Below, piece by piece: positions 1 to 64,000 of a stretch of DNA of 64,000 nt. Position 1 is the first letter of the stretch. Every line of letters begins with the position of its first letter. This stretch comes from a virus. Taxonomy: Duplodnaviria > Caudoviricetes. Both the position numbers and the translations under genes were made by a program. Where the stretch lies: the IMG/VR virus record IMGVR_UViG_2974664081_000001, positions 1 to 64,000 of that record, one strand, 5' to 3'. The notes beneath the pieces were generated by a model. It saw only the letters and a list, made by a program, of their open reading frames with translations. It was not told the origin of the DNA and did not search any database.

Positions 1-40
1 TACACCCTCGGCACCACCAGAATCATCAAGTACCCCCCCG

Positions 41-89
41 GTACACTGTTGTACACTGCTTAGCCTACCCCCACTTCATCAGTACACTG
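41..89. repeat. Short direct repeats GTACACTG x3 near the probable genome end
   Basis: GTACACTG at 41-48, 51-58 and 82-89 in non-coding DNA upstream of the first gene. Confidence 0.7.
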
Positions 90-110
90 GTGCTGCGCAC
101 CGCTTGGGCA
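85..110 (+). promoter_or_regulatory. N4-type virion RNAP hairpin early promoter (P1)
   Basis: GGTGC-TGC-GCACC at 89-101. The template strand reads C-GCA-G, a GNA triloop as in N4 promoters. The 26-nt context matches 732-757. Confidence 0.8.
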
Positions 111-142
111 TGTTGCCCTTGAGTATCTAATGGAGTCTAACC

Positions 143-490
143 ATGTCGTCTTCCCGTCTTACCTTTGGTGCCATGCTGTCCACTGTTCAGACCACTGCCA
201 ACACAGTGACTGCAACTCTGGAAGCTGCGAACCAAGCAGTCGGTATGCTCACTGCCTATGTAGGCGAAGCCTCTGCCAACCAGAAGCTGCGTCAGATCGC
301 TGATCGTGAAGTCTTCTTGGAGAATCTCATCACCGAGAAGTCTGAAGAACGTGCTCTGTCCCGACTCAAGGTCGAGAAGTTCATTGCACAGTCTGCCAAA
401 CACCATCAGCACTACGAGGAAGCTTATGAAACTTTCAGCAAGCTGCTCCGTCCTGCTGATCAAACCACGGTCTCTGCACCTCAAGCTTAA
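143..490 (+). CDS. Early protein, N4 gp1-like
   Basis: 115-aa ORF with GGAG RBS directly after hairpin promoter; first-gene position as in N4-like phages. Confidence 0.7.
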   Translation: MSSSRLTFGAMLSTVQTTANTVTATLEAANQAVGMLTAYVGEASANQKLRQIADREVFLENLITEKSEERALSRLKVEKFIAQSAKHHQHYEEAYETFSKLLRPADQTTVSAPQA

Positions 491-552
491 CCTGACCTCA
501 ACCTAAACCATCCCTAAGGGCTATCACTCGGTAGCCCATCTGGAGTCATTGC

Positions 553-729
553 ATGGCCACTATCCTCCTGTTGCTGCTTGTCCTCGTGCTTGGCACCTGC
601 TTCATGCTCAAGTGCTATAGCGACTTCAAGTCCTATCGAGACCCTGCATTTGCAGTCTTCTTCACTGCCACCGGGATCGTAATGGTCATCTTGGTTCTGG
701 CTTTCCTGCACTTCAAACCTTGGCTGTAA
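553..729 (+). CDS. Small two-TM membrane protein (58 aa, below ORF-track cutoff)
   Basis: GGAG at 542; translates MATILLLLLVLVLGTCFMLKC...AFAVFFTATGIVMVILVLAFLHFKPWL; fills the gap between gp1-like gene and P2. Confidence 0.7.
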   Translation: MATILLLLLVLVLGTCFMLKCYSDFKSYRDPAFAVFFTATGIVMVILVLAFLHFKPWL

Positions 730-731
730 GT

Positions 732-757
732 CACTGACGCTGCGCGTCTCTTGGGCA
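732..757 (+). promoter_or_regulatory. N4-type virion RNAP hairpin early promoter (P2)
   Basis: GACGC-TGC-GCGTC at 736-748; CACTGnnGCTGCGCnnCnCTTGGGCA shared with 85-110, with compensatory stem changes. Confidence 0.8.
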
Positions 758-791
758 ATCAAGCCCTCAATCAATCTAGGAGTTCCACATC

Positions 792-1205
792 ATGGGCAAA
801 ATCAACTTCAACCAAACCTTCGGCAACAACGCTGCTCAGGCTCAAACCCCTGCTGCTCAACGTCCCAAGGCTGAATACTGGCTCAACGTCGGTTATGACT
901 CCGGCGTCAAAGACGAGGAAACCGGCGAATCCCGTTTCGTCTCCCTCGCTGCTGGTATCCCACTCGACTCCATCGAGAAGCTGAAAACCAACTCCAGCAA
1001 CCGCACCTTCGCCCAGTTCCAAGCTGCGCGTAACGACCTGCATGACCAGATCATGGCCATCGCTCAAAGTCTGGAACCCGGCCAATCGGTGATCATCGAC
1101 ACCGAAACCACCCTGCAAATCCAGATCCGTCGCGTCCGTGAAGAGGTCGAAGACCTCGACAACGCCGACAACCAGTTCGCTCGCCAACTGGTGCTGGCCC
1201 GTTAA
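792..1205 (+). CDS. N4 gp2-like ssDNA-binding activator of RNAP II (Drc-like)
   Basis: Motifs RPKAEYWLNVGY, FVSL..GIPLD, QAARNDL, LQIQIRRV resemble N4 gp2; AGGAG RBS. Confidence 0.85.
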   Translation: MGKINFNQTFGNNAAQAQTPAAQRPKAEYWLNVGYDSGVKDEETGESRFVSLAAGIPLDSIEKLKTNSSNRTFAQFQAARNDLHDQIMAIAQSLEPGQSVIIDTETTLQIQIRRVREEVEDLDNADNQFARQLVLAR

Positions 1206-1221
1206 CAGCCAGTAGCCCAAT

Positions 1222-1242
1222 GCCACCTCCTATGGGGGTGGC
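1222..1242 (+). terminator. Stem-loop after gp2-like gene (possible early terminator)
   Basis: GCCACCTCC-TAT-GGGGGTGGC; no strong U tract. Confidence 0.5.
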
Positions 1243-1281
1243 TAGGGCCTTGGCTTAGATAGTTCATAAGAGACAGAACCA

Positions 1282-1479
1282 ATGGAAATCAAAGTGCGTA
1301 GCATCAAATTCTCCCTTCGCTTTCGTGATGGTTCACATCAGGATGTAGTGAAGGAAGTCATCGGTGACGATGAGATGGTCAAGTGGGTGGCTGACCAGTT
1401 TGCCGAGGTAAACGAGTGTGCTGTCATCGCCACAGAAGGCGAGAACCAAGTGGCCATTGCAGGCAACATTCAAGACTGA
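1282..1479 (+). CDS. Hypothetical protein
   Basis: 65-aa ORF, collinear with early genes. Confidence 0.6.
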   Translation: MEIKVRSIKFSLRFRDGSHQDVVKEVIGDDEMVKWVADQFAEVNECAVIATEGENQVAIAGNIQD

Positions 1480-1578
1480 CTCACCTAAATGTCAAAGTTA
1501 ACTTTTTGACCATTTTCGGCTAGATCCAGCCTAAATAGTAAAGAGCCCATTTTCGACCTAAATAGGAGAAAGAAATCC

Positions 1579-1776
1579 ATGATCACTGCCAACGAAAGCA
1601 ATGCTCGTCAGTACGTTAAGCTGGTGAAAATCTGCCAGCTGGTCGATGGGGAAGTGAAGCTGTTCAAGGATGGGACAACCCAACAGTGGTATGTCACTGC
1701 CCGTGGAAGAACCTACTGTGGTTCGACCATTGATGCTGCGCTGAACCAAGCAGCTATCGAGATCCTGGGAGAATGA
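1579..1776 (+). CDS. Hypothetical protein
   Basis: 65-aa ORF, AGGAG RBS. Confidence 0.65.
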   Translation: MITANESNARQYVKLVKICQLVDGEVKLFKDGTTQQWYVTARGRTYCGSTIDAALNQAAIEILGE

Positions 1777-1928
1777 AAATCCACCTCACAGGTGAGAGGC
1801 GTGTCTATGTAGGCAGCCTCTGCAAATTCCCCAATGTACCCAGTAGCCGTAGGACTGATGATCCTGAAAAGGTCACCTGTCTGCGCTGTCTGGCAATCAT
1901 CACTGAACCAAAAGGGAAATTCAAATGA
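1773..1928 (+). CDS. Small hypothetical protein with CxxC (51 aa, below ORF-track cutoff)
   Basis: ATGA overlaps with both neighbours; MKIHLTGERR...VTCLRCLAIITEPKGKFK. Confidence 0.6.
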   Translation: MKIHLTGERRVYVGSLCKFPNVPSSRRTDDPEKVTCLRCLAIITEPKGKFK

Positions 1929-2161
1929 TCGAATCTCATGACATGGATGTGCATGCCCTATGCACAGCCTTCGTAAACCAAGGGAACAAAGATTATCACT
2001 GTGAAGTGACCTCCGTTTTCCTAAATGGTCACGACATCAACATCGTCTACAAATTCCCCTGCACCATGGGATGGAAATGTAGTGAGTGGCCGACCAACAT
2101 GCTTGAGCTGATGGCTTGGGCTTGGAACAACCCAAAGGCCCTATGCCGTAATGGTGATTGA
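1925..2161 (+). CDS. Hypothetical protein
   Basis: 78-aa ORF coupled to upstream ORF. Confidence 0.6.
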   Translation: MIESHDMDVHALCTAFVNQGNKDYHCEVTSVFLNGHDINIVYKFPCTMGWKCSEWPTNMLELMAWAWNNPKALCRNGD

Positions 2162-2179
2162 AATCGCTTTCGCACTTGT

Positions 2180-2386
2180 ATGGACATTCAAATGAACAAG
2201 TACAAACTGGAATTCACCGAGGTGGACAAAGAACACATGTTCCATGGAAAGGTGTTCGAAATCGAGGCTGAATCTGATGAGGATGCCTTGGGGTTAGCCC
2301 ACTCGGTACTGATCGAACGAGATCAAATGGGAATGGTGATCGTCGAAGGCACCATCATTCTCTCCAAAGAAAGAACCTTGAACTAA
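2180..2386 (+). CDS. Hypothetical protein
   Basis: 68-aa ORF in early cluster. Confidence 0.6.
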   Translation: MDIQMNKYKLEFTEVDKEHMFHGKVFEIEAESDEDALGLAHSVLIERDQMGMVIVEGTIILSKERTLN

Positions 2387-2400
2387 ATAGGAGCAACACC

Positions 2401-2712
2401 ATGGCTTTGAAGAAATGCGCCCGCTATCTCACTCAACAAGAAATGGCTGGGCAGTTGCGTCTTCCCGAGGAAGCAAAAAAGCCCAGTCCTGAAAACATCA
2501 AAAATCTGCTGCGAGGTGACTACCTCAAAGTAGGTGTGATCACCCATGGAACCAAGGAAATCTTCTGGGCCAAGTTCGTCATGACTGAAGGTGACAATCT
2601 GGTAGGAAGGATCAGTAATGATCTGCACTACTCCGCATTGCATGGTCTGTTCGATGAAGAACTGATCACCTTCCCCAAAGACCGCCTGTTGGCAATCATG
2701 GACAACCACTAA
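2401..2712 (+). CDS. Hypothetical protein
   Basis: 103-aa ORF, AGGAG RBS. Confidence 0.7.
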   Translation: MALKKCARYLTQQEMAGQLRLPEEAKKPSPENIKNLLRGDYLKVGVITHGTKEIFWAKFVMTEGDNLVGRISNDLHYSALHGLFDEELITFPKDRLLAIMDNH

Positions 2713-3041
2713 TGAAACCTCTCTATGCGATTCGCCAGATCAGCACAGGATTCTTCCTGCCCAACCCCAAGGGCAGGAATGGTAGTGGGGGCAGTTTTAC
2801 TGAACCCACGGATCCTAATGTAGAGCCTCCTCGGCTGTTCAAGAACAAAAAGGCTGCTGCCACTTGTCTGACCCAATGGGCCAAAGGTGAACACCATGCA
2901 CAATGGGACTATGCCGATACCGATGGCTTCGGTGGTGGAGGTGAACGCTATGTGGACAACATCACCATCAAGCCTGTGGCTAAGCGCAACATCCATGACA
3001 TGGAAGTTGTAGAGGTTGAACTGGTTGTATTCAACAATTAA
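2712..3041 (+). CDS. Hypothetical protein
   Basis: 109-aa ORF, TAATG coupling. Confidence 0.7.
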   Translation: MKPLYAIRQISTGFFLPNPKGRNGSGGSFTEPTDPNVEPPRLFKNKKAAATCLTQWAKGEHHAQWDYADTDGFGGGGERYVDNITIKPVAKRNIHDMEVVEVELVVFNN

Positions 3042-3052
3042 GGAGCGAACCA

Positions 3053-3331
3053 ATGGCACTACAGATGATGATGTTCCATCAAGGTGAGCAGCATGTAATC
3101 GATGTGAAGAACATCGAAGAGACTGAAGAAATCTTCTTCATGTCCAAGAACATCACCCTGTCCATGGAAGAACTCCGTACCGGACAGAAAGTGATCTATG
3201 GCGACTGGGGTCAGCGTCTGGAAGATGGCACTCCAGTGGAAGCCATGGTCATCGTGGGTCCTGATGTGACCTGCGAAAAAGCAATGAGACTTCTCCGTGA
3301 GGAGATCGAACGCCGACTGGTGGAACGATGA
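3053..3331 (+). CDS. Hypothetical protein
   Basis: 92-aa ORF, AAGGAG RBS. Confidence 0.7.
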   Translation: MALQMMMFHQGEQHVIDVKNIEETEEIFFMSKNITLSMEELRTGQKVIYGDWGQRLEDGTPVEAMVIVGPDVTCEKAMRLLREEIERRLVER

Positions 3332-3546
3332 AAACCCGACTGACTTCCGGCAATGCACCGCTGCATGTGCGACGTAAGCATTTGACCAATATCCTCCGGG
3401 ATGCGGTACATGCGTGCAAAACCACCATGAACAACTATCCAGATGAATTCGAGTTGCCAGCAGATCATGACATCCATGAACTTCTGCGCATTACCGAAAC
3501 CATCTGTGATGAGATGGAGACACCAAATGGATCAGGATCCAGCTGA
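3328..3546 (+). CDS. Hypothetical protein
   Basis: 72-aa ORF, ATGA overlap. Confidence 0.6.
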   Translation: MKTRLTSGNAPLHVRRKHLTNILRDAVHACKTTMNNYPDEFELPADHDIHELLRITETICDEMETPNGSGSS

Positions 3547-3709
3547 TGTACTGCTCAAAGTAGCCCGAGTGTCTTCATGGGAAAAAGCCAAGGCTTACCT
3601 CATCACTCTCGCTGCAACTGTTCCTCAAGGTTCTGTGCAATACCAACAACTAACTGATGCAATTGATCAGTTTGTAACCCACATTGAAGACAATAGTCTT
3701 CAGCAATAA
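3527..3709 (+). CDS. Hypothetical protein
   Basis: ATG at 3527 with GGAG RBS inside track ORF 3443..3709. Confidence 0.55.
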   Translation: MDQDPADVLLKVARVSSWEKAKAYLITLAATVPQGSVQYQQLTDAIDQFVTHIEDNSLQQ

Positions 3710-3724
3710 GCGAGCAACTCTCTG

Positions 3725-3955
3725 ATGAATAACCAAGAAGCCAAGGATTATCTCGGCAAGGCACTTGCCAAGAAAATGATCCGTTTAAGCGGGACTCAGA
3801 AAGAGATCGGTGACATGCTGTTTGTATCAGCTAGCACCGTCGGCAACATCATTAATGGGCACTATGAAAGATTGTCCATTCGTATGTACATGAAGTTAGC
3901 CAAAGAACTCCAAGTGAAGATCGAGATCTCGGTCAAGGATGATATCGATGGCTAG
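3725..3955 (+). CDS. XRE-family helix-turn-helix protein
   Basis: GTQKEIGDMLFVSASTVGNIING..LSIRMYMKLAKEL, typical HTH_3 pattern. Confidence 0.75.
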   Translation: MNNQEAKDYLGKALAKKMIRLSGTQKEIGDMLFVSASTVGNIINGHYERLSIRMYMKLAKELQVKIEISVKDDIDG

Positions 3956-4895
3956 CTGGAAGCGGCAACAAGAGCTGAAACGTCAGCAACTACTGAGTGC
4001 TTCTGGCCGTTGGACTGTGGTCAACAGGCACCACAAAAAGACCGGTGAGTATATCGGTCGTGGTACTCCGTTGGGGAACCAATGGAGCCATCTGGATAGC
4101 ACACCTCCTGAGTTCAAAGTCAGGACTCGATATGACGCTATCGAGAAATACAAGGGCTGGCTTAAAAGTCAGATCCGCAACCGTAATCCCGCAGTCTGTG
4201 GAGAACTTCACAGGCTGTATCAACTGGGCCAGCAAGGCCCAATCAACCTTCAGTGCTCGTGCAAACCAGCTGCCTGTCATGGCGATGTGATTGTCGAGGT
4301 ACTGAACCAAATGAGGCCACCCAAGATGCTCTATTACGCAGGGATTGGCAGCCGTCAGACACCAGATGATGTACTCCAGCAGATGGAACATATCGGTGCC
4401 CAACTGGCTGATGTATGGACCGTAAGGTCAGGATTTGCAGACGGGGCCGACAAGGCCTTCTGTCTGGGCGCTGAAAGTGCCAATGGCCGGATGGAAAACT
4501 TCCTGCCTTGGCTGCGCTTCAACGATGCACCGCTGAACCAAGAGGATTCACGGTTCATTGCCTGGGAGGACATTCCTAGAGAAGTGGCATTGGAGGCGAG
4601 AGTCATAGCGGCTCAGTTCCATCCCAACTGGGGAGCTTGTAGCAATGCTGCCAAGGCTCTGCATACCCGCAACGTGTTTCAGGTGCTGGGCCGTGACCTC
4701 ACTACTCATTCACACATGGTTGTCTGCTGGACGCCAAGAGGCTCTGGCTCGGGCGGTACTGGTCAGGCAATTCGCATTGCTCGTGGCTTTGGCATTCCCG
4801 TATTTGACCTAGCCATCGAGGAACACAAGGTGAAGCTCTGCCAGTTCGTGGAGCTTCAGGAACGGCAAAATTTCGAGGATTCCCTGCCATGGTAA
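3948..4895 (+). CDS. DUF4326-like domain fused to SLOG (DprA/YspA-like) domain
   Basis: N-half YIGRGTPLGN...LQCSCKPAACHGDVI; C-half YAGIGSRQTP...VRSGFADGADKAF...GSGGTGQAIRIA. Confidence 0.7.
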   Translation: MASWKRQQELKRQQLLSASGRWTVVNRHHKKTGEYIGRGTPLGNQWSHLDSTPPEFKVRTRYDAIEKYKGWLKSQIRNRNPAVCGELHRLYQLGQQGPINLQCSCKPAACHGDVIVEVLNQMRPPKMLYYAGIGSRQTPDDVLQQMEHIGAQLADVWTVRSGFADGADKAFCLGAESANGRMENFLPWLRFNDAPLNQEDSRFIAWEDIPREVALEARVIAAQFHPNWGACSNAAKALHTRNVFQVLGRDLTTHSHMVVCWTPRGSGSGGTGQAIRIARGFGIPVFDLAIEEHKVKLCQFVELQERQNFEDSLPW

Positions 4896-5125
4896 AGCTG
4901 ATTCTTAGAGCTATGTTTTATATAATGCTCACCTTCTTGATCCTGATCGGGATCGGCATGCTCTACCTCTACTGGGACATGCTGGATCACCTCGACAAGG
5001 CCTTCATCCTCTCTATCTCAAGCATCCTGATCGGCTTCTATGCCGTGATCTGGGTGTTTCACCAAAGGACAAAACGTCATGGCAATCATCTGCCGCACCA
5101 CCAAGCAGGACATCAACACCTGTAA
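4889..5125 (+). CDS. Two-TM membrane protein
   Basis: 78 aa with two long hydrophobic stretches and a His-rich tail. Confidence 0.6.
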   Translation: MVKLILRAMFYIMLTFLILIGIGMLYLYWDMLDHLDKAFILSISSILIGFYAVIWVFHQRTKRHGNHLPHHQAGHQHL

Positions 5126-5160
5126 ATGCTCCCGCTGTCATCCACACCAAGAGGCCCGCT

Positions 5161-5436
5161 ATGGCCATGTACAGCGTCAAGTGGCATCCCGACAAGCGGG
5201 ATCCAAGAAGCTCGTATTGGTACGAGTGTGAGGGTGTCATCACCTACGCCAGTGGCTTGCTGAAGCAGTGGGAAGGCGGGAGCCATAAGGCTCTCGTCCA
5301 TTTCCTGCACAAGAAAGGCAAGGAAATCTACTGGCTCAGTCGGCACTGCGTACCACCCACAATCAAATACCACGAGGAGCTGCTGGCCTGTACGGAAGCG
5401 CTCCTTGATCTTTTGAACCAAAGGAGTCAGCCATGA
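5161..5436 (+). CDS. Hypothetical protein
   Basis: 91-aa ORF, GAGG RBS. Confidence 0.6.
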   Translation: MAMYSVKWHPDKRDPRSSYWYECEGVITYASGLLKQWEGGSHKALVHFLHKKGKEIYWLSRHCVPPTIKYHEELLACTEALLDLLNQRSQP

Positions 5437-5699
5437 GCATCATCATCCATTTCCCCGAGAACCTTGATGGTTCGGAGTTTGTGCTCCCACCAGAAGACAT
5501 CGAGCATTTCAAGACCACTGTCATGCGAGCCACTGTGTGGAACATCAAGGAACGCACTGTGATCGTGCATATAAAGCATCGTCAGCCTAATGGCTGGCTG
5601 GAGCATTACATCGATGTCATCAACCCTGATGGTTCACGGGTTATCTTCATTGGTGCGATTCAACGCACCATCAATGGGACTTCCGAGTTCCACAGCTAA
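5433..5699 (+). CDS. Hypothetical protein
   Basis: 88-aa ORF, AAGGAG RBS, ATGA overlap. Confidence 0.7.
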   Translation: MSIIIHFPENLDGSEFVLPPEDIEHFKTTVMRATVWNIKERTVIVHIKHRQPNGWLEHYIDVINPDGSRVIFIGAIQRTINGTSEFHS

Positions 5700-5914
5700 T
5701 GAGCCGGTGGACTACCGGGCAGGCACATATCCAGGCCAAGCATAAAAGCTATGAAATCTGGGTAGGTGCTATGCACTACCGCAAAGACAACGGGACCATG
5801 CACTACAACAAGATTGAAATGTATGGCCACTCTCAAGAGGAAGTTGAGCGACTCCAGAATGAGTTGCTTGGCTTTCTTCAATCTCAGGAAATGTGTGGGA
5901 TAACCCACGGGTGA
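5699..5914 (+). CDS. Hypothetical protein
   Basis: 71-aa ORF, TAATG coupling. Confidence 0.6.
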   Translation: MSRWTTGQAHIQAKHKSYEIWVGAMHYRKDNGTMHYNKIEMYGHSQEEVERLQNELLGFLQSQEMCGITHG

Positions 5915-5920
5915 CTAATC

Positions 5921-6190
5921 ATGTTTGTAAGCAGCAAGAAGCATAATGCGCTGTTAGCTGATTACGAGGCTCTGAAGTATGAACATAAGAGACTCGTTAA
6001 AAATTGGAACGAGATCGTAGCGGTAATCAACGCAAAAGGCGGTCAAGCCTTTCTCGATGGTGAAGTTACTAACTCAGAATTCAGTCAGGAAGAAATCAAA
6101 ACCCTGATTCAACTCTGCCACCCGGACAAGCATGCAGGCAAAGAGTCTGCTGTGCGCCTCACCCAAAAACTCCTCACTCTCAGGAAATGA
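5921..6190 (+). CDS. Small protein with C-terminal partial J-domain (HPD motif)
   Basis: EEIKTLIQLCHPDKHAGKESAVRLTQKL resembles DnaJ helix II-HPD-helix III. Confidence 0.6.
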   Translation: MFVSSKKHNALLADYEALKYEHKRLVKNWNEIVAVINAKGGQAFLDGEVTNSEFSQEEIKTLIQLCHPDKHAGKESAVRLTQKLLTLRK

Positions 6191-6194
6191 ACCA

Positions 6195-6578
6195 ATGAGC
6201 AAAATGATCTTTGTATTCGGCTCTAATGAAGCCGGTATCCATGGTGCCGGTGCTGCCAAGTTCGCCTACAAGAGCAAGGGTGCTCGCTACGGCAAAGGCT
6301 ACGGCCACTTCGGTGAGAGCTTCGCTATCCCGACCAAGGATGAGGATATCAAGTCGCTTCCTTTGGCTCAGATCCACGACTATGTGCGTGGCTTCATTGC
6401 CTATGCCAAGGGCCACCGTAAGCAGCAGTTCCAAGTCACCCGCATCGGCTGCGGCCTGGCTGGCTACAAGGATCAGGACATCGCTCCGATGTTCCTTGAA
6501 GCCCCGGCGAACTGCCTCTTCGATGAGGCATGGCGTCCACTGCTGGGCGATGGCAAGAACTACTGGGGCACGATGTAA
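6195..6578 (+). CDS. Macrodomain-like protein (N4 gp14-like position)
   Basis: IFVFGSNEAGIHGAGAA ... FAIPTK ... FQVTRIGCGLAG; immediately before RNAP1. Confidence 0.7.
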   Translation: MSKMIFVFGSNEAGIHGAGAAKFAYKSKGARYGKGYGHFGESFAIPTKDEDIKSLPLAQIHDYVRGFIAYAKGHRKQQFQVTRIGCGLAGYKDQDIAPMFLEAPANCLFDEAWRPLLGDGKNYWGTM

Positions 6579-6610
6579 CTAGTAAAACTGAGAACTGGAA
6601 GGAGCAGGCA

Positions 6611-7435
6611 ATGAGCCAAGATGCAATCGATCTCAATGAGTACCAGATTGAGCTGGAAAAGATTTACAACAAGAACCAACTGATGAAACGGATTCGTGAA
6701 GAGTTCGAGAACTGTGAAGACTTCGACTTCAAAAAATACATGGTGGCTCAAAAGATCGATCCCAAGTTTGGTATTGATCTACTGGCTCAAATGGCTCTGC
6801 ATAAGCGCTGTGATCTCCCGACTTTGGTCGGCGTGCTGCAACGTCACTTCGTGACTGCACAAGACTGCGCAGACGCTCTGGATAGAGCCTGCGAGGCTGA
6901 TCTGGTGGACTGGGAGATGACATCCAAGATGTTCATCGTGAAATTCACCATTGGACAGGAAGTTCAAGAAGAACTGGACCGCTTCCAGTTCCCACTGCCA
7001 TTGGTAGTACCGCCTAAGAAGGTCGAGTGCAACCTCGACACCGGCATGTACACCTCTGGTGGCTCGATCATCCTGAAGAAAAATCACCACGACGATGATG
7101 TGTGTCTGGACCACATCAACCGTGTGAACCAAATTGCCTTCAAGATCGACTGGCGAGTAGCGACCATGGTCAAGAACCAATGGCGCAACCTTGATAAGCC
7201 CAAGGCTGGGGAAACCAAGGAAGACTTCTTCAAGCGCAAGAAAGCGTTCGAGAAGTACGATCGTACAGCCCATGACGTGATGCACATCATCACCCAGCAC
7301 ACGGACCGATTCCACCTGACCCACCGTTACTGCAAGCGTGGTCGGACCTACTGTCAGGGTTACCACGTCAACTATCAGGGCACGGCTTGGAACAAGGCTG
7401 TGATCAACTTCGCCAACGAGGAGATGGTCGAATGA
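6611..7435 (+). CDS. RNA polymerase II subunit 1 (N4 gp15-like)
   Basis: QFPLPLVVPP, HRYCKRGRTYCQGYHVNYQG (T7-like DxRGR motif, here CKRGR); AAGGAG RBS. Confidence 0.9.
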   Translation: MSQDAIDLNEYQIELEKIYNKNQLMKRIREEFENCEDFDFKKYMVAQKIDPKFGIDLLAQMALHKRCDLPTLVGVLQRHFVTAQDCADALDRACEADLVDWEMTSKMFIVKFTIGQEVQEELDRFQFPLPLVVPPKKVECNLDTGMYTSGGSIILKKNHHDDDVCLDHINRVNQIAFKIDWRVATMVKNQWRNLDKPKAGETKEDFFKRKKAFEKYDRTAHDVMHIITQHTDRFHLTHRYCKRGRTYCQGYHVNYQGTAWNKAVINFANEEMVE

Positions 7436-7986
7436 TTTATGTCAACCAACCGATCAGCTACACCATGCTGGGCGTTCAACTGCATGACGATGACTGGTTT
7501 GAATTCGAGTGGGTGACACGGGGGCCGAACTTCAAGCCCGATGACAGCAACTTAGTCCATACCAGAAAATCAAACTGGCCTACTGGTGTTATACCTGTGG
7601 CTGTAAGGGCCAGTACCATCATCCAACGTAAGGGGGGTCAGCAGCTTTCTGTGAGTGCTGTAGGGCTGGGCCTGACCAAGACCAAGGCTCACTGCGATGC
7701 CCAGCAGCGCCTGCGACACAAGCTCACCAAGCTGGCCAAAATGAACAAAGCCATTGTCTCCTACGGACCAACGGAAGTGATCATCTGCCGTAAGGACAAC
7801 AGCACCAATGTCTTTGGTCGAGGTAAAACCTTTGCCTTGGCTGTACACAACCTGCAATGGAACCTGGCCGAGCTAGAGCGCTTGTCCAATGCACTTCCAC
7901 CACCTACCAACCAAGAACATGTTCTGGTTATGGAACCAACGGAGAAAACATCATGGCTCAAGAAACTGATCAGCATCTTCCGGTAA
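7432..7986 (+). CDS. Hypothetical protein inserted between RNAP II subunits
   Basis: ATGA overlap with RNAP1 stop, GAGG RBS. Confidence 0.7.
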   Translation: MIYVNQPISYTMLGVQLHDDDWFEFEWVTRGPNFKPDDSNLVHTRKSNWPTGVIPVAVRASTIIQRKGGQQLSVSAVGLGLTKTKAHCDAQQRLRHKLTKLAKMNKAIVSYGPTEVIICRKDNSTNVFGRGKTFALAVHNLQWNLAELERLSNALPPPTNQEHVLVMEPTEKTSWLKKLISIFR

Positions 7987-8153
7987 CCATGCAAGAACTG
8001 TACGAGTACATGAAAGATGTACTGGATCACTTCGGGCTGCGCTTCCATGAAATGGACAAAGTGCGTGTAGGTATCCACGTCAGTCAGACCACTGCTCAGC
8101 TGATCTTCAGCTACGGCAACAAATCGCACCACATCGACATCATCGCCAAATAA
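7953..8153 (+). CDS. Hypothetical protein
   Basis: ATG 7953 with GGAG RBS inside track ORF 7857..8153. Confidence 0.6.
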   Translation: MAQETDQHLPVTMQELYEYMKDVLDHFGLRFHEMDKVRVGIHVSQTTAQLIFSYGNKSHHIDIIAK

Positions 8154-8177
8154 CCCACCAACAAGAGTAAGAAGCTC

Positions 8178-9386
8178 ATGCAACTCTTCACCGGTAAGCA
8201 ATACCTCCAAATGGACATCGCCAGTGCCTTCGGTCTGGATAACGTTGAATGGGACAAACGACTGGCTTGGTTTGAAGCCCACAAAGACAAGCTCGACGAC
8301 ATGCTCAAGCAGGCCAAGGAGCCTGCCATGTACTTTGCAGCCGTACAGGCATGGAAAGACGTGCAAGCAGGCAAGCCCTCTGGCTATCCAATCTCGTTAG
8401 ATGCCACCTGCTCCGGCTTGCAGATTCTAGCCGTACTGACCGGTGACCGCTCGGCTGCCAGCCTGTGCAACGTCATCAACACCGGCAAACGTGAAGACGC
8501 CTACAAGACCATCTACATCCACATGGTGGAGAAGCTGGGCGAACAGGCCAAGATCAGCCGGGACAAGACCAAACAGGCCATTCTGACCTCGCTGTATGGC
8601 TCCGAGGCCATTCCTAAACAGGTCTTCGGTGAAGGCAAGCTGCTGTATACCTTCATGGAAACCATGGCCACTGACTGCCCGGCAGCGTGGAAACTCAACG
8701 AGTTCTACCTGAGCATCTGGAACCCAGAAGCCTTGCTGTACAGCTGGGTATTGCCAGACAACTGGCATGTCCGTACCAAGGTCATGGGCCAAGTGGCTGA
8801 GACCGTACACTTCGACAACCAACCGTTCGACGTGTACACCAAGGTCAACATGCCTATTGAAAAGGGCCGTTCGTTGGGAGCCAACACCACTCACTCCATT
8901 GACGGCATGATCGTCCGTGAGATGGTGCGTCGTTGCATGTACAACCCGGAACAGGTACAGGAAGTTCGCTTCCTGATGGCTAACCCGGATGTGTGGAGCT
9001 GCCCAGAACAGCCAGAAGGCGAAGACTATGAGCTGTTGCTGGCTCTGCTGCACCACTACGAGGAGACTGGCTACCTGTCTGCCCGGATCCTCGATTGCAT
9101 CGGCTACCACACGGCTCACTTGATTCCATGGGATGCAGTGAGTGAACTGTTGGACAGCCTTCCAAAGAAGCCTTTCCAGCTGATCACCATTCACGATTGC
9201 TTCCGCTGCCTGCCAAACTATGGCAATGACCTGCGTCGTCAGTACAACCTGCAACTGCACTTGATTGCCAAGTCCAAGTTGCTGTCGTCCATCCTGACCC
9301 AAATCATGGGTCAGCCAATGGATATCGAGAAACTCGACCCAACTTTGGCCGACGACATTCTCGAAGCTGATTACGCACTCTCTTGA
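8178..9386 (+). CDS. RNA polymerase II subunit 2 (N4 gp16-like)
   Basis: T7-type motifs: LDATCSGLQI (A), RDKTKQAILTSLYG (B), ANTTHSIDG, TIHDCF (C). Confidence 0.95.
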   Translation: MQLFTGKQYLQMDIASAFGLDNVEWDKRLAWFEAHKDKLDDMLKQAKEPAMYFAAVQAWKDVQAGKPSGYPISLDATCSGLQILAVLTGDRSAASLCNVINTGKREDAYKTIYIHMVEKLGEQAKISRDKTKQAILTSLYGSEAIPKQVFGEGKLLYTFMETMATDCPAAWKLNEFYLSIWNPEALLYSWVLPDNWHVRTKVMGQVAETVHFDNQPFDVYTKVNMPIEKGRSLGANTTHSIDGMIVREMVRRCMYNPEQVQEVRFLMANPDVWSCPEQPEGEDYELLLALLHHYEETGYLSARILDCIGYHTAHLIPWDAVSELLDSLPKKPFQLITIHDCFRCLPNYGNDLRRQYNLQLHLIAKSKLLSSILTQIMGQPMDIEKLDPTLADDILEADYALS

Positions 9387-9393
9387 TACACTT

Positions 9394-9425
9394 GGGACTA
9401 CCTTCGGGTAGTCCCTTTATTTTTT
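9394..9425 (+). terminator. Rho-independent terminator
   Basis: GGGACTACC-TTCG-GGTAGTCCC followed by TTTATTTTTT. Confidence 0.9.
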
Positions 9426-9442
9426 CAGTGAGAGACCTATCA

Positions 9443-10201
9443 ATGGCCACGAAAAAAGTTGCCTGGAATGCAACCACCCGTACTGCGACCGTACTCACGC
9501 AAGCAGCTGCCCTGCCCGGAGGCTCCGAGTCGCTGGGCACTTTCGAACATCCCGATCCTACCGACCAGCTGAGCCGTAACGAATACAGCCACGTCGTCTG
9601 GCACCACGTCCGTGACCTGCTGTACAAGGTCAAGAACTGGCAGGACATGCAGGCTGTAACCGTGGTGGACACCACTGTGGTCAAGGCCACTGGCCTGACC
9701 GTTACCCCGGCATCGATTACCTCGGGCGTAGGCACCCTGATCCAACTGGCTCCTGTGGTAGCCCCGGCTACCGTGACCGATGACCGTGTGACCTACACCT
9801 CGGACAACACCGAGATCGCCACCGTCAACGAACGTGGTGAAGTTCTGAGCAAGAAAGTCGGCAGCACCAAGATCCATGTCCGTACTGCCGATGGCACTCA
9901 GATCCTCAAGTCGGTGCCGGTCACCTTCGTCACTGGCTTCAAGGCCGTGACCTCGATCACTTTGGCTCCAGCCACTGTGACCCTGACCGTGGCCGCACCA
10001 ACTGCCCAGCTGACCCCAACTGTGCTGCCAGCGGATGCTACCGAGAAGGGCGTAACCTACACCTCCAGTGACCCAACCAAAGCCACCGTGTCGGCTACCG
10101 GTCTGGTCACCCGTGTAGCCAACGGCACCACTACCATCACTGCCACGGCAAAAGATGGTAGCGGCAAAGTGGGAACCCGTCTGGTGACTGTCACCGCCTA
10201 A
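9443..10201 (+). CDS. Ig-like (Big_2) capsid decoration protein (N4 gp17-like)
   Basis: Two Thr/Val-rich Big_2 repeats (VTYTSDNTEIATVNERGEV; VTYTSSDPTKATVSATGLV); synteny after RNAP2. Confidence 0.85.
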   Translation: MATKKVAWNATTRTATVLTQAAALPGGSESLGTFEHPDPTDQLSRNEYSHVVWHHVRDLLYKVKNWQDMQAVTVVDTTVVKATGLTVTPASITSGVGTLIQLAPVVAPATVTDDRVTYTSDNTEIATVNERGEVLSKKVGSTKIHVRTADGTQILKSVPVTFVTGFKAVTSITLAPATVTLTVAAPTAQLTPTVLPADATEKGVTYTSSDPTKATVSATGLVTRVANGTTTITATAKDGSGKVGTRLVTVTA

Positions 10202-10230
10202 GAATGGTTGCTTGGGTTTAGTGACTTATG

Positions 10231-10262
10231 AGGCCCGTCCATGTGACGGGCCTTTTCTTTTT
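10231..10262 (+). terminator. Rho-independent terminator
   Basis: AGGCCCGTC-CATGT-GACGGGCCT followed by T-rich tail. Confidence 0.9.
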
Positions 10263-10277
10263 CAACAGGAGAATCAG

Positions 10278-10499
10278 ATGCCTACCAAAAAGCGATTCCT
10301 GTGCCGGATCGGCATCCATAAATGGGGCCGAGTCCACCCAGCTGTGTATCCCAGTCCCGAAGCGGAGAGACTGGCTGTAGCCAGTAAGCCTGCCATGCGG
10401 GCTTGTCAGTGCTGCGATCAGGACCAGTATCTAGACAAGCATTGTCTGGGTCTGAATCCACCTACTTACACCAGCACTTGGCGAAACGTGGAGGATTGA
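10278..10499 (+). CDS. Small Cys/His protein (LCRIGIHKW, CxCC)
   Basis: AGGAG RBS; LCRxGxHKW pattern seen in small phage proteins. Confidence 0.6.
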   Translation: MPTKKRFLCRIGIHKWGRVHPAVYPSPEAERLAVASKPAMRACQCCDQDQYLDKHCLGLNPPTYTSTWRNVED

Positions 10500-10501
10500 C
10501 C

Positions 10502-10744
10502 GTGGCTCAAGACTACAGCAAGCCCTTTATCGTCAAGATCCAGAAATCTCTGGCCACCTCGGGCGATACCCCTTCGATTCTGGTCTACAACAAAGACCGT
10601 TCGGTCATGTGGGAAGAGCCTGAATCCCCGGCCATGAAGAAACTGATGGGTAACCGCATCAAAGTCTTCTACTGGGCAACCATCGATGTGGCTGGTGGAT
10701 TGGCAATCAATGCCAACCATCCTGCCCGTGATCCGGGGTGGTGA
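10502..10744 (+). CDS. Hypothetical protein
   Basis: GTG start with GGAGG RBS. Confidence 0.6.
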   Translation: MAQDYSKPFIVKIQKSLATSGDTPSILVYNKDRSVMWEEPESPAMKKLMGNRIKVFYWATIDVAGGLAINANHPARDPGW

Positions 10745-10745
10745 C

Positions 10746-10985
10746 ATGAACCGTTACCCTCCGGTAAGCCAACAGGTCAAAGACCGTCTGGTGGCCTACA
10801 ACCAGAAGCATCCGTCATGGGGTTCGCTACACATCATCATGGCAGACTACAACGTCAACGAATCTGACGTTCTCTTCTGCCTGAACAGTGCCCATGAGCG
10901 ACAAGACCGAGAGGGCTATTGGCTCGCTCTGGAACTGCTCAAGATGTCAAGGACCCAGCGTAACAAGCTGGCCCACATCCTATGA
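10746..10985 (+). CDS. Hypothetical protein
   Basis: ATG right after upstream stop. Confidence 0.65.
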   Translation: MNRYPPVSQQVKDRLVAYNQKHPSWGSLHIIMADYNVNESDVLFCLNSAHERQDREGYWLALELLKMSRTQRNKLAHIL

Positions 10986-11362
10986 CCTGTCATCTGCCAC
11001 TCAGCATCGATACTGCTGAACTGGCCGGACGACGGGACGAGATTATGGCCCGTATCTATGAACGAGTCGAAGTCAAAGACCTCGGCTTCGTTCTGGATGG
11101 GAAGCCCAGCCCCTGTCACATCTGGACCGGACCTGACTCCGGTACAGGCAAGGGAGGCGGCTATGGCCGCATGTCCCTCAACAGCCAGACAGTGGCAGTC
11201 CACCTTGTGGTGTACACCCACTATTTCGGCTACATCCCCGGCAAGAAGCAGATCGACCACAGGTGTAACAACCGCCTGTGCTGTAACCCTGTCCATCTCG
11301 AAATGGTCAGCCACATCACCAATCAGAAACGGCGAGCACAGCGAGCCAAGGAAACCCAATGA
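10982..11362 (+). CDS. HNH endonuclease-like protein (N4 gp22-like)
   Basis: CHIWTG...GYG...HLVVY...IDHRCNNRLCCNPVHLEMVSHITN. Confidence 0.85.
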   Translation: MTCHLPLSIDTAELAGRRDEIMARIYERVEVKDLGFVLDGKPSPCHIWTGPDSGTGKGGGYGRMSLNSQTVAVHLVVYTHYFGYIPGKKQIDHRCNNRLCCNPVHLEMVSHITNQKRRAQRAKETQ

Positions 11363-11562
11363 ACAAGCTTTCGACTGGCGACGATTCCACTCTTGGTAAT
11401 CACCGCAAACTGGCTATTGCCGCCTTCGGCAAGGACAGTGCAGCCGTCAAGTTCCTTGACGACAAGATCAAGGAGCAAGGCGAGGATGAAGAAGTCATCC
11501 AAGACGAAGGGCAGATGGTCTACCTGCTCGCCAACATCCACTTCAGAGGACTGAGCCAATGA
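11359..11562 (+). CDS. Hypothetical protein
   Basis: 67 aa, ATGA overlap. Confidence 0.65.
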   Translation: MNKLSTGDDSTLGNHRKLAIAAFGKDSAAVKFLDDKIKEQGEDEEVIQDEGQMVYLLANIHFRGLSQ

Positions 11563-11900
11563 GCAAACAGATCCTCGGCTATGACCAGAATGGTCGGGCC
11601 ATCGAACCCATCGGGCCGGGCATGCTTGCCACGGCTGCTTTGGTGGTGTGCTCGAAATGCCACAAAGTGATCCGTTCGGCGGGTGGTCCTTCGCATGGTG
11701 CGCTTTGTGTGGAACACTCCAACAAACGTCTAATGCTGGACAAGACGTACACCGCCGAGGCCTTGTCTGACCTCGACCGCGATATGGAAGAAGCCTTCGA
11801 CGAACGCTTCACCCCCGAAGCTGCTGGCATCCCGAAGGATGAGCATGGCTTCGAGAAGGGGCACTTCCGCGTACAAATCACCTGGATCAACGAGGAATAG
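11559..11900 (+). CDS. Hypothetical protein with CxxC
   Basis: 113 aa, ATGA overlap. Confidence 0.65.
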   Translation: MSKQILGYDQNGRAIEPIGPGMLATAALVVCSKCHKVIRSAGGPSHGALCVEHSNKRLMLDKTYTAEALSDLDRDMEEAFDERFTPEAAGIPKDEHGFEKGHFRVQITWINEE

Positions 11901-11907
11901 CGAACCA

Positions 11908-12177
11908 ATGGAGCAACTGAACCAAGGACGTAGCTATGTCTCGGATCCTCCTTTCTCCCGTCGTGTAGCCTTCTTGGTTCAAGAAGGTGACGTGGGTGCG
12001 ACCCAAGGAATGTACTTAGGGCAGGAGGATTACACCTTCAAGCCGGAAGACGTAGGCCGCCTCATCGAGGTGGTACAAGACATGTCTCCCGGATTCCTTT
12101 CATGGCGTTTCGGGTCGATGTTCTCCGACCTTACGGAGCAATACCCCGATCCATTCCCCTACGTTTCAGTGGAGTAA
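11908..12177 (+). CDS. Hypothetical protein
   Basis: ATG 11908 with GAGG RBS. Confidence 0.6.
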   Translation: MEQLNQGRSYVSDPPFSRRVAFLVQEGDVGATQGMYLGQEDYTFKPEDVGRLIEVVQDMSPGFLSWRFGSMFSDLTEQYPDPFPYVSVE

Positions 12178-12180
12178 ACC

Positions 12181-12414
12181 ATGCCGTGCTATGACCCCCG
12201 TGACAACGATCCGGCAGCTATCCGTTCGGAAGCTATCGCTCGCTTTGCTGTCGAATTTCGTCACAACAGTCCTGTGGCAGAAATGCTCTGCCACATCCTG
12301 ACTCACATCCACCCAGCAGACATCGCAAGAATGCCTGAAGAAATTCAGGTGTGGTGGAAAGAGCACCAAGCTCGTGATGCTGCCAAGGAGCGAGCCAATG
12401 GAAAACCAGCCTAA
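12181..12414 (+). CDS. Hypothetical protein
   Basis: 77 aa, GGAG RBS. Confidence 0.65.
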   Translation: MPCYDPRDNDPAAIRSEAIARFAVEFRHNSPVAEMLCHILTHIHPADIARMPEEIQVWWKEHQARDAAKERANGKPA

Positions 12415-12844
12415 GTTCGATTTTCAGAACATGGATATAAAGCTATATCTGGCTTTGAAGAAGCTGCTTGCAGCTGGGCCTCGTGGGGCGGAAAAAGCCC
12501 TGACTGATGCAGCCAATCTGGCTATTCAAGAATTTGAGCTGAGCCATGGTCCCCTGCCTGACTGGGCTGTAGGCCGTAACTGGGGGTATGAACTGATCCC
12601 AGGTGCCCAGCTCTGCACTAAAGACGGTCGTCGTACTGGTAATGCTCACATCATTCGTCATGGTGAAGGCATTGCTGCTGGGCCGGTTCATGTACCCACC
12701 TTCGAGTGTCTCACTGATGCTGGGCACAAGATCCTACATACCGAAAAAGAAATCGAAAGCGAGTTCTACATCGGTGACTGGATCTCTGATCCAAAAGACG
12801 TAGTGAAAAAGTTTGACCGGCAGGGTCACTTCAAAGATCTCTAG
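12398..12844 (+). CDS. Hypothetical protein
   Basis: ATG 12398 with AAGGAG RBS. Confidence 0.7.
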   Translation: MENQPKFDFQNMDIKLYLALKKLLAAGPRGAEKALTDAANLAIQEFELSHGPLPDWAVGRNWGYELIPGAQLCTKDGRRTGNAHIIRHGEGIAAGPVHVPTFECLTDAGHKILHTEKEIESEFYIGDWISDPKDVVKKFDRQGHFKDL

Positions 12845-12905
12845 CGTCCCTCGATTGGTTGCTTGGGGTTAAACACCTTTTAGAAACTCTCATTAGGAGT
12901 CCGTA

Positions 12906-14405
12906 ATGGACATCCGTCAAATACTCAAGGAAATTCTCATGGCACAAGCAAAAGCTCCTTCCCGTACTCTGGCTACCGAAGACAACGCTGTTCAGGTTGC
13001 CGAGATCGTCCACCACAAGGGTCAGCTGATGATCCCTGAAGGCATGACCGTCGATCAGGCTATCGACCTGCTGGATCGTCGTCGCTCGTACCTCGAAGAA
13101 GTGGTGGCCGTTCGCCGCACCTTCAACGTTTTCCCGTGGGATGGCGCCAACGCTCTGGCCATCGCTCTGGAAGAGCAGTTCGGCTGGGCCGCTGCTGAAG
13201 GTACTCCGACCTTCTTCGGCAAGCGTCCACCGGAAATGATCACCATCGAAGTCGGTCCGGGCCTGACCCGCAAGATCCCGTGGGGTCGTTTCAGCCTGCC
13301 GGGCGTGGATGGCTACGTCCAAACCACTTCCAGCCGTGTCGATGGTCGTATCGTCTTCAGCTGCTACGCCGAAGTAAAGCGTAACAGCGAGAAGACCGTG
13401 GAAGACCTGTACGACCGCATCGGCAAGTACCTGAACAGCAACTCGATCTACGCCGGTCAGGCCATCAAGATCCGCTTCCGCGACGACGAAGGCGATCTGC
13501 TGGAAATGCCTGAGCCGAAGTTCCTCGAAACTGCGCACATCTCCCGTGACATGCTGGTCTACAGCAAGGAAGTGACCGAGCAGATCGAAACCAACCTGTT
13601 CGCGCCTATCGAGCGCATTCAGGACTGCCTGGCCAACGACATTCCGGTCAAGCGTGGTGTGCTGCTGGGTGGTCCATACGGCACCGGCAAGACCATGGCT
13701 GCCACCGTGGCCAGCCGTCTGGCCGTGGACAACGGCGTGACCTACCTGTACGTCCCACATGCGGACGAACTGGGTGATGCCATCGCCTTCGCCAAGCAGT
13801 ACCAGTCCACCGCCTGCGTAATCTTCTGCGAGGACATCGACCGTGCCATCACTGGCGAGCGTTCGGTCGAGATGGATGACATCCTGAACATCCTCGACGG
13901 CATCGACACCAAGGGCAACAAAATCATCACCGTCCTGACCACCAACCACCTGCTGGACATCAACCCGGCTCTGCTGCGTCCGGGCCGTCTGGACTCGATC
14001 ATCAACGTGGTCGCTCCTGACGCCGAAGCCGTGGAACGTCTGGTTCGCCTGTACGGCAAGGAATCCATCCTGCCGGAAACCGACCTGACCGAAGTCGGCA
14101 AACTGCTGGACGGTGCCATCCCTGCTGTAGTGGCCGAAGTGGTCAAGCGTGCCAAGCTGGCTCAGCTGCGCCTGCAACCGAAAGGCACCAAGGTCGAAGC
14201 CATCTCGGCTGAAGCCCTGATCGTCTCGGCCAAGTCCATCAAGCCGCAAATGGACCTGCTGGAACAGCAAAGCCGCGTGAAAGTCGCTGAGCCGACCTTC
14301 AAAGAAGTGATGGGCGATGCCCTGAATCACGCCCTGAACGGCACCAAGGAACTGCTGGCCATTCAGGCCAAGCAGACCGCTGAAATGCACGAACGCATCG
14401 TGTAA
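12906..14405 (+). CDS. AAA+ ATPase (classic AAA clade)
   Basis: Walker A GVLLGGPYGTGKT, Walker B IFCEDID, SRH TTNH...NPALLRPGRLD; alternative start at 12939. Confidence 0.9.
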   Translation: MDIRQILKEILMAQAKAPSRTLATEDNAVQVAEIVHHKGQLMIPEGMTVDQAIDLLDRRRSYLEEVVAVRRTFNVFPWDGANALAIALEEQFGWAAAEGTPTFFGKRPPEMITIEVGPGLTRKIPWGRFSLPGVDGYVQTTSSRVDGRIVFSCYAEVKRNSEKTVEDLYDRIGKYLNSNSIYAGQAIKIRFRDDEGDLLEMPEPKFLETAHISRDMLVYSKEVTEQIETNLFAPIERIQDCLANDIPVKRGVLLGGPYGTGKTMAATVASRLAVDNGVTYLYVPHADELGDAIAFAKQYQSTACVIFCEDIDRAITGERSVEMDDILNILDGIDTKGNKIITVLTTNHLLDINPALLRPGRLDSIINVVAPDAEAVERLVRLYGKESILPETDLTEVGKLLDGAIPAVVAEVVKRAKLAQLRLQPKGTKVEAISAEALIVSAKSIKPQMDLLEQQSRVKVAEPTFKEVMGDALNHALNGTKELLAIQAKQTAEMHERIV

Positions 14406-14421
14406 CACCCTGCGGTAATCG

Positions 14422-14458
14422 AAAGCCCACCCGATAAGTTCGGGTGGGCTTTTGTTTT
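14422..14458 (+). terminator. Rho-independent terminator
   Basis: AAAGCCCACCCGA...TCGGGTGGGCTTT plus TGTTTT. Confidence 0.9.
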
Positions 14459-14494
14459 GAGTCTCAAAACCTCTAATTACCAAGGAAAAATCGT

Positions 14495-16501
14495 ATGTCT
14501 GACTTCCAGAAATTCTCAGCTGCTGTGCATGCCCGTTTCACTGCCATGGCAGCTGCTGGCGAGCTGTTCACCATCAATGTCCCCGGCGATGATCTGTGGC
14601 TGGCCTATCTGGGTGCATTCCCGGAAGGCACCAACCCGATCTTCCGTGAGCGTACCGAGCACGACTGCTCGTGCTGCCGTAACTTCATCAAGAATCTGGG
14701 CCGTGTCGTCAGCATCGTTGACGGCGTAGTCGTCACCGTCTGGGATGATTTCCAGAACCTGCCAGCACCTTACGACTTCGTGTCGAAAACCCTGTCGGCC
14801 TTCGTCCGCACTTCGGAAATCGAAGGCGTGTACCGAACCAAGGAACGCAACTACGGCCTTGAGTTCAACCACGAGCGTCTGGCCTCCGGCGATGTACTGA
14901 CGTGGAACCACTTCCACGGCGTAGTACACCAACACCACCTCAGCCCAACCCCGGCACAAGCTGCCGGTGAACTGAACACCACTGCCGGTGTGTTCAAGCG
15001 TGGTCTGGAAGAGATCACCGTTGAAGCACTGGAATCGGTGCTCGGCCTGATCGATGCCAAGGCTCTGTACCGTGGCGAAGAATTCCGCTCCGGCGTCGGC
15101 GCCTTCTACTCCATGAAACAGCAGTACCTGCTGCTGGACGAAACCGGCAAAGGCCTGTTCCCGTGGGAACACCTGAACAAGCCTGCTGCCCGTATTCGCA
15201 ACACGGCCATCGGCACCCTGCTGCAAGACCTGTCCGAAGGCATGGAGCTGGAAGCGGCTGTCCGTGCCTTCGAGAAGAAGGTAGCCCCCGAGAACTACAA
15301 GCGCACCACGGCCCTGATCACCCCGAAAATGATCGAAGACGGTCTGAAAACCCTGCGTGAGCTGGGACTGGAATCTGCCGTCAACCGTCGCTTTGCCCGT
15401 CTGAGCGACATGTCGGTCACCAATGTGCTGTGGGCCAGCGGCAATGCTCGCAACGTCATGCGTGACCCGCTGGCCGATGCTCTGCTGGGTTCGAGCCAAG
15501 TGAAGAAAACCGGTGGGCGTGTCTCCGGCCTGACCATCAGTGCCGACGAGTTCATGGCCAATGTGGTGCCGAAGGCTGCCCAACTGGAAGTGATGGTCAC
15601 AAACCAACACGCCAACAACTTCGTCAGCCTGACCGCCCCGGTCGATCCTGAAGTGGGCCGCCTATTCAAGTGGGACAACAACTTCGCTTGGTCCTACAAC
15701 GGCAACGTCACTGACTCCATCAAGGAAAAGGTGAAAGCTGCCGGTGGTAACGTCACCAATGCCAAGCTGCGTGTCTCGCTGGCGTGGTTCAACGGCGACG
15801 ATCTGGACATCCACTGCATTTGCCCGGATGGGCATATCTGCTTCTACGACAAGCGCAACATCTTGGACGTAGACATGAACGCCGGGGTCGCACGCAATAC
15901 CAAAGATCCAGTGGAAAACCTCAGCTGGACCAACCCGAAAGACGGCACCTACCGTGTTCAGGTCAATCAGTATGCCTCGCGCAGCCGTGACAATGTAGGC
16001 TTCGTAGTGGAGCTGGAAAACGACGGTCGGCTGAACCAATACAGCTACAGCCGTGCTTCCCGCTCCGGCGAATACGTCGAAGTCATCACCTTCGATGTCA
16101 AAGACGGCAAGGTGGTCAACCTGTCCATCGCCAAAGATGTCGTCGGCCAAGGCATCAGCCGTGAGGTCTGGGGCATTCCAACTGAGCAATTCCGCAAGGT
16201 GGAAACCTTGATGCTCAGCCCGAACCACTGGGATGACAACCAGATGGGCAACAAGCATTACCTGTTCATGCTGGAAGGCTGCAAAAACCCTGAACCGGCC
16301 CGTGGCATCTACAACGAGTACCTGCGTTCGGAACTGGAGCCGCACCGCAAGGTATTCGAGGTCCTTGGTTCCAAGACCCTGTGCCCGGTAGTCGATGACC
16401 AGCTGTCCGGCATCGGCTTCTCCTCCACCCGTAATGATCTCGTGACCATCCGCGCCACCACGGCTGACGGCCAAAGCGAGGTCCTCAATGTCCAATTCTG
16501 A
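14495..16501 (+). CDS. Large hypothetical protein with N-terminal HxCxCC motif and YfaP/DUF2135-like domain
   Basis: EHDCSCCRNF; LRVSLAWFNGDDLDIHC...LDVDMNAG...PVENLSW...GTYRVQVNQY. Confidence 0.75.
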   Translation: MSDFQKFSAAVHARFTAMAAAGELFTINVPGDDLWLAYLGAFPEGTNPIFRERTEHDCSCCRNFIKNLGRVVSIVDGVVVTVWDDFQNLPAPYDFVSKTLSAFVRTSEIEGVYRTKERNYGLEFNHERLASGDVLTWNHFHGVVHQHHLSPTPAQAAGELNTTAGVFKRGLEEITVEALESVLGLIDAKALYRGEEFRSGVGAFYSMKQQYLLLDETGKGLFPWEHLNKPAARIRNTAIGTLLQDLSEGMELEAAVRAFEKKVAPENYKRTTALITPKMIEDGLKTLRELGLESAVNRRFARLSDMSVTNVLWASGNARNVMRDPLADALLGSSQVKKTGGRVSGLTISADEFMANVVPKAAQLEVMVTNQHANNFVSLTAPVDPEVGRLFKWDNNFAWSYNGNVTDSIKEKVKAAGGNVTNAKLRVSLAWFNGDDLDIHCICPDGHICFYDKRNILDVDMNAGVARNTKDPVENLSWTNPKDGTYRVQVNQYASRSRDNVGFVVELENDGRLNQYSYSRASRSGEYVEVITFDVKDGKVVNLSIAKDVVGQGISREVWGIPTEQFRKVETLMLSPNHWDDNQMGNKHYLFMLEGCKNPEPARGIYNEYLRSELEPHRKVFEVLGSKTLCPVVDDQLSGIGFSSTRNDLVTIRATTADGQSEVLNVQF

Positions 16502-16508
16502 GGTCAAC

Positions 16509-16910
16509 ATGGATAACCTGTTCGAGAAAGCCACTCGCCAAAAGCTGCTGTTCGAAAGCAAGGTCGGCCAGATCAACACCGAGCAACTGTGGGATCTTCC
16601 ACTGCTCAGCAAGAACGGTCTCGATCTCGATACCGTGGCCAAAACTGCCAAGCGCCAACTGGATGCTGCCAGCGAAGAATCCTTCGTCAGCAACACCAGC
16701 CCGGCGAAGGCTCTGGCCGAGCTGAGGCTCGAAGTGGTCAAGCACATCATCTCGGTGAAACTCGCTGAGAAAGATGCTGCGGCCAAGAAAGCCAGCAAGG
16801 CCGAGCTGCGTAAGCAACTCACGGCTGCCCTGGCTGAGAAGCAGTCTGATGCCCTCAAAGGCATGTCGGTCGAAGAAATCGAGCGCAAGCTCGCTGAGCT
16901 GGAAGACTGA
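16509..16910 (+). CDS. Coiled-coil hypothetical protein, partner of upstream gene
   Basis: GAGG RBS; LFEKATRQKLLF...EQLWDLPL; Lys/Ala helical C-terminus. Confidence 0.75.
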   Translation: MDNLFEKATRQKLLFESKVGQINTEQLWDLPLLSKNGLDLDTVAKTAKRQLDAASEESFVSNTSPAKALAELRLEVVKHIISVKLAEKDAAAKKASKAELRKQLTAALAEKQSDALKGMSVEEIERKLAELED

Positions 16911-16912
16911 CC

Positions 16913-16949
16913 AATCGGGGACCTGTTATGGGTCCCCGATTTTTGTTTT
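16913..16949 (+). terminator. Rho-independent terminator
   Basis: AATCGGGGACC...GGTCCCCGATT plus TTTGTTTT. Confidence 0.9.
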
Positions 16950-16983
16950 GAATTTCAATCCCTTAACTCAAGGACAAGACGCT

Positions 16984-17328
16984 ATGAGCCACGCTGACAA
17001 ACGCAGTCCGAGCACCGATGCTCTCGAAACCCTCGGCATGATCCACTTCAAGCCTGAAGCCCGTGACGCCATTCACTTGGCCGTCGAGCCAGTCATTGCC
17101 TTCTGCAATCTGGAAGTAGGGCAGAAAGTCGGCATTATCAACGGTGAAGCTTGTCCTACCGGTTTCATGATGGAGAACGGGAAACGAGTGCCTTACCACG
17201 GCATCGTAGATCCCTTCCTGCCTGAAGGTCCTCTTGAGGGTCAATCTTTCTGGTTCGTCATGGCTCCCCGCATGGTGCAATCCTTGCGCCATGTGTGGGA
17301 GCACCCGGACTTCCCGGAGGGTAAGTGA
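16984..17328 (+). CDS. Hypothetical protein
   Basis: ATG 16984 after AAGGA RBS. Confidence 0.7.
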   Translation: MSHADKRSPSTDALETLGMIHFKPEARDAIHLAVEPVIAFCNLEVGQKVGIINGEACPTGFMMENGKRVPYHGIVDPFLPEGPLEGQSFWFVMAPRMVQSLRHVWEHPDFPEGK

Positions 17329-17693
17329 TGTCCGACTTGAATCAAGGTCATCTGCCCTACCCGGTTGAAGAGCACAAAGGCCGTGTCATGTGCGGTGATC
17401 CGGTGGCCATTGCCTACGAATGGATCATGGCCTACGCCAAAAACCTCACTGATCAAGTGAGTGACGCCTATGACGGGCATGGGGGCGAGATCACCGTCGA
17501 TGAGTTGATGGAAGTTGCCGATAGTCATCAGCCTGACGAAAACGGCAACAACGGCTGGGGTGACTACATCTCTCGTGGTGGCACCTTCGAAGGTGAAAGC
17601 GTTGATCCCATGTTCTGGGAAAAATACGCCATCGTCCGGGGTAAACACATTGACGACGTAGACCAGTCGTCGTTCTTTTCCTGCTCTTGCTGA
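17325..17693 (+). CDS. Hypothetical acidic protein ending in CSC
   Basis: 122 aa, GGAGG RBS, GTGA overlap. Confidence 0.7.
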   Translation: MMSDLNQGHLPYPVEEHKGRVMCGDPVAIAYEWIMAYAKNLTDQVSDAYDGHGGEITVDELMEVADSHQPDENGNNGWGDYISRGGTFEGESVDPMFWEKYAIVRGKHIDDVDQSSFFSCSC

Positions 17694-17701
17694 GGTCTGA
17701 C

Positions 17702-18748
17702 ATGACCGTAGAAAAAATGATTCACCGTTGCACCCCCCGAACAGCCAAGCGTCTGATCACCAAGATTCTTGCTGCCGGTCTGGTGCCGTTCATTCAATCC
17801 AGTCCGGGGATGGGCAAATCAGCCATCACCCGGCTGGTGGCCAAAGAGTTTCGTCTGAAACTGCTGGACCATCGTCTGTCCACCAGCGAACCAACGGACC
17901 TAACTGGGCTACCTTGGTTCAAGGATGGCTATGCCGCCTTCGCCCCATTCCGTGACCTGTTCCCGTTGGATGACCAGTCCCTGCCTGAAGGTTACGAAGG
18001 CTGGCTACTGTTCTTGGACGAGTTCAACTCGGCGCCCAAGTCGGTACAAGCCGCAGCCTACAAACTGATCCTCGACCGCATGGTCGGCCAGCATAACCTA
18101 CATCCCAACGTGGTCATCGTCGCCGCAGGCAACCTGTCCACTGACAGGGCCATCGTCAATGCCCTATCCACGGCCATGCAGTCCCGTCTGGTCCACATCG
18201 AAATGGTGTTGGACTTCAATGAGTGGCTGGAAGACGTGGCCATCACCGAAGGCTACGACCCACGAATCGTTGCCTTCCTGTCGCAGTATCCATCGAAGCT
18301 GATGGACTTCGACCCCAAGCATCAGGAGAAAACCTTCTGCTGCCCACGCACCTGGGAGTTCATGAACAAACTGGTCAAGAACGAACCGGTTATTCGGGAC
18401 GAAGATGCTCCGATGTATGCGGGCACCATCACCTCCGGGGTGGCCACCGAGTTCATCACCTACTCGAAGATTTTCGAGAAGCTGGTGAGTGTCGGGGAGA
18501 TCCTCAAGGATCCCGAGAAGGCCCGTCTGCCGGACGACACCGCATCCAAGTGGGCCACCATCGCCATCATGATGGAGCACATCAACGAGAAGAACTTCAA
18601 CGACTTGGCCACCTATGCCAACCGTTTCGACCTGTCCTTCCGTGTGCTGTTCTACCGGGCCACGATGGTGCGTCAACCTGACCTGCGTTCGCATCCCAAG
18701 TTCGCAGCTTCCATGGGCGAAATCGCCCGTTACCTCAGCGGAAACTGA
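17702..18748 (+). CDS. MoxR-like AAA ATPase (N4 gp24-like)
   Basis: SSPGMGKS, LFLDEFN, VAAGN, AMQSR, CPRTW. Confidence 0.9.
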   Translation: MTVEKMIHRCTPRTAKRLITKILAAGLVPFIQSSPGMGKSAITRLVAKEFRLKLLDHRLSTSEPTDLTGLPWFKDGYAAFAPFRDLFPLDDQSLPEGYEGWLLFLDEFNSAPKSVQAAAYKLILDRMVGQHNLHPNVVIVAAGNLSTDRAIVNALSTAMQSRLVHIEMVLDFNEWLEDVAITEGYDPRIVAFLSQYPSKLMDFDPKHQEKTFCCPRTWEFMNKLVKNEPVIRDEDAPMYAGTITSGVATEFITYSKIFEKLVSVGEILKDPEKARLPDDTASKWATIAIMMEHINEKNFNDLATYANRFDLSFRVLFYRATMVRQPDLRSHPKFAASMGEIARYLSGN

Positions 18749-18750
18749 TC

Positions 18751-18933
18751 ATGAACATCAAGCCGATCAATGAAAAGAAAGACGGTGACAGGCCTTACAT
18801 CGCTGGCTATCTGAACCAGAAGATTGGCTTGTATGCCAAAGACCTGTGGGCTGCCAAGCAGCTCGCTGTCACCCACTTCAAACCCAGCAAGAAAAATAGC
18901 GGCCTGCTCTGGGTAGAGTTGGCCGAGGAGTAA
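18751..18933 (+). CDS. Hypothetical protein
   Basis: 60-aa ORF filling the gap. Confidence 0.6.
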   Translation: MNIKPINEKKDGDRPYIAGYLNQKIGLYAKDLWAAKQLAVTHFKPSKKNSGLLWVELAEE

Positions 18934-18935
18934 TC

Positions 18936-20099
18936 ATGAGCGAATTGGATTACCAGCTGCTCCAGCGCGAGCTGGATCGGACCAAAGCCGAGGTGTTCCT
19001 CAACAACAGCACTGCTGGTTTCCTTGGCTCTGTCATGTGTTCGATGGAATTCATCTGGGATGAGACCATCCAAACCGCTTCAACTGATGGTCTACGCCTC
19101 TGGTGGAACCCCCATTGGTTCCTGTCCCTGACTCCGGCCAGTCGTAAGACCGTTCTGTACCACGAGATCTGGCACCCGGCCCGGCTGCACCTGATTCGTC
19201 GAGGTAGCCGAGACCACAAGATCTGGAACTATGCCTGCGACATTCGTATTAACAACGACTTGTTGCGGGAAGGTTTCACCTTTGAAGGCATCGAATGGGG
19301 TTGGATGGATCCTGAAATCGACAAGGGGCCGAAAGGCATCTTGGCGGAAGAAGAGATCTACGAGCTGCTGATGGCCAACCAGATGCAGCCTCCACCCCAA
19401 CCGACCGGTGGTAGTGGTCAACCGGGGGATGGCGATGTGGGTGACATGCGGGAACCAACAGAGCAAGAAATCCAACAGGTGGTGGCCAACGTAGTCATGG
19501 CCGTCCAGCAAGCCAAGCTGGCTGGCTGTGGTGGTGTGCCGGGTGTGACTCAACAAACTCTAGACAAGTTTCTGGAGTCCATCGTCCCGTGGGAAACCCT
19601 GTTGTGGCGGTTCTTTACCGACATGATGGACGAAGATTACAGCTGGAAGCGACCCAATCGACGCTACAGCGATATGTACATGCCATCCCGGCAGGAAGAT
19701 GATGGCAGGCTGGAACATCTGGCCTACTTCATCGACGTGTCAGGGTCCGTGTCTGATGCTGACGTGGTGCGTTGCAACAGCGAAATCCGCTACATCAAAG
19801 AGGAGCTGAAGCCCAAGAAGCTCAGCCTGTTCTTGTTCGACACCCGGATCACGAAAGAATATATCTTTGAGGAAGACGATCCTTTCGATAAGCTTGTCAT
19901 CGTTGGTCGGGGTGGGACCAGCTTTGAGCCGGTACGGGAGAAGATCAATGAGATCCAACCCACGGCAGCCGTCATTTTCTCCGACATGGATTGTCCTCCG
20001 ATGCAGCCGCTTGACTATGACATTCCAGTGATCTGGATCGCCGTCAATGCTCGCCGGAAGACAGTGCCATTCGGGGACATCATCTTCATCAGGAGCTGA
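18936..20099 (+). CDS. Metallopeptidase-like plus VWA domain protein (N4 gp25-like)
   Basis: HEIWH (HExxH), MIDAS DVSGS, GRGGT. Confidence 0.9.
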   Translation: MSELDYQLLQRELDRTKAEVFLNNSTAGFLGSVMCSMEFIWDETIQTASTDGLRLWWNPHWFLSLTPASRKTVLYHEIWHPARLHLIRRGSRDHKIWNYACDIRINNDLLREGFTFEGIEWGWMDPEIDKGPKGILAEEEIYELLMANQMQPPPQPTGGSGQPGDGDVGDMREPTEQEIQQVVANVVMAVQQAKLAGCGGVPGVTQQTLDKFLESIVPWETLLWRFFTDMMDEDYSWKRPNRRYSDMYMPSRQEDDGRLEHLAYFIDVSGSVSDADVVRCNSEIRYIKEELKPKKLSLFLFDTRITKEYIFEEDDPFDKLVIVGRGGTSFEPVREKINEIQPTAAVIFSDMDCPPMQPLDYDIPVIWIAVNARRKTVPFGDIIFIRS

Positions 20100-20103
20100 A
20101 CCA

Positions 20104-20604
20104 ATGGTAATCAACGGTCTGGAGCTGGTCGTCAAAGCCCCAATCCAAAACATGTCAGCGACTAAAAACGCCGACCATGGCACCAGCTGGGGTCTGTCTG
20201 AAGCTGGCTACGACATCCGCATCAAGCAGACCGTAAGCTTCCGTAAGTTCCTCGGCCTGTTCCCTCAAGTAAAAGTTGGGTGGGCAGGCAAGTGGAAGTT
20301 TGGGCGATTCGCCTTGGCTTCCGCTGAGGAGCTGTTCCAGATGCCAAACGACGTGCTTGGTATAGTCCATGACAAATCGACGTGGGCACGCCGAACACTG
20401 TCGGTCTTCAACACCGTCATTGAGCCGGGCTGGAAAGGCTATCTGACCTTGGAACTTGTCTTCCATGGCAGCAAGCCGGTTCACATTCCAGCCGGGTCCG
20501 GCATTGCTCAGGTCATTTTTCATGGCCTGTCCAACAGGGCGTCATACAACGGCAAGTACCAGAACCAAGAGGACCGACCGGTAGCGGCTCGGGAATCAGC
20601 ATGA
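20104..20604 (+). CDS. dcd: dCTP deaminase
   Basis: AGYDIRI, DKSTWAR, NTVIEPGWKGYLTLEL, YNGKYQNQ. Confidence 0.9.
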   Translation: MVINGLELVVKAPIQNMSATKNADHGTSWGLSEAGYDIRIKQTVSFRKFLGLFPQVKVGWAGKWKFGRFALASAEELFQMPNDVLGIVHDKSTWARRTLSVFNTVIEPGWKGYLTLELVFHGSKPVHIPAGSGIAQVIFHGLSNRASYNGKYQNQEDRPVAARESA

Positions 20605-20831
20605 ACCTGATAAACAAGTGCCAATGCTGTGGAAAAGACAACGGCTGGGCACTACTCGATCCTGAGTACGCCGATGTCTGTGGTGAATGTGAAGCAGATA
20701 CCTCCAATCCGATTGGATTTTTCGAGGGAAGGTATCAGCTAATGGCTACTTGCGGCTGTGGTGCAAAGGGTCCTGTGAATTACGGAAAGGACCAGTACTA
20801 CTGCGGCAAGGGTCCAAGCTGTTGCCCCTGA
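20601..20831 (+). CDS. Cys-rich micro-protein (10 Cys in 76 aa)
   Basis: CQCC, CGEC, CGCG, YYC...SCCP; ATGA overlap with dcd. Confidence 0.7.
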   Translation: MNLINKCQCCGKDNGWALLDPEYADVCGECEADTSNPIGFFEGRYQLMATCGCGAKGPVNYGKDQYYCGKGPSCCP

Positions 20832-20930
20832 GCTGTTGCTTGGGGGTAGCAGCCCTGAAGAACAACCCCGCCCCCGAGAGACAACTCGGTTATCAAACCC
20901 AATGCACCTGTGGTTTGGCTGACACGCAGG

Positions 20931-21065
20931 TTGCATTGGTGAAGCGTCTCAACCAGTGACGACTGGTAGGGAAAGCTCTCTGGGGCCTCAGCACGGTCTA
21001 ATGTTAAATCATTACCGGCTGGGGACTGCACGAAGATTGCCCGTTGAGACGCTTCACCAATGCAA
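20931..21065. repeat. Perfect 23-bp inverted repeat enclosing an 89-nt structured core
   Basis: TTGCATTGGTGAAGCGTCTCAAC (20931-20953) is the exact reverse complement of 21043-21065. Confidence 0.9.
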
Positions 21066-21089
21066 GTTGGAAAGAAGATTTTAATTTCT

Positions 21090-21188
21090 AGTCGGTAGTC
21101 CGTGCATGGGCACACCTCTGGCGTAGGCCACGCCTATTGAGGAACGGCAGCTTAGCGGCTGGTGGTTCGACTCCACATACCGGCTCCA
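21090..21188 (+). ncRNA. tRNA-like RNA with aberrant anticodon arm
   Basis: Acceptor (A)GTCGGTA/TACCGGC(T), encoded CCA, T-arm GTGG-TTCGACT-CCAC, variable-arm hairpin; no canonical 7-nt anticodon loop. Confidence 0.6.
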
Positions 21189-21242
21189 TTTTCTGATAGG
21201 TGGTCACTGCCTTCCCAGTGTCAATTAAAGGAGTTCAAACTC

Positions 21243-21680
21243 ATGCTCGGTTGGTTGAAGAAGAAAGCCAAAGTCACTGCCCGTGATGTGGCCAAGTTCG
21301 AAAAGAAAGACCTGATGGAAGCCACCGTCGGTATCGGTGTGCTGACCATGTGGGTCAGTGGTTCGGCTGAAGATGCTGAGCGTGAAAAACTCAACAAGAT
21401 CCTCGCCAACACCCCGGCCTTGGCCAACTTCGGCAGCGAAGTGCAGGGCACCCTGCAACGCTATGACACCATGTGCAAAGACATGGGCTTCATGGGCGCC
21501 AAGGTTCACATCATGCGCGAAATCAAGCAGTGCCAAGGCGACCAGCACGAGATGGAAGACGTTCTGGTCACCGGCCTGACCGTCGCTCTCTCCGATGGTG
21601 AGATGGACGAAAAAGAAGAGAAGCTGCTGCGTGAAGTGGCTTCCCTGTTCGGCCTACGTCTGGAAAACTTCCTGGCCTAA
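21243..21680 (+). CDS. TerB-like (tellurite-resistance family) protein
   Basis: AAGGAG RBS; GSAEDAEREKL and ALSDGEMDEKEEKLLREVASLFG resemble the paired TerB motifs. Confidence 0.75.
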   Translation: MLGWLKKKAKVTARDVAKFEKKDLMEATVGIGVLTMWVSGSAEDAEREKLNKILANTPALANFGSEVQGTLQRYDTMCKDMGFMGAKVHIMREIKQCQGDQHEMEDVLVTGLTVALSDGEMDEKEEKLLREVASLFGLRLENFLA

Positions 21681-21684
21681 GCCT

Positions 21685-21888
21685 ATGAAAGGTCTCCTGA
21701 AACTCATAGGCATCATAGTGCTGGGCCTGTCTGTATTCTTCGGCGGGATATCACTCTGGAACCGTTCGGTCTGCAAGATCTACGGTTGGCAGACTGAGCG
21801 TGAAACCAAATATGCAACCTTTGTGGGTTGCATGGTGGAACTCAACGGTAAGTGGTATCCCCGCAACGAATTGCGGATTGCCCAGTAA
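21685..21888 (+). CDS. Small membrane-anchored protein
   Basis: N-terminal TM then C..YG......KY....GCMV. Confidence 0.65.
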   Translation: MKGLLKLIGIIVLGLSVFFGGISLWNRSVCKIYGWQTERETKYATFVGCMVELNGKWYPRNELRIAQ

Positions 21889-21892
21889 AAGG

Positions 21893-21921
21893 AAATGGTG
21901 GCCTTCGGGTCACCATTTTTT
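21893..21921 (+). terminator. Rho-independent terminator
   Basis: AAATGGTGGCC-TTCG-GGTCACCATTT plus T run. Confidence 0.9.
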
Positions 21922-21933
21922 ATGGAGAATGTG

Positions 21934-22497
21934 ATGGGAAACGTGATCACCCTTCCTAGTTGGCTCAACGCCGTCAAAAAGGTCTACAACACCAAGACCG
22001 GAGGTGACATGACTCCGGTGGACGTGGCTCTGGCCTTTGCCCTGACCATCCGCCTGTACGGCACAGCTGATGCCCTGCGTAAGACAGCCCGGAACATCAC
22101 CGATAAAGTATGCCGTCAGCAGAAGCCGGGCATGAAGCGACTGTCCAAGGCCCCTGACGATGTGGTGTGGGAAGCCACCACCAAGATCGTCAACCGGGTC
22201 ACCGACATGCTGAAAATCTTCCCCGGCGAACAGATCCCCTTGGTTCCATTTGAGGAACCAAAGGAGCCTGAAGCCGACGAAGGCGAGATCCTTCGCTTGT
22301 TGGAGGAGATCGCCAACGAAGTGGCCAACCCCAAGAAGATCTGCGAGGAGGTCCTGTACCTTGCCGAGCAGCTTCCCCAACATCAACGAGCTGGGCTGTA
22401 CCTGATCGGAGGATCCAAGAATCCCCGAGCAGTGATCATGGCCATGCTCAGAACCAAGGAGGCAAAATCCATTGGCCGAAACAACGAACACGCTTGA
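21934..22497 (+). CDS. Hypothetical protein
   Basis: GGAG RBS, long ORF. Confidence 0.7.
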   Translation: MGNVITLPSWLNAVKKVYNTKTGGDMTPVDVALAFALTIRLYGTADALRKTARNITDKVCRQQKPGMKRLSKAPDDVVWEATTKIVNRVTDMLKIFPGEQIPLVPFEEPKEPEADEGEILRLLEEIANEVANPKKICEEVLYLAEQLPQHQRAGLYLIGGSKNPRAVIMAMLRTKEAKSIGRNNEHA

Positions 22498-22672
22498 AGA
22501 GCGTAACGAGAGCCAACGGAAGACCATCCTCAAACAAGTGGCTCGTATTCAGGAACTGGAGATCTGGGAGAAATTTGCCCGGTATCTCCTGAACAACTGC
22601 AACGGACAGACCGTGACTCCAGAAAATCTGGAAAAATGGCTGGAAGAGGCTCAACAACCAAGGAGAAAGTGA
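22472..22672 (+). CDS. Hypothetical protein
   Basis: TTG start with AGGAGG RBS. Confidence 0.6.
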   Translation: MAETTNTLEERNESQRKTILKQVARIQELEIWEKFARYLLNNCNGQTVTPENLEKWLEEAQQPRRK

Positions 22673-22917
22673 TGGATTACGCTGGAGTGGTTGCCGCATT
22701 TCTGATGGCATCTAGCTGCGACAACATCGACGGATGCAAAGAGATTGTGGTGGCACCATTCCACGGTCCTGCTGGATCCGAACTGTGTCAGCTGACTGCC
22801 CAAAACTTCAACCAAGTAAATGCCTACAAGAGAGTGACCGGTAACGACCGGCCCATCATCTTCGTGTGCAAGCCACCGGCTCAGGTGGCAACCAAAGGCC
22901 CCCGCACCAACCTGTAA
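22672..22917 (+). CDS. Hypothetical protein, hydrophobic N-terminus and 4 Cys
   Basis: AAGGAG RBS; TGATG coupling. Confidence 0.6.
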   Translation: MDYAGVVAAFLMASSCDNIDGCKEIVVAPFHGPAGSELCQLTAQNFNQVNAYKRVTGNDRPIIFVCKPPAQVATKGPRTNL

Positions 22918-22977
22918 AGGTTTCGTGGGGGTTAAACACCTCGTAGCAAACCCTTAATCTCAAAGGAAAATTTCCTC

Positions 22978-23310
22978 ATGTGTGAACGTTGCGTAGCAGA
23001 CTCGCTGGTGAACCTGAACAACAGCCAGGCTATTCTGAATCTGGCTAATGCTGCCCATACACTGGACAGCATCAATGCCGCCTCCGAGAAGAACACCGTT
23101 CTCCGTCGTCTGGATGCCATGGCCGAACTGCCGCGTAACAGCGGCGAAGCAGAAGCAGCTACTGCCCCGGCCCAAAGTGAAGACACCGGTCGTACCGGTG
23201 AAGCTCCTTCGGCCAACGCCGATGTAACCCTGTCCCAGCACGTTCGCCGTCTGGTCGAACTGGGCCAGGCACTGGGCTTCGAAGTGGAAGTCCACAGCAT
23301 CAAGTTGTAA
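22978..23310 (+). CDS. Hypothetical protein (N-terminal CxxC)
   Basis: 110 aa, AAGGA RBS. Confidence 0.7.
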   Translation: MCERCVADSLVNLNNSQAILNLANAAHTLDSINAASEKNTVLRRLDAMAELPRNSGEAEAATAPAQSEDTGRTGEAPSANADVTLSQHVRRLVELGQALGFEVEVHSIKL

Positions 23311-23379
23311 CTGCAACCTAAGTTTGGCATATTGCCAGCTCAGCCATAAAACCCCCTGAACCAAGAAGGATCACAGCCT

Positions 23380-23703
23380 ATGCGAATGTTCAGTCGTTTC
23401 CTCAGTTACATGGCCCTCGGCCTTGCCAGTTGCCTCGGTTTTGCCGGTATGGCACTGGCGGATGATGTCCGCCCCAGCCTGATCAACAGCCTGCGTCTGG
23501 CCGTCTCCAGCGTCGGTGAGTACGGTCACGATGTGGCCAAGTACAAAGCCGAGCAGATGTACATGCACGGCACCCCCAGTACGCGATTGTGTGCTGGTGC
23601 CAACCTGACTGCTGAATCGAATGGCTTCCGTCTGTCGGCAATGACCTCCAGCGGGGTGGCCGAGGGCAAGATCGGTGGTAGCATTCCTGCTACTTACATC
23701 TAA
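23380..23703 (+). CDS. Putative exported protein with Sec signal peptide
   Basis: [29 protein letters not shown]: basic N, hydrophobic core, AxA site. Confidence 0.7.
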
Positions 23704-23726
23704 AGCCTGCTGGCAAAGCGCCGTGA

Positions 23727-23755
23727 GAAAGCCCCTTTCGAGGGGCTTTTTCTTT
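23727..23755 (+). terminator. Rho-independent terminator
   Basis: AAAGCCCCT-TTCG-AGGGGCTTT plus T-rich tail. Confidence 0.9.
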
Positions 23756-23785
23756 GTTCTGAATTTCTCAATCAGGAGAGAAAAA

Positions 23786-24661
23786 ATGCATCAGTTTCAG
23801 GGACTTATCGAACGAGTCCTGTACACAGGTACGGACCGTGAGGATCGTACCGGGGTAGGCACTCGTTCGATCTTCGGTCACCAAATGCGCTTCAACCTGT
23901 CAGAAGGCTTCCCCATCTGTACCACCAAGCGGGTGCCCTTCAAGTCAGTACTGAGCGAACTCCTTTGGTTCATCTCCGGTTCCACCAATGTGAACGACCT
24001 CCGTGCCTTGCTGCATGGTGAAGAGTTTCGCCATGACTGGTCTAAAAAGACCATCTGGGATGACAATGCTGCGAACCAAGGGCAAGCACTGGGCTATGCA
24101 GACGGTGAGCTTGGTCCTGTTTACGGCAAACAATGGCGTCACTGGAGCAAAAACAACGGGGTAACTGACCTGTTGGGGGCCAAAGACACCATTGACCAAC
24201 TGCGTGATGTGATCAACCAGATTCGTCACAACCCTGACAGTCGTCGCCTCATCGTATCTGCATGGAATGTGGCCGAGCTGCCAGACATGGCTCTGCCCCC
24301 GTGCCACTGCCTGTTCCAGTTCTATGTCCGCGATGGGTATCTGGACTGCCAGTTGTACCAACGTTCGGCAGATCTGTTCCTCGGCGTACCCTTCAACATT
24401 GCCAGCTATGCCCTACTGGTTCATATGGTGGCTCAAGTATGCAGTCTCAGGCCGGGTGAGTTCATCTGGACGGGTGGGGACGTACACCTCTACAAAAACC
24501 ACTTCGATCAGGCTTTGGAGATCCTTAACCGGGAGCCTCTAAAGCTTCCAACTTTGGAGATCAATCCTGAGATCTCTGATATCGATCAGTTCACCATGAA
24601 TGACTTCGAGCTAATCGACTACAAATCTCATCCACCTGTACCAGCCCCAATGGCTGTGTAG
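23786..24661 (+). CDS. thyA: Thymidylate synthase ThyA
   Basis: [43 protein letters not shown]. Confidence 0.95.
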
Positions 24662-24734
24662 CGGGTTTTGTGGTTGTCGATCCCTGGAGTTCCGGGGATC
24701 GACTGAACATCCTATTTGAACCAAGGAGCTACAG

Positions 24735-24950
24735 ATGCCGGTTAAGTACAGGCTGCTGACTGACTCGAAGATCGAGGCAACGGCAAAGGCAGGAACATTC
24801 GCTTACGAATGCACCAAGCATGACTATGGCTGTGCCAACGATGACACCCGCATCACCGGGCGTAAACACGTCAGCCTCTCTCTGAAGGAGGACGGCGACT
24901 ACCCGTTCTTCACTCACGCCGAAGACGATCTCGAAGTGATCAAGGAGTAA
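24735..24950 (+). CDS. Hypothetical protein
   Basis: 71 aa, AAGGAG RBS. Confidence 0.7.
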   Translation: MPVKYRLLTDSKIEATAKAGTFAYECTKHDYGCANDDTRITGRKHVSLSLKEDGDYPFFTHAEDDLEVIKE

Positions 24951-24953
24951 GGC

Positions 24954-27371
24954 ATGCAAGTTTCTCAACAGGCCGACCAAATCACCCATGCGGTGGTTGG
25001 GCAGCAAGAATCCATTTCCATGGGGGTCAGTGACAGTGCAGCTCTGATGCACATCCTGTCCGCCACCCTGTACACCTACCCCAAGCTGGCAGCTATTCGT
25101 GAAGTAACCTGTAACGGCTGGGACGGCCACATCATGGTCGGCAAAACCGATGTGCCACTGGAGATCACCATCTCCGACACCGAGATCAAGGTGCAGGACT
25201 TCGGTCCGGGTATCCCTCATGCCAAGATCGGTGAGATCTATGGCGTGTACGGCAACTCGACCAAGCGTGACGATTCCACCCAGACAGGCGGTTTCGGGCT
25301 TGGTTCCAAGGCACCGTTTGCGGTGACCGACAACTTCCAAGTGATCTCGTGTCACGAAGGAATGAAGACCATTTACCGGGTCTCCAAGTCCTCGATGGAA
25401 GTCGGTGGTAAGCCCTCGATTAACAAAATCATGGACATGCCCACGGAAGAGTCGGGCATCACGGTCAGTTTCAACATCAAGGCCGGTGAGCAAGGGGAAT
25501 ACCTGAAGCTCATCAAAGAGGTGCTGTTGCTCGGAGGCATTCTGGCCCGAGTCAACAAGGCTGAACCCATGGAACCATTGCCACTGCTGGAGTCGCCCAC
25601 TGGCTTCATCATCAGCAGCGTCAATGGCACTTTGCTGAACCGGATCAACGTCCGCTATGGCAACGTGGTGTACCCAGTGCCCAGCCACACCGGCTTTGCG
25701 TCTGAGTGGAACATCGTCATGAGCCAGATGAATAAGCTCTGGCATGGGGCCAACATCATCTTCATGGCACCCCCGGACGGCGTTTCCATTGCGCCTAGCC
25801 GGGAAGCCCTGATCTTCACTGACCTGACGGTAGCGACTATCAAGGGTCTGTTGGCTCAGTTCACCGAAGATGACATCAAGGGCTGCGAAAAGACGGTCAA
25901 GCAGATCTCTCGGGAAATGCTCAACAAGACTGTGGACCGTCTGCCGCCCCCAGTGACGCCATATGAGCTGGACAAAGCTGTGTTCATCCCGGCTGACATG
26001 TATCCGAAAGGTGCTCGTCACGAGTCGGGGGCCTATGCTTACTCCATCAAGCGTGCCCGGATGGCATTTCTGATGCGAGACCTGAACCAGAACCAAGAGG
26101 GTGAACATGTTCGCCTCAAGCGGTTCAGGAAGGCCATTGAACAGCAAGCATTCATGGACATGAAGTTTGCCCGTGAACTGCTCAAGGCTTACATCCAGCA
26201 CCGTACCGACCGGCGAGCCAACCGGACCTACAGCCGGATGACGGCAATGGTCCACAAGTTCATCACGCTCCCGCTCTATCAGGCCATCGATGCCCATCCC
26301 AAGATGGCTCGTGAGCGTCTGTGGATCTCGCAAAACTACGCCAGCAATTTGATTCGCTTGAAAGACCGAACCTGCGGAGACTTCGATAATGCGATCTCTC
26401 ACCTGTTCAAACGGGTGTTGATCGTGCGTAGCAAATCGGCAGCCGAGGAATTCCTGAATAAGGAATACCGCAAGGAATACAACCGCCCAGATGGTTGGGT
26501 GGTGTATGTCTGCCATTCCCACCCAGACCGTATTACAGAAGCCAAACAGGTCTTCGACAAGCTGGATTACGAGGTTCACGGCTACAAGCTGGAAGTGGAA
26601 CCAAGGATCAAAAAGTCTGACGATCCTGATTGGGTTCCGGCTGAGCGTAAAGCATCGGTCAAACGTAAGGGCTACATGTCCCTGCGTGATGCCTACGATC
26701 CAGTGAAGGAAACCTTCCTGTTGTCCACGGCACGAGAAGTCAAGGAGCCAAGCAACCTCAAGGAACCTATGGCTTGGATCATGCTGCACAACAAAAGCCA
26801 CCACAAAGAAGGCCGCTGGACCGTAGGTTTCGGGGCTGAGCAGAGCAAAGCCATCAATAAACTCTGGGGCGACAAGATCGCTGTGGTAACTCCTGCTCAG
26901 GCAGAAGCCCTCAAGAAGAAAGGTATCGAAAACATGCAGACCTATGTCAACACTTTCGTAGATGACGCACTGTCAGCCAAACAAGACTACCGTCGCTATC
27001 TGGCATTTGGTCGTCATCTGCTTCGCTATGGTGGACGACCTCATAGTGAAGTCTGTGCCGTGATCTACAACATGCTCCCCCATGAAGAGCTGATGAAAGA
27101 GCTGGGCATCCGCTTTCACATCTCGGCGGAGACTCAGCTGCTGGTCAACTTCATGGATGGGTTGGACGAAGTGTCAGCCCCTAAGTGCCATGCCTTGATT
27201 CACAAGGTTAAAAAGTCCCCGAAAGTGGACGAGATCGGCATGAAGATCAAGAACTCCAAATGGCGAAAATTCCTCGACATGGACTTCTTGGCTCAGCAGT
27301 TGGATACCTCCAAAGCTGGGTCTGAAGAGCAAGAAATTGCCTTCTCCGTTGTTAAACACCTCCTGAAATAA
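24954..27371 (+). CDS. rIIA: rIIA-like protein
   Basis: GHKL/Hsp90-type N-terminus (AIREVTCNGWD, DFGPGI, GGFGLGSKAPF); precedes rIIB. Confidence 0.9.
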   Translation: MQVSQQADQITHAVVGQQESISMGVSDSAALMHILSATLYTYPKLAAIREVTCNGWDGHIMVGKTDVPLEITISDTEIKVQDFGPGIPHAKIGEIYGVYGNSTKRDDSTQTGGFGLGSKAPFAVTDNFQVISCHEGMKTIYRVSKSSMEVGGKPSINKIMDMPTEESGITVSFNIKAGEQGEYLKLIKEVLLLGGILARVNKAEPMEPLPLLESPTGFIISSVNGTLLNRINVRYGNVVYPVPSHTGFASEWNIVMSQMNKLWHGANIIFMAPPDGVSIAPSREALIFTDLTVATIKGLLAQFTEDDIKGCEKTVKQISREMLNKTVDRLPPPVTPYELDKAVFIPADMYPKGARHESGAYAYSIKRARMAFLMRDLNQNQEGEHVRLKRFRKAIEQQAFMDMKFARELLKAYIQHRTDRRANRTYSRMTAMVHKFITLPLYQAIDAHPKMARERLWISQNYASNLIRLKDRTCGDFDNAISHLFKRVLIVRSKSAAEEFLNKEYRKEYNRPDGWVVYVCHSHPDRITEAKQVFDKLDYEVHGYKLEVEPRIKKSDDPDWVPAERKASVKRKGYMSLRDAYDPVKETFLLSTAREVKEPSNLKEPMAWIMLHNKSHHKEGRWTVGFGAEQSKAINKLWGDKIAVVTPAQAEALKKKGIENMQTYVNTFVDDALSAKQDYRRYLAFGRHLLRYGGRPHSEVCAVIYNMLPHEELMKELGIRFHISAETQLLVNFMDGLDEVSAPKCHALIHKVKKSPKVDEIGMKIKNSKWRKFLDMDFLAQQLDTSKAGSEEQEIAFSVVKHLLK

Positions 27372-27384
27372 ACTGAGGCCATTC

Positions 27385-29082
27385 ATGGACAAAGTAATCC
27401 GTGTAGTCGCGGCTGTATTGGATACGGGCCGACTCATCATGTACAAGCAGGACGGCGAGACCATCGACGTTCTGCAAGGGGATCCCCGCATCCGCAAGTT
27501 GACCGATAAGGTCTTCCCGGACATCGAACGGCAGAAATTCTCGGACCTGACCGAAGAAGACCTGTCCAACCCATCCGAGAACTACAGCCATTACGCCGAG
27601 ACTGAAGCCCAGCTCGGTGGCATGGTGAAGTTCTTCCGCATGCTCAAGACCGAGGCCGAAAAGGTCTTAGCCCTGTTCGTAGAGGAAGGCTTCGATCAGG
27701 TTCGTCAGGTCGGCGTCATTCCCGATGTCGGGAACCAAGAGAAAGACGATGAAGTCGAGGAAGGAACTACCCAACCTCAGACCAAAAGCCAAGCTGCTGT
27801 GGCCCAGATCATGGCCCAAGCTGCTCCAGCTTCTTCGCCTGAATTCCAGCAGATGTCCAAGGATCAGGCCGAGGAAACCACGGTTGTGGCTGTGGTTGAC
27901 GATGGCACTTGCATTCCAGGCATCGAGCAAATCGATATCCAGCTGCGTGGCTTGGCCGCCAAACTGGGCTCGCCTGAAGGCATCGCCAACTTCTTCCGTC
28001 GTGTCACCTCGGTGAAGCGTGCTCACACCGTGCAGGACCTCCTGAAGTTCATGGAGCGGGGTGAGCTGCCCATTGCCGATGACGGTTCGGTGCTGGTGTA
28101 CAAACGCTTGAAAAGCACCGATGAAGCAGGCGTATTCGTGGACTGCCATACCCGCTCGGTGAAGCAGCGAGTGGGTTCATGGGTGTTCATGGACGACCGT
28201 CTGGTCGATCCGAACCGTAACAACGAGTGCTCCAACGGTCTGCATGTGGCTCGCCGGGATTACCTGTCGAGCTTCAGTGGTGACGTGACTGTATTGGCCA
28301 AGTTGGCTCCAGAAGACGTGATCGCTGTACCTCACGGTGATGCCCGTAAACTGCGTGCCCGTGGCTACCACATCATCGCCCAGCTGAGCTACGACGATGC
28401 CCGTGCAGTCAACAGCAACAAGCCCATGTCTGACTCGGTACTGCTGGGCAATGCTGCTGCGGGTAACCACATCGGGATCGTGGAGCATGTGCAAATTCTC
28501 GACCAGAACCGCACCGACAACAGCGTCAAGTACACCAAGATCAACGCTGACGATCCAGTGGAGCTAAACTCGGCTCTGCAATCCCAGTCGCTGGAATCGG
28601 TAGACAAAGACGCCCCGGTGCATGTGGATGCAGCTGTTGTCGCCACCAAGAAGACCACCGAGAAAGCTCCAGTCAAGAAGGCTCAGATCAAACGTCCAGT
28701 GGAAGTGTTGGTCGAAGCCTTCCAGAAAGCCAAGAGCGACAAGGCCAAACGAGCTGCGGCCAGCAACCTGATGGTATTCAAAAAGAATGCCAAGAAAGGT
28801 TGGGACAAGCTGGGCGTTTCGGCTGAAATTGCTGCTCAAGTGACCGAGTTGGTTCCCGTGGCTGAACCTGCCAAGCCAGTTAAGGAAGCCAAGCCTGAGC
28901 CAGTGATCCCAGCAACGGGCACCCCAAAAGAGCGCATCGCTGCCGGTCTGGGCCACAAGCCCCTGACCCGTCAACTGGCCTTGGACATCCTTCAGATCAA
29001 GAAGGCATCCAAGAAAGGCTGGTCTGCTCTGGGCGTAACCCAAGCCCAAGAGAAGGAAATCCTGAAGCTGGCCAGCAAGTAG
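27385..29082 (+). CDS. rIIB: rIIB-like protein
   Basis: LPIADDGSVLVYK, VDPNRNNECSNGLHV, PEDVIAVP..D..KLR. Confidence 0.9.
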   Translation: MDKVIRVVAAVLDTGRLIMYKQDGETIDVLQGDPRIRKLTDKVFPDIERQKFSDLTEEDLSNPSENYSHYAETEAQLGGMVKFFRMLKTEAEKVLALFVEEGFDQVRQVGVIPDVGNQEKDDEVEEGTTQPQTKSQAAVAQIMAQAAPASSPEFQQMSKDQAEETTVVAVVDDGTCIPGIEQIDIQLRGLAAKLGSPEGIANFFRRVTSVKRAHTVQDLLKFMERGELPIADDGSVLVYKRLKSTDEAGVFVDCHTRSVKQRVGSWVFMDDRLVDPNRNNECSNGLHVARRDYLSSFSGDVTVLAKLAPEDVIAVPHGDARKLRARGYHIIAQLSYDDARAVNSNKPMSDSVLLGNAAAGNHIGIVEHVQILDQNRTDNSVKYTKINADDPVELNSALQSQSLESVDKDAPVHVDAAVVATKKTTEKAPVKKAQIKRPVEVLVEAFQKAKSDKAKRAAASNLMVFKKNAKKGWDKLGVSAEIAAQVTELVPVAEPAKPVKEAKPEPVIPATGTPKERIAAGLGHKPLTRQLALDILQIKKASKKGWSALGVTQAQEKEILKLASK

Positions 29083-29101
29083 TCGGGTTGCTTCACCAAT
29101 T

Positions 29102-29134
29102 TGCCTCTAGTCATATAGACTAGAGGCATCTTTT
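29102..29134 (+). terminator. Stem-loop / probable terminator after rIIB
   Basis: TGCCTCTAGTC-ATATA-GACTAGAGGCA then TCTTTT. Confidence 0.75.
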
Positions 29135-29149
29135 ATTGAGGATAAGCCC

Positions 29150-29467
29150 ATGTCTTCCGCAATCCGAGTCAATCGCAAAGGCAGCGATGACGATATCATC
29201 CGTCTCAATAGCGTTGGCTTGTCGTTACGGACGATTGCCAAGCTGCTGGATTGTCATCCGACTTCAGTGACGCTTCGTCTTCGTCGTCTGGGTGTTCCGC
29301 CTGCGGATACCCGTCGGACTTTCATGGAAGACATTTTTAAAACCCTCAGCCCAGACCAACAAGAATGGTTGGCTGATCACATCCAAAACGGGAACAACAT
29401 CAAGGACTATGTTCGTGAGTTGCTCGTAGAGGATTACCAACGACAGAACCCCGGAGCACCTGTATGA
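29150..29467 (+). CDS. HTH DNA-binding protein
   Basis: GLSLRTIAKLLDCHPTSVTLRLRRLG. Confidence 0.75.
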   Translation: MSSAIRVNRKGSDDDIIRLNSVGLSLRTIAKLLDCHPTSVTLRLRRLGVPPADTRRTFMEDIFKTLSPDQQEWLADHIQNGNNIKDYVRELLVEDYQRQNPGAPV

Positions 29468-29922
29468 CTCAATGCGCCATTACCCGTACCCAAGACTGGT
29501 TTGCTACTGCTCGTCCGAATCCTTCCAAAAAGGATTTCAGTACCCAACTTGGTGTACACATGGAAGAAGTGGCAGAAATGCTGAAAGCCCTGAAAGGCAA
29601 CAGCCACGCTGCTGAAGTGCTGCTGGAACTGGCCGTCGATCATATTGAGAACTTGGCCACCCATCTGAAAGAAGATGAGAACTTGGTCGAGGTCAACGAT
29701 CCAGTGGAAATGCTGGATGGTCTGATCGACCAACAGGTTACTTCGACCGGTGTGGGTTATTGCTTGGGCTATGACATGCCAGCTGCCCTGCGAGAGGTCA
29801 ATGCTTCGAACTACTCCAAGTTCGATGACAATGGCCAGCCCATCTACAACGAGAACAAAAAGGTCATGAAAGGGCCGAACTACTTTAAGCCCGACCTTGC
29901 CCAATACCTGCCCGTCGAGTAA
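29464..29922 (+). CDS. MazG-like NTP pyrophosphohydrolase
   Basis: EEVAE, EMLDGLIDQ, EVNASNYSK, KVMKGPNYFKPDL. Confidence 0.85.
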   Translation: MTQCAITRTQDWFATARPNPSKKDFSTQLGVHMEEVAEMLKALKGNSHAAEVLLELAVDHIENLATHLKEDENLVEVNDPVEMLDGLIDQQVTSTGVGYCLGYDMPAALREVNASNYSKFDDNGQPIYNENKKVMKGPNYFKPDLAQYLPVE

Positions 29923-29937
29923 CTGAATCGACATCTA

Positions 29938-29964
29938 GAAACCCCCGGACCACCGGGGGTTTTT
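29938..29964 (+). terminator. Rho-independent terminator
   Basis: AAACCCCCGG-ACCA-CCGGGGGTTTTT. Confidence 0.85.
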
Positions 29965-29983
29965 CGTAACAGGAGAATCCCCA

Positions 29984-31291
29984 GTGGAATTAGCCAATAA
30001 ACAGCTACCGCTGAACCAAGACCAAGAAGTTGCAGCTAAGGGCTTCTTCGAGTTTCTGTTCAGTGATGAAAAAGAAATGCGCATCAGTGGTCCCGGTGGG
30101 GTCGGTAAGACCTTCCTCATGGGCCACATGATCGACACCCTGATGCAACAGTACTTCGATTCTTGCCGTCTGGCCGGGATCGAACCGGAGTACTGGGACG
30201 TGTACATGACGGCTACCACCAACAAGGCGGCTGAAGTGCTGGGCCTGAATACCGGGCGCCCAGCCAGTACCGTTCACAGCTTCCTTGGCCTCAAGGTCAA
30301 GGACGATTACAGCACCGGCAAATCGACCATCGAGAAGACCGGTGCATGGCGTGTTCACGAAAAAATTATTCTCTTCGTGGACGAGGCTTCTATGGTAGAC
30401 CGCACCTTGCTGGCTGCCATCCGAGAAGGCACCTGCAAGTCGAAGATCGTCTATGTCGGTGACCGGAGCCAATTGGCTCCCGTGCATGAAACCGTGTCTC
30501 AGGTATACACGGACAAGATGCCTGCCTTCGAGCTGCTCAAGCCAATGCGCAATGCCGGGCAGCCTGCCCTACAAGCTATCTGTGCCCAGTTCCGCCAAAC
30601 TGTGGACGATCACATCTTCCGCCCGATCCAGTTGGTTCCCGGTGTGATCGACCATCTGGACGATGCCCAGATGGAAGCCGAGATCACCCAGAACTTTGTG
30701 GACCCCAACTTCGACGGTCGGATTCTGACCTACACGAATAAGCGGGCCATCATGTACAACCAGTTCATCCGAGAGATCCGTGGGCTGCCAGAGCAGTTCC
30801 AAGAAGGTGAACGGCTGGTCAACAACACTGCCATTCGACTGGGCCGCACCCAACTTTCAGTGGAGGATGAGGTGCAGATTGTTGAACTGGCTGCCACTGT
30901 GGCCAAGCATGAGATCCAAGAGGATGTCTACTTGGAAGTCCGTTACGCCACCTTGGAAAACAAGTACGGCGACCGGATGTACGGTGTGATGCTGCCGGTA
31001 GATCGGGACCATTATGATCGACTGGTGAAGTACTACCAGAAGACCAAAAACTGGAACCGCTACTACTACCTCAAGAACAACTTCCCCGACTTGCGTCAGC
31101 GGGATGCCTGCACCAGTTACAAAGCGCAGGGCAGCACCATGCACACGGCTTACATCGACCTGACCGATTTCAGCACCTGCAAGAACCCGGCTCAGGCTGC
31201 TCGACTGGCCTATGTCAACGTGTCCCGACCAACCACCCGCATCGTTTTCTATGGTGAGTTGGCTCCCCGCTTTGGAGAGCTAGTCAGATAG
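29984..31291 (+). CDS. Dda/RecD-like SF1 DNA helicase
   Basis: GPGGVGKT, VDEASM, GDRSQLAPV, TSYKAQGST, YVNVSR. Confidence 0.9.
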   Translation: MELANKQLPLNQDQEVAAKGFFEFLFSDEKEMRISGPGGVGKTFLMGHMIDTLMQQYFDSCRLAGIEPEYWDVYMTATTNKAAEVLGLNTGRPASTVHSFLGLKVKDDYSTGKSTIEKTGAWRVHEKIILFVDEASMVDRTLLAAIREGTCKSKIVYVGDRSQLAPVHETVSQVYTDKMPAFELLKPMRNAGQPALQAICAQFRQTVDDHIFRPIQLVPGVIDHLDDAQMEAEITQNFVDPNFDGRILTYTNKRAIMYNQFIREIRGLPEQFQEGERLVNNTAIRLGRTQLSVEDEVQIVELAATVAKHEIQEDVYLEVRYATLENKYGDRMYGVMLPVDRDHYDRLVKYYQKTKNWNRYYYLKNNFPDLRQRDACTSYKAQGSTMHTAYIDLTDFSTCKNPAQAARLAYVNVSRPTTRIVFYGELAPRFGELVR

Positions 31292-31301
31292 GAGATGATT
31301 C

Positions 31302-31805
31302 ATGGCCGTTGCAAATCTTCACAAATTCCTGGATGCACTGGTCAACAAGCTATTCACCGCTGAAGAGCGTCGCCTCGACAAGATCGTGGAGACGCTCGAC
31401 CGGCGTAATAGAGAGATCGGAGGCCATAAGCCACAGGGTTTCCTGCTGCAAGGCAAGCTGTATCAACCCAAGAGTGCCACTCTTATTGCCACAATTGGAG
31501 TCAAGCCACTGGCTTACGAGTTGACGGATGATGGCAACAAGTTCCTGAAAGATCGCAACCAGATTGATCAAGATCGCCAAGCTATCAAACAGATTCTATA
31601 TAAGTTGGTGGAACCGTGCCAGAATGCACAGGAGATTCGAGACACCCTTCCAGAGTGTCTAGTCTCTCTCGTACCAGAACTGTCCAAGATGGAACGACGA
31701 TTCGCTAAAGGATTCTTCGCTCCAAAGGACGACCGATTCGTTCGGCAGTACGAAGCCATCTTGCCCAAGATCGAGATGTACTCAGTTTCTTGCTTGCTGT
31801 ACTAG
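31302..31805 (+). CDS. Hypothetical protein (N4 gp38-like position)
   Basis: 167 aa, AGGAG RBS, between helicase and polymerase. Confidence 0.75.
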   Translation: MAVANLHKFLDALVNKLFTAEERRLDKIVETLDRRNREIGGHKPQGFLLQGKLYQPKSATLIATIGVKPLAYELTDDGNKFLKDRNQIDQDRQAIKQILYKLVEPCQNAQEIRDTLPECLVSLVPELSKMERRFAKGFFAPKDDRFVRQYEAILPKIEMYSVSCLLY

Positions 31806-31815
31806 GGGAGTCCAC

Positions 31816-34497
31816 ATGTACCATTTGTTCTACTCCGATGAGGAGCGGGATAGCTATCCCGTTGTCTTCCTTGTCAAACAGATCCGCAAGGATGAGATCC
31901 GCAAAGCCTACATCGACCCACACGGCATTGATCCCAATGAAGTGCTGGTCATGACCCTTCACTACTCCCGAGACAAGAAGAAGACCCCCGTCAATGAAAT
32001 GCGGGCCTATATGGATGAGGTCATCTACCCGGTATTGGCCCAAGCCAAGACCGAGTTTCTGCTGGTCTCGGATGTGGACTACTTCAAGGCCATTACCAAG
32101 CTGCCCAAGGCTGAACCTTATCTGGGCTATGCCATTGATTCCGAGCATGGCAGCTTCAAGGTGATGTATGTGCCCAATTACCAGCAGGTTTTCTTCAATC
32201 CTATGAAGGTAACAGCGGGCATCAAGCAAGCCATGGACGCCTTGAAGAACACTCGCAAGGGTACTTACGAGGATCCGGGCGCCAGCATCATCCACTTTGC
32301 TGAGTATCCTCGAACCACAGAGGATATCCGTGCATGGTTGGTCAAGTTGCTGGAGATGGACTGCCCATTGACGGTGGACATTGAAGGTTTTGACCTGAAG
32401 CACAACAAGGCAGGCATAGGTTCCATCTGTTTCTCATGGAACAAGCATGAAGGCATTGCCTTCCCAGTGGACTGTCAGGAGATCCAAGGGGCTACACAAG
32501 CTCCGTTCCTGCGTAACGTACCCAACCTTGAGGTTCGGGCCTTGCTCAAGGAGTTCTTCATTGAACTGAGCAAGAAGGCGATCTATCACAACATCGCCTT
32601 TGACGTGTATGTGCTGATCTACCAGCTGTTCATGAAGGACATTCTGGACACTGAAGGCCTGCTTGAAGGGCTTGAAGTGATGCTCAAGAACTGGGACTGC
32701 ACCAAGCTGATCACCTATCTGGCGACCAACAGCTGTGCAGGCAACAAGCTGGGCCTGAAAGACCAAGCTCAAGAATTCTCCGGCAACTATGCCGTGGAAG
32801 AGATCAAGGACATCACCCGAATCCCGATGGATAAGCTGCTCCAGTACAACCTTGTAGACGGTCTGTCCACTTGGTTCGTGCATGAGAAGCACTATGGCAC
32901 CATGGTGCGCGACCAGCAGCTGGACTTCTACAACAACATCTTCCAGCCAGCCACCATGGATGTGATCCAGATGCAGTTGACCGGGATGCCGGTTTACATG
33001 CCTCGGGTGTTGGAGGTTGAGCAAATTCTGCTCAAGGACAAAGCTTCGGCTGTGTCCCGGCTGGACATGAACCCCTTGGTTCAGAAGTACCAGTACGAGC
33101 GGATCGAGTGGTGGATCACCACAAAGAACGCCAAGCTCAAGAAAAAGCAAGTCACCATCTCCGATGCCCATGAGGAGATGAAAAAGAAAAAGTCGATTGT
33201 TCGGTTCAACCCGAATTCGTCTCCACAGGTCCAAGAACTGCTGTATGAGAAGCTTGGCCTGCCGGTAATCAGCCTGACGGATTCCAAGCAGCCTTCCGTG
33301 GATGCGGATACCCTCAAGGCACTGAAAAACCACACCGCTGACCCAGTGGTAAAAGACCTGCTCGAAGCCCTGCTGGACTTCGCCAGTGTCGTGACCATCC
33401 TCCAGACCTTCATGCCTGCCCTCAAGGCGGCCAGTCAGGGACCGGATGGCTGGTGGTATCTGTTCGGCAACTTCAACCTTGGGGGTACGGTTTCTGGGCG
33501 TTTGTCCAGTTCCAAACCGAACCTTCAGAACCTCCCAGCCAACTCCAAGTACGCCAAGCTGATCAAGTCGTGCTTCATTGGACCGCCTGGCTGGCTGTTC
33601 ATGGGGCTGGACTTTGCGTCTCTGGAGGACCGGATTTCGGCTCTGACCACCAAGGATCCAAACAAGCTCAAGGTGTACACCGACGGCTACGACGGTCACA
33701 GCCTGCGGACTTTCGCGTACTTCCCGGACCGTTGCATCGGCATCATCGACACGGTGGAGTCGATCAACACCATTCAGGATCTCTACCCGGATATTCGCTA
33801 CGAGTCCAAAGCGCCGACTTTTGCCCTGACCTACCAAGGCACCTACAAGACCCTGATGACCAACTGCGGTTTCTCTGAGACCAAAGCCAAGGGCGTTGAG
33901 GCCGCTTACCACGAGCTTTACCACGTCTCCGACGAGTGGGTTCAAGGTAAGTTGGACGAAGCCAGCAAGGTTGGGTACATTACTGCCGCCTTCGGGCTGC
34001 GGGTTCGTACCCCGCTTCTTCATCAGGTTATTCGTGGGGTCAGCAAGACGCCATTCCAAGCAGAAGCTGAGGGGCGCACTGCTGGTAACGCCTTGGGTCA
34101 AAGCTGGTGCCTGCTCAATTCCCGAGCCGGTTCCGAGTTCATGGCCAAGGTCAGAAAAAGTGAACACCGTCTGGATATCCGGCCTTGTGCCCAGATCCAC
34201 GACGCTCAATATTTCCTTGTCAGAGACGACATCAAGACCGTGATGTACTGCAATGAGCATCTGGTCAAAGCCGTCTATTGGCAGGATCACCCAGACATCT
34301 GGCATGACGAGGTAAAACTCGGCGGCGAGCTGTCACTGTTCTACCCCGACTGGAGCAAGGAGGCTGTCATTCCCAACCATGCCACCGAAGAGCAGATAGG
34401 CGATGTCATCGCTGATCACGTTGCTCGGCTGGAGGCTGGCTGGCCAAAAGTATGGCCCCCCAAACCAGATCCAATACCATCAGGAGAGAACCAATGA
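31816..34497 (+). CDS. Family A DNA polymerase
   Basis: Exo I VDIEG, exo II HNIAFD, GRLSSSKPNLQN, motif A DFASLEDR, motif B RYESKAPTFALTYQG, motif C QIHD. Confidence 0.95.
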   Translation: MYHLFYSDEERDSYPVVFLVKQIRKDEIRKAYIDPHGIDPNEVLVMTLHYSRDKKKTPVNEMRAYMDEVIYPVLAQAKTEFLLVSDVDYFKAITKLPKAEPYLGYAIDSEHGSFKVMYVPNYQQVFFNPMKVTAGIKQAMDALKNTRKGTYEDPGASIIHFAEYPRTTEDIRAWLVKLLEMDCPLTVDIEGFDLKHNKAGIGSICFSWNKHEGIAFPVDCQEIQGATQAPFLRNVPNLEVRALLKEFFIELSKKAIYHNIAFDVYVLIYQLFMKDILDTEGLLEGLEVMLKNWDCTKLITYLATNSCAGNKLGLKDQAQEFSGNYAVEEIKDITRIPMDKLLQYNLVDGLSTWFVHEKHYGTMVRDQQLDFYNNIFQPATMDVIQMQLTGMPVYMPRVLEVEQILLKDKASAVSRLDMNPLVQKYQYERIEWWITTKNAKLKKKQVTISDAHEEMKKKKSIVRFNPNSSPQVQELLYEKLGLPVISLTDSKQPSVDADTLKALKNHTADPVVKDLLEALLDFASVVTILQTFMPALKAASQGPDGWWYLFGNFNLGGTVSGRLSSSKPNLQNLPANSKYAKLIKSCFIGPPGWLFMGLDFASLEDRISALTTKDPNKLKVYTDGYDGHSLRTFAYFPDRCIGIIDTVESINTIQDLYPDIRYESKAPTFALTYQGTYKTLMTNCGFSETKAKGVEAAYHELYHVSDEWVQGKLDEASKVGYITAAFGLRVRTPLLHQVIRGVSKTPFQAEAEGRTAGNALGQSWCLLNSRAGSEFMAKVRKSEHRLDIRPCAQIHDAQYFLVRDDIKTVMYCNEHLVKAVYWQDHPDIWHDEVKLGGELSLFYPDWSKEAVIPNHATEEQIGDVIADHVARLEAGWPKVWPPKPDPIPSGENQ

Positions 34498-34832
34498 AAT
34501 CCCCAATAGCCCCACCACCAACCCCAGAGTACGCCACCTTCTGGTCGGCCTCGGTCAGTCTGGTATTCGTGCGAGCCGATACCCCGGAGCAACCTATCCC
34601 AGACAGCATCAACGCCCTGCACATCACCCGTGAGCCGTTCCTGACCAAGGCCGATCTGGAAGCCATTCAGGTGCATTGCCAGAAGCAGCTGCATGCCAAG
34701 GCCCAGGATGTGGAGATCCATGTGCTGGAACTGCACATCAACGCCATCAGCAACCTCGGTCGTATGACCAAGGAGCAGTTCTTCGGCCCGGCTGTGAAAG
34801 CCGACGTGCCAGCTCCGAGCACCAAGCAATGA
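34494..34832 (+). CDS. Hypothetical protein
   Basis: ATGA overlap, AGGAG RBS. Confidence 0.7.
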   Translation: MKSPIAPPPTPEYATFWSASVSLVFVRADTPEQPIPDSINALHITREPFLTKADLEAIQVHCQKQLHAKAQDVEIHVLELHINAISNLGRMTKEQFFGPAVKADVPAPSTKQ

Positions 34833-35317
34833 GTGAAGGTAAGGCCCTGACTGGGGGCTTCACCAATTACTACTTGGTCAAGGTCGAGCATCCCCAACGG
34901 GAGGAGCAACTGCCTTATCAGGCCGAGTGTGAAGACATCATCCGTGCCCTCAAAATGTCCTTCGACGAAGCCTGCGAGTTCAAGGCCATCTGGCGTACTG
35001 CTGCTGCCCGGTTAGGTAATGGCAAACCGGGGCAGAAAGCCCTGTACGACTGCGAGAAGCGAGTGCATTACGCTCAAGCTTCCCTCCGTCAGGAGCAGAT
35101 CGCTCAGGGCTTGCAACCAAAACCTACCCCCAAACGTATGGTTTGGTATGCCCATATTGGGCAGCAAATGCCTGCCGGTCTCGACCCCAGTGACATGGTA
35201 TCTGTCGAACTGCGTTCCGGTGATGTGCTGGAAGCCAAACAAGCACGCGGTTGGGAATGGAAGGATGACGGCACGGCTGCTGCCATCGTCAAGTTCTGCT
35301 TGGTCCGAAAAGCCTGA
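34829..35317 (+). CDS. DUF3310-like protein with extra C-terminal domain
   Basis: ECEDIIRAL.M.F.....FKAIWR...YD.EK..HY pattern. Confidence 0.6.
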   Translation: MSEGKALTGGFTNYYLVKVEHPQREEQLPYQAECEDIIRALKMSFDEACEFKAIWRTAAARLGNGKPGQKALYDCEKRVHYAQASLRQEQIAQGLQPKPTPKRMVWYAHIGQQMPAGLDPSDMVSVELRSGDVLEAKQARGWEWKDDGTAAAIVKFCLVRKA

Positions 35318-35355
35318 ACCAAGGGGGCTACGGCCTCCTTATCACGGAGCACCTG

Positions 35356-36342
35356 ATGAAGATCACCAACAACAGTGGCATCTCGTTGGCCATGGCCGTC
35401 TGGCTCATGCACGACGAGTACGACTATGTGAACGAGCCGGATTACATCTCGGTCACTACCCTGATGAAACCGTTGCGACAGATTATCCTGCCTCGACGGA
35501 TCCCGACCGAGAATCGGGAAATGGACCTGTCCGACCTGATCCAGCGTGCCTTGGGGCATTCCCTACACGACTCGATTGAGAAGGCATGGACCAACGATGC
35601 AGCTCGGACCCGTTCGCTACTGCGACTGGGTTATCCACAAAAGGTTGTGGAAAAGGTGTTGATCAACCCAACACCTGAACAGCTGAAAGCCAACCCGGAT
35701 TGCATTCCAGTTTATCTGGAGCAACGGGGCACCATCCAGCTCAAGGTCGGCAACAAGGTCTGGACCTTGGGTGGCAAGTTCGACATGGTGGCCGAAGGCA
35801 TCGTTCACGACAACAAGTCCACTTCCGCCTGGGTCGGCATGTTCGGTGGCCGAGACGACGAACACAGGCTGCAAGGTTCGTTGTACCGTCTGATCCATCC
35901 CGACAAGATCACGGAAGATTTCATCCGAATCGAGTACATCTTTACTGATTGGCAGAAATTCATGGCCAAGCAGAATCCCAACTATCCGCAGAATCGGCTG
36001 GCCAACAAGGACATTCCTTTGCTGGACATCACCGAAACGGAAGGCTGGGCGAAAAACAAGCTTGCCTTGGTTGATAAGTTCATGGATGCACCCGAAAAGG
36101 ACATCCCTGAATGTACGCCTGAAGAACTTTGGATGAGTGATCCAAAGTACAAGTACTATGCCGACCCGGCGAAGACGAGTGGGCGTTCAACCAAGAACTT
36201 CGACTCAATGGCCGAAGCCAAGAAATTCATGGCAGAGAAGGGCGGCAAAGGCATCATCATCACCGATCCGGGGCAACCCAAACGGTGTGAGTACTGCGAC
36301 GCCTTTGAGATCTGCACTCAAAAGGACCGTTATTTCTCATGA
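35356..36342 (+). CDS. PD-(D/E)xK exonuclease-like protein (N4 gp42-like)
   Basis: GHSLHDSIE, GKFD....VHDNKST, C-terminal RCEYC....IC. Confidence 0.8.
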   Translation: MKITNNSGISLAMAVWLMHDEYDYVNEPDYISVTTLMKPLRQIILPRRIPTENREMDLSDLIQRALGHSLHDSIEKAWTNDAARTRSLLRLGYPQKVVEKVLINPTPEQLKANPDCIPVYLEQRGTIQLKVGNKVWTLGGKFDMVAEGIVHDNKSTSAWVGMFGGRDDEHRLQGSLYRLIHPDKITEDFIRIEYIFTDWQKFMAKQNPNYPQNRLANKDIPLLDITETEGWAKNKLALVDKFMDAPEKDIPECTPEELWMSDPKYKYYADPAKTSGRSTKNFDSMAEAKKFMAEKGGKGIIITDPGQPKRCEYCDAFEICTQKDRYFS

Positions 36343-38510
36343 TCGACTTGACTGGAGTCACCCATCATCCAGTGATTGATGAAATCACTGAGGTGCTGTG
36401 TGCAAAGACACAGAACACCAATCGAAATTTCTTCCGGGCTGAGCTGGCTTTCTTCATCTCGAAGATGGCCAGTTCGATGCGAGCCACCATTATCACCAAG
36501 GATCGTGGAGAGATTCCAGTCAACATGTATGTGTTGGCTCTCGCCACCTCCGGCTTTGGTAAAGGTCACTCCGTCGCTATCGTGGAGGGGGAATTCCTTG
36601 CGGGGTTCAAGAAGCGTTTCATGGAAGACACCTTCCCGGTTATCGCTGAGCAGAACCTGTGGGATATCGCCAATGACAGGGCGATTCGCAACAACACCGA
36701 TCCTCAAGTGGAATACGACGCTGCCCTAAGCGAATTCAAGCGTGCCGGTGCAGTACCGTTTACCTTCGACTCAGGCACTGCACCAGCGGTCAAACAGCTT
36801 CGTCACAAGCTGCTGATGGGCCGTTGTGGTTCGATCAACCTGCAAGTGGATGAGATTGGCTCCAACCTTGAAGGTTCCACGGAGCTGCTCAACCTGTTCT
36901 TGGAGATGTATGACCAAGGGCTGGTAAAGCAGAAGATCACCAAAAACACCGCCGAGAACCAACGGGGCGAAGAACTGGATGGCAAAACACCGGCCAACCT
37001 GTTGCTCTTTGGTACGCCATCCAAGTTGCTGGATGGGGGCAAGACCGAGGACCTGTTCTACCAGTTTCTCGATACCGGCTATGCCCGTCGTTGCCTGTTT
37101 GGTTTCGGCCAGCAAGAGCAGAAAGCCCACAACAGTCAGACGGCCAAGGAGATCTATGATCGCCTGATTCAGCCGTCCAACTCGGCCATGGTCAGCAAAT
37201 GGGCCAATCACTTCCACCGTCTGGCCGACCCGGCCATGTACGGCTGGCAGATGCAGGTCGATGACCATGTGGGGGTGATGCTCTGGGAGTACAAGATCCA
37301 CTGCGAAAAACTCGCTGATGCCATGAAGGATCACGAGGACATTCGCAAGGCCGAAATGAGCCACCGTTACTTCAAGGCGCTCAAGCTGGCCGGTGCCTTG
37401 GCCTTCGTCGATCAATCGATGGAGATCGAGGAGGTTCACCTGAAACAGGCCATCCTGCTGGTCGAGGAGTCGGGAGAAGCTTTCCAGACCATCCTGACCC
37501 GCGAGAAATCGTATGTGAAGCTGGCCAAGTTCATTGCCGACATGGGCAGTGAGCTGACCCATGCTGACCTGCACGAGGCCCTGCCGTTCTACAAGATGAG
37601 CCAAGGTGCCCGTAACGAGATGATGACCATGGCCGTAGGCTGGGGTTACAAGAAGCACATCATCATCAAGAAGCGGTTTGTCGATGGCATCGAGTTCTTC
37701 AGTGGCGAGAAGTTGGCAGAGACCAATCTGGACGAGATCATCATTTCGTACAGCGACCACTGGGCCTACAACTACCAAGGCACCCCGAACAATCCGAACG
37801 AGGTTGTACCCTTCGATCAGCTGCACATGCTGACCCAGGCACCGGGAATGCACTGGGCCAACCACCACTTCAAGGGCGGTCATCGGAGCCGGGAGAACGT
37901 TGTGCCGGGCTTCAACATGATCGTCATCGATGTGGATGGGGGCTGTTCTTTGGCCACGGCTCATGAGCTGCTGGCCGAGTACAAGTTCATGACCTACACC
38001 ACCAAACGGCATCAGACCGAAGGTGAAGACCGCTTCCGCATCATGATTCCCATGAACTATGTGCTGCACCTCGACCACGAGGATTACAAGCAGTTCATGG
38101 ACAACGTTATGGCTTGGCTCCCATTCCAGACGGATGAAGGAGCGAACCAAGCGGAACGGAAGTGGGAGACCTTCGACGGTGGTTCCTACCATCTCAACAT
38201 GGAAGGTGGCCTGCTGGACGTACTGCCGTTCATCCCACGCACCAGCCGCAACACCGAGTACATGGACGAGTTCAAGAAGGTCGAGTCCCTCGACAACCTT
38301 GAGCGTTGGTTCGCCCAACGGATTGCCAGCGGCAACCGTAACAACCAGATGATCAAGTACGCCTTGGCTCTGGTGGACAACGGCATGAGCCTGCTGGAAA
38401 TCACGGCTCAGGTCCATGCCTTCAACAAGAAGCTCAACAACCCACTGGACACGGATGAGATCGAATCCACGATTCTCACCACCGTGGCCAAACGCTTTAC
38501 CCGTAGCTAA
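36339..38510 (+). CDS. DNA primase (N4 gp43/Dns-like)
   Basis: ATSGFGKG P-loop, AEP-like IVIDVDG / YTTKRH / RFRI, C-terminal PriCT-like GNRNNQM. Confidence 0.85.
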   Translation: MIDLTGVTHHPVIDEITEVLCAKTQNTNRNFFRAELAFFISKMASSMRATIITKDRGEIPVNMYVLALATSGFGKGHSVAIVEGEFLAGFKKRFMEDTFPVIAEQNLWDIANDRAIRNNTDPQVEYDAALSEFKRAGAVPFTFDSGTAPAVKQLRHKLLMGRCGSINLQVDEIGSNLEGSTELLNLFLEMYDQGLVKQKITKNTAENQRGEELDGKTPANLLLFGTPSKLLDGGKTEDLFYQFLDTGYARRCLFGFGQQEQKAHNSQTAKEIYDRLIQPSNSAMVSKWANHFHRLADPAMYGWQMQVDDHVGVMLWEYKIHCEKLADAMKDHEDIRKAEMSHRYFKALKLAGALAFVDQSMEIEEVHLKQAILLVEESGEAFQTILTREKSYVKLAKFIADMGSELTHADLHEALPFYKMSQGARNEMMTMAVGWGYKKHIIIKKRFVDGIEFFSGEKLAETNLDEIIISYSDHWAYNYQGTPNNPNEVVPFDQLHMLTQAPGMHWANHHFKGGHRSRENVVPGFNMIVIDVDGGCSLATAHELLAEYKFMTYTTKRHQTEGEDRFRIMIPMNYVLHLDHEDYKQFMDNVMAWLPFQTDEGANQAERKWETFDGGSYHLNMEGGLLDVLPFIPRTSRNTEYMDEFKKVESLDNLERWFAQRIASGNRNNQMIKYALALVDNGMSLLEITAQVHAFNKKLNNPLDTDEIESTILTTVAKRFTRS

Positions 38511-38573
38511 CCCCTGACAGGCTGCCAGTCCTTTGCTTGGGTTGGGACTGGCAAGCCTATGGAGACCCCTCTT

Positions 38574-39335
38574 ATGAGTGAAGATGCAGCACTGCCCGAC
38601 GATCTGGAAGGCAGCTTGGACCAATTGGTTCTGATCGTTGGCTATTCGACCCAAGGCAAATCGGCCAGCCTGCGAAACATCAGGAACCAAGAACGCTGGG
38701 TCTATCTGGGCACTGAGTCTGGTAAGCGCCTACCGTTCAAGAACAAGTTCAACCGGATCAACATCACCGATCCGTATGACGTGATTGCCTACTTCGACGA
38801 ATGCATCGCCAACAAGGACGATGTGGACGGGATCATCATCGATTCCATCACCTTCCTGATGGACATGTTCGAAACGCAGTACGTCATCGGCGCTGCCAAC
38901 ACCATGCAAGGCTGGTCGAACTACCAGCAATTCTTCAAGCAGGTGATGCAGCAGAAGGTGGCCGAGTTCGGAAAACCGGTTATCATCATTGCTCACGTTC
39001 GAGATGAGTTGGACGAGAAGAACCAAGAGATGAAGACCGCCGTCCCTATCAAGGGGGCGTTGAAGAACAACGGTGTGGAAGCCTACTTCACCACCGTGGT
39101 CGCTGCCAAAAAGGTTCCCATTAAGGAGCTGGAGAAATACGGCAGCAAGATGCTGGTGATTACCGATGAGGAACGCGAGCTTGGCTACAAGCATGTGTTC
39201 CAGACGCGTATCACCAAGGGTACGACTGGTGAGCGTATCCGATCCCCCATGGGGATGTTCGACCGTGCTGAGACCTACATCGATAACGATGCTCAGGTCC
39301 TGCTGGATCACCTGCACGAGTTCTATGAAGGCTGA
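38574..39335 (+). CDS. Sak4-like P-loop ATPase (N4 gp44-like)
   Basis: GYSTQGKS, IIIDSIT, IIIAH, RSPMGMF. Confidence 0.85.
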   Translation: MSEDAALPDDLEGSLDQLVLIVGYSTQGKSASLRNIRNQERWVYLGTESGKRLPFKNKFNRINITDPYDVIAYFDECIANKDDVDGIIIDSITFLMDMFETQYVIGAANTMQGWSNYQQFFKQVMQQKVAEFGKPVIIIAHVRDELDEKNQEMKTAVPIKGALKNNGVEAYFTTVVAAKKVPIKELEKYGSKMLVITDEERELGYKHVFQTRITKGTTGERIRSPMGMFDRAETYIDNDAQVLLDHLHEFYEG

Positions 39336-39385
39336 TCCCTTCTAGGTCCAAAAAATCGCAAAGCATTGAAGAAGAGAGAAAAAAC

Positions 39386-40147
39386 ATGAGCTTGTTCGGC
39401 AACCTGAAATCTGATGGCCTCGAAGAATCCCAAGATCGTCTGGGCGGAGGCTTTCAGCCTCTGGACACCGACATCTACGATGTGACCATCAAGGCGTTTT
39501 ACGCCGGTAAATCGGCAGGTGGTGCTCATAACGTCTCGATCATCGGCACCCTGCCTGATGGCAAGGAATACCGTGAGACCGTGTACATCACCAACAAGAA
39601 CGGTGAAAACTTCTTCCTGAACAAACAGGACAAGTCCAAGAAGGTGCCTCTCCCAGGCTTCACCATCATCGACGACATCTGCCTGATCGTCACCGGCAAG
39701 CCACTGGCCGAGGTGGACTTCGAAGAGAAGACCCTGAACCTGTGGGACTTCGAAGCGAAGAAAGAGCTGCCAAAGGCAGTGATGTGCGCTACCGAGATCC
39801 ACGGCCAAGTGGTCAAGCTGGGCATCTGGAAAAAGCTGGAGGACGTGAACAAGAAAAACGACCAGACCGGCGAATACGAGCCAACTGGTGAGTCGAAGGA
39901 AACCAACTCCATCGACAAGGTGTATCACCCTGAGCAGCTGCTGACCGTAGCCGAGGCCCGTGCCGGTAAGGATGTAGCCGAGTTCCACGACAAGTGGCTG
40001 GAAAAGAACAAGGGCCAAGTCCGTGACGAACGCGAGAACAAGGGCGCTGCCCAGTCTGGCGTGAAGTCCGGCCCGCCGAAAGCTGATCAGCCAGCAGCCG
40101 GTGGCACTGACTCGCCTCGCAAGTCCCTGTTCGCCAACAAGAAGTAA
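39386..40147 (+). CDS. ssb: Single-stranded DNA-binding protein (N4 gp45-like)
   Basis: Synteny; DRLGGG, KVPLPGF, C-terminal RKSLF tail. Confidence 0.85.
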   Translation: MSLFGNLKSDGLEESQDRLGGGFQPLDTDIYDVTIKAFYAGKSAGGAHNVSIIGTLPDGKEYRETVYITNKNGENFFLNKQDKSKKVPLPGFTIIDDICLIVTGKPLAEVDFEEKTLNLWDFEAKKELPKAVMCATEIHGQVVKLGIWKKLEDVNKKNDQTGEYEPTGESKETNSIDKVYHPEQLLTVAEARAGKDVAEFHDKWLEKNKGQVRDERENKGAAQSGVKSGPPKADQPAAGGTDSPRKSLFANKK

Positions 40148-40150
40148 GCC

Positions 40151-40723
40151 ATGAAGATCCCCGTAGCAGGGTTCGACCCCAGTCTTACCAACTGGGGAAT
40201 TGCTGAAGGTCAGCTCGACCTTGAGACGGGGCATCTGACTGACGTGCAGCTGGAGGTCGTCAGCACGGAGAAGAGCAAGGAGAAACAACTCCGAACCAAC
40301 TCCAGTGACCTCCAACGTTGTGAGGTATTGGCTGTCAAGGCCCTCGAAGTCGGTCGTCGTTGTAAGGCGATCTTCGTCGAGGTGCCTGTTGGCTCCCAAA
40401 GTGCCAGTGGCATGAAAGCCTATGGGGTGGTCTGTGGGATCCTTGGTTCGCTTCGAGCCGAGGGTATCCAGATCATTGAGGTGACCGCATTCGAGGTGAA
40501 GAAAGCTTTCACCGGAACCAAGAATGCCACCAAGCAGGAGATGATCAACGTTGGTGTTGATCTCTACCCGGAAGCCAATTGGCCACGCCAGAAGACGAAC
40601 GGCAAGAATTTCCAGAAGGGTGACCTAAAGAATGAAGCCGAGCACGTTGCTGATGCCCTTGCAGCCATTCATGCGGGGGTCAACACCCCGCTCTTTCAGA
40701 ACTTGATGCGCCTACTGCGCTAG
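40151..40723 (+). CDS. RuvC-like Holliday junction resolvase (N4 gp46-like)
   Basis: GFDPSLTNWG, FVEVP, EVKK...ATKQEM, HVADALA. Confidence 0.85.
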   Translation: MKIPVAGFDPSLTNWGIAEGQLDLETGHLTDVQLEVVSTEKSKEKQLRTNSSDLQRCEVLAVKALEVGRRCKAIFVEVPVGSQSASGMKAYGVVCGILGSLRAEGIQIIEVTAFEVKKAFTGTKNATKQEMINVGVDLYPEANWPRQKTNGKNFQKGDLKNEAEHVADALAAIHAGVNTPLFQNLMRLLR

Positions 40724-40731
40724 GAACCGTT

Positions 40732-41190
40732 ATGCAAATCACCCTGAACCAAGTTGAGATCGAAGCCGCCCTCAAGGCCTACATCCTCAACCAGATCAAC
40801 ATCAACGATGGCATGGAGATCGTGATCGACCTCAAGGCCACTCGTGGTGAAGCTGGTACTACTGCGATCATCGACATCGTGCCTCGCACCGAACAGAAAG
40901 CTGAAGTGGTGAAACCCGCTGCCAGCCGTACCGTCACTGCTCAGGCGAAGGAAGTGGTCAAAGAGAAGCCAGCGGCTGTAGCAACCACTTCGATGGCACA
41001 GGTGGTAGAAGAAGCCCAAGCTTCCGAACCAGAAGAACCAGAAACCTCGGCAGAGGAAGCTGGTCAGGAAGCAGCAGCACAAGCTGAAGCTGAATCGGCT
41101 GATGCCGAGGAAGCAGAAGAAGCTGCTCCTGCTGTTGCCAGTGCCCGTCCTTCGCTGTTCGCTGGCCTGAACCGTCCGAAGAACAGCTAA
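40732..41190 (+). CDS. Hypothetical protein with Ala/Glu-rich C-terminus
   Basis: 152 aa; MQITLNQVEIEAALKAYI N-terminus; ends RPSLFAGL. Confidence 0.75.
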   Translation: MQITLNQVEIEAALKAYILNQININDGMEIVIDLKATRGEAGTTAIIDIVPRTEQKAEVVKPAASRTVTAQAKEVVKEKPAAVATTSMAQVVEEAQASEPEEPETSAEEAGQEAAAQAEAESADAEEAEEAAPAVASARPSLFAGLNRPKNS

Positions 41191-41366
41191 TGCTGCTCCG
41201 AATCCTGCTACTGGGGTTCGGGCTATTGGTGGCTGTCTGGGCTATCCAGGCAGCCATTGTTGCAGCAGCCCCAGCTATAGCAGTGGTCATAGTTGTGGCA
41301 TTGGTTCTGTTGGTTCTTTGGTGGACTGACTATCCGAATGACGGAAACAAAAAGCCCCCTGAGTAG
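41190..41366 (+). CDS. Small hydrophobic membrane protein (58 aa, below ORF-track cutoff)
   Basis: TAATG coupling; MLLRILLLGFGLLVAVWAIQAAIVAAAPAIAVVIVVALVLLVLWWTDYPNDGNKKPPE. Confidence 0.65.
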   Translation: MLLRILLLGFGLLVAVWAIQAAIVAAAPAIAVVIVVALVLLVLWWTDYPNDGNKKPPE

Positions 41367-41375
41367 GGGGCTTTT
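41349..41375. terminator. Bidirectional terminator where + and - transcription converge
   Basis: AAAAAGCCCCCT-GAGT-AGGGGGCTTTT. Confidence 0.9.
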
Positions 41376-41380
41376 CTATT

Positions 41381-41455
41381 TGGCTGGCAAGCTTGGGATC
41401 GAACCAAGGACCGCTCGGTTAACAGCCGAGTGCTCTACCGCTGAGCTACATGCCA
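41381..41455 (-). tRNA. tRNA-Asn(GTT)
   Basis: Cloverleaf; CTCGG-CTGTTAA-CCGAG; GGTTCGATCC; encoded CCA. Confidence 0.92.
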
Positions 41456-41461
41456 AGAAAG

Positions 41462-41538
41462 TGGCGATTCCAACGGGACTTGAACCCGTGACCTCCCGCG
41501 TGACAGGCGGGCATTCTGACCAGCTGAACTATGGAATC
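41462..41538 (-). tRNA. tRNA-Asp(GTC)
   Basis: CCCGC-CTGTCAC-GCGGG; GGTTCAAGTCC; encoded CCA. Confidence 0.93.
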
Positions 41539-41539
41539 G

Positions 41540-41614
41540 TGGAAGAGGAAGAAGGGATCGAACCTTCGAATGTGGGGATCAAAACCCCATGCCTTACCAC
41601 TTGGCTATTCCTCT
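41540..41614 (-). tRNA. tRNA-Gln(TTG)
   Basis: TGGGG-TTTTGAT-CCCCA; GGTTCGATCC; encoded CCA. Confidence 0.9.
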
Positions 41615-41692
41615 AAAACCCCCCAACGGCAGAGCTTACGTTCCTGAGGCGCAAGCCCTACAGCTGAGGGGAACCTCGCAGAGGCAGGGGCA

Positions 41693-41721
41693 AGATTAGA
41701 ATCATCTTGTACCTGCGTCAA
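41693..41721 (-). promoter_or_regulatory. Sigma70-like promoter for the tRNA cluster
   Basis: Minus strand TTGACG-N17-TAATCT. Confidence 0.65.
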
Positions 41722-41725
41722 CCAC

Positions 41726-44700
41726 TTATTGAACCAAGTTAGCCCATGGGTTCAACTCTGGTGCCCGGAGTCCTTGGCCCGGTCCCATCGAGTAATCCAA
41801 CGAACCATCCAGCAACTTGCTCACCACGTTGTCTTCCGTAGGCAAACCCACCGAGCCAAACAGAGTTGGTGCTGGAGCCAAGGTAGCCAACAGGGTATGT
41901 ACCGGGTTGTTTCGGATCATCGAAGCGGCCACTTTCACCGAACGGATCTTGAAGTTGTAGAACCACAGCAGACCGAGGTTTTCCAAGGTGCCACGGAAGC
42001 GGCCACTCAAACGGTCATAGTTCACAAACTCTTCCGACACTCGACCCAGTGCGTACTTACGGTCCTTCTTCTGCCGCTGAGTCAGGTCATCAAACAACAC
42101 AGCCTTAGCCAAGAAGTCACCGTACTCCACAGCTTTCTGGAGACCTTGGAACAAAGCAGTGTCCTTGGTGATGATGGCGTAGCGACCCATGGTGGCAATT
42201 GGTCCGGGCAGCTTGCTGACCAGACTTTCCACATAGGCTTGCAGACGGCCTTCAGTCAGTTGGATTTCCGAGCGAGTCAGGCCTGCATCCGAGATCGAAC
42301 TGAACTCACCGGCTTCGATCAGTGGCCAGATGCTCATCCGTTTGTGGGCATCGGTAATGGACTGGATTTCAGCATTGAGTTTCCGGGTCTTGATCGGATC
42401 ATCCGTGGAAGCCCGCAATTCTGCTTCAGCTTCAATCTGACGGATCCGACTCTTCACATACTGGTCCACCTCGGCTGTCTTCTTGGCCATGCCACGAACC
42501 ACGTTGACCAGAGGTACACCTCGGGCAGCCAGCTGATAGACGTTCGACATCAGGTTAGACACCGGCACTACCACCGACTTGACCACGATCAGGACTCGGG
42601 CATCCGAGACCAGATTCTTGAGCGTGGTTTCAGCATTGACGGTGTACTGGTACGCCTTGTTGCCAAACACCGAGATGGCCAGATTTTTCACCGTCTCCTG
42701 AGTTTTTGGCGACCACCGGCTGTTACCGGTCCAGGCATCTCCGATGGAAGCCGAACGGTAGCCCAAGGCATCGTTCAGCATGTCCTTGCGCACATAGAAG
42801 TCGTCACCAAACACCGACTTGATGTAGTCACGAGTATCCCGGTTGAACAGCTCAGCCGCATCCTGAAGCACTGGGTCAGACGAGGCGAAGACGTTCACAT
42901 ACTGGGCTTGGTTCGCCTTGGATGCTTTCAGATCTTTGTCGTACATGGCCTTGAGGTTGTCGATCAACCGCTCGTTGAACTTCTGCGAGCTGGCCTCTTC
43001 CACCTGACGGCCACGCCATTGACCGATCATCTTGGCCAGATGGTTCTCCCCTTGGATCCGCTCAAGCATTACCGGATCGAGGCTGCGTTCAAAGGCCACT
43101 ACCTCACCCGCAGGGTTGTAGACCGGCAGCAGGTTTTCCCGATTGGATCGCTCATTGGCGATGGCCTTGGCAATCTTCTTGACCGTGGCCTCCTCAGTGA
43201 TGCGACCAGCATTGGGAGCCAAGGAGTATCCGGTAGTGGCATCTACGCCGGAGGCAGTCTGCCGGGCATTCTGCATGATGCCTTGCTCATAGCCTGCACG
43301 AGCAGCAGCCGGGGCGTAGTAGTAGGACTTGTTGCCCTTGCCACGGTCCAGATTGCTGCCCCCATATTCCTGCACCCGAACGTAGGACTGAGCAGCCAGC
43401 TTGGCAAACTCAGTGTCATCGGCTACCAGCATGGACACGCCTTCCTGCTGGGCAGAAGGAATGTAACCCTTGAAGTGGTTCACCTGAGTGGCCGGACTGT
43501 TCACCTTCCGTTGTTCATCAACACGCTGGCCCAACAGGTAGGACAGGGTGAAGCCGATCCCATCACCTTCGGTCTGAACCAAGGAAGACAACGTATCCAT
43601 GTGGCCCGGCTCCAGTTGCTTGAGGGCATACATGGTTACCAGCTGGTCCACACCCTTGACGAAAGTGTCGCCTTTGGTGGCCCAGTCTTTCTGCTTGGAC
43701 TCGCCAAACAGTTGGGAGACGGCATAAGCGTTACGCAGCAGGTTGGTGCCCGGATCACTGGTCAGCATGTAGTTGGCCAGTTGGTTCGCTTTGCGTTGCA
43801 ACAGTTTCCAGTGAGCAGGATCCTCGTTCTGAAGGAACGATTCCAAGGTAGCAATGTTGCTGTCCAGCTTTTTGCTGTCAGTGATCATCTCGTTGATCTG
43901 TTTCTGGGTGAAGGCATCACGCAGAACTGCCAGATCTGTCTTACCCATCGACATATGCAGACTGCTCCACTCTTGGGCAGTCAGTTGACGGGAGAACTTC
44001 TCGGCAATCAGAGATGGCAGATGTTCACGGAATTGCTGGCGAGTTTGCTGAACCACGGAGCGAACTCCTTTGATCATGTCGTAAACCGAAGCGTTGTTCT
44101 TGGTTCGACCAATCAGGTCATTCACCAGCGTGTGCAAAGGCTCCCAGACTTTCATCCGGTTCATTGCCGTCATCACACCCTGCGACACAATCTGACCCGA
44201 CTGCTCATTGATCACAGCACCGATGCCTGCACCGAAACCAGTCACCATACGGGTAACCTTGTTGGCACCAGCCTTGCGAGCTTTGGAGTCTGCATCCAGC
44301 AGTCTCTGCGAAAGGCTGGTCATACCGTCCACCACGATCTCGTTGGCTCGGTCAATGTACCCACCCGATTTCGAAGCCATCTGATCGATGAAGGTTTCCC
44401 GGTCCTGCACCTGCTTACCGATGTGAGCGTTCAGGGCGTCAATTGCCTGTTCCACGTTGGCCGCTTTTTTAATGCCTGCCATTCGATCCGTCAGGGCATC
44501 CATCACCTGATTGCCTGCGTTTTCCAGCACGGCATCCAGAGTACCTTCTTGGTTCCGCTCGGTACGCGGCAACTCCATTTTCTGGAGCACAGCCCGGAAT
44601 TCATCATTGACCGTGGCCAGAGCCAAGAAGCTCGGCAGCAAGGTCGAACGACCATGAATGTCCATCTCGGTCAGGTAGTTACCCATGATCGAGTTGTACT

Positions 44701-47700
44701 TCTCTTGGGCGTAGTACCGGTCTGCCGGGTTCTGACTGTCAGGGTTGGCCATGAAGTCTTCCACGGACAGATTCTTCACCACATGACTGTAGAGCTTCTG
44801 GGCAGCAGCCATGCTGTTCGGATCGATACGAGCCTCGGTGGCCAATGCCGTCACGATGTTGCTGAAGGTAGAAGCCTGCTGCATATTCATCGGGAAGCCA
44901 TGAGCCATCATCGATTGACCAATCCGGTAGCTGGTCATGATCGCTTCAGACACCGAAGTCGAGGCCATCGGCTTACCGGGAACCAATGGTTCTCCAAGGT
45001 AACGGCCTACAGCATTGGCAAAGGCCTCGGAAACACGAGACAAGCGTTCATCCACTCCATAGATGGAGTTCTGGAACAAGGTGCTCGCCTTGTGACGGGC
45101 ACGGCCCGTTGGCTGCGAGTACATCAGCATCGAGCTGTTGAACAACAGGTTGCTGAACATGTCCTGCCCTTTGGCCGGGGCATTACGACGACCTCGGAAG
45201 AACATCGACTTGATCGCATCAAAGATGCTACCGGCAATCTGAGCCAGTTTGCTGGCCTTGGTGCGTTTACCCAGGCTGATCAGCGAACGGTTGGTCAGAC
45301 CCCAAGCCATGAACTCGTTCAAAGCCGCAGCCTTGTTTTGCGGGTTTGGCTTGTTCAGGTAACCCCGAATGGTATTGGCAGCATCGCTGTAAGCTTGGCT
45401 GACCTCTGCACTCACTTGGTTCAGTTCCAGATTCAGGAACTGGTCCATGAGGGCTTCGATTCGAGCCACAGCCAGACCACCTTGAGGGTTGTTGCGGGAG
45501 AACTCGGGATCACTGTAGTGGCCCAGCACAGTCTCAAAGGTCGAGGCATGCACCAATTCGTGGATCAGGGTTTCCGAGGTTGGGTTGATCAGGTAGATCG
45601 TCTGATCCCCCACCGTGGTGAAGCCCTTCACATCCCCGCCCGGCATTTCCGGCAAAGTGTGTCCTTGGTTCTGGGCGTAAGCAGCAATCTGCTTGGCCGA
45701 ACCGTAGACCACCTTGTAAGCCTTGGCTGCCAGCGAATCATTGATCTGCTTGAGCACTTCAGCCTGCTCAGCAGGCAGGTTCACAGCCTGAGCCAAGGAT
45801 CCCAAATCCGCAGCATTCAGCAGGTAGGCTCCAGATTCGTCTTGAGTCGAGAGGGCTTTAATCTCGGAACCAATGGCCTCATTGGTGTCCTGTTCCTGCG
45901 TGATCTTATTCAGGGCTTCGGTGTACATCACGTTCAGTTGATCGGCCAAACCTTCGGCATCAGTACCGGACAGGAACACTTGGCCTTCTCGGACATACGG
46001 ACTGGAGGCAGCAGCCATCTGGTCAATGGACAGCGAGACTTGGCTCATCACTTGGTGACGGGCCTCGATTTGCTGCTGAGCACTGTTCAGGTTGTTGGTC
46101 AGGTCCCGCATGGCTTCCCGGATCTCGTCAAGGGAAGCTTCCGAGTTGTTCAGACCAAACAAGGCACGGGACAGCTGCTGCTGGGTAGCAGCAGGGAATT
46201 TGCTGAGGTCAGCATTCTCCATGAACTGGCTGTAGCTGTCGTAAACGGCTTTGAGTGGGTTGCCCATCCAGCTGTCATAGACCGCTTGGTTGGCCACTTC
46301 CGAACCGGACTCGATCTGATCCAGAGGCATGTTCATACCGTCGAAGATCTTCAAGGTGCCAGTCGGAGCGTTATCGGCCACGGAGATGTTCTGCATCATC
46401 TGGCCGTCACCGGCACCGATGTTCATGAACGGAATACCCGCTACACCCGAATCAGCTGGACCATTTACAAAGGCAGGGGTACGGAACTGACCGTTGAGGG
46501 CATGACCAAAGTTGGTCGAAGCCACATCGACTGCCTGAGAACCCGAGATGAAGAAGGTTTGAGTACCGGTCTTCACAAACGGAGCCAAGTGCTCCAGCTT
46601 CTTGTAGATGTCACGGAGTTCTTTGGTGGTCAGGAAGTCACCTTCACGCCAGCCTTCAGTTTGACGCTTCTTGTTCAGCTCGGCTTCGACTTGGGTACGG
46701 AAAGCATTTTCCAGAACAATCGACTGCACCTGAGTAGCTTGCCGCAGCAGCTCAGCAGTACGGGTCAACGGAGCACCGACCGTCTCTTCAATGGCTTGAC
46801 GCATTGGGTTGACGAACATGTGCAGCATGTTGGACTGGATGTTGCGCAACTCACCTTCAGTGAAGGTGAACGTCTTTGGATCGTATTTGACTTTACGGTC
46901 AGACTCAGTGGTTTTGAACTTAAGATTACCGTCCTTGTCCACCGAAGCTTGAGTCGAGATCAGCCGTTGCAAAGCAGCAGCTGCCTTGTCCGGCAGGCGG
47001 CCACCGTTCTGAGCAATATCGGACATCCGCTCATAGACAGCATCGGTCACTGCCTTGGTCATCTTCCCGGCGATACCCGCTGCACCCGAACCATAGATGG
47101 TAATGGTCAGGGGGTTCTTGGCGATGCCTCGTTGCAACGTGAGATTGCCTTCCTCGTCCAGAGTCAGGTCACCCCCCAAGAACTCGTCCATCAGGTTGAA
47201 CAGATGTTTCAGCTGTTCATTGCCTTGTGGGTTCCCAGACAGCGATTGACGTAGGGATTCCAGATTGTCTTGCAGACGATCCGTAGTGGCCTGATAGAGG
47301 TCACGCTTGTCCTCACCTTCGTTGTAGCTGTTGACGGTTTCGCCCGGACGGTTGAAGTACAGGCCACCCTTGGCAATGTTGCGGATCCACTGCGGAGTGA
47401 ACTGACCTGTGGTGAACAGCACCATGGCATTGATCGGACCATTGGTTACCCCGTCCGCTTCCAGATACAGCGAGGTATCGAAACTGGCTTTCCCAGCATC
47501 ATCAGCCTGCACATAGCGAGCATATTCCATCAGGGCATGCAGACCCATGGGCGACAGGTCAGCATCAGCCGCCTTGAAGTCCTGAACCAAGCCCTCTACC
47601 AACTCATCCGGCAACATGGCCGAAGGTTGAGTAGTTTCGGAGATATCAAAGCGAGATACCCAGTCTTGCAGACGCTGCACCGAAGGAGCCAGACCACCTT

Positions 47701-50700
47701 CCAACATGCCTTTCAGCTTGTTCGAAACGTTCTCGAAGGACATCTTGTGAACTTTGATGCCCAGCAACTGAGCCATGCCCAGAGTAAAGCGACGGTAGTC
47801 TTGGCCGTTCTGATTCGACAGATCCAGTGTGGAGCGAGTTGGCAGAATGGCTTCCCGGACCAGCTTGTTGGCTTGCGGGTTGTATTTGCCCAGCATCTGC
47901 AAACGAGCCACTCGGGTCATGTTGAACTGGTAGTGGATCGGCGTCTGATCCAAGGCAGTACCGGCTTTTTTACCGATGTTGCCCACTTCTGCCAGCAGAC
48001 CTTGCAGCTCGTTGAACGCTGCCACAGTGCCACGGTTCACGCCATCCAGCGACTTGGCATGGTTGACGTTCATCTGCTCAGGATCGAACGAGCCAGCTGC
48101 AAACAGCTTGAGGACGTTGTCCACCCCCAGTGCCGAGTAGAAGCCCGCCATCTGTGGATTCACAAAGTACGGCGTGTTCTGCTCGTTCTCGATGGCCTGC
48201 AATTGCTGCTCAGTGTTCTGAACCAACGGATTCCGCAACTGGGTCTTGGCCACTGGAGGTCGTGCATTTTGCCCGATATAGCGAATCCCTTCCGGCTCGA
48301 CCATCACGGCTTGTTCAATGGCCGAAGGGAATTCCCGGAGAGGCGAATCCATGGGCAGTTCCACTGGTAGCAGACGGTCAATGGTCTTGGCGTCTTTCGG
48401 CGGCTTGACCTCACCTTTGACGTATTCGACCAGCTGGGCATTCTGCACATAGAACGACTTCTCAGTGAGCAGACCGTTGTCACGGAACACTCGCAGCAGT
48501 TCAGCTGCCATGGCTTCCGGGATACCTTCTTGCTGGCCAATCAGACCATTGCTGTCTGGCACCACACCCCAGTAGCTCTGGATTTTCGAGGCCAGTGTCC
48601 GCTTGGCTTCGACCACACTCATCCCTTGGTTCATCTGGTCAACCATCGCTTCCGACACCAGATCCGGGTTCAGACCGGTGATGGAAGCCACATCTTTGGC
48701 GTCAAGGACCGAACCAAACTGATCAGCCGTCAGCATCCACTGAAGACCGGCCAGTACCGAAGTCTCAGCCAGTTCAGGGTTGTACACCAGCGTATCGCCA
48801 TCCTGTTGAGTCAGGCTCAGAGCCTTGCCCTGCACAGTCGAAGGCAGATCGGAACCTTTCAGCATCTTACCGTTTTGTTGACGAACTTCACCGTCAGTCA
48901 GCAGCAGTTCCAGCATAGTCCGTTTTTCGGTCTTGCTGTACGGACGATTCAGGTAAGCCTGAAGGTTCTCGTTCAGTTCGCCAACAATCTGTTCACCTGT
49001 GCTGAGGTAGCCTTGGTAGGCAGTTGCAATCTCTTTGGTGTAGTCATGGGCCAACGACTTACCCATGTAACGGGTCAGACTGGCCGAGTCCTTCAAAGCT
49101 GCAACCACCGATGCCATTGGCGTCTCATCGCCTACAGTTCGGGTAAGCTGGTTATCAGGCAAGGTGAAAGCCTTGCTGAACTGGGAACCAATGAGATCCG
49201 GGTAAACGGCCTGCAGCCCTTTGAGTTCACGGACTGGGGCCTCCGGTTCGGGAGTTGGGGCAGGAGCTTCTGCCACTGGCTCCGAAACCTTTTCCTCTAC
49301 CACGGTCGAAGTTGGTACTTGGGATGGCGTAGCCTCTACCGAAGGCGCAGGCTGAGTTACAGCCGGTGCAGCAGGAGTTTCTTCGACAGTAGGGGCAGCC
49401 GTAGGCGCTGGAGGTTGGGCTGGAGTACGGTAGGCAGCTACCACATCCTTAGCCGGACGGTTCAGCGAATCATTAAGCGGAGTACCAACAATATGCTGAG
49501 CATCAAGATTCGGGAAAGCGGACACCATTCCGTTGTAAACGTCAGTCAGGACCTTGGTTTCAAGGGCCACAGTCTGAGCAAACTTTACAGAATTCTCGTT
49601 CCCTGGATGAACCTTCAGTCCCGCCTTGCTGGTAAACCACTCCCCGTTCGGGCCGAGAGCCTCATAGTGGACAGCCTCACTTGCCGGGTTCCCCGAAGCA
49701 AAGTGAGTGTTCAAGGCAGCAACCTTGTTCTGCATGCTGTTGACGAACTCGGACATCTGGAACAGGCGGCTACGTGCGAGATCAAAGTTGCCCGCCTTCC
49801 ACGCCGACATGATGCCTTGGGCATGTTGCAACGCCGATTTCCCTTTCTTACCGTATTCTGTCTTGACGTTGCGGCTTACCTGAGCCGATGCCGAGTCCTG
49901 TCCAAGACGAAGCGCTTCCTCATCGGCTGCTTTGGCCGCCCGAAGTAAGGCTACCGAAGTGTCCAAGGCTGCTTTCTGTTCAGGGGTTACCTGAATGCGG
50001 CCTTGAGAGACTTGATACAGAATTTGTTCGTTCTGTTCCAGATTACCCTTGTCCGGGGCAATCGCTGCCACAGTAACAGCATCCCGGATGGCTTCTTGCC
50101 CAGCAGGAGTTGCCAAAGACTCTTCCGTCACTGGAGCTACAGGCTGAGCTGCACGATTGGCGATGGCCTGTTGAACGGTGTTCAAGGCCTTCAGTACTTT
50201 AGGGCTGGAACCAATGGAATCCATCAGTGCCCCGTACTGATTGATGATCTGGGCTGCTTGGTGATCACCGGGGATCTGGTTCAGCAGCTCAGGATCAGCT
50301 TCCAGCAAGCGGGCGTAAGGTTCCAGTAGCTCGAACATTTCCAGACCGGCAGACAACTCTTCTCGGCTGCCTTCTTCGGCCTTGACCACCACATCCGACA
50401 GACGCTGAATGGCTTCCACCCGGTTGGTCGCACCTTCTACCACCGGAGCCATGGATGCTCTAACTTCGCCCGAATCAAACTGACTGGCAGTCAACAGGCT
50501 GTCAGCGTACTGCTGAACTTGCGCTTTTTGTTCCGGCGTACCTTCCAGACTGTCAATGGCTTCCTGAATGATTGGAGCCGCTTGTGGTGCAGTGGTTTGG
50601 GCTTCAGCAGCCGCTTGGGCTACAGCTTGATCCGAGATTGGGGAAGCAGCCGCATTGGCTTCTTGGATCGCATCGGCACGACGGGCTAGTGCATCACCTG

Positions 50701-52150
50701 CGGTATTGATAGCAGCCGCACCGACAGCCGAAGCACCTGCCAGTGAGGTACGGGCAGCCAATTTGGCCAGAGACGGTGCATGGGTAGCACCCGCAGCACC
50801 AAAGCCATAGAGGGCACCTTCGCCCACTTGACGACCAACACCTTCAGTCAGGGATTGGTTTTCATTGGCGTACTGGCCCTCAGCGAAGTTCTGAGCCAGT
50901 TGGGAAATACCACCTTGGACACCTTCTTCAACAGCTTCACGGCCCAAGTTGCCCACAGCTTCGCGGCCTGCACGGGCAGCCAGTACATCACCTTCAAAGC
51001 GGGAAACCAGCGTACCGGTAGCAGCAGCCAGAGGAGCGGTAATAGCCGCAGAGAGCTTACCGGTACGGTCTGCCACTTGAGCCTTGGCAGCCTCTTGGCT
51101 CAAACCTTGACCAATGAGTTCCCGGTACATCGGGGACTCTTCCATCAGCTTCTCATGGGAACGGCCCATGATATCGGCAGCCACTTGTTGGTAAGCACCC
51201 CCAGCTTCCATACCCCCGATGGCAGCCAGTACCGGAGCTTTGGTTGCAGCAGTGACAGCAGCCTGCCCGGCTTTACCAGACATCTCGGTAGCCAATACAG
51301 CTGCCCGGCCAGCATTGTTGGAGAGAACCAAGGAGCCTAATTTGGACAGGCCTTTGGTAATCGGACCAGCAGCCAGCAAAGAACCAGCAGCATTGGCCGT
51401 ACCGTCTGCCAACAAAGCCGGGGCCAGTGCAGCATTGGCAATCGAATTGGTGGCATCACGGCCAATGCGTTTTAAACCAGAGATGAAGTCCGATTCGCCA
51501 TTTTCGGTATCGATGGATTCCTGAACACGGCTGTCCCGTTCATCAAGGAAGTTGGCCGCCTCGGAAACTCGACGGGCAGTGTTTAGCTCATCGGATTGAG
51601 TAGTCCGCAGCCAGTCATTGGCCTTGCCGATACCGGCAGCAAGGGCAGCACCCGATTCAGGGGAAACTAGCCCAACACCCAAGTTGGCCAAGCCAGCGAG
51701 TCCATTAACGAAACCGGAACCAAGGGAGCTGGTAACGTCATAAGCAAAATCCCCAGCACTTGCAGCCGGGGTTTTCAAATCATTGAGCACTTCCGTACCG
51801 GCAGTGGCTCGGTCACGAATCATGTCCTGAGCAGCAGCCCCGTACTTGCCGTACAGATCCACTGGGGACATGTTGCGAATGTCTTGTTCCAGTTCGGAGC
51901 CATGCTGACCACCCGCACCCAGAACACGACCTACTGCCATTTGATAATCAGTAGGCAAACCACCCATGGCTACTCGTTTGGCATCCGAAGCTTGTGCTAC
52001 CTGAGCCTGCTTATTGGGCACAGTGGCTGCAATGTCTGCGGTCTTCTGTTGGTAAGGATTGGGATTTGGAAGTCCAGCATCAGCATTAGCTTCTGGAAGC
52101 ATCTGATCTGGGTAAGCCGCTTGACGCAAGAGGTCATCGATAGAGGCCAT
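41726..52150 (-). CDS. Virion-encapsidated RNA polymerase (N4 gp50-like vRNAP)
   Basis: 3474 aa; YLEADGVTNGPINA (A), RGIAKNPLTITIYGSG (B), LKIFDG (C); no Cys seen on reading, as in N4 vRNAP. Confidence 0.97.
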   Translation of the reverse strand: MASIDDLLRQAAYPDQMLPEANADAGLPNPNPYQQKTADIAATVPNKQAQVAQASDAKRVAMGGLPTDYQMAVGRVLGAGGQHGSELEQDIRNMSPVDLYGKYGAAAQDMIRDRATAGTEVLNDLKTPAASAGDFAYDVTSSLGSGFVNGLAGLANLGVGLVSPESGAALAAGIGKANDWLRTTQSDELNTARRVSEAANFLDERDSRVQESIDTENGESDFISGLKRIGRDATNSIANAALAPALLADGTANAAGSLLAAGPITKGLSKLGSLVLSNNAGRAAVLATEMSGKAGQAAVTAATKAPVLAAIGGMEAGGAYQQVAADIMGRSHEKLMEESPMYRELIGQGLSQEAAKAQVADRTGKLSAAITAPLAAATGTLVSRFEGDVLAARAGREAVGNLGREAVEEGVQGGISQLAQNFAEGQYANENQSLTEGVGRQVGEGALYGFGAAGATHAPSLAKLAARTSLAGASAVGAAAINTAGDALARRADAIQEANAAASPISDQAVAQAAAEAQTTAPQAAPIIQEAIDSLEGTPEQKAQVQQYADSLLTASQFDSGEVRASMAPVVEGATNRVEAIQRLSDVVVKAEEGSREELSAGLEMFELLEPYARLLEADPELLNQIPGDHQAAQIINQYGALMDSIGSSPKVLKALNTVQQAIANRAAQPVAPVTEESLATPAGQEAIRDAVTVAAIAPDKGNLEQNEQILYQVSQGRIQVTPEQKAALDTSVALLRAAKAADEEALRLGQDSASAQVSRNVKTEYGKKGKSALQHAQGIMSAWKAGNFDLARSRLFQMSEFVNSMQNKVAALNTHFASGNPASEAVHYEALGPNGEWFTSKAGLKVHPGNENSVKFAQTVALETKVLTDVYNGMVSAFPNLDAQHIVGTPLNDSLNRPAKDVVAAYRTPAQPPAPTAAPTVEETPAAPAVTQPAPSVEATPSQVPTSTVVEEKVSEPVAEAPAPTPEPEAPVRELKGLQAVYPDLIGSQFSKAFTLPDNQLTRTVGDETPMASVVAALKDSASLTRYMGKSLAHDYTKEIATAYQGYLSTGEQIVGELNENLQAYLNRPYSKTEKRTMLELLLTDGEVRQQNGKMLKGSDLPSTVQGKALSLTQQDGDTLVYNPELAETSVLAGLQWMLTADQFGSVLDAKDVASITGLNPDLVSEAMVDQMNQGMSVVEAKRTLASKIQSYWGVVPDSNGLIGQQEGIPEAMAAELLRVFRDNGLLTEKSFYVQNAQLVEYVKGEVKPPKDAKTIDRLLPVELPMDSPLREFPSAIEQAVMVEPEGIRYIGQNARPPVAKTQLRNPLVQNTEQQLQAIENEQNTPYFVNPQMAGFYSALGVDNVLKLFAAGSFDPEQMNVNHAKSLDGVNRGTVAAFNELQGLLAEVGNIGKKAGTALDQTPIHYQFNMTRVARLQMLGKYNPQANKLVREAILPTRSTLDLSNQNGQDYRRFTLGMAQLLGIKVHKMSFENVSNKLKGMLEGGLAPSVQRLQDWVSRFDISETTQPSAMLPDELVEGLVQDFKAADADLSPMGLHALMEYARYVQADDAGKASFDTSLYLEADGVTNGPINAMVLFTTGQFTPQWIRNIAKGGLYFNRPGETVNSYNEGEDKRDLYQATTDRLQDNLESLRQSLSGNPQGNEQLKHLFNLMDEFLGGDLTLDEEGNLTLQRGIAKNPLTITIYGSGAAGIAGKMTKAVTDAVYERMSDIAQNGGRLPDKAAAALQRLISTQASVDKDGNLKFKTTESDRKVKYDPKTFTFTEGELRNIQSNMLHMFVNPMRQAIEETVGAPLTRTAELLRQATQVQSIVLENAFRTQVEAELNKKRQTEGWREGDFLTTKELRDIYKKLEHLAPFVKTGTQTFFISGSQAVDVASTNFGHALNGQFRTPAFVNGPADSGVAGIPFMNIGAGDGQMMQNISVADNAPTGTLKIFDGMNMPLDQIESGSEVANQAVYDSWMGNPLKAVYDSYSQFMENADLSKFPAATQQQLSRALFGLNNSEASLDEIREAMRDLTNNLNSAQQQIEARHQVMSQVSLSIDQMAAASSPYVREGQVFLSGTDAEGLADQLNVMYTEALNKITQEQDTNEAIGSEIKALSTQDESGAYLLNAADLGSLAQAVNLPAEQAEVLKQINDSLAAKAYKVVYGSAKQIAAYAQNQGHTLPEMPGGDVKGFTTVGDQTIYLINPTSETLIHELVHASTFETVLGHYSDPEFSRNNPQGGLAVARIEALMDQFLNLELNQVSAEVSQAYSDAANTIRGYLNKPNPQNKAAALNEFMAWGLTNRSLISLGKRTKASKLAQIAGSIFDAIKSMFFRGRRNAPAKGQDMFSNLLFNSSMLMYSQPTGRARHKASTLFQNSIYGVDERLSRVSEAFANAVGRYLGEPLVPGKPMASTSVSEAIMTSYRIGQSMMAHGFPMNMQQASTFSNIVTALATEARIDPNSMAAAQKLYSHVVKNLSVEDFMANPDSQNPADRYYAQEKYNSIMGNYLTEMDIHGRSTLLPSFLALATVNDEFRAVLQKMELPRTERNQEGTLDAVLENAGNQVMDALTDRMAGIKKAANVEQAIDALNAHIGKQVQDRETFIDQMASKSGGYIDRANEIVVDGMTSLSQRLLDADSKARKAGANKVTRMVTGFGAGIGAVINEQSGQIVSQGVMTAMNRMKVWEPLHTLVNDLIGRTKNNASVYDMIKGVRSVVQQTRQQFREHLPSLIAEKFSRQLTAQEWSSLHMSMGKTDLAVLRDAFTQKQINEMITDSKKLDSNIATLESFLQNEDPAHWKLLQRKANQLANYMLTSDPGTNLLRNAYAVSQLFGESKQKDWATKGDTFVKGVDQLVTMYALKQLEPGHMDTLSSLVQTEGDGIGFTLSYLLGQRVDEQRKVNSPATQVNHFKGYIPSAQQEGVSMLVADDTEFAKLAAQSYVRVQEYGGSNLDRGKGNKSYYYAPAAARAGYEQGIMQNARQTASGVDATTGYSLAPNAGRITEEATVKKIAKAIANERSNRENLLPVYNPAGEVVAFERSLDPVMLERIQGENHLAKMIGQWRGRQVEEASSQKFNERLIDNLKAMYDKDLKASKANQAQYVNVFASSDPVLQDAAELFNRDTRDYIKSVFGDDFYVRKDMLNDALGYRSASIGDAWTGNSRWSPKTQETVKNLAISVFGNKAYQYTVNAETTLKNLVSDARVLIVVKSVVVPVSNLMSNVYQLAARGVPLVNVVRGMAKKTAEVDQYVKSRIRQIEAEAELRASTDDPIKTRKLNAEIQSITDAHKRMSIWPLIEAGEFSSISDAGLTRSEIQLTEGRLQAYVESLVSKLPGPIATMGRYAIITKDTALFQGLQKAVEYGDFLAKAVLFDDLTQRQKKDRKYALGRVSEEFVNYDRLSGRFRGTLENLGLLWFYNFKIRSVKVAASMIRNNPVHTLLATLAPAPTLFGSVGLPTEDNVVSKLLDGSLDYSMGPGQGLRAPELNPWANLVQ

Positions 52151-52209
52151 TGAGGAACCCTGTATTAGAGTTAAATATCGAGAAAGTCTACCTTAAAGTT
52201 GAGTCTAAT

Positions 52210-52240
52210 AAAAACAACAAAACCCCGCCAAGGCAGGGTT
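52210..52240 (-). terminator. Rho-independent terminator upstream of vRNAP
   Basis: Minus strand AACCCTGCC-TT-GGCGGGGTT followed by TTGTTGTTTTT. Confidence 0.7.
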
Positions 52241-52259
52241 CCATTGTATACGTCAACGC

Positions 52260-54131
52260 TTAGTCGTACAGACCGAAACTCAAATCTTCCCGATTGAATG
52301 CTACTGGAGGGGGGGCTGGCCGGTTCAGTTCAGCGTCTTTCTGCTCCGGCGAAACAGTTTCCTGATTCTGTTGGGCTGCCGGACGTTGGGCACGAAGAGC
52401 TGGAGTAGTCCGTTGATTGTCGATCAATGCACTGAGTCGTTGCTGAGCACGTTCATAGGCTCGCTGGTAGCGAGGAATAGAACTGGCCAGTTGAGGACGT
52501 TCCTGTGCAGCACGAACTACGGCTGCCAACTGTTGGGCTGCTTGTTGTTGGGCCTGTTGAGCCAAGGAGATTCCTTGACCTACAGCCGCAGCACTCTGGT
52601 TGGTCAAGGCTTGGTCGATGTTTACGCCGGTTCGTTGGGCTGTGATATCGCCTTCAAGACGTTGATCATTGAAGCCAATATTGCCACCCAGATTGGTCGT
52701 CCCACGGAAGTCCCGGCTGAATGGGTTAAAGGTACTGGCTCCCGAGATGTTCCGACGCAGAATGGCACCGGCTTGTGCAGGGTTGGTATTGCCTCGACGC
52801 ACGATGTCATTCAGCTGGTAGATCACATCAGCCCGGTTGGCTCCCTTGAAATCGGATGCCAGCAGAGTATCAGCCACCGTACCCACAGTGTCAGTGTTGG
52901 ACAGGTTCTGGAATAGGTCAGTGGTAGCACCTTGCTGACCGACATTCTGCATCTGCCGTACACCCAGATCAGCCTGAACTGCATTCACCTGCCCAGCAGT
53001 AACCGCCGGAACATAGTCCCGAGTCTCTTTAGGGAGCTTCGAGAGCCAAGCATCAGGATTACCTTCCCGAGTCGCTTCAGCGATGGCCTCACTGACACGG
53101 CCAGGACCAGCGTTATAGGCAGCAGCCGCTTTAGCTTCATCACCACCGAAGGTTTCCTTCTGCTTGTTGAAGTAGGCTTGACCCAAGGCCAAACTATACT
53201 GAGGATCGTTTTTCAGACGATCCGCACTCCAAGGCAAACCTGCCAGTTCAGCCGCTTCCGGGCCAGTACCGGGCATGATCTGGGCAATGCCCTGAGCACC
53301 CTTGTTGCTGGTCAGGGTCTTGCCATTCTTATCGAACTGCTGACCCCCAGATTCACGCTGGATCATGTTGCCGAATGTCGAGCCTTCACTCAGAGAACCG
53401 GGACCGTACATATTCGGGAAAATCCGGGACAAGGCCTCATCGGCTTTGAACTGGGAACCCGGAGTCGGAGCGGTATCAGCCTCGGCACGAGCACCCGCAG
53501 CATCAATCGAGTTACGCCGAGCATCACCCACGATTCCCAATGCGGTCTGGTTGTCAGTGTCATCCCGACGGGCCACATCCAGATTGAACTGGTTGGTATT
53601 GTTGGAGATCCGGCGACCATCGTTAGCCAGACGACCACCTACCAGATCTACTTGGTTCGCCAGTACACGAGCCTGTTCCTGAGGTTGCAATGCTGCAATC
53701 GTAGGATCGGTGTTGCCGTACAGACGAGATGCAGCACCACGGGCATTGTCATTGGCCGTGTCGATACTGCGAGTCCGGTCGAAGTTGTACTGGTTGGTGG
53801 TCATGGCTTGGCCCAGGGCAGCCTGACGCAGTAGATCCGCAGAGCGAGAACCAAGAGAAGCCAGTACCTGTGGGGATACCGATTTAGGATCGATGCCCGC
53901 CGTGATAGCACCTGAGGTCAAGGCTTCTTGGTAGGCCTTGGGATCGGTGTAACGAAGCGAGTTCAGAATGACCTGTTGGTCATTGGTTCGACGCTGTTCA
54001 TCACGAAATTGGGTCAAGCCCTCACTGATCCGAGAGAGGGCGTTGTCCACCATGGCGCCAGACGCTACTAGACCCCGGAGAGAGCTTCCGAAGTCAGGAG
54101 CATCCACATTACGCCAAGTCAGAGTTGCCAT
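52260..54131 (-). CDS. Internal virion protein with lytic transglycosylase (SLT) domain (gp51 position)
   Basis: IQRESGG, KGAQGIAQIMPGT, AAAYNAGPGRV, PKETRDYV. Confidence 0.88.
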   Translation of the reverse strand: MATLTWRNVDAPDFGSSLRGLVASGAMVDNALSRISEGLTQFRDEQRRTNDQQVILNSLRYTDPKAYQEALTSGAITAGIDPKSVSPQVLASLGSRSADLLRQAALGQAMTTNQYNFDRTRSIDTANDNARGAASRLYGNTDPTIAALQPQEQARVLANQVDLVGGRLANDGRRISNNTNQFNLDVARRDDTDNQTALGIVGDARRNSIDAAGARAEADTAPTPGSQFKADEALSRIFPNMYGPGSLSEGSTFGNMIQRESGGQQFDKNGKTLTSNKGAQGIAQIMPGTGPEAAELAGLPWSADRLKNDPQYSLALGQAYFNKQKETFGGDEAKAAAAYNAGPGRVSEAIAEATREGNPDAWLSKLPKETRDYVPAVTAGQVNAVQADLGVRQMQNVGQQGATTDLFQNLSNTDTVGTVADTLLASDFKGANRADVIYQLNDIVRRGNTNPAQAGAILRRNISGASTFNPFSRDFRGTTNLGGNIGFNDQRLEGDITAQRTGVNIDQALTNQSAAAVGQGISLAQQAQQQAAQQLAAVVRAAQERPQLASSIPRYQRAYERAQQRLSALIDNQRTTPALRAQRPAAQQNQETVSPEQKDAELNRPAPPPVAFNREDLSFGLYD

Positions 54132-54143
54132 AGAAGAGTCCTC

Positions 54144-54617
54144 TTAGCGGCTCAGGCTATTGGCTGCAATCAGACGATCACGCTCTTCATTCGACATGCC
54201 TTGAGCTACAGCACGAGAAGTCAGACGATCCGTCAGTGCAGTGTTATACGACTTGATCTGGTTGTTCAGGTTTGTATTGGTGATGTCCTTGGTGAACTTG
54301 AACTGATCACTGGCCAATTTCATGGCTTTGTTACCTTGAATCAAACCAGTGAGAGCCTGAAGGCCACCTAATGCCAGACCGGCAGTAGGGATATTCATCC
54401 CAAAACCCGTACCGGAGAGAGCATCAGTAGCATTAGGAGTACCTTGCGGTACAGAGAGGCCAGTGGTATTACCGCCTCCCATGAAAGAAGCGGTATTCCC
54501 TACCACTTCGGGGGAGGTGTAACTGGGGGCTGCAAAAGTCGTAGCCCCGTTACCTTGGTAGTTGCCACCACTGAACAGACTGGCCAGCTGGCTCTGAATG
54601 TCTTGGATAGTGAGCAT
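54144..54617 (-). CDS. Structural/ejection protein (N4 gp52-like)
   Basis: Synteny; NLNNQIKSYNTALTDR. Confidence 0.8.
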   Translation of the reverse strand: MLTIQDIQSQLASLFSGGNYQGNGATTFAAPSYTSPEVVGNTASFMGGGNTTGLSVPQGTPNATDALSGTGFGMNIPTAGLALGGLQALTGLIQGNKAMKLASDQFKFTKDITNTNLNNQIKSYNTALTDRLTSRAVAQGMSNEERDRLIAANSLSR

Positions 54618-54626
54618 GTGTTTTCC

Positions 54627-57302
54627 TCAAGGGAGTTGAGTAGTGATTGACGCTTCCGTGAATGAGGAAATCAGGCCATTGGTGATATCGGCAATGTCAG
54701 TGCCGGTCATCAATGTACGCTGCATGAAAGTCTCCAAATTCTCGTACACATAGTCTACACGGGCAGACTCTGACAGTGCAGAGATGTCAATGGTGGCCTT
54801 GTTGAAGCCAAGGTTTTCAGACCATGCGTTATAGATCTCCATCATCTTGTCTTTGTAGTCAGTCTGGAGTTTTTCGATCTTGTCTTGGATCTCGTCGATT
54901 TTCCCTTGGACTGCTACGGAGTAGCCTTTACCAGCTGCCACAGTGGCCTTGGTCAAGTTCACTGCCGAAGTCATGTTCTGCAAGCCTTGCATGGCCGTAC
55001 CACCGTTGGCCAACGAAGTACCCATCGACAGGGCTGCCACACCAGCAATGGCACCGACAATGGCACCCACTTCTGGACCCAACAGAGCTACCGAGGCTTG
55101 CATGATCAGCTGGGCAATCAGCATCCCAGCGAGTGCGTTGATAGCTGCACCGGCAATGATGGCTGCCGTACCGGCCAGACCAATCGAAGCGCCCACCGAA
55201 GCAGCCGTACCCAGTACACCTGCACCGGCTGGAGCAGCACCACCCCACGTCACAATGGTGATGATGATCACAGCTACGATCAGTACCACCTTGAACCATG
55301 TCGAGGTGTACCACTTCTTCTTCACCACCTTGTAGGAGTTCAGCACCATGTAAGCCGCTGCGTTACCCATCTGGGTAGCGTCTTTCAACGACATGGAACG
55401 GAACACGCCTTCATGCAGGGGAATCAGGAACCCGGATTCTTCTGGGTCATTCAGGGCGTCTGGCCCATGAATGTCTACACCTTTTCCTCCGTAGATCATG
55501 TAGTTATGCCAGAGACCGGACACTGCCATGACCCGGTAGGAATCAGCTTTGTCCTGCCAGTACATCAGAATCGTGTTGTCATTGAATTCCCGATCACCGG
55601 TAATACCCCCAGAAATCAGGATTTCTTTGTAGGTGGAGGCACTAGCCACAGTGAACCAAGTGTTACCAACCTTGGCCCCAGGCTTACCCAGACCGGGGAT
55701 GATCGATTCGGTAATGCTGGTGTAGTTCAAGTTCATGTTGAAGTTGAACTGATCCGACCGGCAGGTAAGACGCCGATACGGTGCATCAGGATAAGTAGCC
55801 CGAGGCGGTTCATCTGTACCGAACAACGGATCCAGTGGATTGGACTGAGCATCCCGCCATTCCACCCAACGTTCCTGCTTCAAATTCTCCTGCTGCCACT
55901 TGACCTTCCAAGCTTGGTACTCGGCATCACCTGTCTGGCCGTATTGGTTCAGCAGCTGGAAGAACTTGTAGATGTACTTCCGGGCAGCATTTTCCTTGGT
56001 ATTCAAGGACGTACCAAACACACAGTAAGCAAAGTCGATGTCTCCGAGAGACTCGCTGGATTCCAGCTGGTCCACAAGGAAACTGAACTTCTTGTCGAAT
56101 ACCCGCTTCACTGCCTTCTTGTTCCAAGGCAGCTGGTCGGGCATGTACTCCTCACTGATGAAGTTGTTCCAGATCCGCACCGGGATAAACGGGAAGAACT
56201 CACCCATGTTCTGGGGGGTGTCGAACATGGCATCGTAGGCAGCATTGCCATCACCCTTCTTGTAGATCACCACCTTGAGGGGGGTCCACGAAGACACGGT
56301 GATTTCCTGCTCGTCCTCTTTGTAGCTGTAGGTGTGCCCAACCGACTGCACAGCATCGGTTACGGTAGTGGTCTTGGTGACGCCACCGGGCAAAGTTTCG
56401 CTAGACGAAGTAGTGGTGGTGTTGGTCACCGTGCCCACGACATCTTTGATGGTGGTGTAGTACAAGGTGTCCGTCACCTTGGAACCAAGGAAACTCAGTC
56501 CGTTATGGACCAGCTTGGTGTACACCGTGGTCACATTGTCCGCAGACTCTGTATGGGGCGTATTGACCGTGCTGGTCTCATTGGGCCGGCCATCGCTGTA
56601 GCTGACGACAGTGGTTTTCACGTCGTTCATGCTCAGCGAGACAGGTGTAACCACATGGCTGGACACATCCCAATCAGACACATCTGGAAGATCGTCAGGG
56701 TCTGAAACAATGATCTCAGCCCCTTCCTCAATAGGTCCGGGGACCTGGCCCTGAGTCAGCATGTAGCTGAAATACAGATACTGAGCCTGTGGATCAAAAT
56801 TCACAGGCTGGAAAGAATAGACCCGCCCATCAGAGGCAAAGGTCATGGTGACGGTATCGGTCAGCTCATCAAAGTCGATCTCGTAATCATCATCAACTTC
56901 GCTTGGATGGTTTTCCAGCATCCATTGGTCCACCCAGAAGCCATAATCAGCCAGCCCAACTTCAGCAGTCTGAATGGACACATCGAAGCCGGGCGCCGGA
57001 ACAATACTGGCAGCCAGTACATCGTGGTCGATGTTGGCCCCAATATTGATCCGGGCAGACTGAAGCCCTAGCTGGGCATTGTAGCCTTGGTTCCGTGCCC
57101 ACCGAGCAAAGCCACGATAACGAATTCCCGTTCCCTTGATCAGTGCATCCTGAATGGTCTCCCCCATCGAAGCATTGTTGTGAGAGATCACTTTGGTGGC
57201 GATCACTGTAGGGAGAAACTGCACCCGGTTTTCGATATCCCCAGCCAAGTTGTACATGCTGGAGCTGACGTAAACCTTCTTCTTCGAACTGAAGAGACCC
57301 AT
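54627..57302 (-). CDS. N4 gp53-like virion protein with C-terminal hydrophobic segments
   Basis: MGLFSSKKKVYVSS start; KKKWYTSTWFKVVLIV then Gly/Ala-rich TM region. Confidence 0.82.
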   Translation of the reverse strand: MGLFSSKKKVYVSSSMYNLAGDIENRVQFLPTVIATKVISHNNASMGETIQDALIKGTGIRYRGFARWARNQGYNAQLGLQSARINIGANIDHDVLAASIVPAPGFDVSIQTAEVGLADYGFWVDQWMLENHPSEVDDDYEIDFDELTDTVTMTFASDGRVYSFQPVNFDPQAQYLYFSYMLTQGQVPGPIEEGAEIIVSDPDDLPDVSDWDVSSHVVTPVSLSMNDVKTTVVSYSDGRPNETSTVNTPHTESADNVTTVYTKLVHNGLSFLGSKVTDTLYYTTIKDVVGTVTNTTTTSSSETLPGGVTKTTTVTDAVQSVGHTYSYKEDEQEITVSSWTPLKVVIYKKGDGNAAYDAMFDTPQNMGEFFPFIPVRIWNNFISEEYMPDQLPWNKKAVKRVFDKKFSFLVDQLESSESLGDIDFAYCVFGTSLNTKENAARKYIYKFFQLLNQYGQTGDAEYQAWKVKWQQENLKQERWVEWRDAQSNPLDPLFGTDEPPRATYPDAPYRRLTCRSDQFNFNMNLNYTSITESIIPGLGKPGAKVGNTWFTVASASTYKEILISGGITGDREFNDNTILMYWQDKADSYRVMAVSGLWHNYMIYGGKGVDIHGPDALNDPEESGFLIPLHEGVFRSMSLKDATQMGNAAAYMVLNSYKVVKKKWYTSTWFKVVLIVAVIIITIVTWGGAAPAGAGVLGTAASVGASIGLAGTAAIIAGAAINALAGMLIAQLIMQASVALLGPEVGAIVGAIAGVAALSMGTSLANGGTAMQGLQNMTSAVNLTKATVAAGKGYSVAVQGKIDEIQDKIEKLQTDYKDKMMEIYNAWSENLGFNKATIDISALSESARVDYVYENLETFMQRTLMTGTDIADITNGLISSFTEASITTQLP

Positions 57303-57307
57303 TCAGA

Positions 57308-58255
57308 TTACCCGAGGTTGTTGTTGGTACGCACAGTCTGGAGCACTGCGTTGACGTTGGTATTGGTGAAGGTATCTGGTGGCACCAGACCTTCGTCAAT
57401 CGTCTTCTGCGTGATCCAAGCATCCGACCAGATACGGGCAGCTTTCAGTTCAGAATCTCGCTGGTAGCTGGTGATCTGCTGGCTGTACAGGGCTTTCTGT
57501 TTGCCCAGTACACCCGTTACAGCCGTACCATCCACACGAGTATCCAGAGTCTGAGCACGTTGTGCCTCGGTCTGTTCTTTCAGCATGTTGCCTTGGTAGC
57601 CCAAGTTCTCGACTTCTTTTGGCAGTCGAGTGGTGAGATTGTAAGTTGCCGTGTCATTGGCAATCAGCTGACCATCTTTTTGTGCGGTGTTTAACAGCAG
57701 CTGCATTGGCAGCATCTGAGTCAGATTGAACTGGGCAATGCAGTAATTCACCGACTCGGTGGCCAGACGCATCTTGGTCAAAGCGTAATTGGCCTTTTGG
57801 TTCAGAGCTTCTAGCTGAATGGATGCCAGCTGGACTTTGGCAGTTTCCATCTGGACTCGGGCAGTAATGGCCTGAATCTGGGCAGTCTGTGCCTGCCAGA
57901 ATGCACTGTCTTTGTTCAGAAGAAACTGAACAGCATTGCTCATTGCACCCTCGAAAGCTGCAATGTAAGCCTTGGTGTATTCAGCCCCTGCAATACGGCC
58001 CTTATCAAATTGACGCTCAAGGTGAGCACCGATAGATGTCATTAAACCGTCAAACACACCAGTGCCATCAACTGCACGGGTAGTCAGGTCATCAACGGTA
58101 AGTGGCTTGATTTCCTGATACATGGCACCAGTGCCGTCATCAGGGAACTTGAAAACATCACTGTTAAAATCGACTTCGGGAATGGTGAAGTCATTGTCTG
58201 TGGTGAGCGATTGGATCAGCTCATTGGCTTCGATATCAGCACCGCAACCGGCCAT
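57308..58255 (-). CDS. Structural protein (N4 gp54-like)
   Basis: GTGVFDGLM, GRIAGAEYTKAY, DAWITQKT; synteny. Confidence 0.8.
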   Translation of the reverse strand: MAGCGADIEANELIQSLTTDNDFTIPEVDFNSDVFKFPDDGTGAMYQEIKPLTVDDLTTRAVDGTGVFDGLMTSIGAHLERQFDKGRIAGAEYTKAYIAAFEGAMSNAVQFLLNKDSAFWQAQTAQIQAITARVQMETAKVQLASIQLEALNQKANYALTKMRLATESVNYCIAQFNLTQMLPMQLLLNTAQKDGQLIANDTATYNLTTRLPKEVENLGYQGNMLKEQTEAQRAQTLDTRVDGTAVTGVLGKQKALYSQQITSYQRDSELKAARIWSDAWITQKTIDEGLVPPDTFTNTNVNAVLQTVRTNNNLG

Positions 58256-58278
58256 CTGGAATCCCTCTGAGTAAAGTA

Positions 58279-58308
58279 AAACGGCCCGAGGATAACCAAC
58301 GGGCCGTC
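58279..58308 (-). terminator. Probable terminator
   Basis: ACGGCCCG...CGGGCCGT followed by TTT on the minus strand. Confidence 0.65.
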
Positions 58309-58326
58309 TTCATTGCGTCTAGTCTA

Positions 58327-58953
58327 TCAGCCGATGGAGCCAGCCGCTGCTTGTGCAGCTGCCAGAGTGGCCAGTTCTTTTTCGGTCAGTGGTTCCAACA
58401 CTTCCAGCGAGAACTCACGAACCCAACGCTGACTGACTTCTTGTTGGCCGGTGGCCTTGTTACGCCACGTTTTGATTTCGAGGAACTTGCGCTTGTCCAG
58501 CATCTTGTAGATGCAGTAAGGGACGTGGTAGCCCTCGTCAGTGTCTTCACCATACGGTACGAACTTGCGGACAGTGCCGAGGAACTCGTTCGCTACGGTG
58601 AAGATCTCGCCCTTGAGATCTTTCTTTTTCGGGTCGAGGTTGGTGATGCGCAGTCGCACCAGTTTCATGTTCTCGTCGATCAGGTGCTGACGAAGGCTCT
58701 TGGTTTTCACCGGAGCTTCAGCTTCCTGAGCGGTTTGACCGATCAGGGGATTGGCCTGAGTGGTCTGGGATTCTTGGTTCTGAGCACTTTCCAGTTCAGC
58801 TTGCTTGGTAGCAATGCGTTCACGGAGGGTCTCGACACCGATGTTAGGGCTGAACGAAATGCCCAGCAGGGTGGCACGTTGTTTCAGCAAGTCCAGCTCG
58901 GAGACTTGTTGTTCTTCGGCGGACAGTTCGTTTTGAGTGTTGTCGTCGGACAT
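58327..58953 (-). CDS. N4 gp55-like protein
   Basis: LKQRATLLGISFSPNIG, RITNLDPKKKDLKGEIFTVAN; synteny. Confidence 0.8.
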   Translation of the reverse strand: MSDDNTQNELSAEEQQVSELDLLKQRATLLGISFSPNIGVETLRERIATKQAELESAQNQESQTTQANPLIGQTAQEAEAPVKTKSLRQHLIDENMKLVRLRITNLDPKKKDLKGEIFTVANEFLGTVRKFVPYGEDTDEGYHVPYCIYKMLDKRKFLEIKTWRNKATGQQEVSQRWVREFSLEVLEPLTEKELATLAAAQAAAGSIG

Positions 58954-59023
58954 TGCTTTTGTTCCTTGAGATTCAGATTTGGAACCAAGGGGGATTACTC
59001 CCCCTCAGTGGGCCAGCCTGTAA

Positions 59024-60253
59024 TTAGACTGGTGCAACGGTCTTGATGATGGCCAGACGTTCAGCACGTTTGATCAGGATACCGTAGTACCACTTGATCG
59101 AGCTGAAGCCGGTTTCACCGTATGGATCGTTACGGTCAGCAGTGGCGTTGCCCGGCATCTTGGTGATGATGGTGAACTTGACGGTCTTGCCATCGGTTTG
59201 GAAACCGATGGTGGAGAAGGCGTCGTCACCAACCACGAGGATCGGGAATACGTCATAACGCTCGGTGCCACCAACGGTGGTCGAGTGGAAGCCGGGGTTG
59301 TCGGTCACAGCGGCACCAGCACCAGCCCAGTGCAGCATTTCTGGCACTTGAATGAAACGGATGGCGTCGATAGAGCCGATCTCGCCGTTCAGGATGGTGC
59401 CTGCGTCGGCGTAGTGCTGAACTTCGATGAAGGCCTTGTTACCGAACAGGTCGGTCATGGCTTTCAGTTGAGGAACGACAGCCGAACCAACGTAGGCAAT
59501 ACGGCCAGCCGGGATCACCTTGGTGTCGGTTTTCAGCGAACCGGTGATGATGCGGGTCTGACGCGGAGTGCGGTTGTCGGTCAGGATCTGGTCCAGACGC
59601 ATCAGGTTCTTGTAGCTGACGATGGACGCCGGGATCTCTGGGTTACCACCACCAGCAGGGGTGACTTCACCGGTGATCTCGTCATCCGAGGTAGCAGCAC
59701 CGGCGTACAGCACAGTACCGGCACCAGCCAGCAGGTCTTTTTGCAGAACAGCTTCGGTCAGTTGAACAGCACCGTTGAGCAGTTCACGGGACAGATGGTC
59801 TTTCAGGCCATCGTCCGAGTCGAAGTCCAGCGACTCCTGGGTGAACTCGGTGAAGAAGCCGAACTTGTGCAGGGAACCTTCCAGCTCGACACGGGTGAAA
59901 CCAACACGGTTCACACGGCCACCGTTCTCGGTCAGCACTGGCAGTTTGCCGACGATGGTGCCCACGTCACGGCTGGAACCATAGAGGTTACCGTTGGCGA
60001 TGGTGACACCGTTGGCGTCGATGCCTTGGTCGTTGACGTTACGGTCATCCAGCAGTGGGATGTACTCGTAGACCTTCACTGCCTTGCCGTAGTGTTTCGG
60101 CATGTTGATGGCGTTGGCCAGTGGCATGAAGAACTGTTCCTTACGACTTTCGATCAAGGCTTTCTTGATCCAGAAGAAGGTGTTCATCTGGTCAGAGTTG
60201 GCGCCGTCGATAGACGACTTCTGACCTTCTTTTGGAGCGTTGTAGTTCAGCAT
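59024..60253 (-). CDS. Major capsid protein (N4 gp56-like)
   Basis: [44 protein letters not shown]. Confidence 0.95.
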
Positions 60254-60265
60254 TGGCAATTACCC

Positions 60266-61471
60266 TTAGAGGCGACCATTCATGTACTTCAGGAAGTCCT
60301 CATCCTTCATGGCGAGAGGATTGACGATCTCCTGAGCTTTCTTGGGTGCTGCTTGAGTTGGACTCGCAGCAGCAGCCTTATCACTGTGAACAACTGGTGC
60401 CTTGGGTGCAGCAACACGAGTGTCCACTTGAACAGGCGGAGTTTGAGCAGGTGGCTGTTGTTTTTCAACAGCGGCATTCAACTTGCCGCCTTGAGCCAAC
60501 TGATCCCCTACTTGCTTATAAGCTTGCAGGAAAGATACTGATTGCGGGATCTGCCCAAGAGCACGCTGACGATCAACTTCAGCTGTGATGAGGTCATAGA
60601 CGCCCAGTTCACGTTGCTGGTGCATGATCGAAAGGATTTCCGGGTTTTGCCCAAGCATCTCCTTACTGGCCTGATCCCAAGTGGTGTGGATTGCTTGGAG
60701 GGTTTTTAGACCTTCTTCGCTACCCTGCAAATCGCGTAGGGTTTCGTTGAAGTTCACCTCTGCATCCGAGACTCGGTGATTGCCTTGCTGGTATGCCGGT
60801 TCCGTACTGATGTCCAGATCCAAAGGATCCAGACCGGAGTCTTTCAGCAACTTCTTGATGGCTTCCGGGTTCTTGTTCTTCAAGTCAATGAGGAACGAGA
60901 GTTGCCCTTCGTCCAGCAGTTCGTTGTTCTCCAACATCTGCAAGTATTTACGCTTTGGCGCAAGCTCCTGCATCTTGCGGGTGTAATTCGCACCCATCTG
61001 AGCCAACTGGATCAGCTCTTCCGGGGAACGGATTTCAATGTTTTTGCCGTTGGCTCGGAGAGGGGCCATCAAGCGCTTGTACAGTTCCTCGTAATTCGGA
61101 GGAGTCTCCGCCTGTTCAGGCTGCTTCTCAGGCTGTTGGGTAACACCCTTGTCCTTGTCGGCAGCAGCTGGTTGCTGTTCTTTGCCCGACTGGGCATCGG
61201 TGACAGCAGCAGGTTGGGCAGGCTCTTCTTTATTAACAGGCTGTGCAGGTTGCTTGTTGGCTTTGTCCTCTTCGGACTCTTCGGTTACAGCTGGTTGCTG
61301 TTGTTGCACCTGCTCCGTTTGAGCCACTGGCTCTGGAGTAGGGGCAGGTTGTTGGCCCTCTTCAGTGGTAGCAGCCCCCTCAACCGAGGGGGCCTCCACG
61401 ACTGGAGGTTCCATCTTCAGGAAGTCCTCATCGGACATTCCCAGAATTTCTTCACCAGTCTGAGCGCCCAT
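60266..61471 (-). CDS. N4 gp57-like protein (possible scaffold)
   Basis: MSDEDFL repeated at both ends; QMGANYTRKMQ; upstream of capsid. Confidence 0.8.
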   Translation of the reverse strand: MGAQTGEEILGMSDEDFLKMEPPVVEAPSVEGAATTEEGQQPAPTPEPVAQTEQVQQQQPAVTEESEEDKANKQPAQPVNKEEPAQPAAVTDAQSGKEQQPAAADKDKGVTQQPEKQPEQAETPPNYEELYKRLMAPLRANGKNIEIRSPEELIQLAQMGANYTRKMQELAPKRKYLQMLENNELLDEGQLSFLIDLKNKNPEAIKKLLKDSGLDPLDLDISTEPAYQQGNHRVSDAEVNFNETLRDLQGSEEGLKTLQAIHTTWDQASKEMLGQNPEILSIMHQQRELGVYDLITAEVDRQRALGQIPQSVSFLQAYKQVGDQLAQGGKLNAAVEKQQPPAQTPPVQVDTRVAAPKAPVVHSDKAAAASPTQAAPKKAQEIVNPLAMKDEDFLKYMNGRL

Positions 61472-61818
61472 TAGTCATCAGCCTCCTGCGAGCGGATGTC
61501 GTCTTTCTCACGTTCGATGTCAGGGATCTGGGATTCAGCATGGTTGCCCATGGTGACCATCACCGACAGGAAACGTTTCAGATGACCTGCGGCTTGGGCG
61601 ATTGCCAGAGCATCAGCCCGGCTTGCAGGATCCAGTGCTGGATCAGCGGAACAATGAACGTAACGCGCACATTCATGAACCAAGAACTGCTCGTTGATCA
61701 CCTTGATGAAGTCACGGTTCTTCTGGAGACGAAGAACAGCATCACGAAGGGAGACATGAACACGAGAGGCGTCCAGTTGGGCATCCAGAGCTTTCAGTTG
61801 GCGTTCGACTTCAGACAT
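61471..61818 (-). CDS. N4 gp58-like protein
   Basis: 115 aa between portal and gp57-like gene. Confidence 0.78.
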   Translation of the reverse strand: MSEVERQLKALDAQLDASRVHVSLRDAVLRLQKNRDFIKVINEQFLVHECARYVHCSADPALDPASRADALAIAQAAGHLKRFLSVMVTMGNHAESQIPDIEREKDDIRSQEADD

Positions 61819-61832
61819 AGCTGATTGGTCCT

Positions 61833-64000
61833 TTACAGATTGTTTGCAGGATTGAGAGCCGGATCTTGGCTCGGATTAAACTGTTGCGACCGAAGATTCA
61901 GTGCAGGATCTCCAGCGGCATCAATATCTCGCTGAATCATACTAGCACCACCAAGTCCCGGTCCAGCTTCATTCATCTTATCACTAACTTGGTTGAAGCC
62001 TACAGCAGCAGCAATGTCTGGAGCTTTCTCACCTTCCTTGGTTGGAGTAGTGAGTGCTTTGGTGACTTGAAGGTTCTGGTTACCTTGAGACTGAGCTTTT
62101 TGTTTCTCCATCTCACGGGCATGTTTGGTCCCAGACTCTTGCTCAACGTAGTCAAGGTTCTTGAGATCCTTGGATGCACGAGCTTCTTCTGCTTTGGCTT
62201 GGTTCAGCTCTACTTCAGATTGCAGCTTTTGGTTTTCCAGCTCAGCTTTCTGAATGGCCAGCTCTTGCAGACGTTGCTGTTCAGGGGTTGGCTGTGGACG
62301 GAACTTGCGGATCTTCTCAGCGAGTTCAGGCATACGCTTGAGATCAGCGATCTCAGCCAGAATCAACATGGCCATGCCAGGATCCGAATTTGGACCCAAG
62401 GTCTGAAGCATGAAGGCCAGATCCTGAGACTTGGCATTATCCACTTCAGCAGTCGAGATATCGGTAATCAGGTCAAAATTACCGACCAGATCTTCTCGAC
62501 GAACCGTGACAAATTCTTGGTTGGTGACGCGGATGACTTCCTCTTCAGACAGGAAGACAGCGTTCATCGAGATGATCTTCTCACCGACATCGCACATGCC
62601 TTTGGCCAGACGACGAAGGATTGCCATCTCACGCTTGGAAGCGGCGTCCAGCACACCACGGATACCAGCGGCTACATCACCATAAGCTTCACCACTCAAG
62701 CCACCCGAGAACGACTTCACCCCAGTGAGAGATTCAGCTTCTTGGTTGTGCAGGTTCAGCATCATCAGTGCTGATTGAGGAATCTCTGGGTACTTATGCT
62801 GAATGATGCCTACAGCTGGGTTTTGGTTTGGGTTGTACTCATAGTCCTGCCCGTTGTCATATCGACGTCGGTTCAGGGCATCCAGCATGCCTTTAGGCAT
62901 ACCTTCTTGGGAGTTGGCCGAGCGGCCCATCAGGTCCAGCATGCCACGGGTCAGAGCACCCAGAATTTTCTGGGAATCTTCCAGCAACTCAGCATCGGTT
63001 TCCCCGTACAGGTCACGCTTGACCGGCAGGTACGGGATTACCACGAATGGCAGCTTACCGTCTGGAAAGGGGTTTTCTTCCAGACGGATCATCACATCTC
63101 CGATCCAAGTACACACAATCGGCGTCAGCTTGCCGTCACCAGTGATGTCTTGGAAACCCCAATACTCATAGGCCACAACCTTCTTGCGAAGGCCATCGGC
63201 AAAGTTGAAGTCGTTGGGGGTAGTGGTCAGATGATCAGGCTCACCCAGTGGGGTGGCACCTTCCCAGTTGACGAACTCAAGGTTCTTGTAGCGTTTTGGT
63301 TCCTTAAGCAGATCAGCTTTGCTGGTCTCGAAGGACACCACTGCGAACATGGCCTTGTTGATATCGCCACAGCAGGAAGGATCGATTACCACGTTGTTGG
63401 GATTCATCACCTCCACCAACGGACGGTTCTCCAGCACCTTTTCGGTGGGAACCATTTGGGTTCCGGTCTGCTGGGCGAAGACTGCCTGGCCGGTCTCCTT
63501 ATAGTAGGTGACTGCCTGCTTGATCTCTTCAGGCGTGTTCTCGTCGAAGTGACGACGATCAGCCTCAAAAGCTTCCAGTGCTTGCTGCAACTGATCCAGC
63601 TGTTCTTGGGTCTGGATCTGGTAGAAACTGAAGACTGGAGCTTCGACATTCACCATGGTGGTAATGCGCTTCCAGCCTACTCGAAGGACCGAAGTACCTT
63701 CGTCCACGGTAGCCCGGACCATATCGTCAATCAGCTTGACCCGGTTCATCTTGGTTCGGAACTGCCAGTTCAGAACCAGATCATTCTGCCGGGCAGCTTC
63801 TGTGTCTTCGAAGGTGACTGGACCAACCTTGAACAACTTGTTGGAACCAAGGAAAGGCTCTGTCAGGGCGGAGTAACGCCATTCAGCTTGACGACGAATC
63901 AGCTTAGGCTGAACAGAAGATCGACCTTTTACCACAGGCGGTTTGGCTTTGCCTTTCACCTGCAAGAGGTCATTCCAGTGAGCGATGCGGCTCATCTGGG
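61833..64000 (-). CDS. Portal protein (N4 gp59-like), 5' end outside window
   Basis: [41 protein letters not shown]. Confidence 0.92.

Follow-up and report, generated by a model that had tools for sequence, protein, structure and literature searches.

An intergenic stretch in an operon of an N4-like phage carries, on its + strand, a non-coding array of independently exchangeable structured RNA modules, and these modules are under purifying selection for structure. The array, hereafter the island, lies between a Cys-rich ORF and a TerB-family gene in the 64,000-nucleotide stretch of viral DNA that we analysed (the window). Described here are a conserved single-copy structured RNA element and an irregular tRNA derivative, both missed by standard annotation tools. 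In the literature on these phages and on tRNA-like or non-coding RNA in N4-like phages, we found no description of the island.

The gene-free gap and its relatives

The window belongs to a phage genome of 75,873 bp that carries direct terminal repeats. The phage is an N4-like (Schitoviridae) Pseudomonas phage; the N4-like assignment is based on a 3,474-aa ORF, on gene order, and on the relatives of the Cys-rich ORF. The 3,474-aa ORF lies on the minus strand beside three tRNA genes. The operon runs AAA ATPase, VWA/metallopeptidase, dCTP deaminase, Cys-rich ORF, which is the order in annotated N4-like phages. Relatives of the Cys-rich ORF were found in 24 records, all of them N4-like phages, with hosts in Pseudomonas, Achromobacter, Stenotrophomonas, Xanthomonas, and Burkholderia. 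The nearest named relative of the window is Pseudomonas phage Ebordelon.

From the end of the Cys-rich ORF to the ATG of terB at 21243, the gap measures 411 nt (20832-21242) in an operon that is otherwise tightly packed, the genes bordering the gap overlapping or abutting their neighbors. It contains ORFs of 28, 42, and 69 aa on the + strand and one of 105 aa on the minus strand. None of the three tested matched a PHROG family and no gap ORF is kept in the relative L011, a 77-kb metagenome contig; a coding reading of the island is ruled out by this lack of family matches and of conserved ORFs. Both observations agree with an earlier sequence-only reading, which had described a gap of about 410 nt in a tightly packed operon with no credible + strand ORF. 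GC skew gave no signal at the island, and no TerB relatives were found in the collection of genome contigs.

We compared the island with known RNA families. In Rfam 15, the top match within it scored 16 bits (E 1.8), where the gathering score is 34.1, and the homologous islands of eight loci had no match inside them at E values up to 1. The earlier statement that the RNA belongs to no recognised family is thus upheld by covariance models. ARAGORN predicted three tRNAs in the window, none of them in the island, and none in the islands of relatives. Rfam models of the tRNA clan, tRNA-Sec included, had no match in 20700-21300 at E values up to 10. A tmRNA was rejected as a candidate: neither ARAGORN nor Rfam reported one in the window, whereas both do detect a permuted tmRNA in the 72-kb viral contig L009.

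Folded as + strand RNA, the whole region has a minimum free energy of -151.4 kcal/mol compared to -123.7 +/- 6.6 kcal/mol for shuffled sequences (z -4.2; 0 of 100 as good). The minus strand folds somewhat less well relative to its shuffles (z -3.6). The sequence-only reading had called the region densely structured, and all the helices that it listed were found (Table 1). Its CCGAG/CTCGG hairpin, the hairpin that follows, the perfect 23-bp stalk with a structured interior, and the tRNA-like module ending in CCA are all present, and helices are kept in related phages by compensatory changes. One claim needs correction. The GCTGTTGC/GTAGCAGC hairpin at 20832-20853 does exist, but merely as a shorter, 8-bp alternative to a 16-bp hairpin that begins further upstream; the alternative arises because the 8-mer GCTGTTGC occurs twice. 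The form kept in relatives is the longer one.

Table 1. Features of the island and its borders, in window coordinates
Feature	Position	Strand	Basis or remark
Cys-rich ORF	20601-20831	+	upstream border of gap; stop codon 20829-20831
16-bp hairpin, G+C-rich, 4-nt loop	20818-20853	+	spans the Cys-rich ORF stop codon
Hairpin 1, 5-bp stem, conserved loop AGACAA	20874-20889	+	covariation
Linker UUAUCAAAC, single-stranded, conserved	20890-20898	+	sequence conservation
Hairpin 2, CCAAUGCA pairs with UGCAUUGG, inner hairpin	20899-20939	+	fold and covariation
Long stalk, 23 perfect bp (24 in the MFE fold), 89-nt structured interior	20931-21065	+	inverted repeat and relatives
tRNA-derived module, five-arm cloverleaf	21090-21188	+	fold and comparison with relatives
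Acceptor stem, 7 bp	21091-21097 / 21178-21184	+	fold, covariation
D-like arm, tetraloop containing GG	21102-21113	+	
Extended arm, 5-nt loop, replacing the anticodon arm	21115-21142	+	arm about 4 bp too long
Variable arm, invariant, 5-bp stem, 4-nt loop	21148-21161	+	
T arm GGTTCGACTCC, 4-bp stem, loop UUCGACU	21162-21176	+	
U73; encoded CCA	21185; 21186-21188	+	
Leader AUAGGUGGU, with hairpin 21203-21222 (loop CCUUCC) and Shine-Dalgarno GGAG 21230-21233	21196-21233	+	conservation
TerB-family gene	21243-21680	+	Pfam TerB E 8.5e-12; PHROG 632 E 3.6e-38; context, outside the RNA element

The island or parts of it were found in Ebordelon (L001), in L011, and in the 72-kb viral contig, which was recovered twice (L009/L012). 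Further carriers are Pseudomonas phages Arace01 (L004), 98PfluR60PP (L005), and Littlefix (L007), and Erwinia phage UCB24 (L008). These sequences represent only three distinct versions of the tRNA module (module 2) and about five independent lineages for module 1, which is headed by the 5′ hairpins and linker.

The tRNA-like module

Judged by sequence comparison, module 2 is a derivative of a tRNA, of the irregular kind with a long variable arm, and occupies the ancestral tRNA slot. Its predicted fold is no more stable than those of shuffled sequences (z -0.6 to -1.0); support for the module comes from comparison with relatives, not from folding energy. Homologues were found only in L011, Arace01, and 98PfluR60PP. 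Among the three distinct sequences, 92% of cells are paired, compared to 31-47% when the partner column is slid, and 4 of 17 pairs have changed on both sides. The acceptor and T stems keep pairing through these four double changes, and the variable arm and U73 are the same in all three. The copy in 98PfluR60PP forms a clean cloverleaf (z -3.25) with a 7-nt loop, AUCUAGA, that presents the anticodon CUA with U33. The copy in Arace01 folds worse than shuffled sequences (z +1.1) and has two mismatches in its acceptor stem. A covariance model of the module (R2) scored it at 85.6 bits; the next-best matches were real tRNAs at 17-25 bits, with tRNA-Ser at the top (25 bits). The T loop agrees with the motif GGTTCRANYCC. 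Set against a canonical tRNA, the module has the acceptor stem, the T arm and loop, the discriminator, and the CCA, and it lacks the family score and the 7-nt anticodon loop. A pattern built from the variable arm and T arm had no matches in IMG/VR and none in the collection of genome contigs.

Location also connects the module to tRNAs. The homologue in 98PfluR60PP lies directly after a tRNA-Arg gene, within a tRNA cluster. The genome paper for this phage, in the portion available, reports one tRNA gene (PMC6325676), which fits the failure of ARAGORN to detect the mimic. In Pokken, RiverRider, and Axy24, tRNA clusters are located a few kb downstream of the same pair of dCTP-deaminase and Cys-rich ORF genes. 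The island lies in the slot where related Schitoviridae carry tRNA genes. Ebordelon and a contig of run X5 lack the module itself, as does Littlefix at the corresponding spot.

A position of this kind could be that of a relic: a decaying tRNA pseudogene with leftover spacer and an ordinary mRNA-stabilising hairpin, none of it yielding functional small RNAs. The rate of change speaks otherwise. The module is identical to that of L011 at 99 of 99 nt, whereas terB beside it differs at 21 of 331 aligned nt; a module more conserved than terB argues against a decaying pseudogene. So do the double changes that keep the acceptor and T stems and the variable arm that is invariant in three diverged phages, and module 1 covaries and is more conserved than the neighboring genes. 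We consider a relic unlikely, even though it would fit the tRNA slot, the rejection of the module by ARAGORN and the Rfam tRNA model, the window copy without a 7-nt anticodon loop, the acceptor mismatches in Arace01, and the absence of the module from Ebordelon, Littlefix, and the X5 contig.

Module 1, the stalk, and the exchangeable interior

At the 5′ end of the island, the 16-bp hairpin is strongly stable (-30.2 kcal/mol, z -5.9, 0 of 200 shuffles as good). It recurs in Ebordelon with 16 bp, where the changes run through G-U pairs only, and in L011 with 13 bp. Hairpin 1 keeps its stem while the stem sequence shifts: CCGAG/CUCGG in the window becomes CUCAG/CUGAG in 98PfluR60PP and Littlefix, CUGGG/CCCAG in UCB24, and CCAG/CUGG in L009. 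Both sides differ at three of its five pairs, and the proportion of paired cells is 95%. Together, hairpin 1 and the linker make up a 24-nt block (20877-20900) that is also present exactly, with two stem positions left free, in Ebordelon, L011, 98PfluR60PP, Littlefix, and L009/L012. The window has one copy at up to three mismatches, and the block was rejected as a repeated promoter on account of this single copy.

Hairpin 2 has changed on both sides in four of nine pairs. In 98PfluR60PP, CCAAUGCA is replaced by CCGAUAUAG, opposite CUGUAUCGG, which creates a U-G pair that is viable on the + strand only. The 5′ arm of the stalk begins with the letters that form the 3′ arm of hairpin 2, which makes the two structures mutually exclusive. 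Taking module 1 as a whole, an alignment of eight sequences has 88% of cells paired, compared to 22-37% with the partner column slid, and 7 of 14 pairs changed on both sides. Its covariation score was reached by none of 500 shuffles, a test that relatedness inflates, as the eight sequences derive from about five lineages. Identity between the window and L011 is 97% in the 5′ part of module 1, 75-81% in the upstream coding flank, and 94% in terB.

In four complete or near-complete carrier genomes, a covariance model of module 1 (R1) found a single copy each. It had no match in the terB-carrying phage G001. In Pokken, Axy24, HN02, and RiverRider, scanned over their first 34-35 kb, no match was credible (the best, in Pokken, had 12.6 bits and E 0.2), and the same holds for LUZ7 over its first 45 kb (best 11.9 bits, outside the orf69-orf70 region). 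A 36-nt string from module 1 had 0 matches in IMG/VR.

The window contains six inverted repeats, and the stalk is the only long-range one. Its 23-nt arms (20931-20953 and 21043-21065) are 100% complementary and start from a conserved 9-bp base, UUGCAUUGG/CCAAUGCAA. The stalk pairs in all seven phages examined, with lengths of 24, 24, 23, 23, 19, 27, and 30 bp around interiors of 73-192 nt. Double changes keep it paired, for example between Arace01 and UCB24 and between the sisters 98PfluR60PP and Littlefix. We also considered a MITE or Correia-like element and rejected it: the window has one copy, no direct repeat flanks 20931-21065, and the stalk has the same position relative to hairpin 2 in 7 of 7 phages. 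The seven stalks hold 15 G-U cells and one A-C cell, a bias that favors + strand RNA over a DNA structure. Together with the U-G pair in hairpin 2 and the orientation of the genes, it is the basis for reading the island on the + strand.

This bias also bears on whether the repeats act as DNA. Module 1 is found exactly once in four of the five records searched and the 24-nt block once in the window, as would suit a single-copy DNA site such as a replication origin or an N4-like hairpin promoter, with the repeats extruded as hairpins or cruciforms. N4-like early promoters and LUZ7 middle promoters are indeed DNA hairpins, the latter G+C-rich with a stem of at least 6 bp and a 3-4-nt loop, according to the part of the LUZ7 study available (PMC9163698), and the 16-bp hairpin at 20818-20853 has a 4-nt loop. 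However, stalk interiors of 73-192 nt are unlike the loops of such promoters, the ratio of 15 G-U cells to one A-C cell points to RNA, and covariation that keeps helices while the sequence shifts is not what protein-binding DNA sites display. A DNA-level role for the island is improbable in our view; our main reading would leave room for the first hairpin by itself to be a promoter.

The competition between hairpin 2 and the stalk raises a further alternative, a cis-regulatory leader or RNA switch in which the invariant loop and linker sense a signal or protein, and the choice between the two folds controls how terB and the genes after it are expressed. In all three lineages, region 2 is complementary to region 1 as well as to region 3, with covariation, the 24-nt block is near-invariant across distant phages, and the 16-bp hairpin overlaps the stop codon of the Cys-rich ORF, whose translation would therefore open the hairpin. 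What such a switch would control is not constant, however: the island is followed by terB in the window, by a small ORF in UCB24, and by more non-coding sequence in Littlefix. Moreover, no terminator follows the stalk in the window, and no Rfam riboswitch family matched in the island. We rate a switch as having a low probability.

Part of the stalk is exchanged between phages, a segment that comprises the extension and interior (20940-21056). Ebordelon retains the flanks and the 9-bp base found in the window; its extension and interior are unrelated in sequence and again yield a stalk of 22-24 bp. Contigs from three DNA runs match the window up to 20939 and rejoin it at 21057, with 104 different letters in between, the computed length of an Ebordelon-type insert. 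L011 and one of these contigs may come from the same phage. The 117-nt version in the window is so far unique among the sequences compared. Turnover at module 2 follows a separate pattern: Ebordelon and the X5 contig have another element of about 190 nt in place of the tRNA module, and L011 has the tRNA module and this element in tandem. Since the two parts are present, absent, or replaced separately in Ebordelon, L011, and the contigs of the three runs, the stalk interior and the tRNA module behave, at the level of genome comparison, as independent cassettes swapped among close relatives.

Downstream of module 2, a small hairpin (module 3) lies shortly before the ribosome-binding site of terB. 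In Erwinia phage UCB24 the leader and loop are the same, the gene that follows is another one, and three pairs of the stem differ on both sides. By energy the hairpin is weak (z +0.5), and the evidence for this module is thin.

Processing model and comparison with known systems

How might the island work? The explanation that we prefer, to which we assign roughly an even chance, is that the island is a modular RNA, co-transcribed with the operon and processed by the host, whose modules would act as cut sites or be released as small RNAs. No sigma-70-like or terminator-like site was found on the + strand in 19800-22200, from which we infer that a + strand transcript of the middle-gene operon reads through the island from upstream. 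The phage genome encodes none of RNase III, a CCA-adding enzyme, or an RNA ligase (0 of 1 genome each), so any processing would have to use host enzymes. Host RNase III would cut the 23-bp stalk, which exceeds the approximately two turns (at least 20 bp) of regular double-stranded RNA that this enzyme acts on, and RNase P and host 3′ trimming enzymes would cut at the tRNA mimic. As a result, the stalk interior and the mimic would be freed as discrete small RNAs, the upstream mRNA would be left with a 3′ hairpin, and the terB mRNA would gain a new 5′ end near the module 3 hairpin. With these new ends, the upstream and downstream halves of the operon could each have a stability of their own. The sequence-only reading had assigned the stalk to RNase III and the tRNA-like module to RNase P, and both assignments are plausible on a structural model, given the textbook size of the double-stranded stalk and the acceptor/T-arm geometry of the module. 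Its suggestion of anti-defence decoys found no support.

A plain processing site does not account for the wholesale replacement of the interior between near-identical phages. Furthermore, the invariant 24-nt block and the conserved exclusion between hairpin 2 and the stalk suggest a function beyond processing. A more speculative proposal, which we put forward only tentatively and judge rather unlikely, is that module 1 is an undescribed RNA family of N4-like phages that serves as an expression platform for small RNAs. The head would guide folding and RNase III would free the stalk payload. The payload and the non-decoding tRNA mimic with its invariant variable arm would be exchanged because they are aimed at fast-changing targets in hosts or competitors, for example defence proteins that bind tRNA or sense RNA.

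N4-like phages are models for phage transcription and serve as biocontrol agents, and their non-coding RNAs are almost undescribed. The island offers clear module boundaries, natural presence/absence variants, and cultivable relatives, namely Ebordelon on P. putida, Arace01, and 98PfluR60PP. It opens the questions of how a phage with its own RNA polymerases punctuates long operons, whether tRNA look-alikes without an anticodon serve as processing signals or protein decoys, and why the interior of a conserved stalk is exchanged between near-identical genomes.

Among known systems, we rate the finding as belonging with phage small structured RNAs, tRNA-like processing elements, and RNase III stalks. 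RNase III cuts the stalks of pre-rRNA around 16S and 23S and the intercistronic sites of phage T7 early mRNA. As in those substrates, a long near-perfect double-stranded stem flanks a structured interior, and as in T7, the stalk lies between cistrons of a phage operon; its 23-30 bp are well above the RNase III minimum. The island differs in that its site is a predicted one, with one stalk per genome, a swapped interior, and a 5′ arm shared with a competing hairpin. In phage T4, the tRNA region also gives rise to stable RNAs, species 1 and 2, which are interspersed with tRNA genes and undergo maturation by the enzymes that process tRNAs. The possible likeness is that of small stable phage RNAs beside tRNA genes.

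Module 2 has a counterpart in the t-elements of plant mitochondria, which the available part of their description presents as non-canonical tRNA-like cloverleafs with a GGTTCRANYCC T-arm motif, located in mRNA precursors, where RNase P and RNase Z act on them to set the 5′ and 3′ ends of mRNAs (PMC1920247). The window module shares the cloverleaf and the T-arm motif of the elements so described (PMC1920247). It differs from them in belonging to another domain of life, in having no homology to them, in encoding CCA, and in its long invariant variable arm, and its processing is a prediction.

Allo-tRNAs are a second point of comparison for module 2. As far as the accessible text of the allo-tRNA study goes, they occur in phages and in polycistrons of irregular tRNAs, and some irregular tRNAs are reported to be inactive in translation and are proposed to be regulatory RNAs (PMC5389517). 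The long variable arm, U73, 4-bp T stem, and D tetraloop of the window module correspond to features given there (PMC5389517). Allo-tRNAs have a 12-bp acceptor branch (8/4 or 9/3) and a long variable arm with G73 or U73. The module has the latter combination, and it reaches 12 layers through seven Watson-Crick or G-U pairs, a G-A layer, and the 4-bp T stem, the eighth acceptor layer being a purine-purine mismatch in all three sequences. By contrast, its 5-nt loop and its lack of a match to tRNA-Sec or tRNA models set it apart, and we do not class it as an allo-tRNA because of the anticodon loop and the absent similarity to tRNA-Sec. That the module is nevertheless a working irregular tRNA, allo-tRNA-like, aminoacylated, and active in translation, with amber suppression as one possible use, is the least probable reading and a very doubtful one: the CUA anticodon with U33 in the clean 98PfluR60PP cloverleaf, the UCCUAGG at the corresponding place in Arace01, and the resemblance to 8/4 allo-tRNAs in the published portion cited (PMC5389517) are countered by the window copy with its 5-nt loop on an overlong arm, by the tRNA and tRNA-Sec models that failed to match even at E up to 10, by the mismatched eighth acceptor layer, and by the lack of any sign of TAG avoidance in 98PfluR60PP, where TAG ends 10 of 48 annotated genes; in the window it ends 8 of 64 long ORFs. 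Decoding by the window copy is unlikely on the grounds of the missing 7-nt loop and the TAG stops in 98PfluR60PP, and in our preferred processing model the mimic would not act as a decoder.

A parallel in setting is found in LUZ7, an N4-like phage. In the part of that work available, the orf69-orf70 region is an intergenic island of about 400 nt on the + strand that produces several small RNAs, one of them apparently processed, as late transcripts with their own start site (PMC9163698). The two loci differ in genome position and have no homology, R1 having no match in that region. They share the arrangement of an approximately 400-nt + strand intergenic island in an N4-like Pseudomonas phage, as far as it is described there (PMC9163698), and the LUZ7 region, like ours, contains long-range stalks.

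An alternative pairing in the window

We found the 8-mer TACCGGCT in the stalk interior and again in the 3' acceptor strand of the tRNA mimic, and because of this duplication the 5' acceptor strand can form 15 bp with the stalk interior (21011-21025, 21085-21099). This alternative pairing is restricted to the interior type present in the window.

Non-coding regions in other phages

The features that we identified in other phages and contigs are collected in the table. Module 1, the hairpin 1 and linker block with hairpin 2 and the long stalk, is absent from the gap upstream of terB in L002, another phage carrying a TerB-family gene. The orf69-orf70 intergenic region of the N4-like phage LUZ7 is described as the origin of three small RNAs (PMC9163698). 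The long module 1-headed stretch in the Littlefixvirus phages is large by phage standards.

Non-coding features in phages and contigs, in locus coordinates
Feature	Position	Details
Site in the 265-nt gap upstream of terB	L002 2290-2400	IMG/VR phage, 77 kb; terminator and two T-arm-like motifs
orf69-orf70 intergenic region	LUZ7 (L029) 42640-43010	Two long-range stalks: 10+11 bp and 12 bp
Permuted tmRNA, alpha-proteobacterial type	L009 7115-7477	Minus strand; Rfam alpha_tmRNA, 121 bits; identical sequence in L012
T-arm followed by CUCGCU	Arace01 (L004) 3120-3160; UCB24 (L008) 1510-1550; Littlefix (L007) 3800-3830	Stems covarying
Ebordelon-type element, ~190 nt	L011 1165-1340; Ebordelon (L001) about 3460-3650	Substitutes for the tRNA mimic or stands before it
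tRNA genes carrying large insertions within or close to the anticodon arm	Littlefix (L007) 5273-5485; 98PfluR60PP (L005) 2660-2880	In the tRNA clusters
Non-coding stretch, ~900 nt	98PfluR60PP (L005) 279-1181; Littlefix (L007) 3002-3885	Littlefixvirus phages; module 1 at its head

tmRNA, tRNA genes and tRNA-like elements

The 72-kb viral contig that was found twice (L009, L012) carries a tmRNA gene in addition to the hairpin 1/linker block that it has in common with the window. The tag peptide ends in LAA (ARAGORN), and the gene adjoins tRNA-Met and tRNA-Pro, followed by ~800 nt more of non-coding sequence. The insertion-bearing tRNA genes in the Littlefix and 98PfluR60PP clusters went undetected by ARAGORN; in the Littlefix cluster the Rfam tRNA model gives a 134-nt hit (5352-5485) at 48 bits. 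The Ebordelon-type element, which contains three T-loop-like motifs and one 14-bp hairpin, matched neither tRNA models nor Rfam families.

A recurrent T-arm and its likeness to Y RNAs

Searched against Rfam, the T-arm/CUCGCU element gave no match. In Littlefix it is found towards the end of an 880-nt island, whereas Arace01 and Erwinia phage UCB24 have it within the stalk. A stalk enclosing a T-arm, as in these last two phages, is reminiscent of the bacterial Y RNAs.

What the first reader, a model, noticed from the sequence alone, without database searches (positions are those of the whole stretch)
21090..21188. Lone tRNA-like RNA with intact T-arm and CCA but no usable anticodon loop
Seen: acceptor GTCGGTA/TACCGGC plus T-CCA, or an 8-bp AGTCGGTA/TACCGGCT directly before CCA. 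The T-stem is 4 bp (GTGG/CCAC) around TTCGACT. There is a variable-arm hairpin CAGCT-TAGC-GGCTG and a D-like hairpin GTCC/GGGC. The anticodon arm is replaced by CCTC/GAGG extended by GGCGT/ACGCC with a 5-nt loop (alternatively TAGGC/GCCTA). It lies 20 kb from the true tRNA cluster on the opposite strand. Known: 8/4 allo-tRNAs and tRNA-mimicking Y RNAs (YrlA) exist, and phages counter anticodon nucleases such as PrrC. Inference: a tRNA mimic/decoy or RNase P processing tag rather than a decoding tRNA.
Basis: partly seen in the sequence, partly recalled or inferred. Interest (0 to 1): 0.8.

Follow-up and report, generated by a model that had tools for sequence, protein, structure and literature searches.

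The report
Non-decoding tRNA mimic in a phage
A Pseudomonas phage carries a small, conserved RNA gene shaped like a transfer RNA whose codon-reading loop is replaced by a hairpin, so it probably imitates a tRNA and does not translate.

Summary
Window 21091-21188 (+) folds into a cloverleaf: 7-bp acceptor, U73-CCA, 4-bp D stem, 4-bp T stem with a TTCGACT loop, and a 4-bp variable arm. The anticodon stem (CCTC/GAGG) encloses 20 nt, not 7. ARAGORN and Rfam miss it.

It is not a chance fold or a lone relic. It belongs to a small phage family with six distinct sequences: the window, phages Arace01 and 98PfluR60PP, two IMG/VR phages and one metagenome contig. All five stems are kept by compensatory changes.

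The five relatives have 7-nt "anticodon" loops holding CUAG (4) or CAUG (1). Positions 33 and 38 are always complementary, and U33 is present in only 2 of 5, so the whole family looks non-decoding. None of the five genomes recodes TAG.

The window's version, insertion included, is 99/99 identical in a second phage whose flanks are 74-91% identical. Its closest relatives (Ebordelon and two other contigs) lack it at an otherwise identical site. It is an accessory cassette inside a mosaic island of structured RNAs.

Best reading (about 0.5): a matured, tRNA-shaped, non-decoding RNA acting through its acceptor, T and variable-arm surface. The target is unknown, and no expression data exist.

The parts
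21091..21188 (+). tRNA-like RNA gene, 98 nt from G1 to the encoded CCA. The same sequence plus the A at 21090 is 99/99 identical in L153.
21091..21097 (+). Acceptor 5' strand GTCGGTA. It pairs with 21178-21184 (7 of 7 pairs, one G.U).
21102..21113 (+). D arm GTGC-ATGG-GCAC. The loop ends in GG, as in all family members.
21115..21142 (+). Central ('anticodon') arm: stem CCTC/GAGG around 20 nt (T, GGCGT-AGGCC-ACGCC, TATT). No 7-nt loop. Relatives have a 7-nt loop here.
21148..21161 (+). Variable arm CAGC-TTAGCG-GCTG. The GCTTAGCGGC core is invariant in the family.
21162..21176 (+). T arm GTGG-TTCGACT-CCAC, a 4-bp stem. A21177 is unpaired and faces G21098.
21178..21188 (+). Acceptor 3' strand TACCGGC, discriminator T, encoded CCA. 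It is followed by the U-rich trailer TTTTCT.
21085..21194 (+). Limits of the presence/absence cassette. TTTCT precedes the element (21085-21089) and TTTTCT follows it (21189-21194). Relatives lacking the element read ...AATTTCT|ATAGG or ...AATTTTT|ATAGG.
   Evidence: table 7, X6
20899..21065 (+). Upstream structured RNA modules. H1 is CCAATGCA (20899-20906) with TGCATTGG (20932-20939). H2 is a 23-bp stem, 20931-20953 with 21043-21065, enclosing 89 nt. They compete for the same GCATTGG segment.
21196..21245 (+). Conserved leader of the TerB-like gene: ATAGGTGG, hairpin CACTG-CCTTCC-CAGTG (21205-21220), GGAG (21230-21233), ATG at 21243.

Best explanation
The element is an accessory gene for a non-decoding tRNA mimic. 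It derives from an unusual phage tRNA lineage with a 7-bp acceptor plus a purine-purine eighth layer, a 4-bp T stem, a short variable arm, and U73-CCA.

Inferred steps: it is transcribed with the rightward middle-region genes. It is cut at G1 by RNase P and trimmed to its encoded CCA in the A/U-rich trailer. It then folds into an L-shape through the D-loop GG and the T loop.

Its central arm is an interrupted rod of about 9 bp tipped by AGGCC, so it cannot read a codon. It therefore acts through the tRNA 'top half' and variable arm. It presents these to some tRNA-recognising protein (a host tRNA-directed toxin or modifier, a synthetase, or a processing enzyme) as a decoy, sponge or acceptor.

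Shown: the structure, the family, conservation of the inserted form, cassette-like presence or absence, and no codon reassignment. Inferred: maturation, L-shape, any charging, and the partner.
For: (1) A covariance model built from the window copy finds one copy each in Arace01, 98PfluR60PP, G001 and G002, plus L154 and L153. E-values are 3e-9 to 2e-6 in 445,376 bases. It finds nothing at E<0.1 in 75 other N4-like dCTP-deaminase loci.

(2) Stems are kept by compensation. Pairs formed: acceptor 37/42, D 30/30, central stem 26/26, variable arm 23/24, T 24/24. 93.2% of cells are paired against 74.9+/-2.5 in shuffles. 15 of 28 pairs change on both sides against 5.9+/-1.8. In both cases 0 of 500 shuffles reach the observed value. 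Slid controls give 39-46% (that alignment was fitted to the model).

(3) The relatives' 7-nt loops are ATCTAGA, TTCTAGG, TACTAGT, TCCTAGG and TACATGT. Positions 33:38 are complementary in 5 of 5 (UA, UG, AU, CG, AU). U33 occurs in only 2 of 5 and position 37 is always G. U33 is near-universal in decoding tRNAs (established knowledge). The family loop therefore does not look like a working anticodon loop, and an insertion there need not be an inactivation.

(4) The window form is 99/99 identical in L153. The flanks are 78.8% (upstream ORF), 73.6% (trailer) and 91.4% (TerB) identical.

(5) The inserted bases form a perfect 5-bp helix, not a disruption.

(6) CCA is encoded in 6 of 6 members, and every trailer is A/U-rich.

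(7) The module comes and goes on its own. It is present with two different upstream contexts (window, L153/X1) and a third junction (X2). It is absent in Ebordelon, X5 and X6.

(8) A second tRNA-frame family in Littlefix, 98PfluR60PP and Meara keeps acceptor, D and T arms nearly identical. Its central arm is 14, 53 or 28 nt of unrelated sequence.
Against: There is no transcript evidence: no RNA run holding the stretch was listed. Promoter and terminator scans are silent on the + strand.

Only six distinct sequences support the family, and the window form is seen in two assembled genomes plus one short contig. Identity of 99/99 could reflect recent cassette exchange and not selection; the upstream leader is also 97% identical.

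The closest named relative (Ebordelon) lacks the element, so it is dispensable.

Four of five relatives carry CUA at positions 34-36. ARAGORN at relaxed thresholds reads two of them as amber-suppressor tRNAs. A decoding ancestry, or even present decoding in the relatives, is not excluded.

No partner protein, defence system or linked gene was identified. The acceptor does not carry the E. coli serine identity set (U73 and C2:G71; this comparison is recalled, not tested).
Confidence: 0.5

Rival explanations
1. Dead copy of an amber-suppressor-type phage tRNA. The family members decode (or once decoded) UAG, and the window copy was knocked out by a 13-nt insertion in the anticodon loop and is on its way to decay.
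For: Four of five relatives have CUA at 34-36 in a 7-nt loop. ARAGORN at 85-95% thresholds calls L141 and L140 with anticodon cta and L154 with cat. The last 7 nt of the window's loop (GCCTATT) still hold CTA in the register of Arace01's TCCTAGG. The element is missing from the nearest relatives.
Against: No stem is damaged: 7/7, 4/4, 4/4, 4/4 and 4/4 pairs in the window. The inserted form is 99/99 identical in a second phage whose flanks differ by 9-26%. The insert builds a perfect helix. None of five genomes recodes TAG: coding density is 0.932 vs 0.934, 0.925 vs 0.922, 0.922 vs 0.919, 0.898 vs 0.915 and 0.937 vs 0.927 with TAG read as sense, and TAG ends 8-17 of 49-96 crude gene calls. A33 or C33 occurs in 3 of 5 relatives and G37 follows A36, both atypical for a working suppressor.
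Confidence: 0.2
2. Cis-acting processing or stabilising element. The tRNA shape only recruits RNase P and 3' trimming enzymes. This cuts the upstream H1/H2 RNA away from the TerB mRNA, or caps the 3' end of the upstream RNA. The released tRNA-like piece has no role of its own.
For: It sits exactly between a structured non-coding stretch (20832-21065) and the conserved leader of the TerB-like gene. In L141 and Arace01 the family member also adjoins long-stem RNAs. Precedents are recalled, not tested: MALAT1/mascRNA, MHV68 tRNA-linked RNAs and the tRNA-linked stable RNAs of T4.
Against: Ebordelon, X5 and X6 keep the upstream RNA and the TerB leader without it. In 98PfluR60PP and G001 the family member lies in a tRNA-gene region next to the virion RNA polymerase gene, not before TerB. 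A pure cleavage tag would not need a conserved variable arm, a D loop with GG, U73-CCA and a covarying 33:38 pair.
Confidence: 0.15
3. A working decoder after all. The alternative pairing TAGGC/GCCTA, or removal of the insert by some unknown processing, exposes a usable loop.
For: CTA is retained near the 3' side of the loop. The insert contains TAGG, complementary to CCTA. This recalls the anticodon-intron pairing of archaeal and eukaryal pre-tRNAs (recalled).
Against: No register of the 20 nt gives U33 (read directly). Thirteen nt is far too short for a self-splicing intron, and bacteria have no known protein-dependent tRNA splicing (established knowledge). ARAGORN's intron mode finds nothing credible. 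No TAG recoding.
Confidence: 0.05
4. A DNA-level feature, such as an integration or recombination site or a tRNA-gene fragment left by recombination, and not an RNA gene.
For: Presence or absence has short direct repeats (TTTCT) at both ends. The island is mosaic.
Against: No tyrosine integrase in the complete 75.9-kb genome (0 hits, control rings in 14 of 14). The phage is N4-like with direct terminal repeats. Compensatory changes in five stems indicate selection on an RNA fold. Both acceptor strands and CCA are present, not a 3' tRNA fragment.
Confidence: 0.03

Closest known systems
(8/4) allo-tRNAs (Mukai et al. 2017, PMC5389517; passages read)
   Same: 4-bp T stem, variable arm, small D loop, and U73 (the paper gives G73 or U73 for most allo-tRNAs). 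Occurrence in bacteriophages. Members with nonsense or odd anticodons. The authors also report inactive forms, extra loops, five-stem junctions and possible regulatory non-coding roles.
   Different: The eighth acceptor layer here is A.G or G.A in 5 of 6 members, not a standard pair. The central stem is 4-5 bp, whereas the paper describes a longer one. The variable arm is short (4 bp). The loops carry a 33:38 complementarity and CUAG or CAUG. The window copy has a 20-nt insert-bearing 'loop'. Rfam's tRNA-Sec and tRNA models give nothing at E<=1.
YrlA-type bacterial Y RNAs (Chen et al. 2014, PMC4201824; passages read)
   Same: A non-coding RNA that mimics the tRNA D arm, T arm and acceptor. One member is cut by RNase P and gains CCA. 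Phage-encoded examples exist.
   Different: YrlA is encoded beside a Ro/TROVE gene and carries a GNCGAA motif. Its ends lie in the Ro-binding helix, while the 'acceptor' is a closed stem-loop. Here there is no TROVE gene, no Rfam hit, and normal tRNA topology with free acceptor ends and an encoded CCA.
Amber-suppressor tRNAs of stop-codon-recoded phages (listing only)
   Same: Phage-borne tRNA-like genes with CUA at 34-36 in 4 of 5 relatives.
   Different: The five genomes here use TAG as a stop and gain no coding density when it is read through. U33 is absent in 3 of 5 loops. The window copy has no 7-nt loop at all.
tRNA-frame stable RNAs: engineered tRNA scaffolds, aptamer-tagged allo-tRNAs (PMC7590224, listing only), T4 stable RNAs (recalled)
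   Same: A conserved acceptor/T/D frame carrying a foreign or enlarged central arm.
   Different: These are natural, phage-encoded and polymorphic. No function has been assigned.

Membership tests
Canonical elongator tRNA (Rfam RF00005 / ARAGORN) | Recognised by tRNA covariance model or ARAGORN at default settings | tested here: not met
   The window gave no hit at gathering score or at E<=10. ARAGORN at default called 0 of 6 distinct family sequences. Rfam gave none for relatives.
Canonical elongator tRNA (Rfam RF00005 / ARAGORN) | 7-nt anticodon loop with U33 and purine 37 | tested here: not met
   The window has 20 nt between CCTC and GAGG, and no register gives U33. Relatives have 7-nt loops but U33 in only 2 of 5.
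Canonical elongator tRNA (Rfam RF00005 / ARAGORN) | T loop GTTCRANYC, D loop GG, acceptor stem and 3' CCA | tested here: met
   GGTTCGACTCC, D loop ATGG, 7/7 acceptor pairs, encoded CCA.
(8/4) allo-tRNA | 4-bp T stem | tested here: met
   24 of 24 cells paired with two covarying positions. The fifth position is never pairable because its 5' partner is the last base of the variable-arm stem.
(8/4) allo-tRNA | 8-bp acceptor stem | tested here: inconclusive
   nt8:nt65 is A.G in 3 members, G.A in 2 and A-U in 1. The geometry fits an eighth layer, but it is a standard pair in only 1 of 6.
(8/4) allo-tRNA | Long variable arm and G73/U73 discriminator | tested here: met
   4-bp stem with a 6-nt loop, 23 of 24 cells paired. 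U73 in 6 of 6.
(8/4) allo-tRNA | Translationally active with a readable anticodon | tested here: not met
   The window copy has no 7-nt loop. Activity of the relatives was not tested.
Amber-suppressor tRNA of a recoded phage | CUA anticodon in a normal loop, plus in-frame TAG use by the phage | tested here: not met
   The window has no such loop. TAG-as-sense does not raise coding density in 5 of 5 genomes.
YrlA / Y RNA | Adjacent Ro60 (TROVE) gene, permuted tRNA-like domain, Rfam model | tested here: not met
   PF05731 gave 0 hits in the complete genome and rang in 2 control genomes. No Rfam hit. Topology is unpermuted.
tmRNA | tRNA-like domain with G3:U70, tag reading frame, pseudoknots | tested here: not met
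   ARAGORN found no tmRNA, also at an 80% threshold. Pair 3:70 is C-G. No Rfam hit.
tRNA-Sec | 8/5 branch, 6-bp D stem, UCA anticodon, RF01852 | tested here: not met
   No RF01852 match on any family member at E<=1. No UCA loop.

The most novel reading that the evidence does not exclude
Pseudomonas N4-like and other phages carry families of 'tRNA-frame' RNAs. A conserved acceptor/D/T (and variable-arm) frame is kept for maturation and for recognition by a tRNA-binding partner. The central arm is a swappable module: a palindrome-tipped loop or rod in this family, and 14-53 nt of unrelated sequence in a second family. The window element would be one allele of such a system. It could be a decoy tuned against host toxins that act on the tRNA acceptor end or variable arm (for example AbiE/MenT-type nucleotidyltransferases, which are reported to prefer tRNA-Ser; recalled). 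Or it could be an RNA that dimerises or docks through its palindromic tip. On this reading, the dCTP-deaminase/TerB gap is a hot spot for anti-defence RNAs.
Probability: 0.15. Interest if true: 0.8.

Novelty: new variant of a known kind. Interest (0 to 1): 0.6.

Why it matters
Phage tRNA genes are usually read as codon-usage helpers or as replacements for tRNAs cut by host defences. This is a conserved phage RNA that keeps every part of a tRNA except the part that reads codons. It belongs to a family that standard tRNA finders and Rfam miss.

If it is expressed, it is a clean natural case of tRNA mimicry in a lytic phage. Natural plus and minus variants exist for testing: the window and L153 carry it, and the cultured phage Ebordelon does not. 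It also flags an unannotated 400-700 nt island of mosaic structured RNAs in Pseudomonas Schitoviridae. If it is only a decaying suppressor gene, it is ordinary.

Tried and rejected
- **Exact 28-mer of T arm plus acceptor in viral contigs:** 0 hits.
- **17-mer from the upstream hairpin:** 48 hits. 47 were unrelated (mostly coding) sequences and 1 was the L025 contig, so this scan was wasted. Rfam on 11 of those 48 loci gave nothing.
- **Strict 27-position variable-arm/T-arm pattern:** 0 hits in viral contigs.
- **Looser patterns:** 13 viral hits (3 relevant: L140, L141 and L147, the last being the L025 contig), 4 metagenome hits (L153 and L154 relevant), 1 genome hit (an acidobacterial MAG with a 7/5 tRNA), and 3 more viral hits (other odd class-II-like tRNAs).
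- **blastn of the 98PfluR60PP copy against 50,697 phage records:** only itself and Arace01 beyond T-loop matches.
- **MAFFT alignments A2, A3 and A5:** they misaligned the D and central arms. I used a coordinate-based segmentation and a model-fitted alignment instead.
- **RNA evidence:** no RNA holder was listed for 20832-21242.
- **Earlier scan notes:** nothing.
- **LUZ7 transcriptome paper (passages):** its small RNAs lie between orf69 and orf70 in the late region, not at this locus.
- **Rejected readings:** Y RNA, tmRNA, integration site, TAG recoding, promoter or terminator.
- **The ATAGGTGG... motif as a general promoter:** it occurs once in the genome.
- **L025 unit 1 (L147):** it shares the variable-arm loop and T loop but has no CCA and a central region of about 55 nt. 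The model does not reach it at E<=1, so I do not count it as a member.
- **Not done:** I did not score a copy with the 13 nt removed, because that needs an altered sequence.

Full report
**What the window is.** The window is 64 kb of a complete 75,873-bp virus record with direct terminal repeats. Its nearest named relative is Pseudomonas phage Ebordelon (host P. putida). Ebordelon's annotation shows an N4-like (Schitoviridae-type) layout: a virion RNA polymerase, two small RNA polymerase subunits, rIIA/B, and a tRNA-Asn/Asp/Gln trio beside the virion polymerase gene. In the window that trio is at 41381-41614 on the minus strand.

The finding lies in a 411-nt non-coding gap (20832-21242). Upstream are the dCTP deaminase gene (20047-20604) and a small Cys-rich ORF (20601-20831). 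Downstream is a TerB-family gene starting at 21243.

**The observation.** ARAGORN and Rfam do not call it, at gathering score or at E<=10. ARAGORN at an 80% threshold forces a poor tRNA-Ala(GGC) with a 4-bp stem and loop UAGGCCA. The fold's energy is not unusual (z = -0.58), so the sequence alone would not exclude chance.

**Homologues.** Ebordelon has near-identical flanks but lacks the element. Searching outward from related loci turned up true homologues:
- Arace01 (host P. syringae), in the same gap after dCTP deaminase.
- 98PfluR60PP (Littlefixvirus), next to a canonical tRNA-Arg near the virion polymerase gene.
- Two IMG/VR phages: G001, a 74-kb N4-like phage with the copy between an SPFH gene and the virion polymerase gene, and G002, a 43-kb phage with Clp protease and an HK97-type capsid.
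- A 2.3-kb metagenome contig (L154).
- L153, a 77-kb metagenome contig with a copy identical to the window's.

A covariance model built from the window copy recovers exactly these, one per genome, at E 3e-9 to 2e-6 in 445 kb. It finds none at E<0.1 in 75 other N4-like dCTP-deaminase loci. No default tRNA finder or Rfam model sees any of them.

**Structure of the family.** A coordinate-based segmentation gives the same plan in all six distinct sequences:
- a 7-bp acceptor
- a 4-6 nt linker
- a D stem of 4-6 bp with a 4-5 nt loop ending in GG
- a central stem of 4-5 bp
- a variable arm of 4 bp with the loop TTAGCG
- a T stem of exactly 4 bp with TTCGANT
- one unpaired base
- the acceptor 3' strand, U73 and CCA

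Pairs formed are 37/42, 30/30, 26/26, 23/24 and 24/24. On a model-fitted alignment, 93.2% of cells pair against 74.9% in shuffles. Fifteen of 28 pairs change on both sides against 5.9 expected. Zero of 500 shuffles reach either value, and slid controls give about 40%. The fitting biases these numbers upward, but the manual table shows the same compensations.

The base after the acceptor 5' strand faces the unpaired base before the 3' strand. This is A.G three times, G.A twice and A-U once. That fits an eighth, mostly non-standard layer, so the branch is '8/4-like'.

**The central loop.** The five relatives have 7-nt loops ATCTAGA, TTCTAGG, TACTAGT, TCCTAGG and TACATGT. Read as anticodons, these are CUA four times and CAU once. 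ARAGORN at relaxed thresholds reads L141 and L140 as cta, L154 as cat, Arace01 in a different register as a tRNA-Phe (gaa), and does not call 98PfluR60PP at all.

Three features argue against decoding. U33 is present in only 2 of 5. Position 37 is G after A36. Positions 33 and 38 are complementary in 5 of 5 with three different pair types. The loop is therefore either a one-base bulge plus one pair plus a CUAG/CAUG tetraloop, or a 6-nt palindrome suited to loop-loop pairing.

None of the five complete genomes shows TAG reassignment. Coding density is unchanged when TAG is read as sense, and TAG ends 8-17 of 49-96 crude gene calls.

In the window the same stem, CCTC/GAGG (shared with L140), encloses 20 nt. 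The last seven, GCCTATT, still align with the relatives' loops. The extra 13 nt build a perfect 5-bp helix (GGCGT/ACGCC) capped by AGGCC, which contains the palindrome GGCC.

**Conservation and mobility.** L153 carries the window's element 99/99 identical. The upstream ORF is 78.8% identical, the trailer 73.6% and the TerB gene 91.4%. The non-coding leader is also 97.2% identical, so recent exchange of RNA modules is as possible as purifying selection.

L153 otherwise has Ebordelon's version of the upstream hairpin and a further segment of about 230 nt. The element is therefore combined with different neighbours.

Public contigs add a third junction: X2 has an Ebordelon-type hairpin joined to the window-type spacer and element, with 2 differences in 258 nt. 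They also add two more empty sites (X5, X6). Empty sites read AATTTCT|ATAGG. Filled sites have TTTCT on both sides of the element.

**Surroundings.** In nine loci of these phages the gap holds a three-segment motif, CCRATG ... CATTGG ... CCAATG. It allows either a small 5' hairpin or a long hairpin. In the window the long hairpin has 23 contiguous pairs enclosing 89 nt. The distal stem is replaced by unrelated but complementary sequence in Ebordelon. In some phages the interior holds a T-arm.

This island is not in Rfam. No Ro/TROVE gene and no integrase are present.

A second tRNA-frame family (Littlefix, 98PfluR60PP, Meara) keeps acceptor, D and T arms almost identical. Its central arm is 14, 53 or 28 nt of unrelated sequence.

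**Interpretation.** The element is a real, conserved, tRNA-shaped RNA gene that cannot decode. Its family probably does not decode either. I rate a functional non-decoding mimic acting through its acceptor, T and variable-arm surface at about 0.5. The rivals are a recently killed suppressor-type tRNA (0.2), a mere processing tag (0.15), a cryptic decoder (0.05) and a DNA-level site (0.03).

Maturation by RNase P, the L-shape, charging and the partner are all inferred. Nothing here shows expression.

**Comparison with known kinds.** The closest described kind is the (8/4) allo-tRNA of Mukai et al. They found such tRNAs in phages, with G73/U73, odd anticodons, inactive variants and extra loops (PMC5389517, passages read). 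This family differs in four ways: the non-standard eighth layer, the short central stem, the palindromic loop and, in the window, the rod-like arm. I therefore file it as a new variant of a known kind, not as a member.

Noticed in passing
window 20899-21065 (also L002, L153, L025 twice, L024, L133, L135, L134): Three-segment RNA motif CCRATG...CATTGG...CCAATG, present in 9 of 9 loci examined. The middle segment can pair with either the upstream or the downstream segment, giving a small hairpin H1 or a long hairpin H2. Distal H2 stems are replaced by unrelated complementary sequence between phages. Not in Rfam.
   Followed up: partly
window 20968-20984 and 21031-21045; L025 4672-4688 and 4746-4760: Two interior motifs of the long hairpin (17 and 15 nt) are identical between the window and the second unit of L025, although the rest of the hairpin differs. 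L025 also has TGGTCCGAAGG just inside the stem, which resembles the metazoan Y RNA motif (recalled).
   Followed up: partly
window 21196-21245: Conserved leader of the TerB-like gene: ATAGGTGG, then a hairpin with a covarying stem and the loop CCTTCC, which is complementary to the GGAG ribosome-binding site downstream. It occurs once in this genome. It is present before the next ORF, or a mini-ORF, in Ebordelon, L153, L024, L025, Meara and UCB24. Possibly a translational operator.
   Followed up: partly
L137 1457-1528, L136 1673-1783, L135 1392-1477: A second tRNA-frame family in Littlefix, 98PfluR60PP and Meara. Acceptor (with conserved tandem A.A/A.G mismatches), D arm and T arm are nearly identical. 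The central arm is 14, 53 or 28 nt of unrelated sequence. Only the Littlefix copy reaches Rfam's tRNA score (37.6 bits).
   Followed up: partly
L135 ~1490-1600, L136 ~1575-1650, L137 ~1350-1440: A conserved non-coding motif (GGCTGATGAGGT ... CGCAGCGTTTCAGGG ... ACCTGACA) inside a long hairpin, next to the tRNA-like genes of three Pseudomonas Schitoviridae. No Rfam match.
   Followed up: no
L137 1537-1670: A tRNA in phage Littlefix that matches the whole Rfam tRNA model (48.4 bits) over 134 nt. It therefore carries an insertion of about 60 nt in the anticodon region. ARAGORN does not call it.
   Followed up: no
window 18936-20099: Pfam reads this 387-aa protein as a DUF2201 putative metallopeptidase plus a VWA-like domain. 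It follows an AAA ATPase. The Ebordelon and Meara records name the homologue 'HNH endonuclease', and Arace01 names it 'metalloprotease'.
   Followed up: partly
window 20601-20831: A 76-aa Cys-rich ORF conserved in Ebordelon and L153, with mostly third-position-like changes. No Pfam family.
   Followed up: no
L055 385-477; L148; L146; L170 255-341: Other class-II-like (variable-arm) tRNAs with non-Ser/Leu/Tyr anticodons in phage contigs and in an acidobacterial MAG. They include one with a 4-nt anticodon call, one Gln(ctg), one His(gtg) and one with a GGC loop.
   Followed up: no
L003 2290-2410: Upstream of the TerB homologue of another IMG/VR phage lie two T-arm-like hairpins (CGGGTTCGATTCCCG and GCGGGTTCGATTCCCGC). 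No callable tRNA was found and model R1 gave no match.
   Followed up: no
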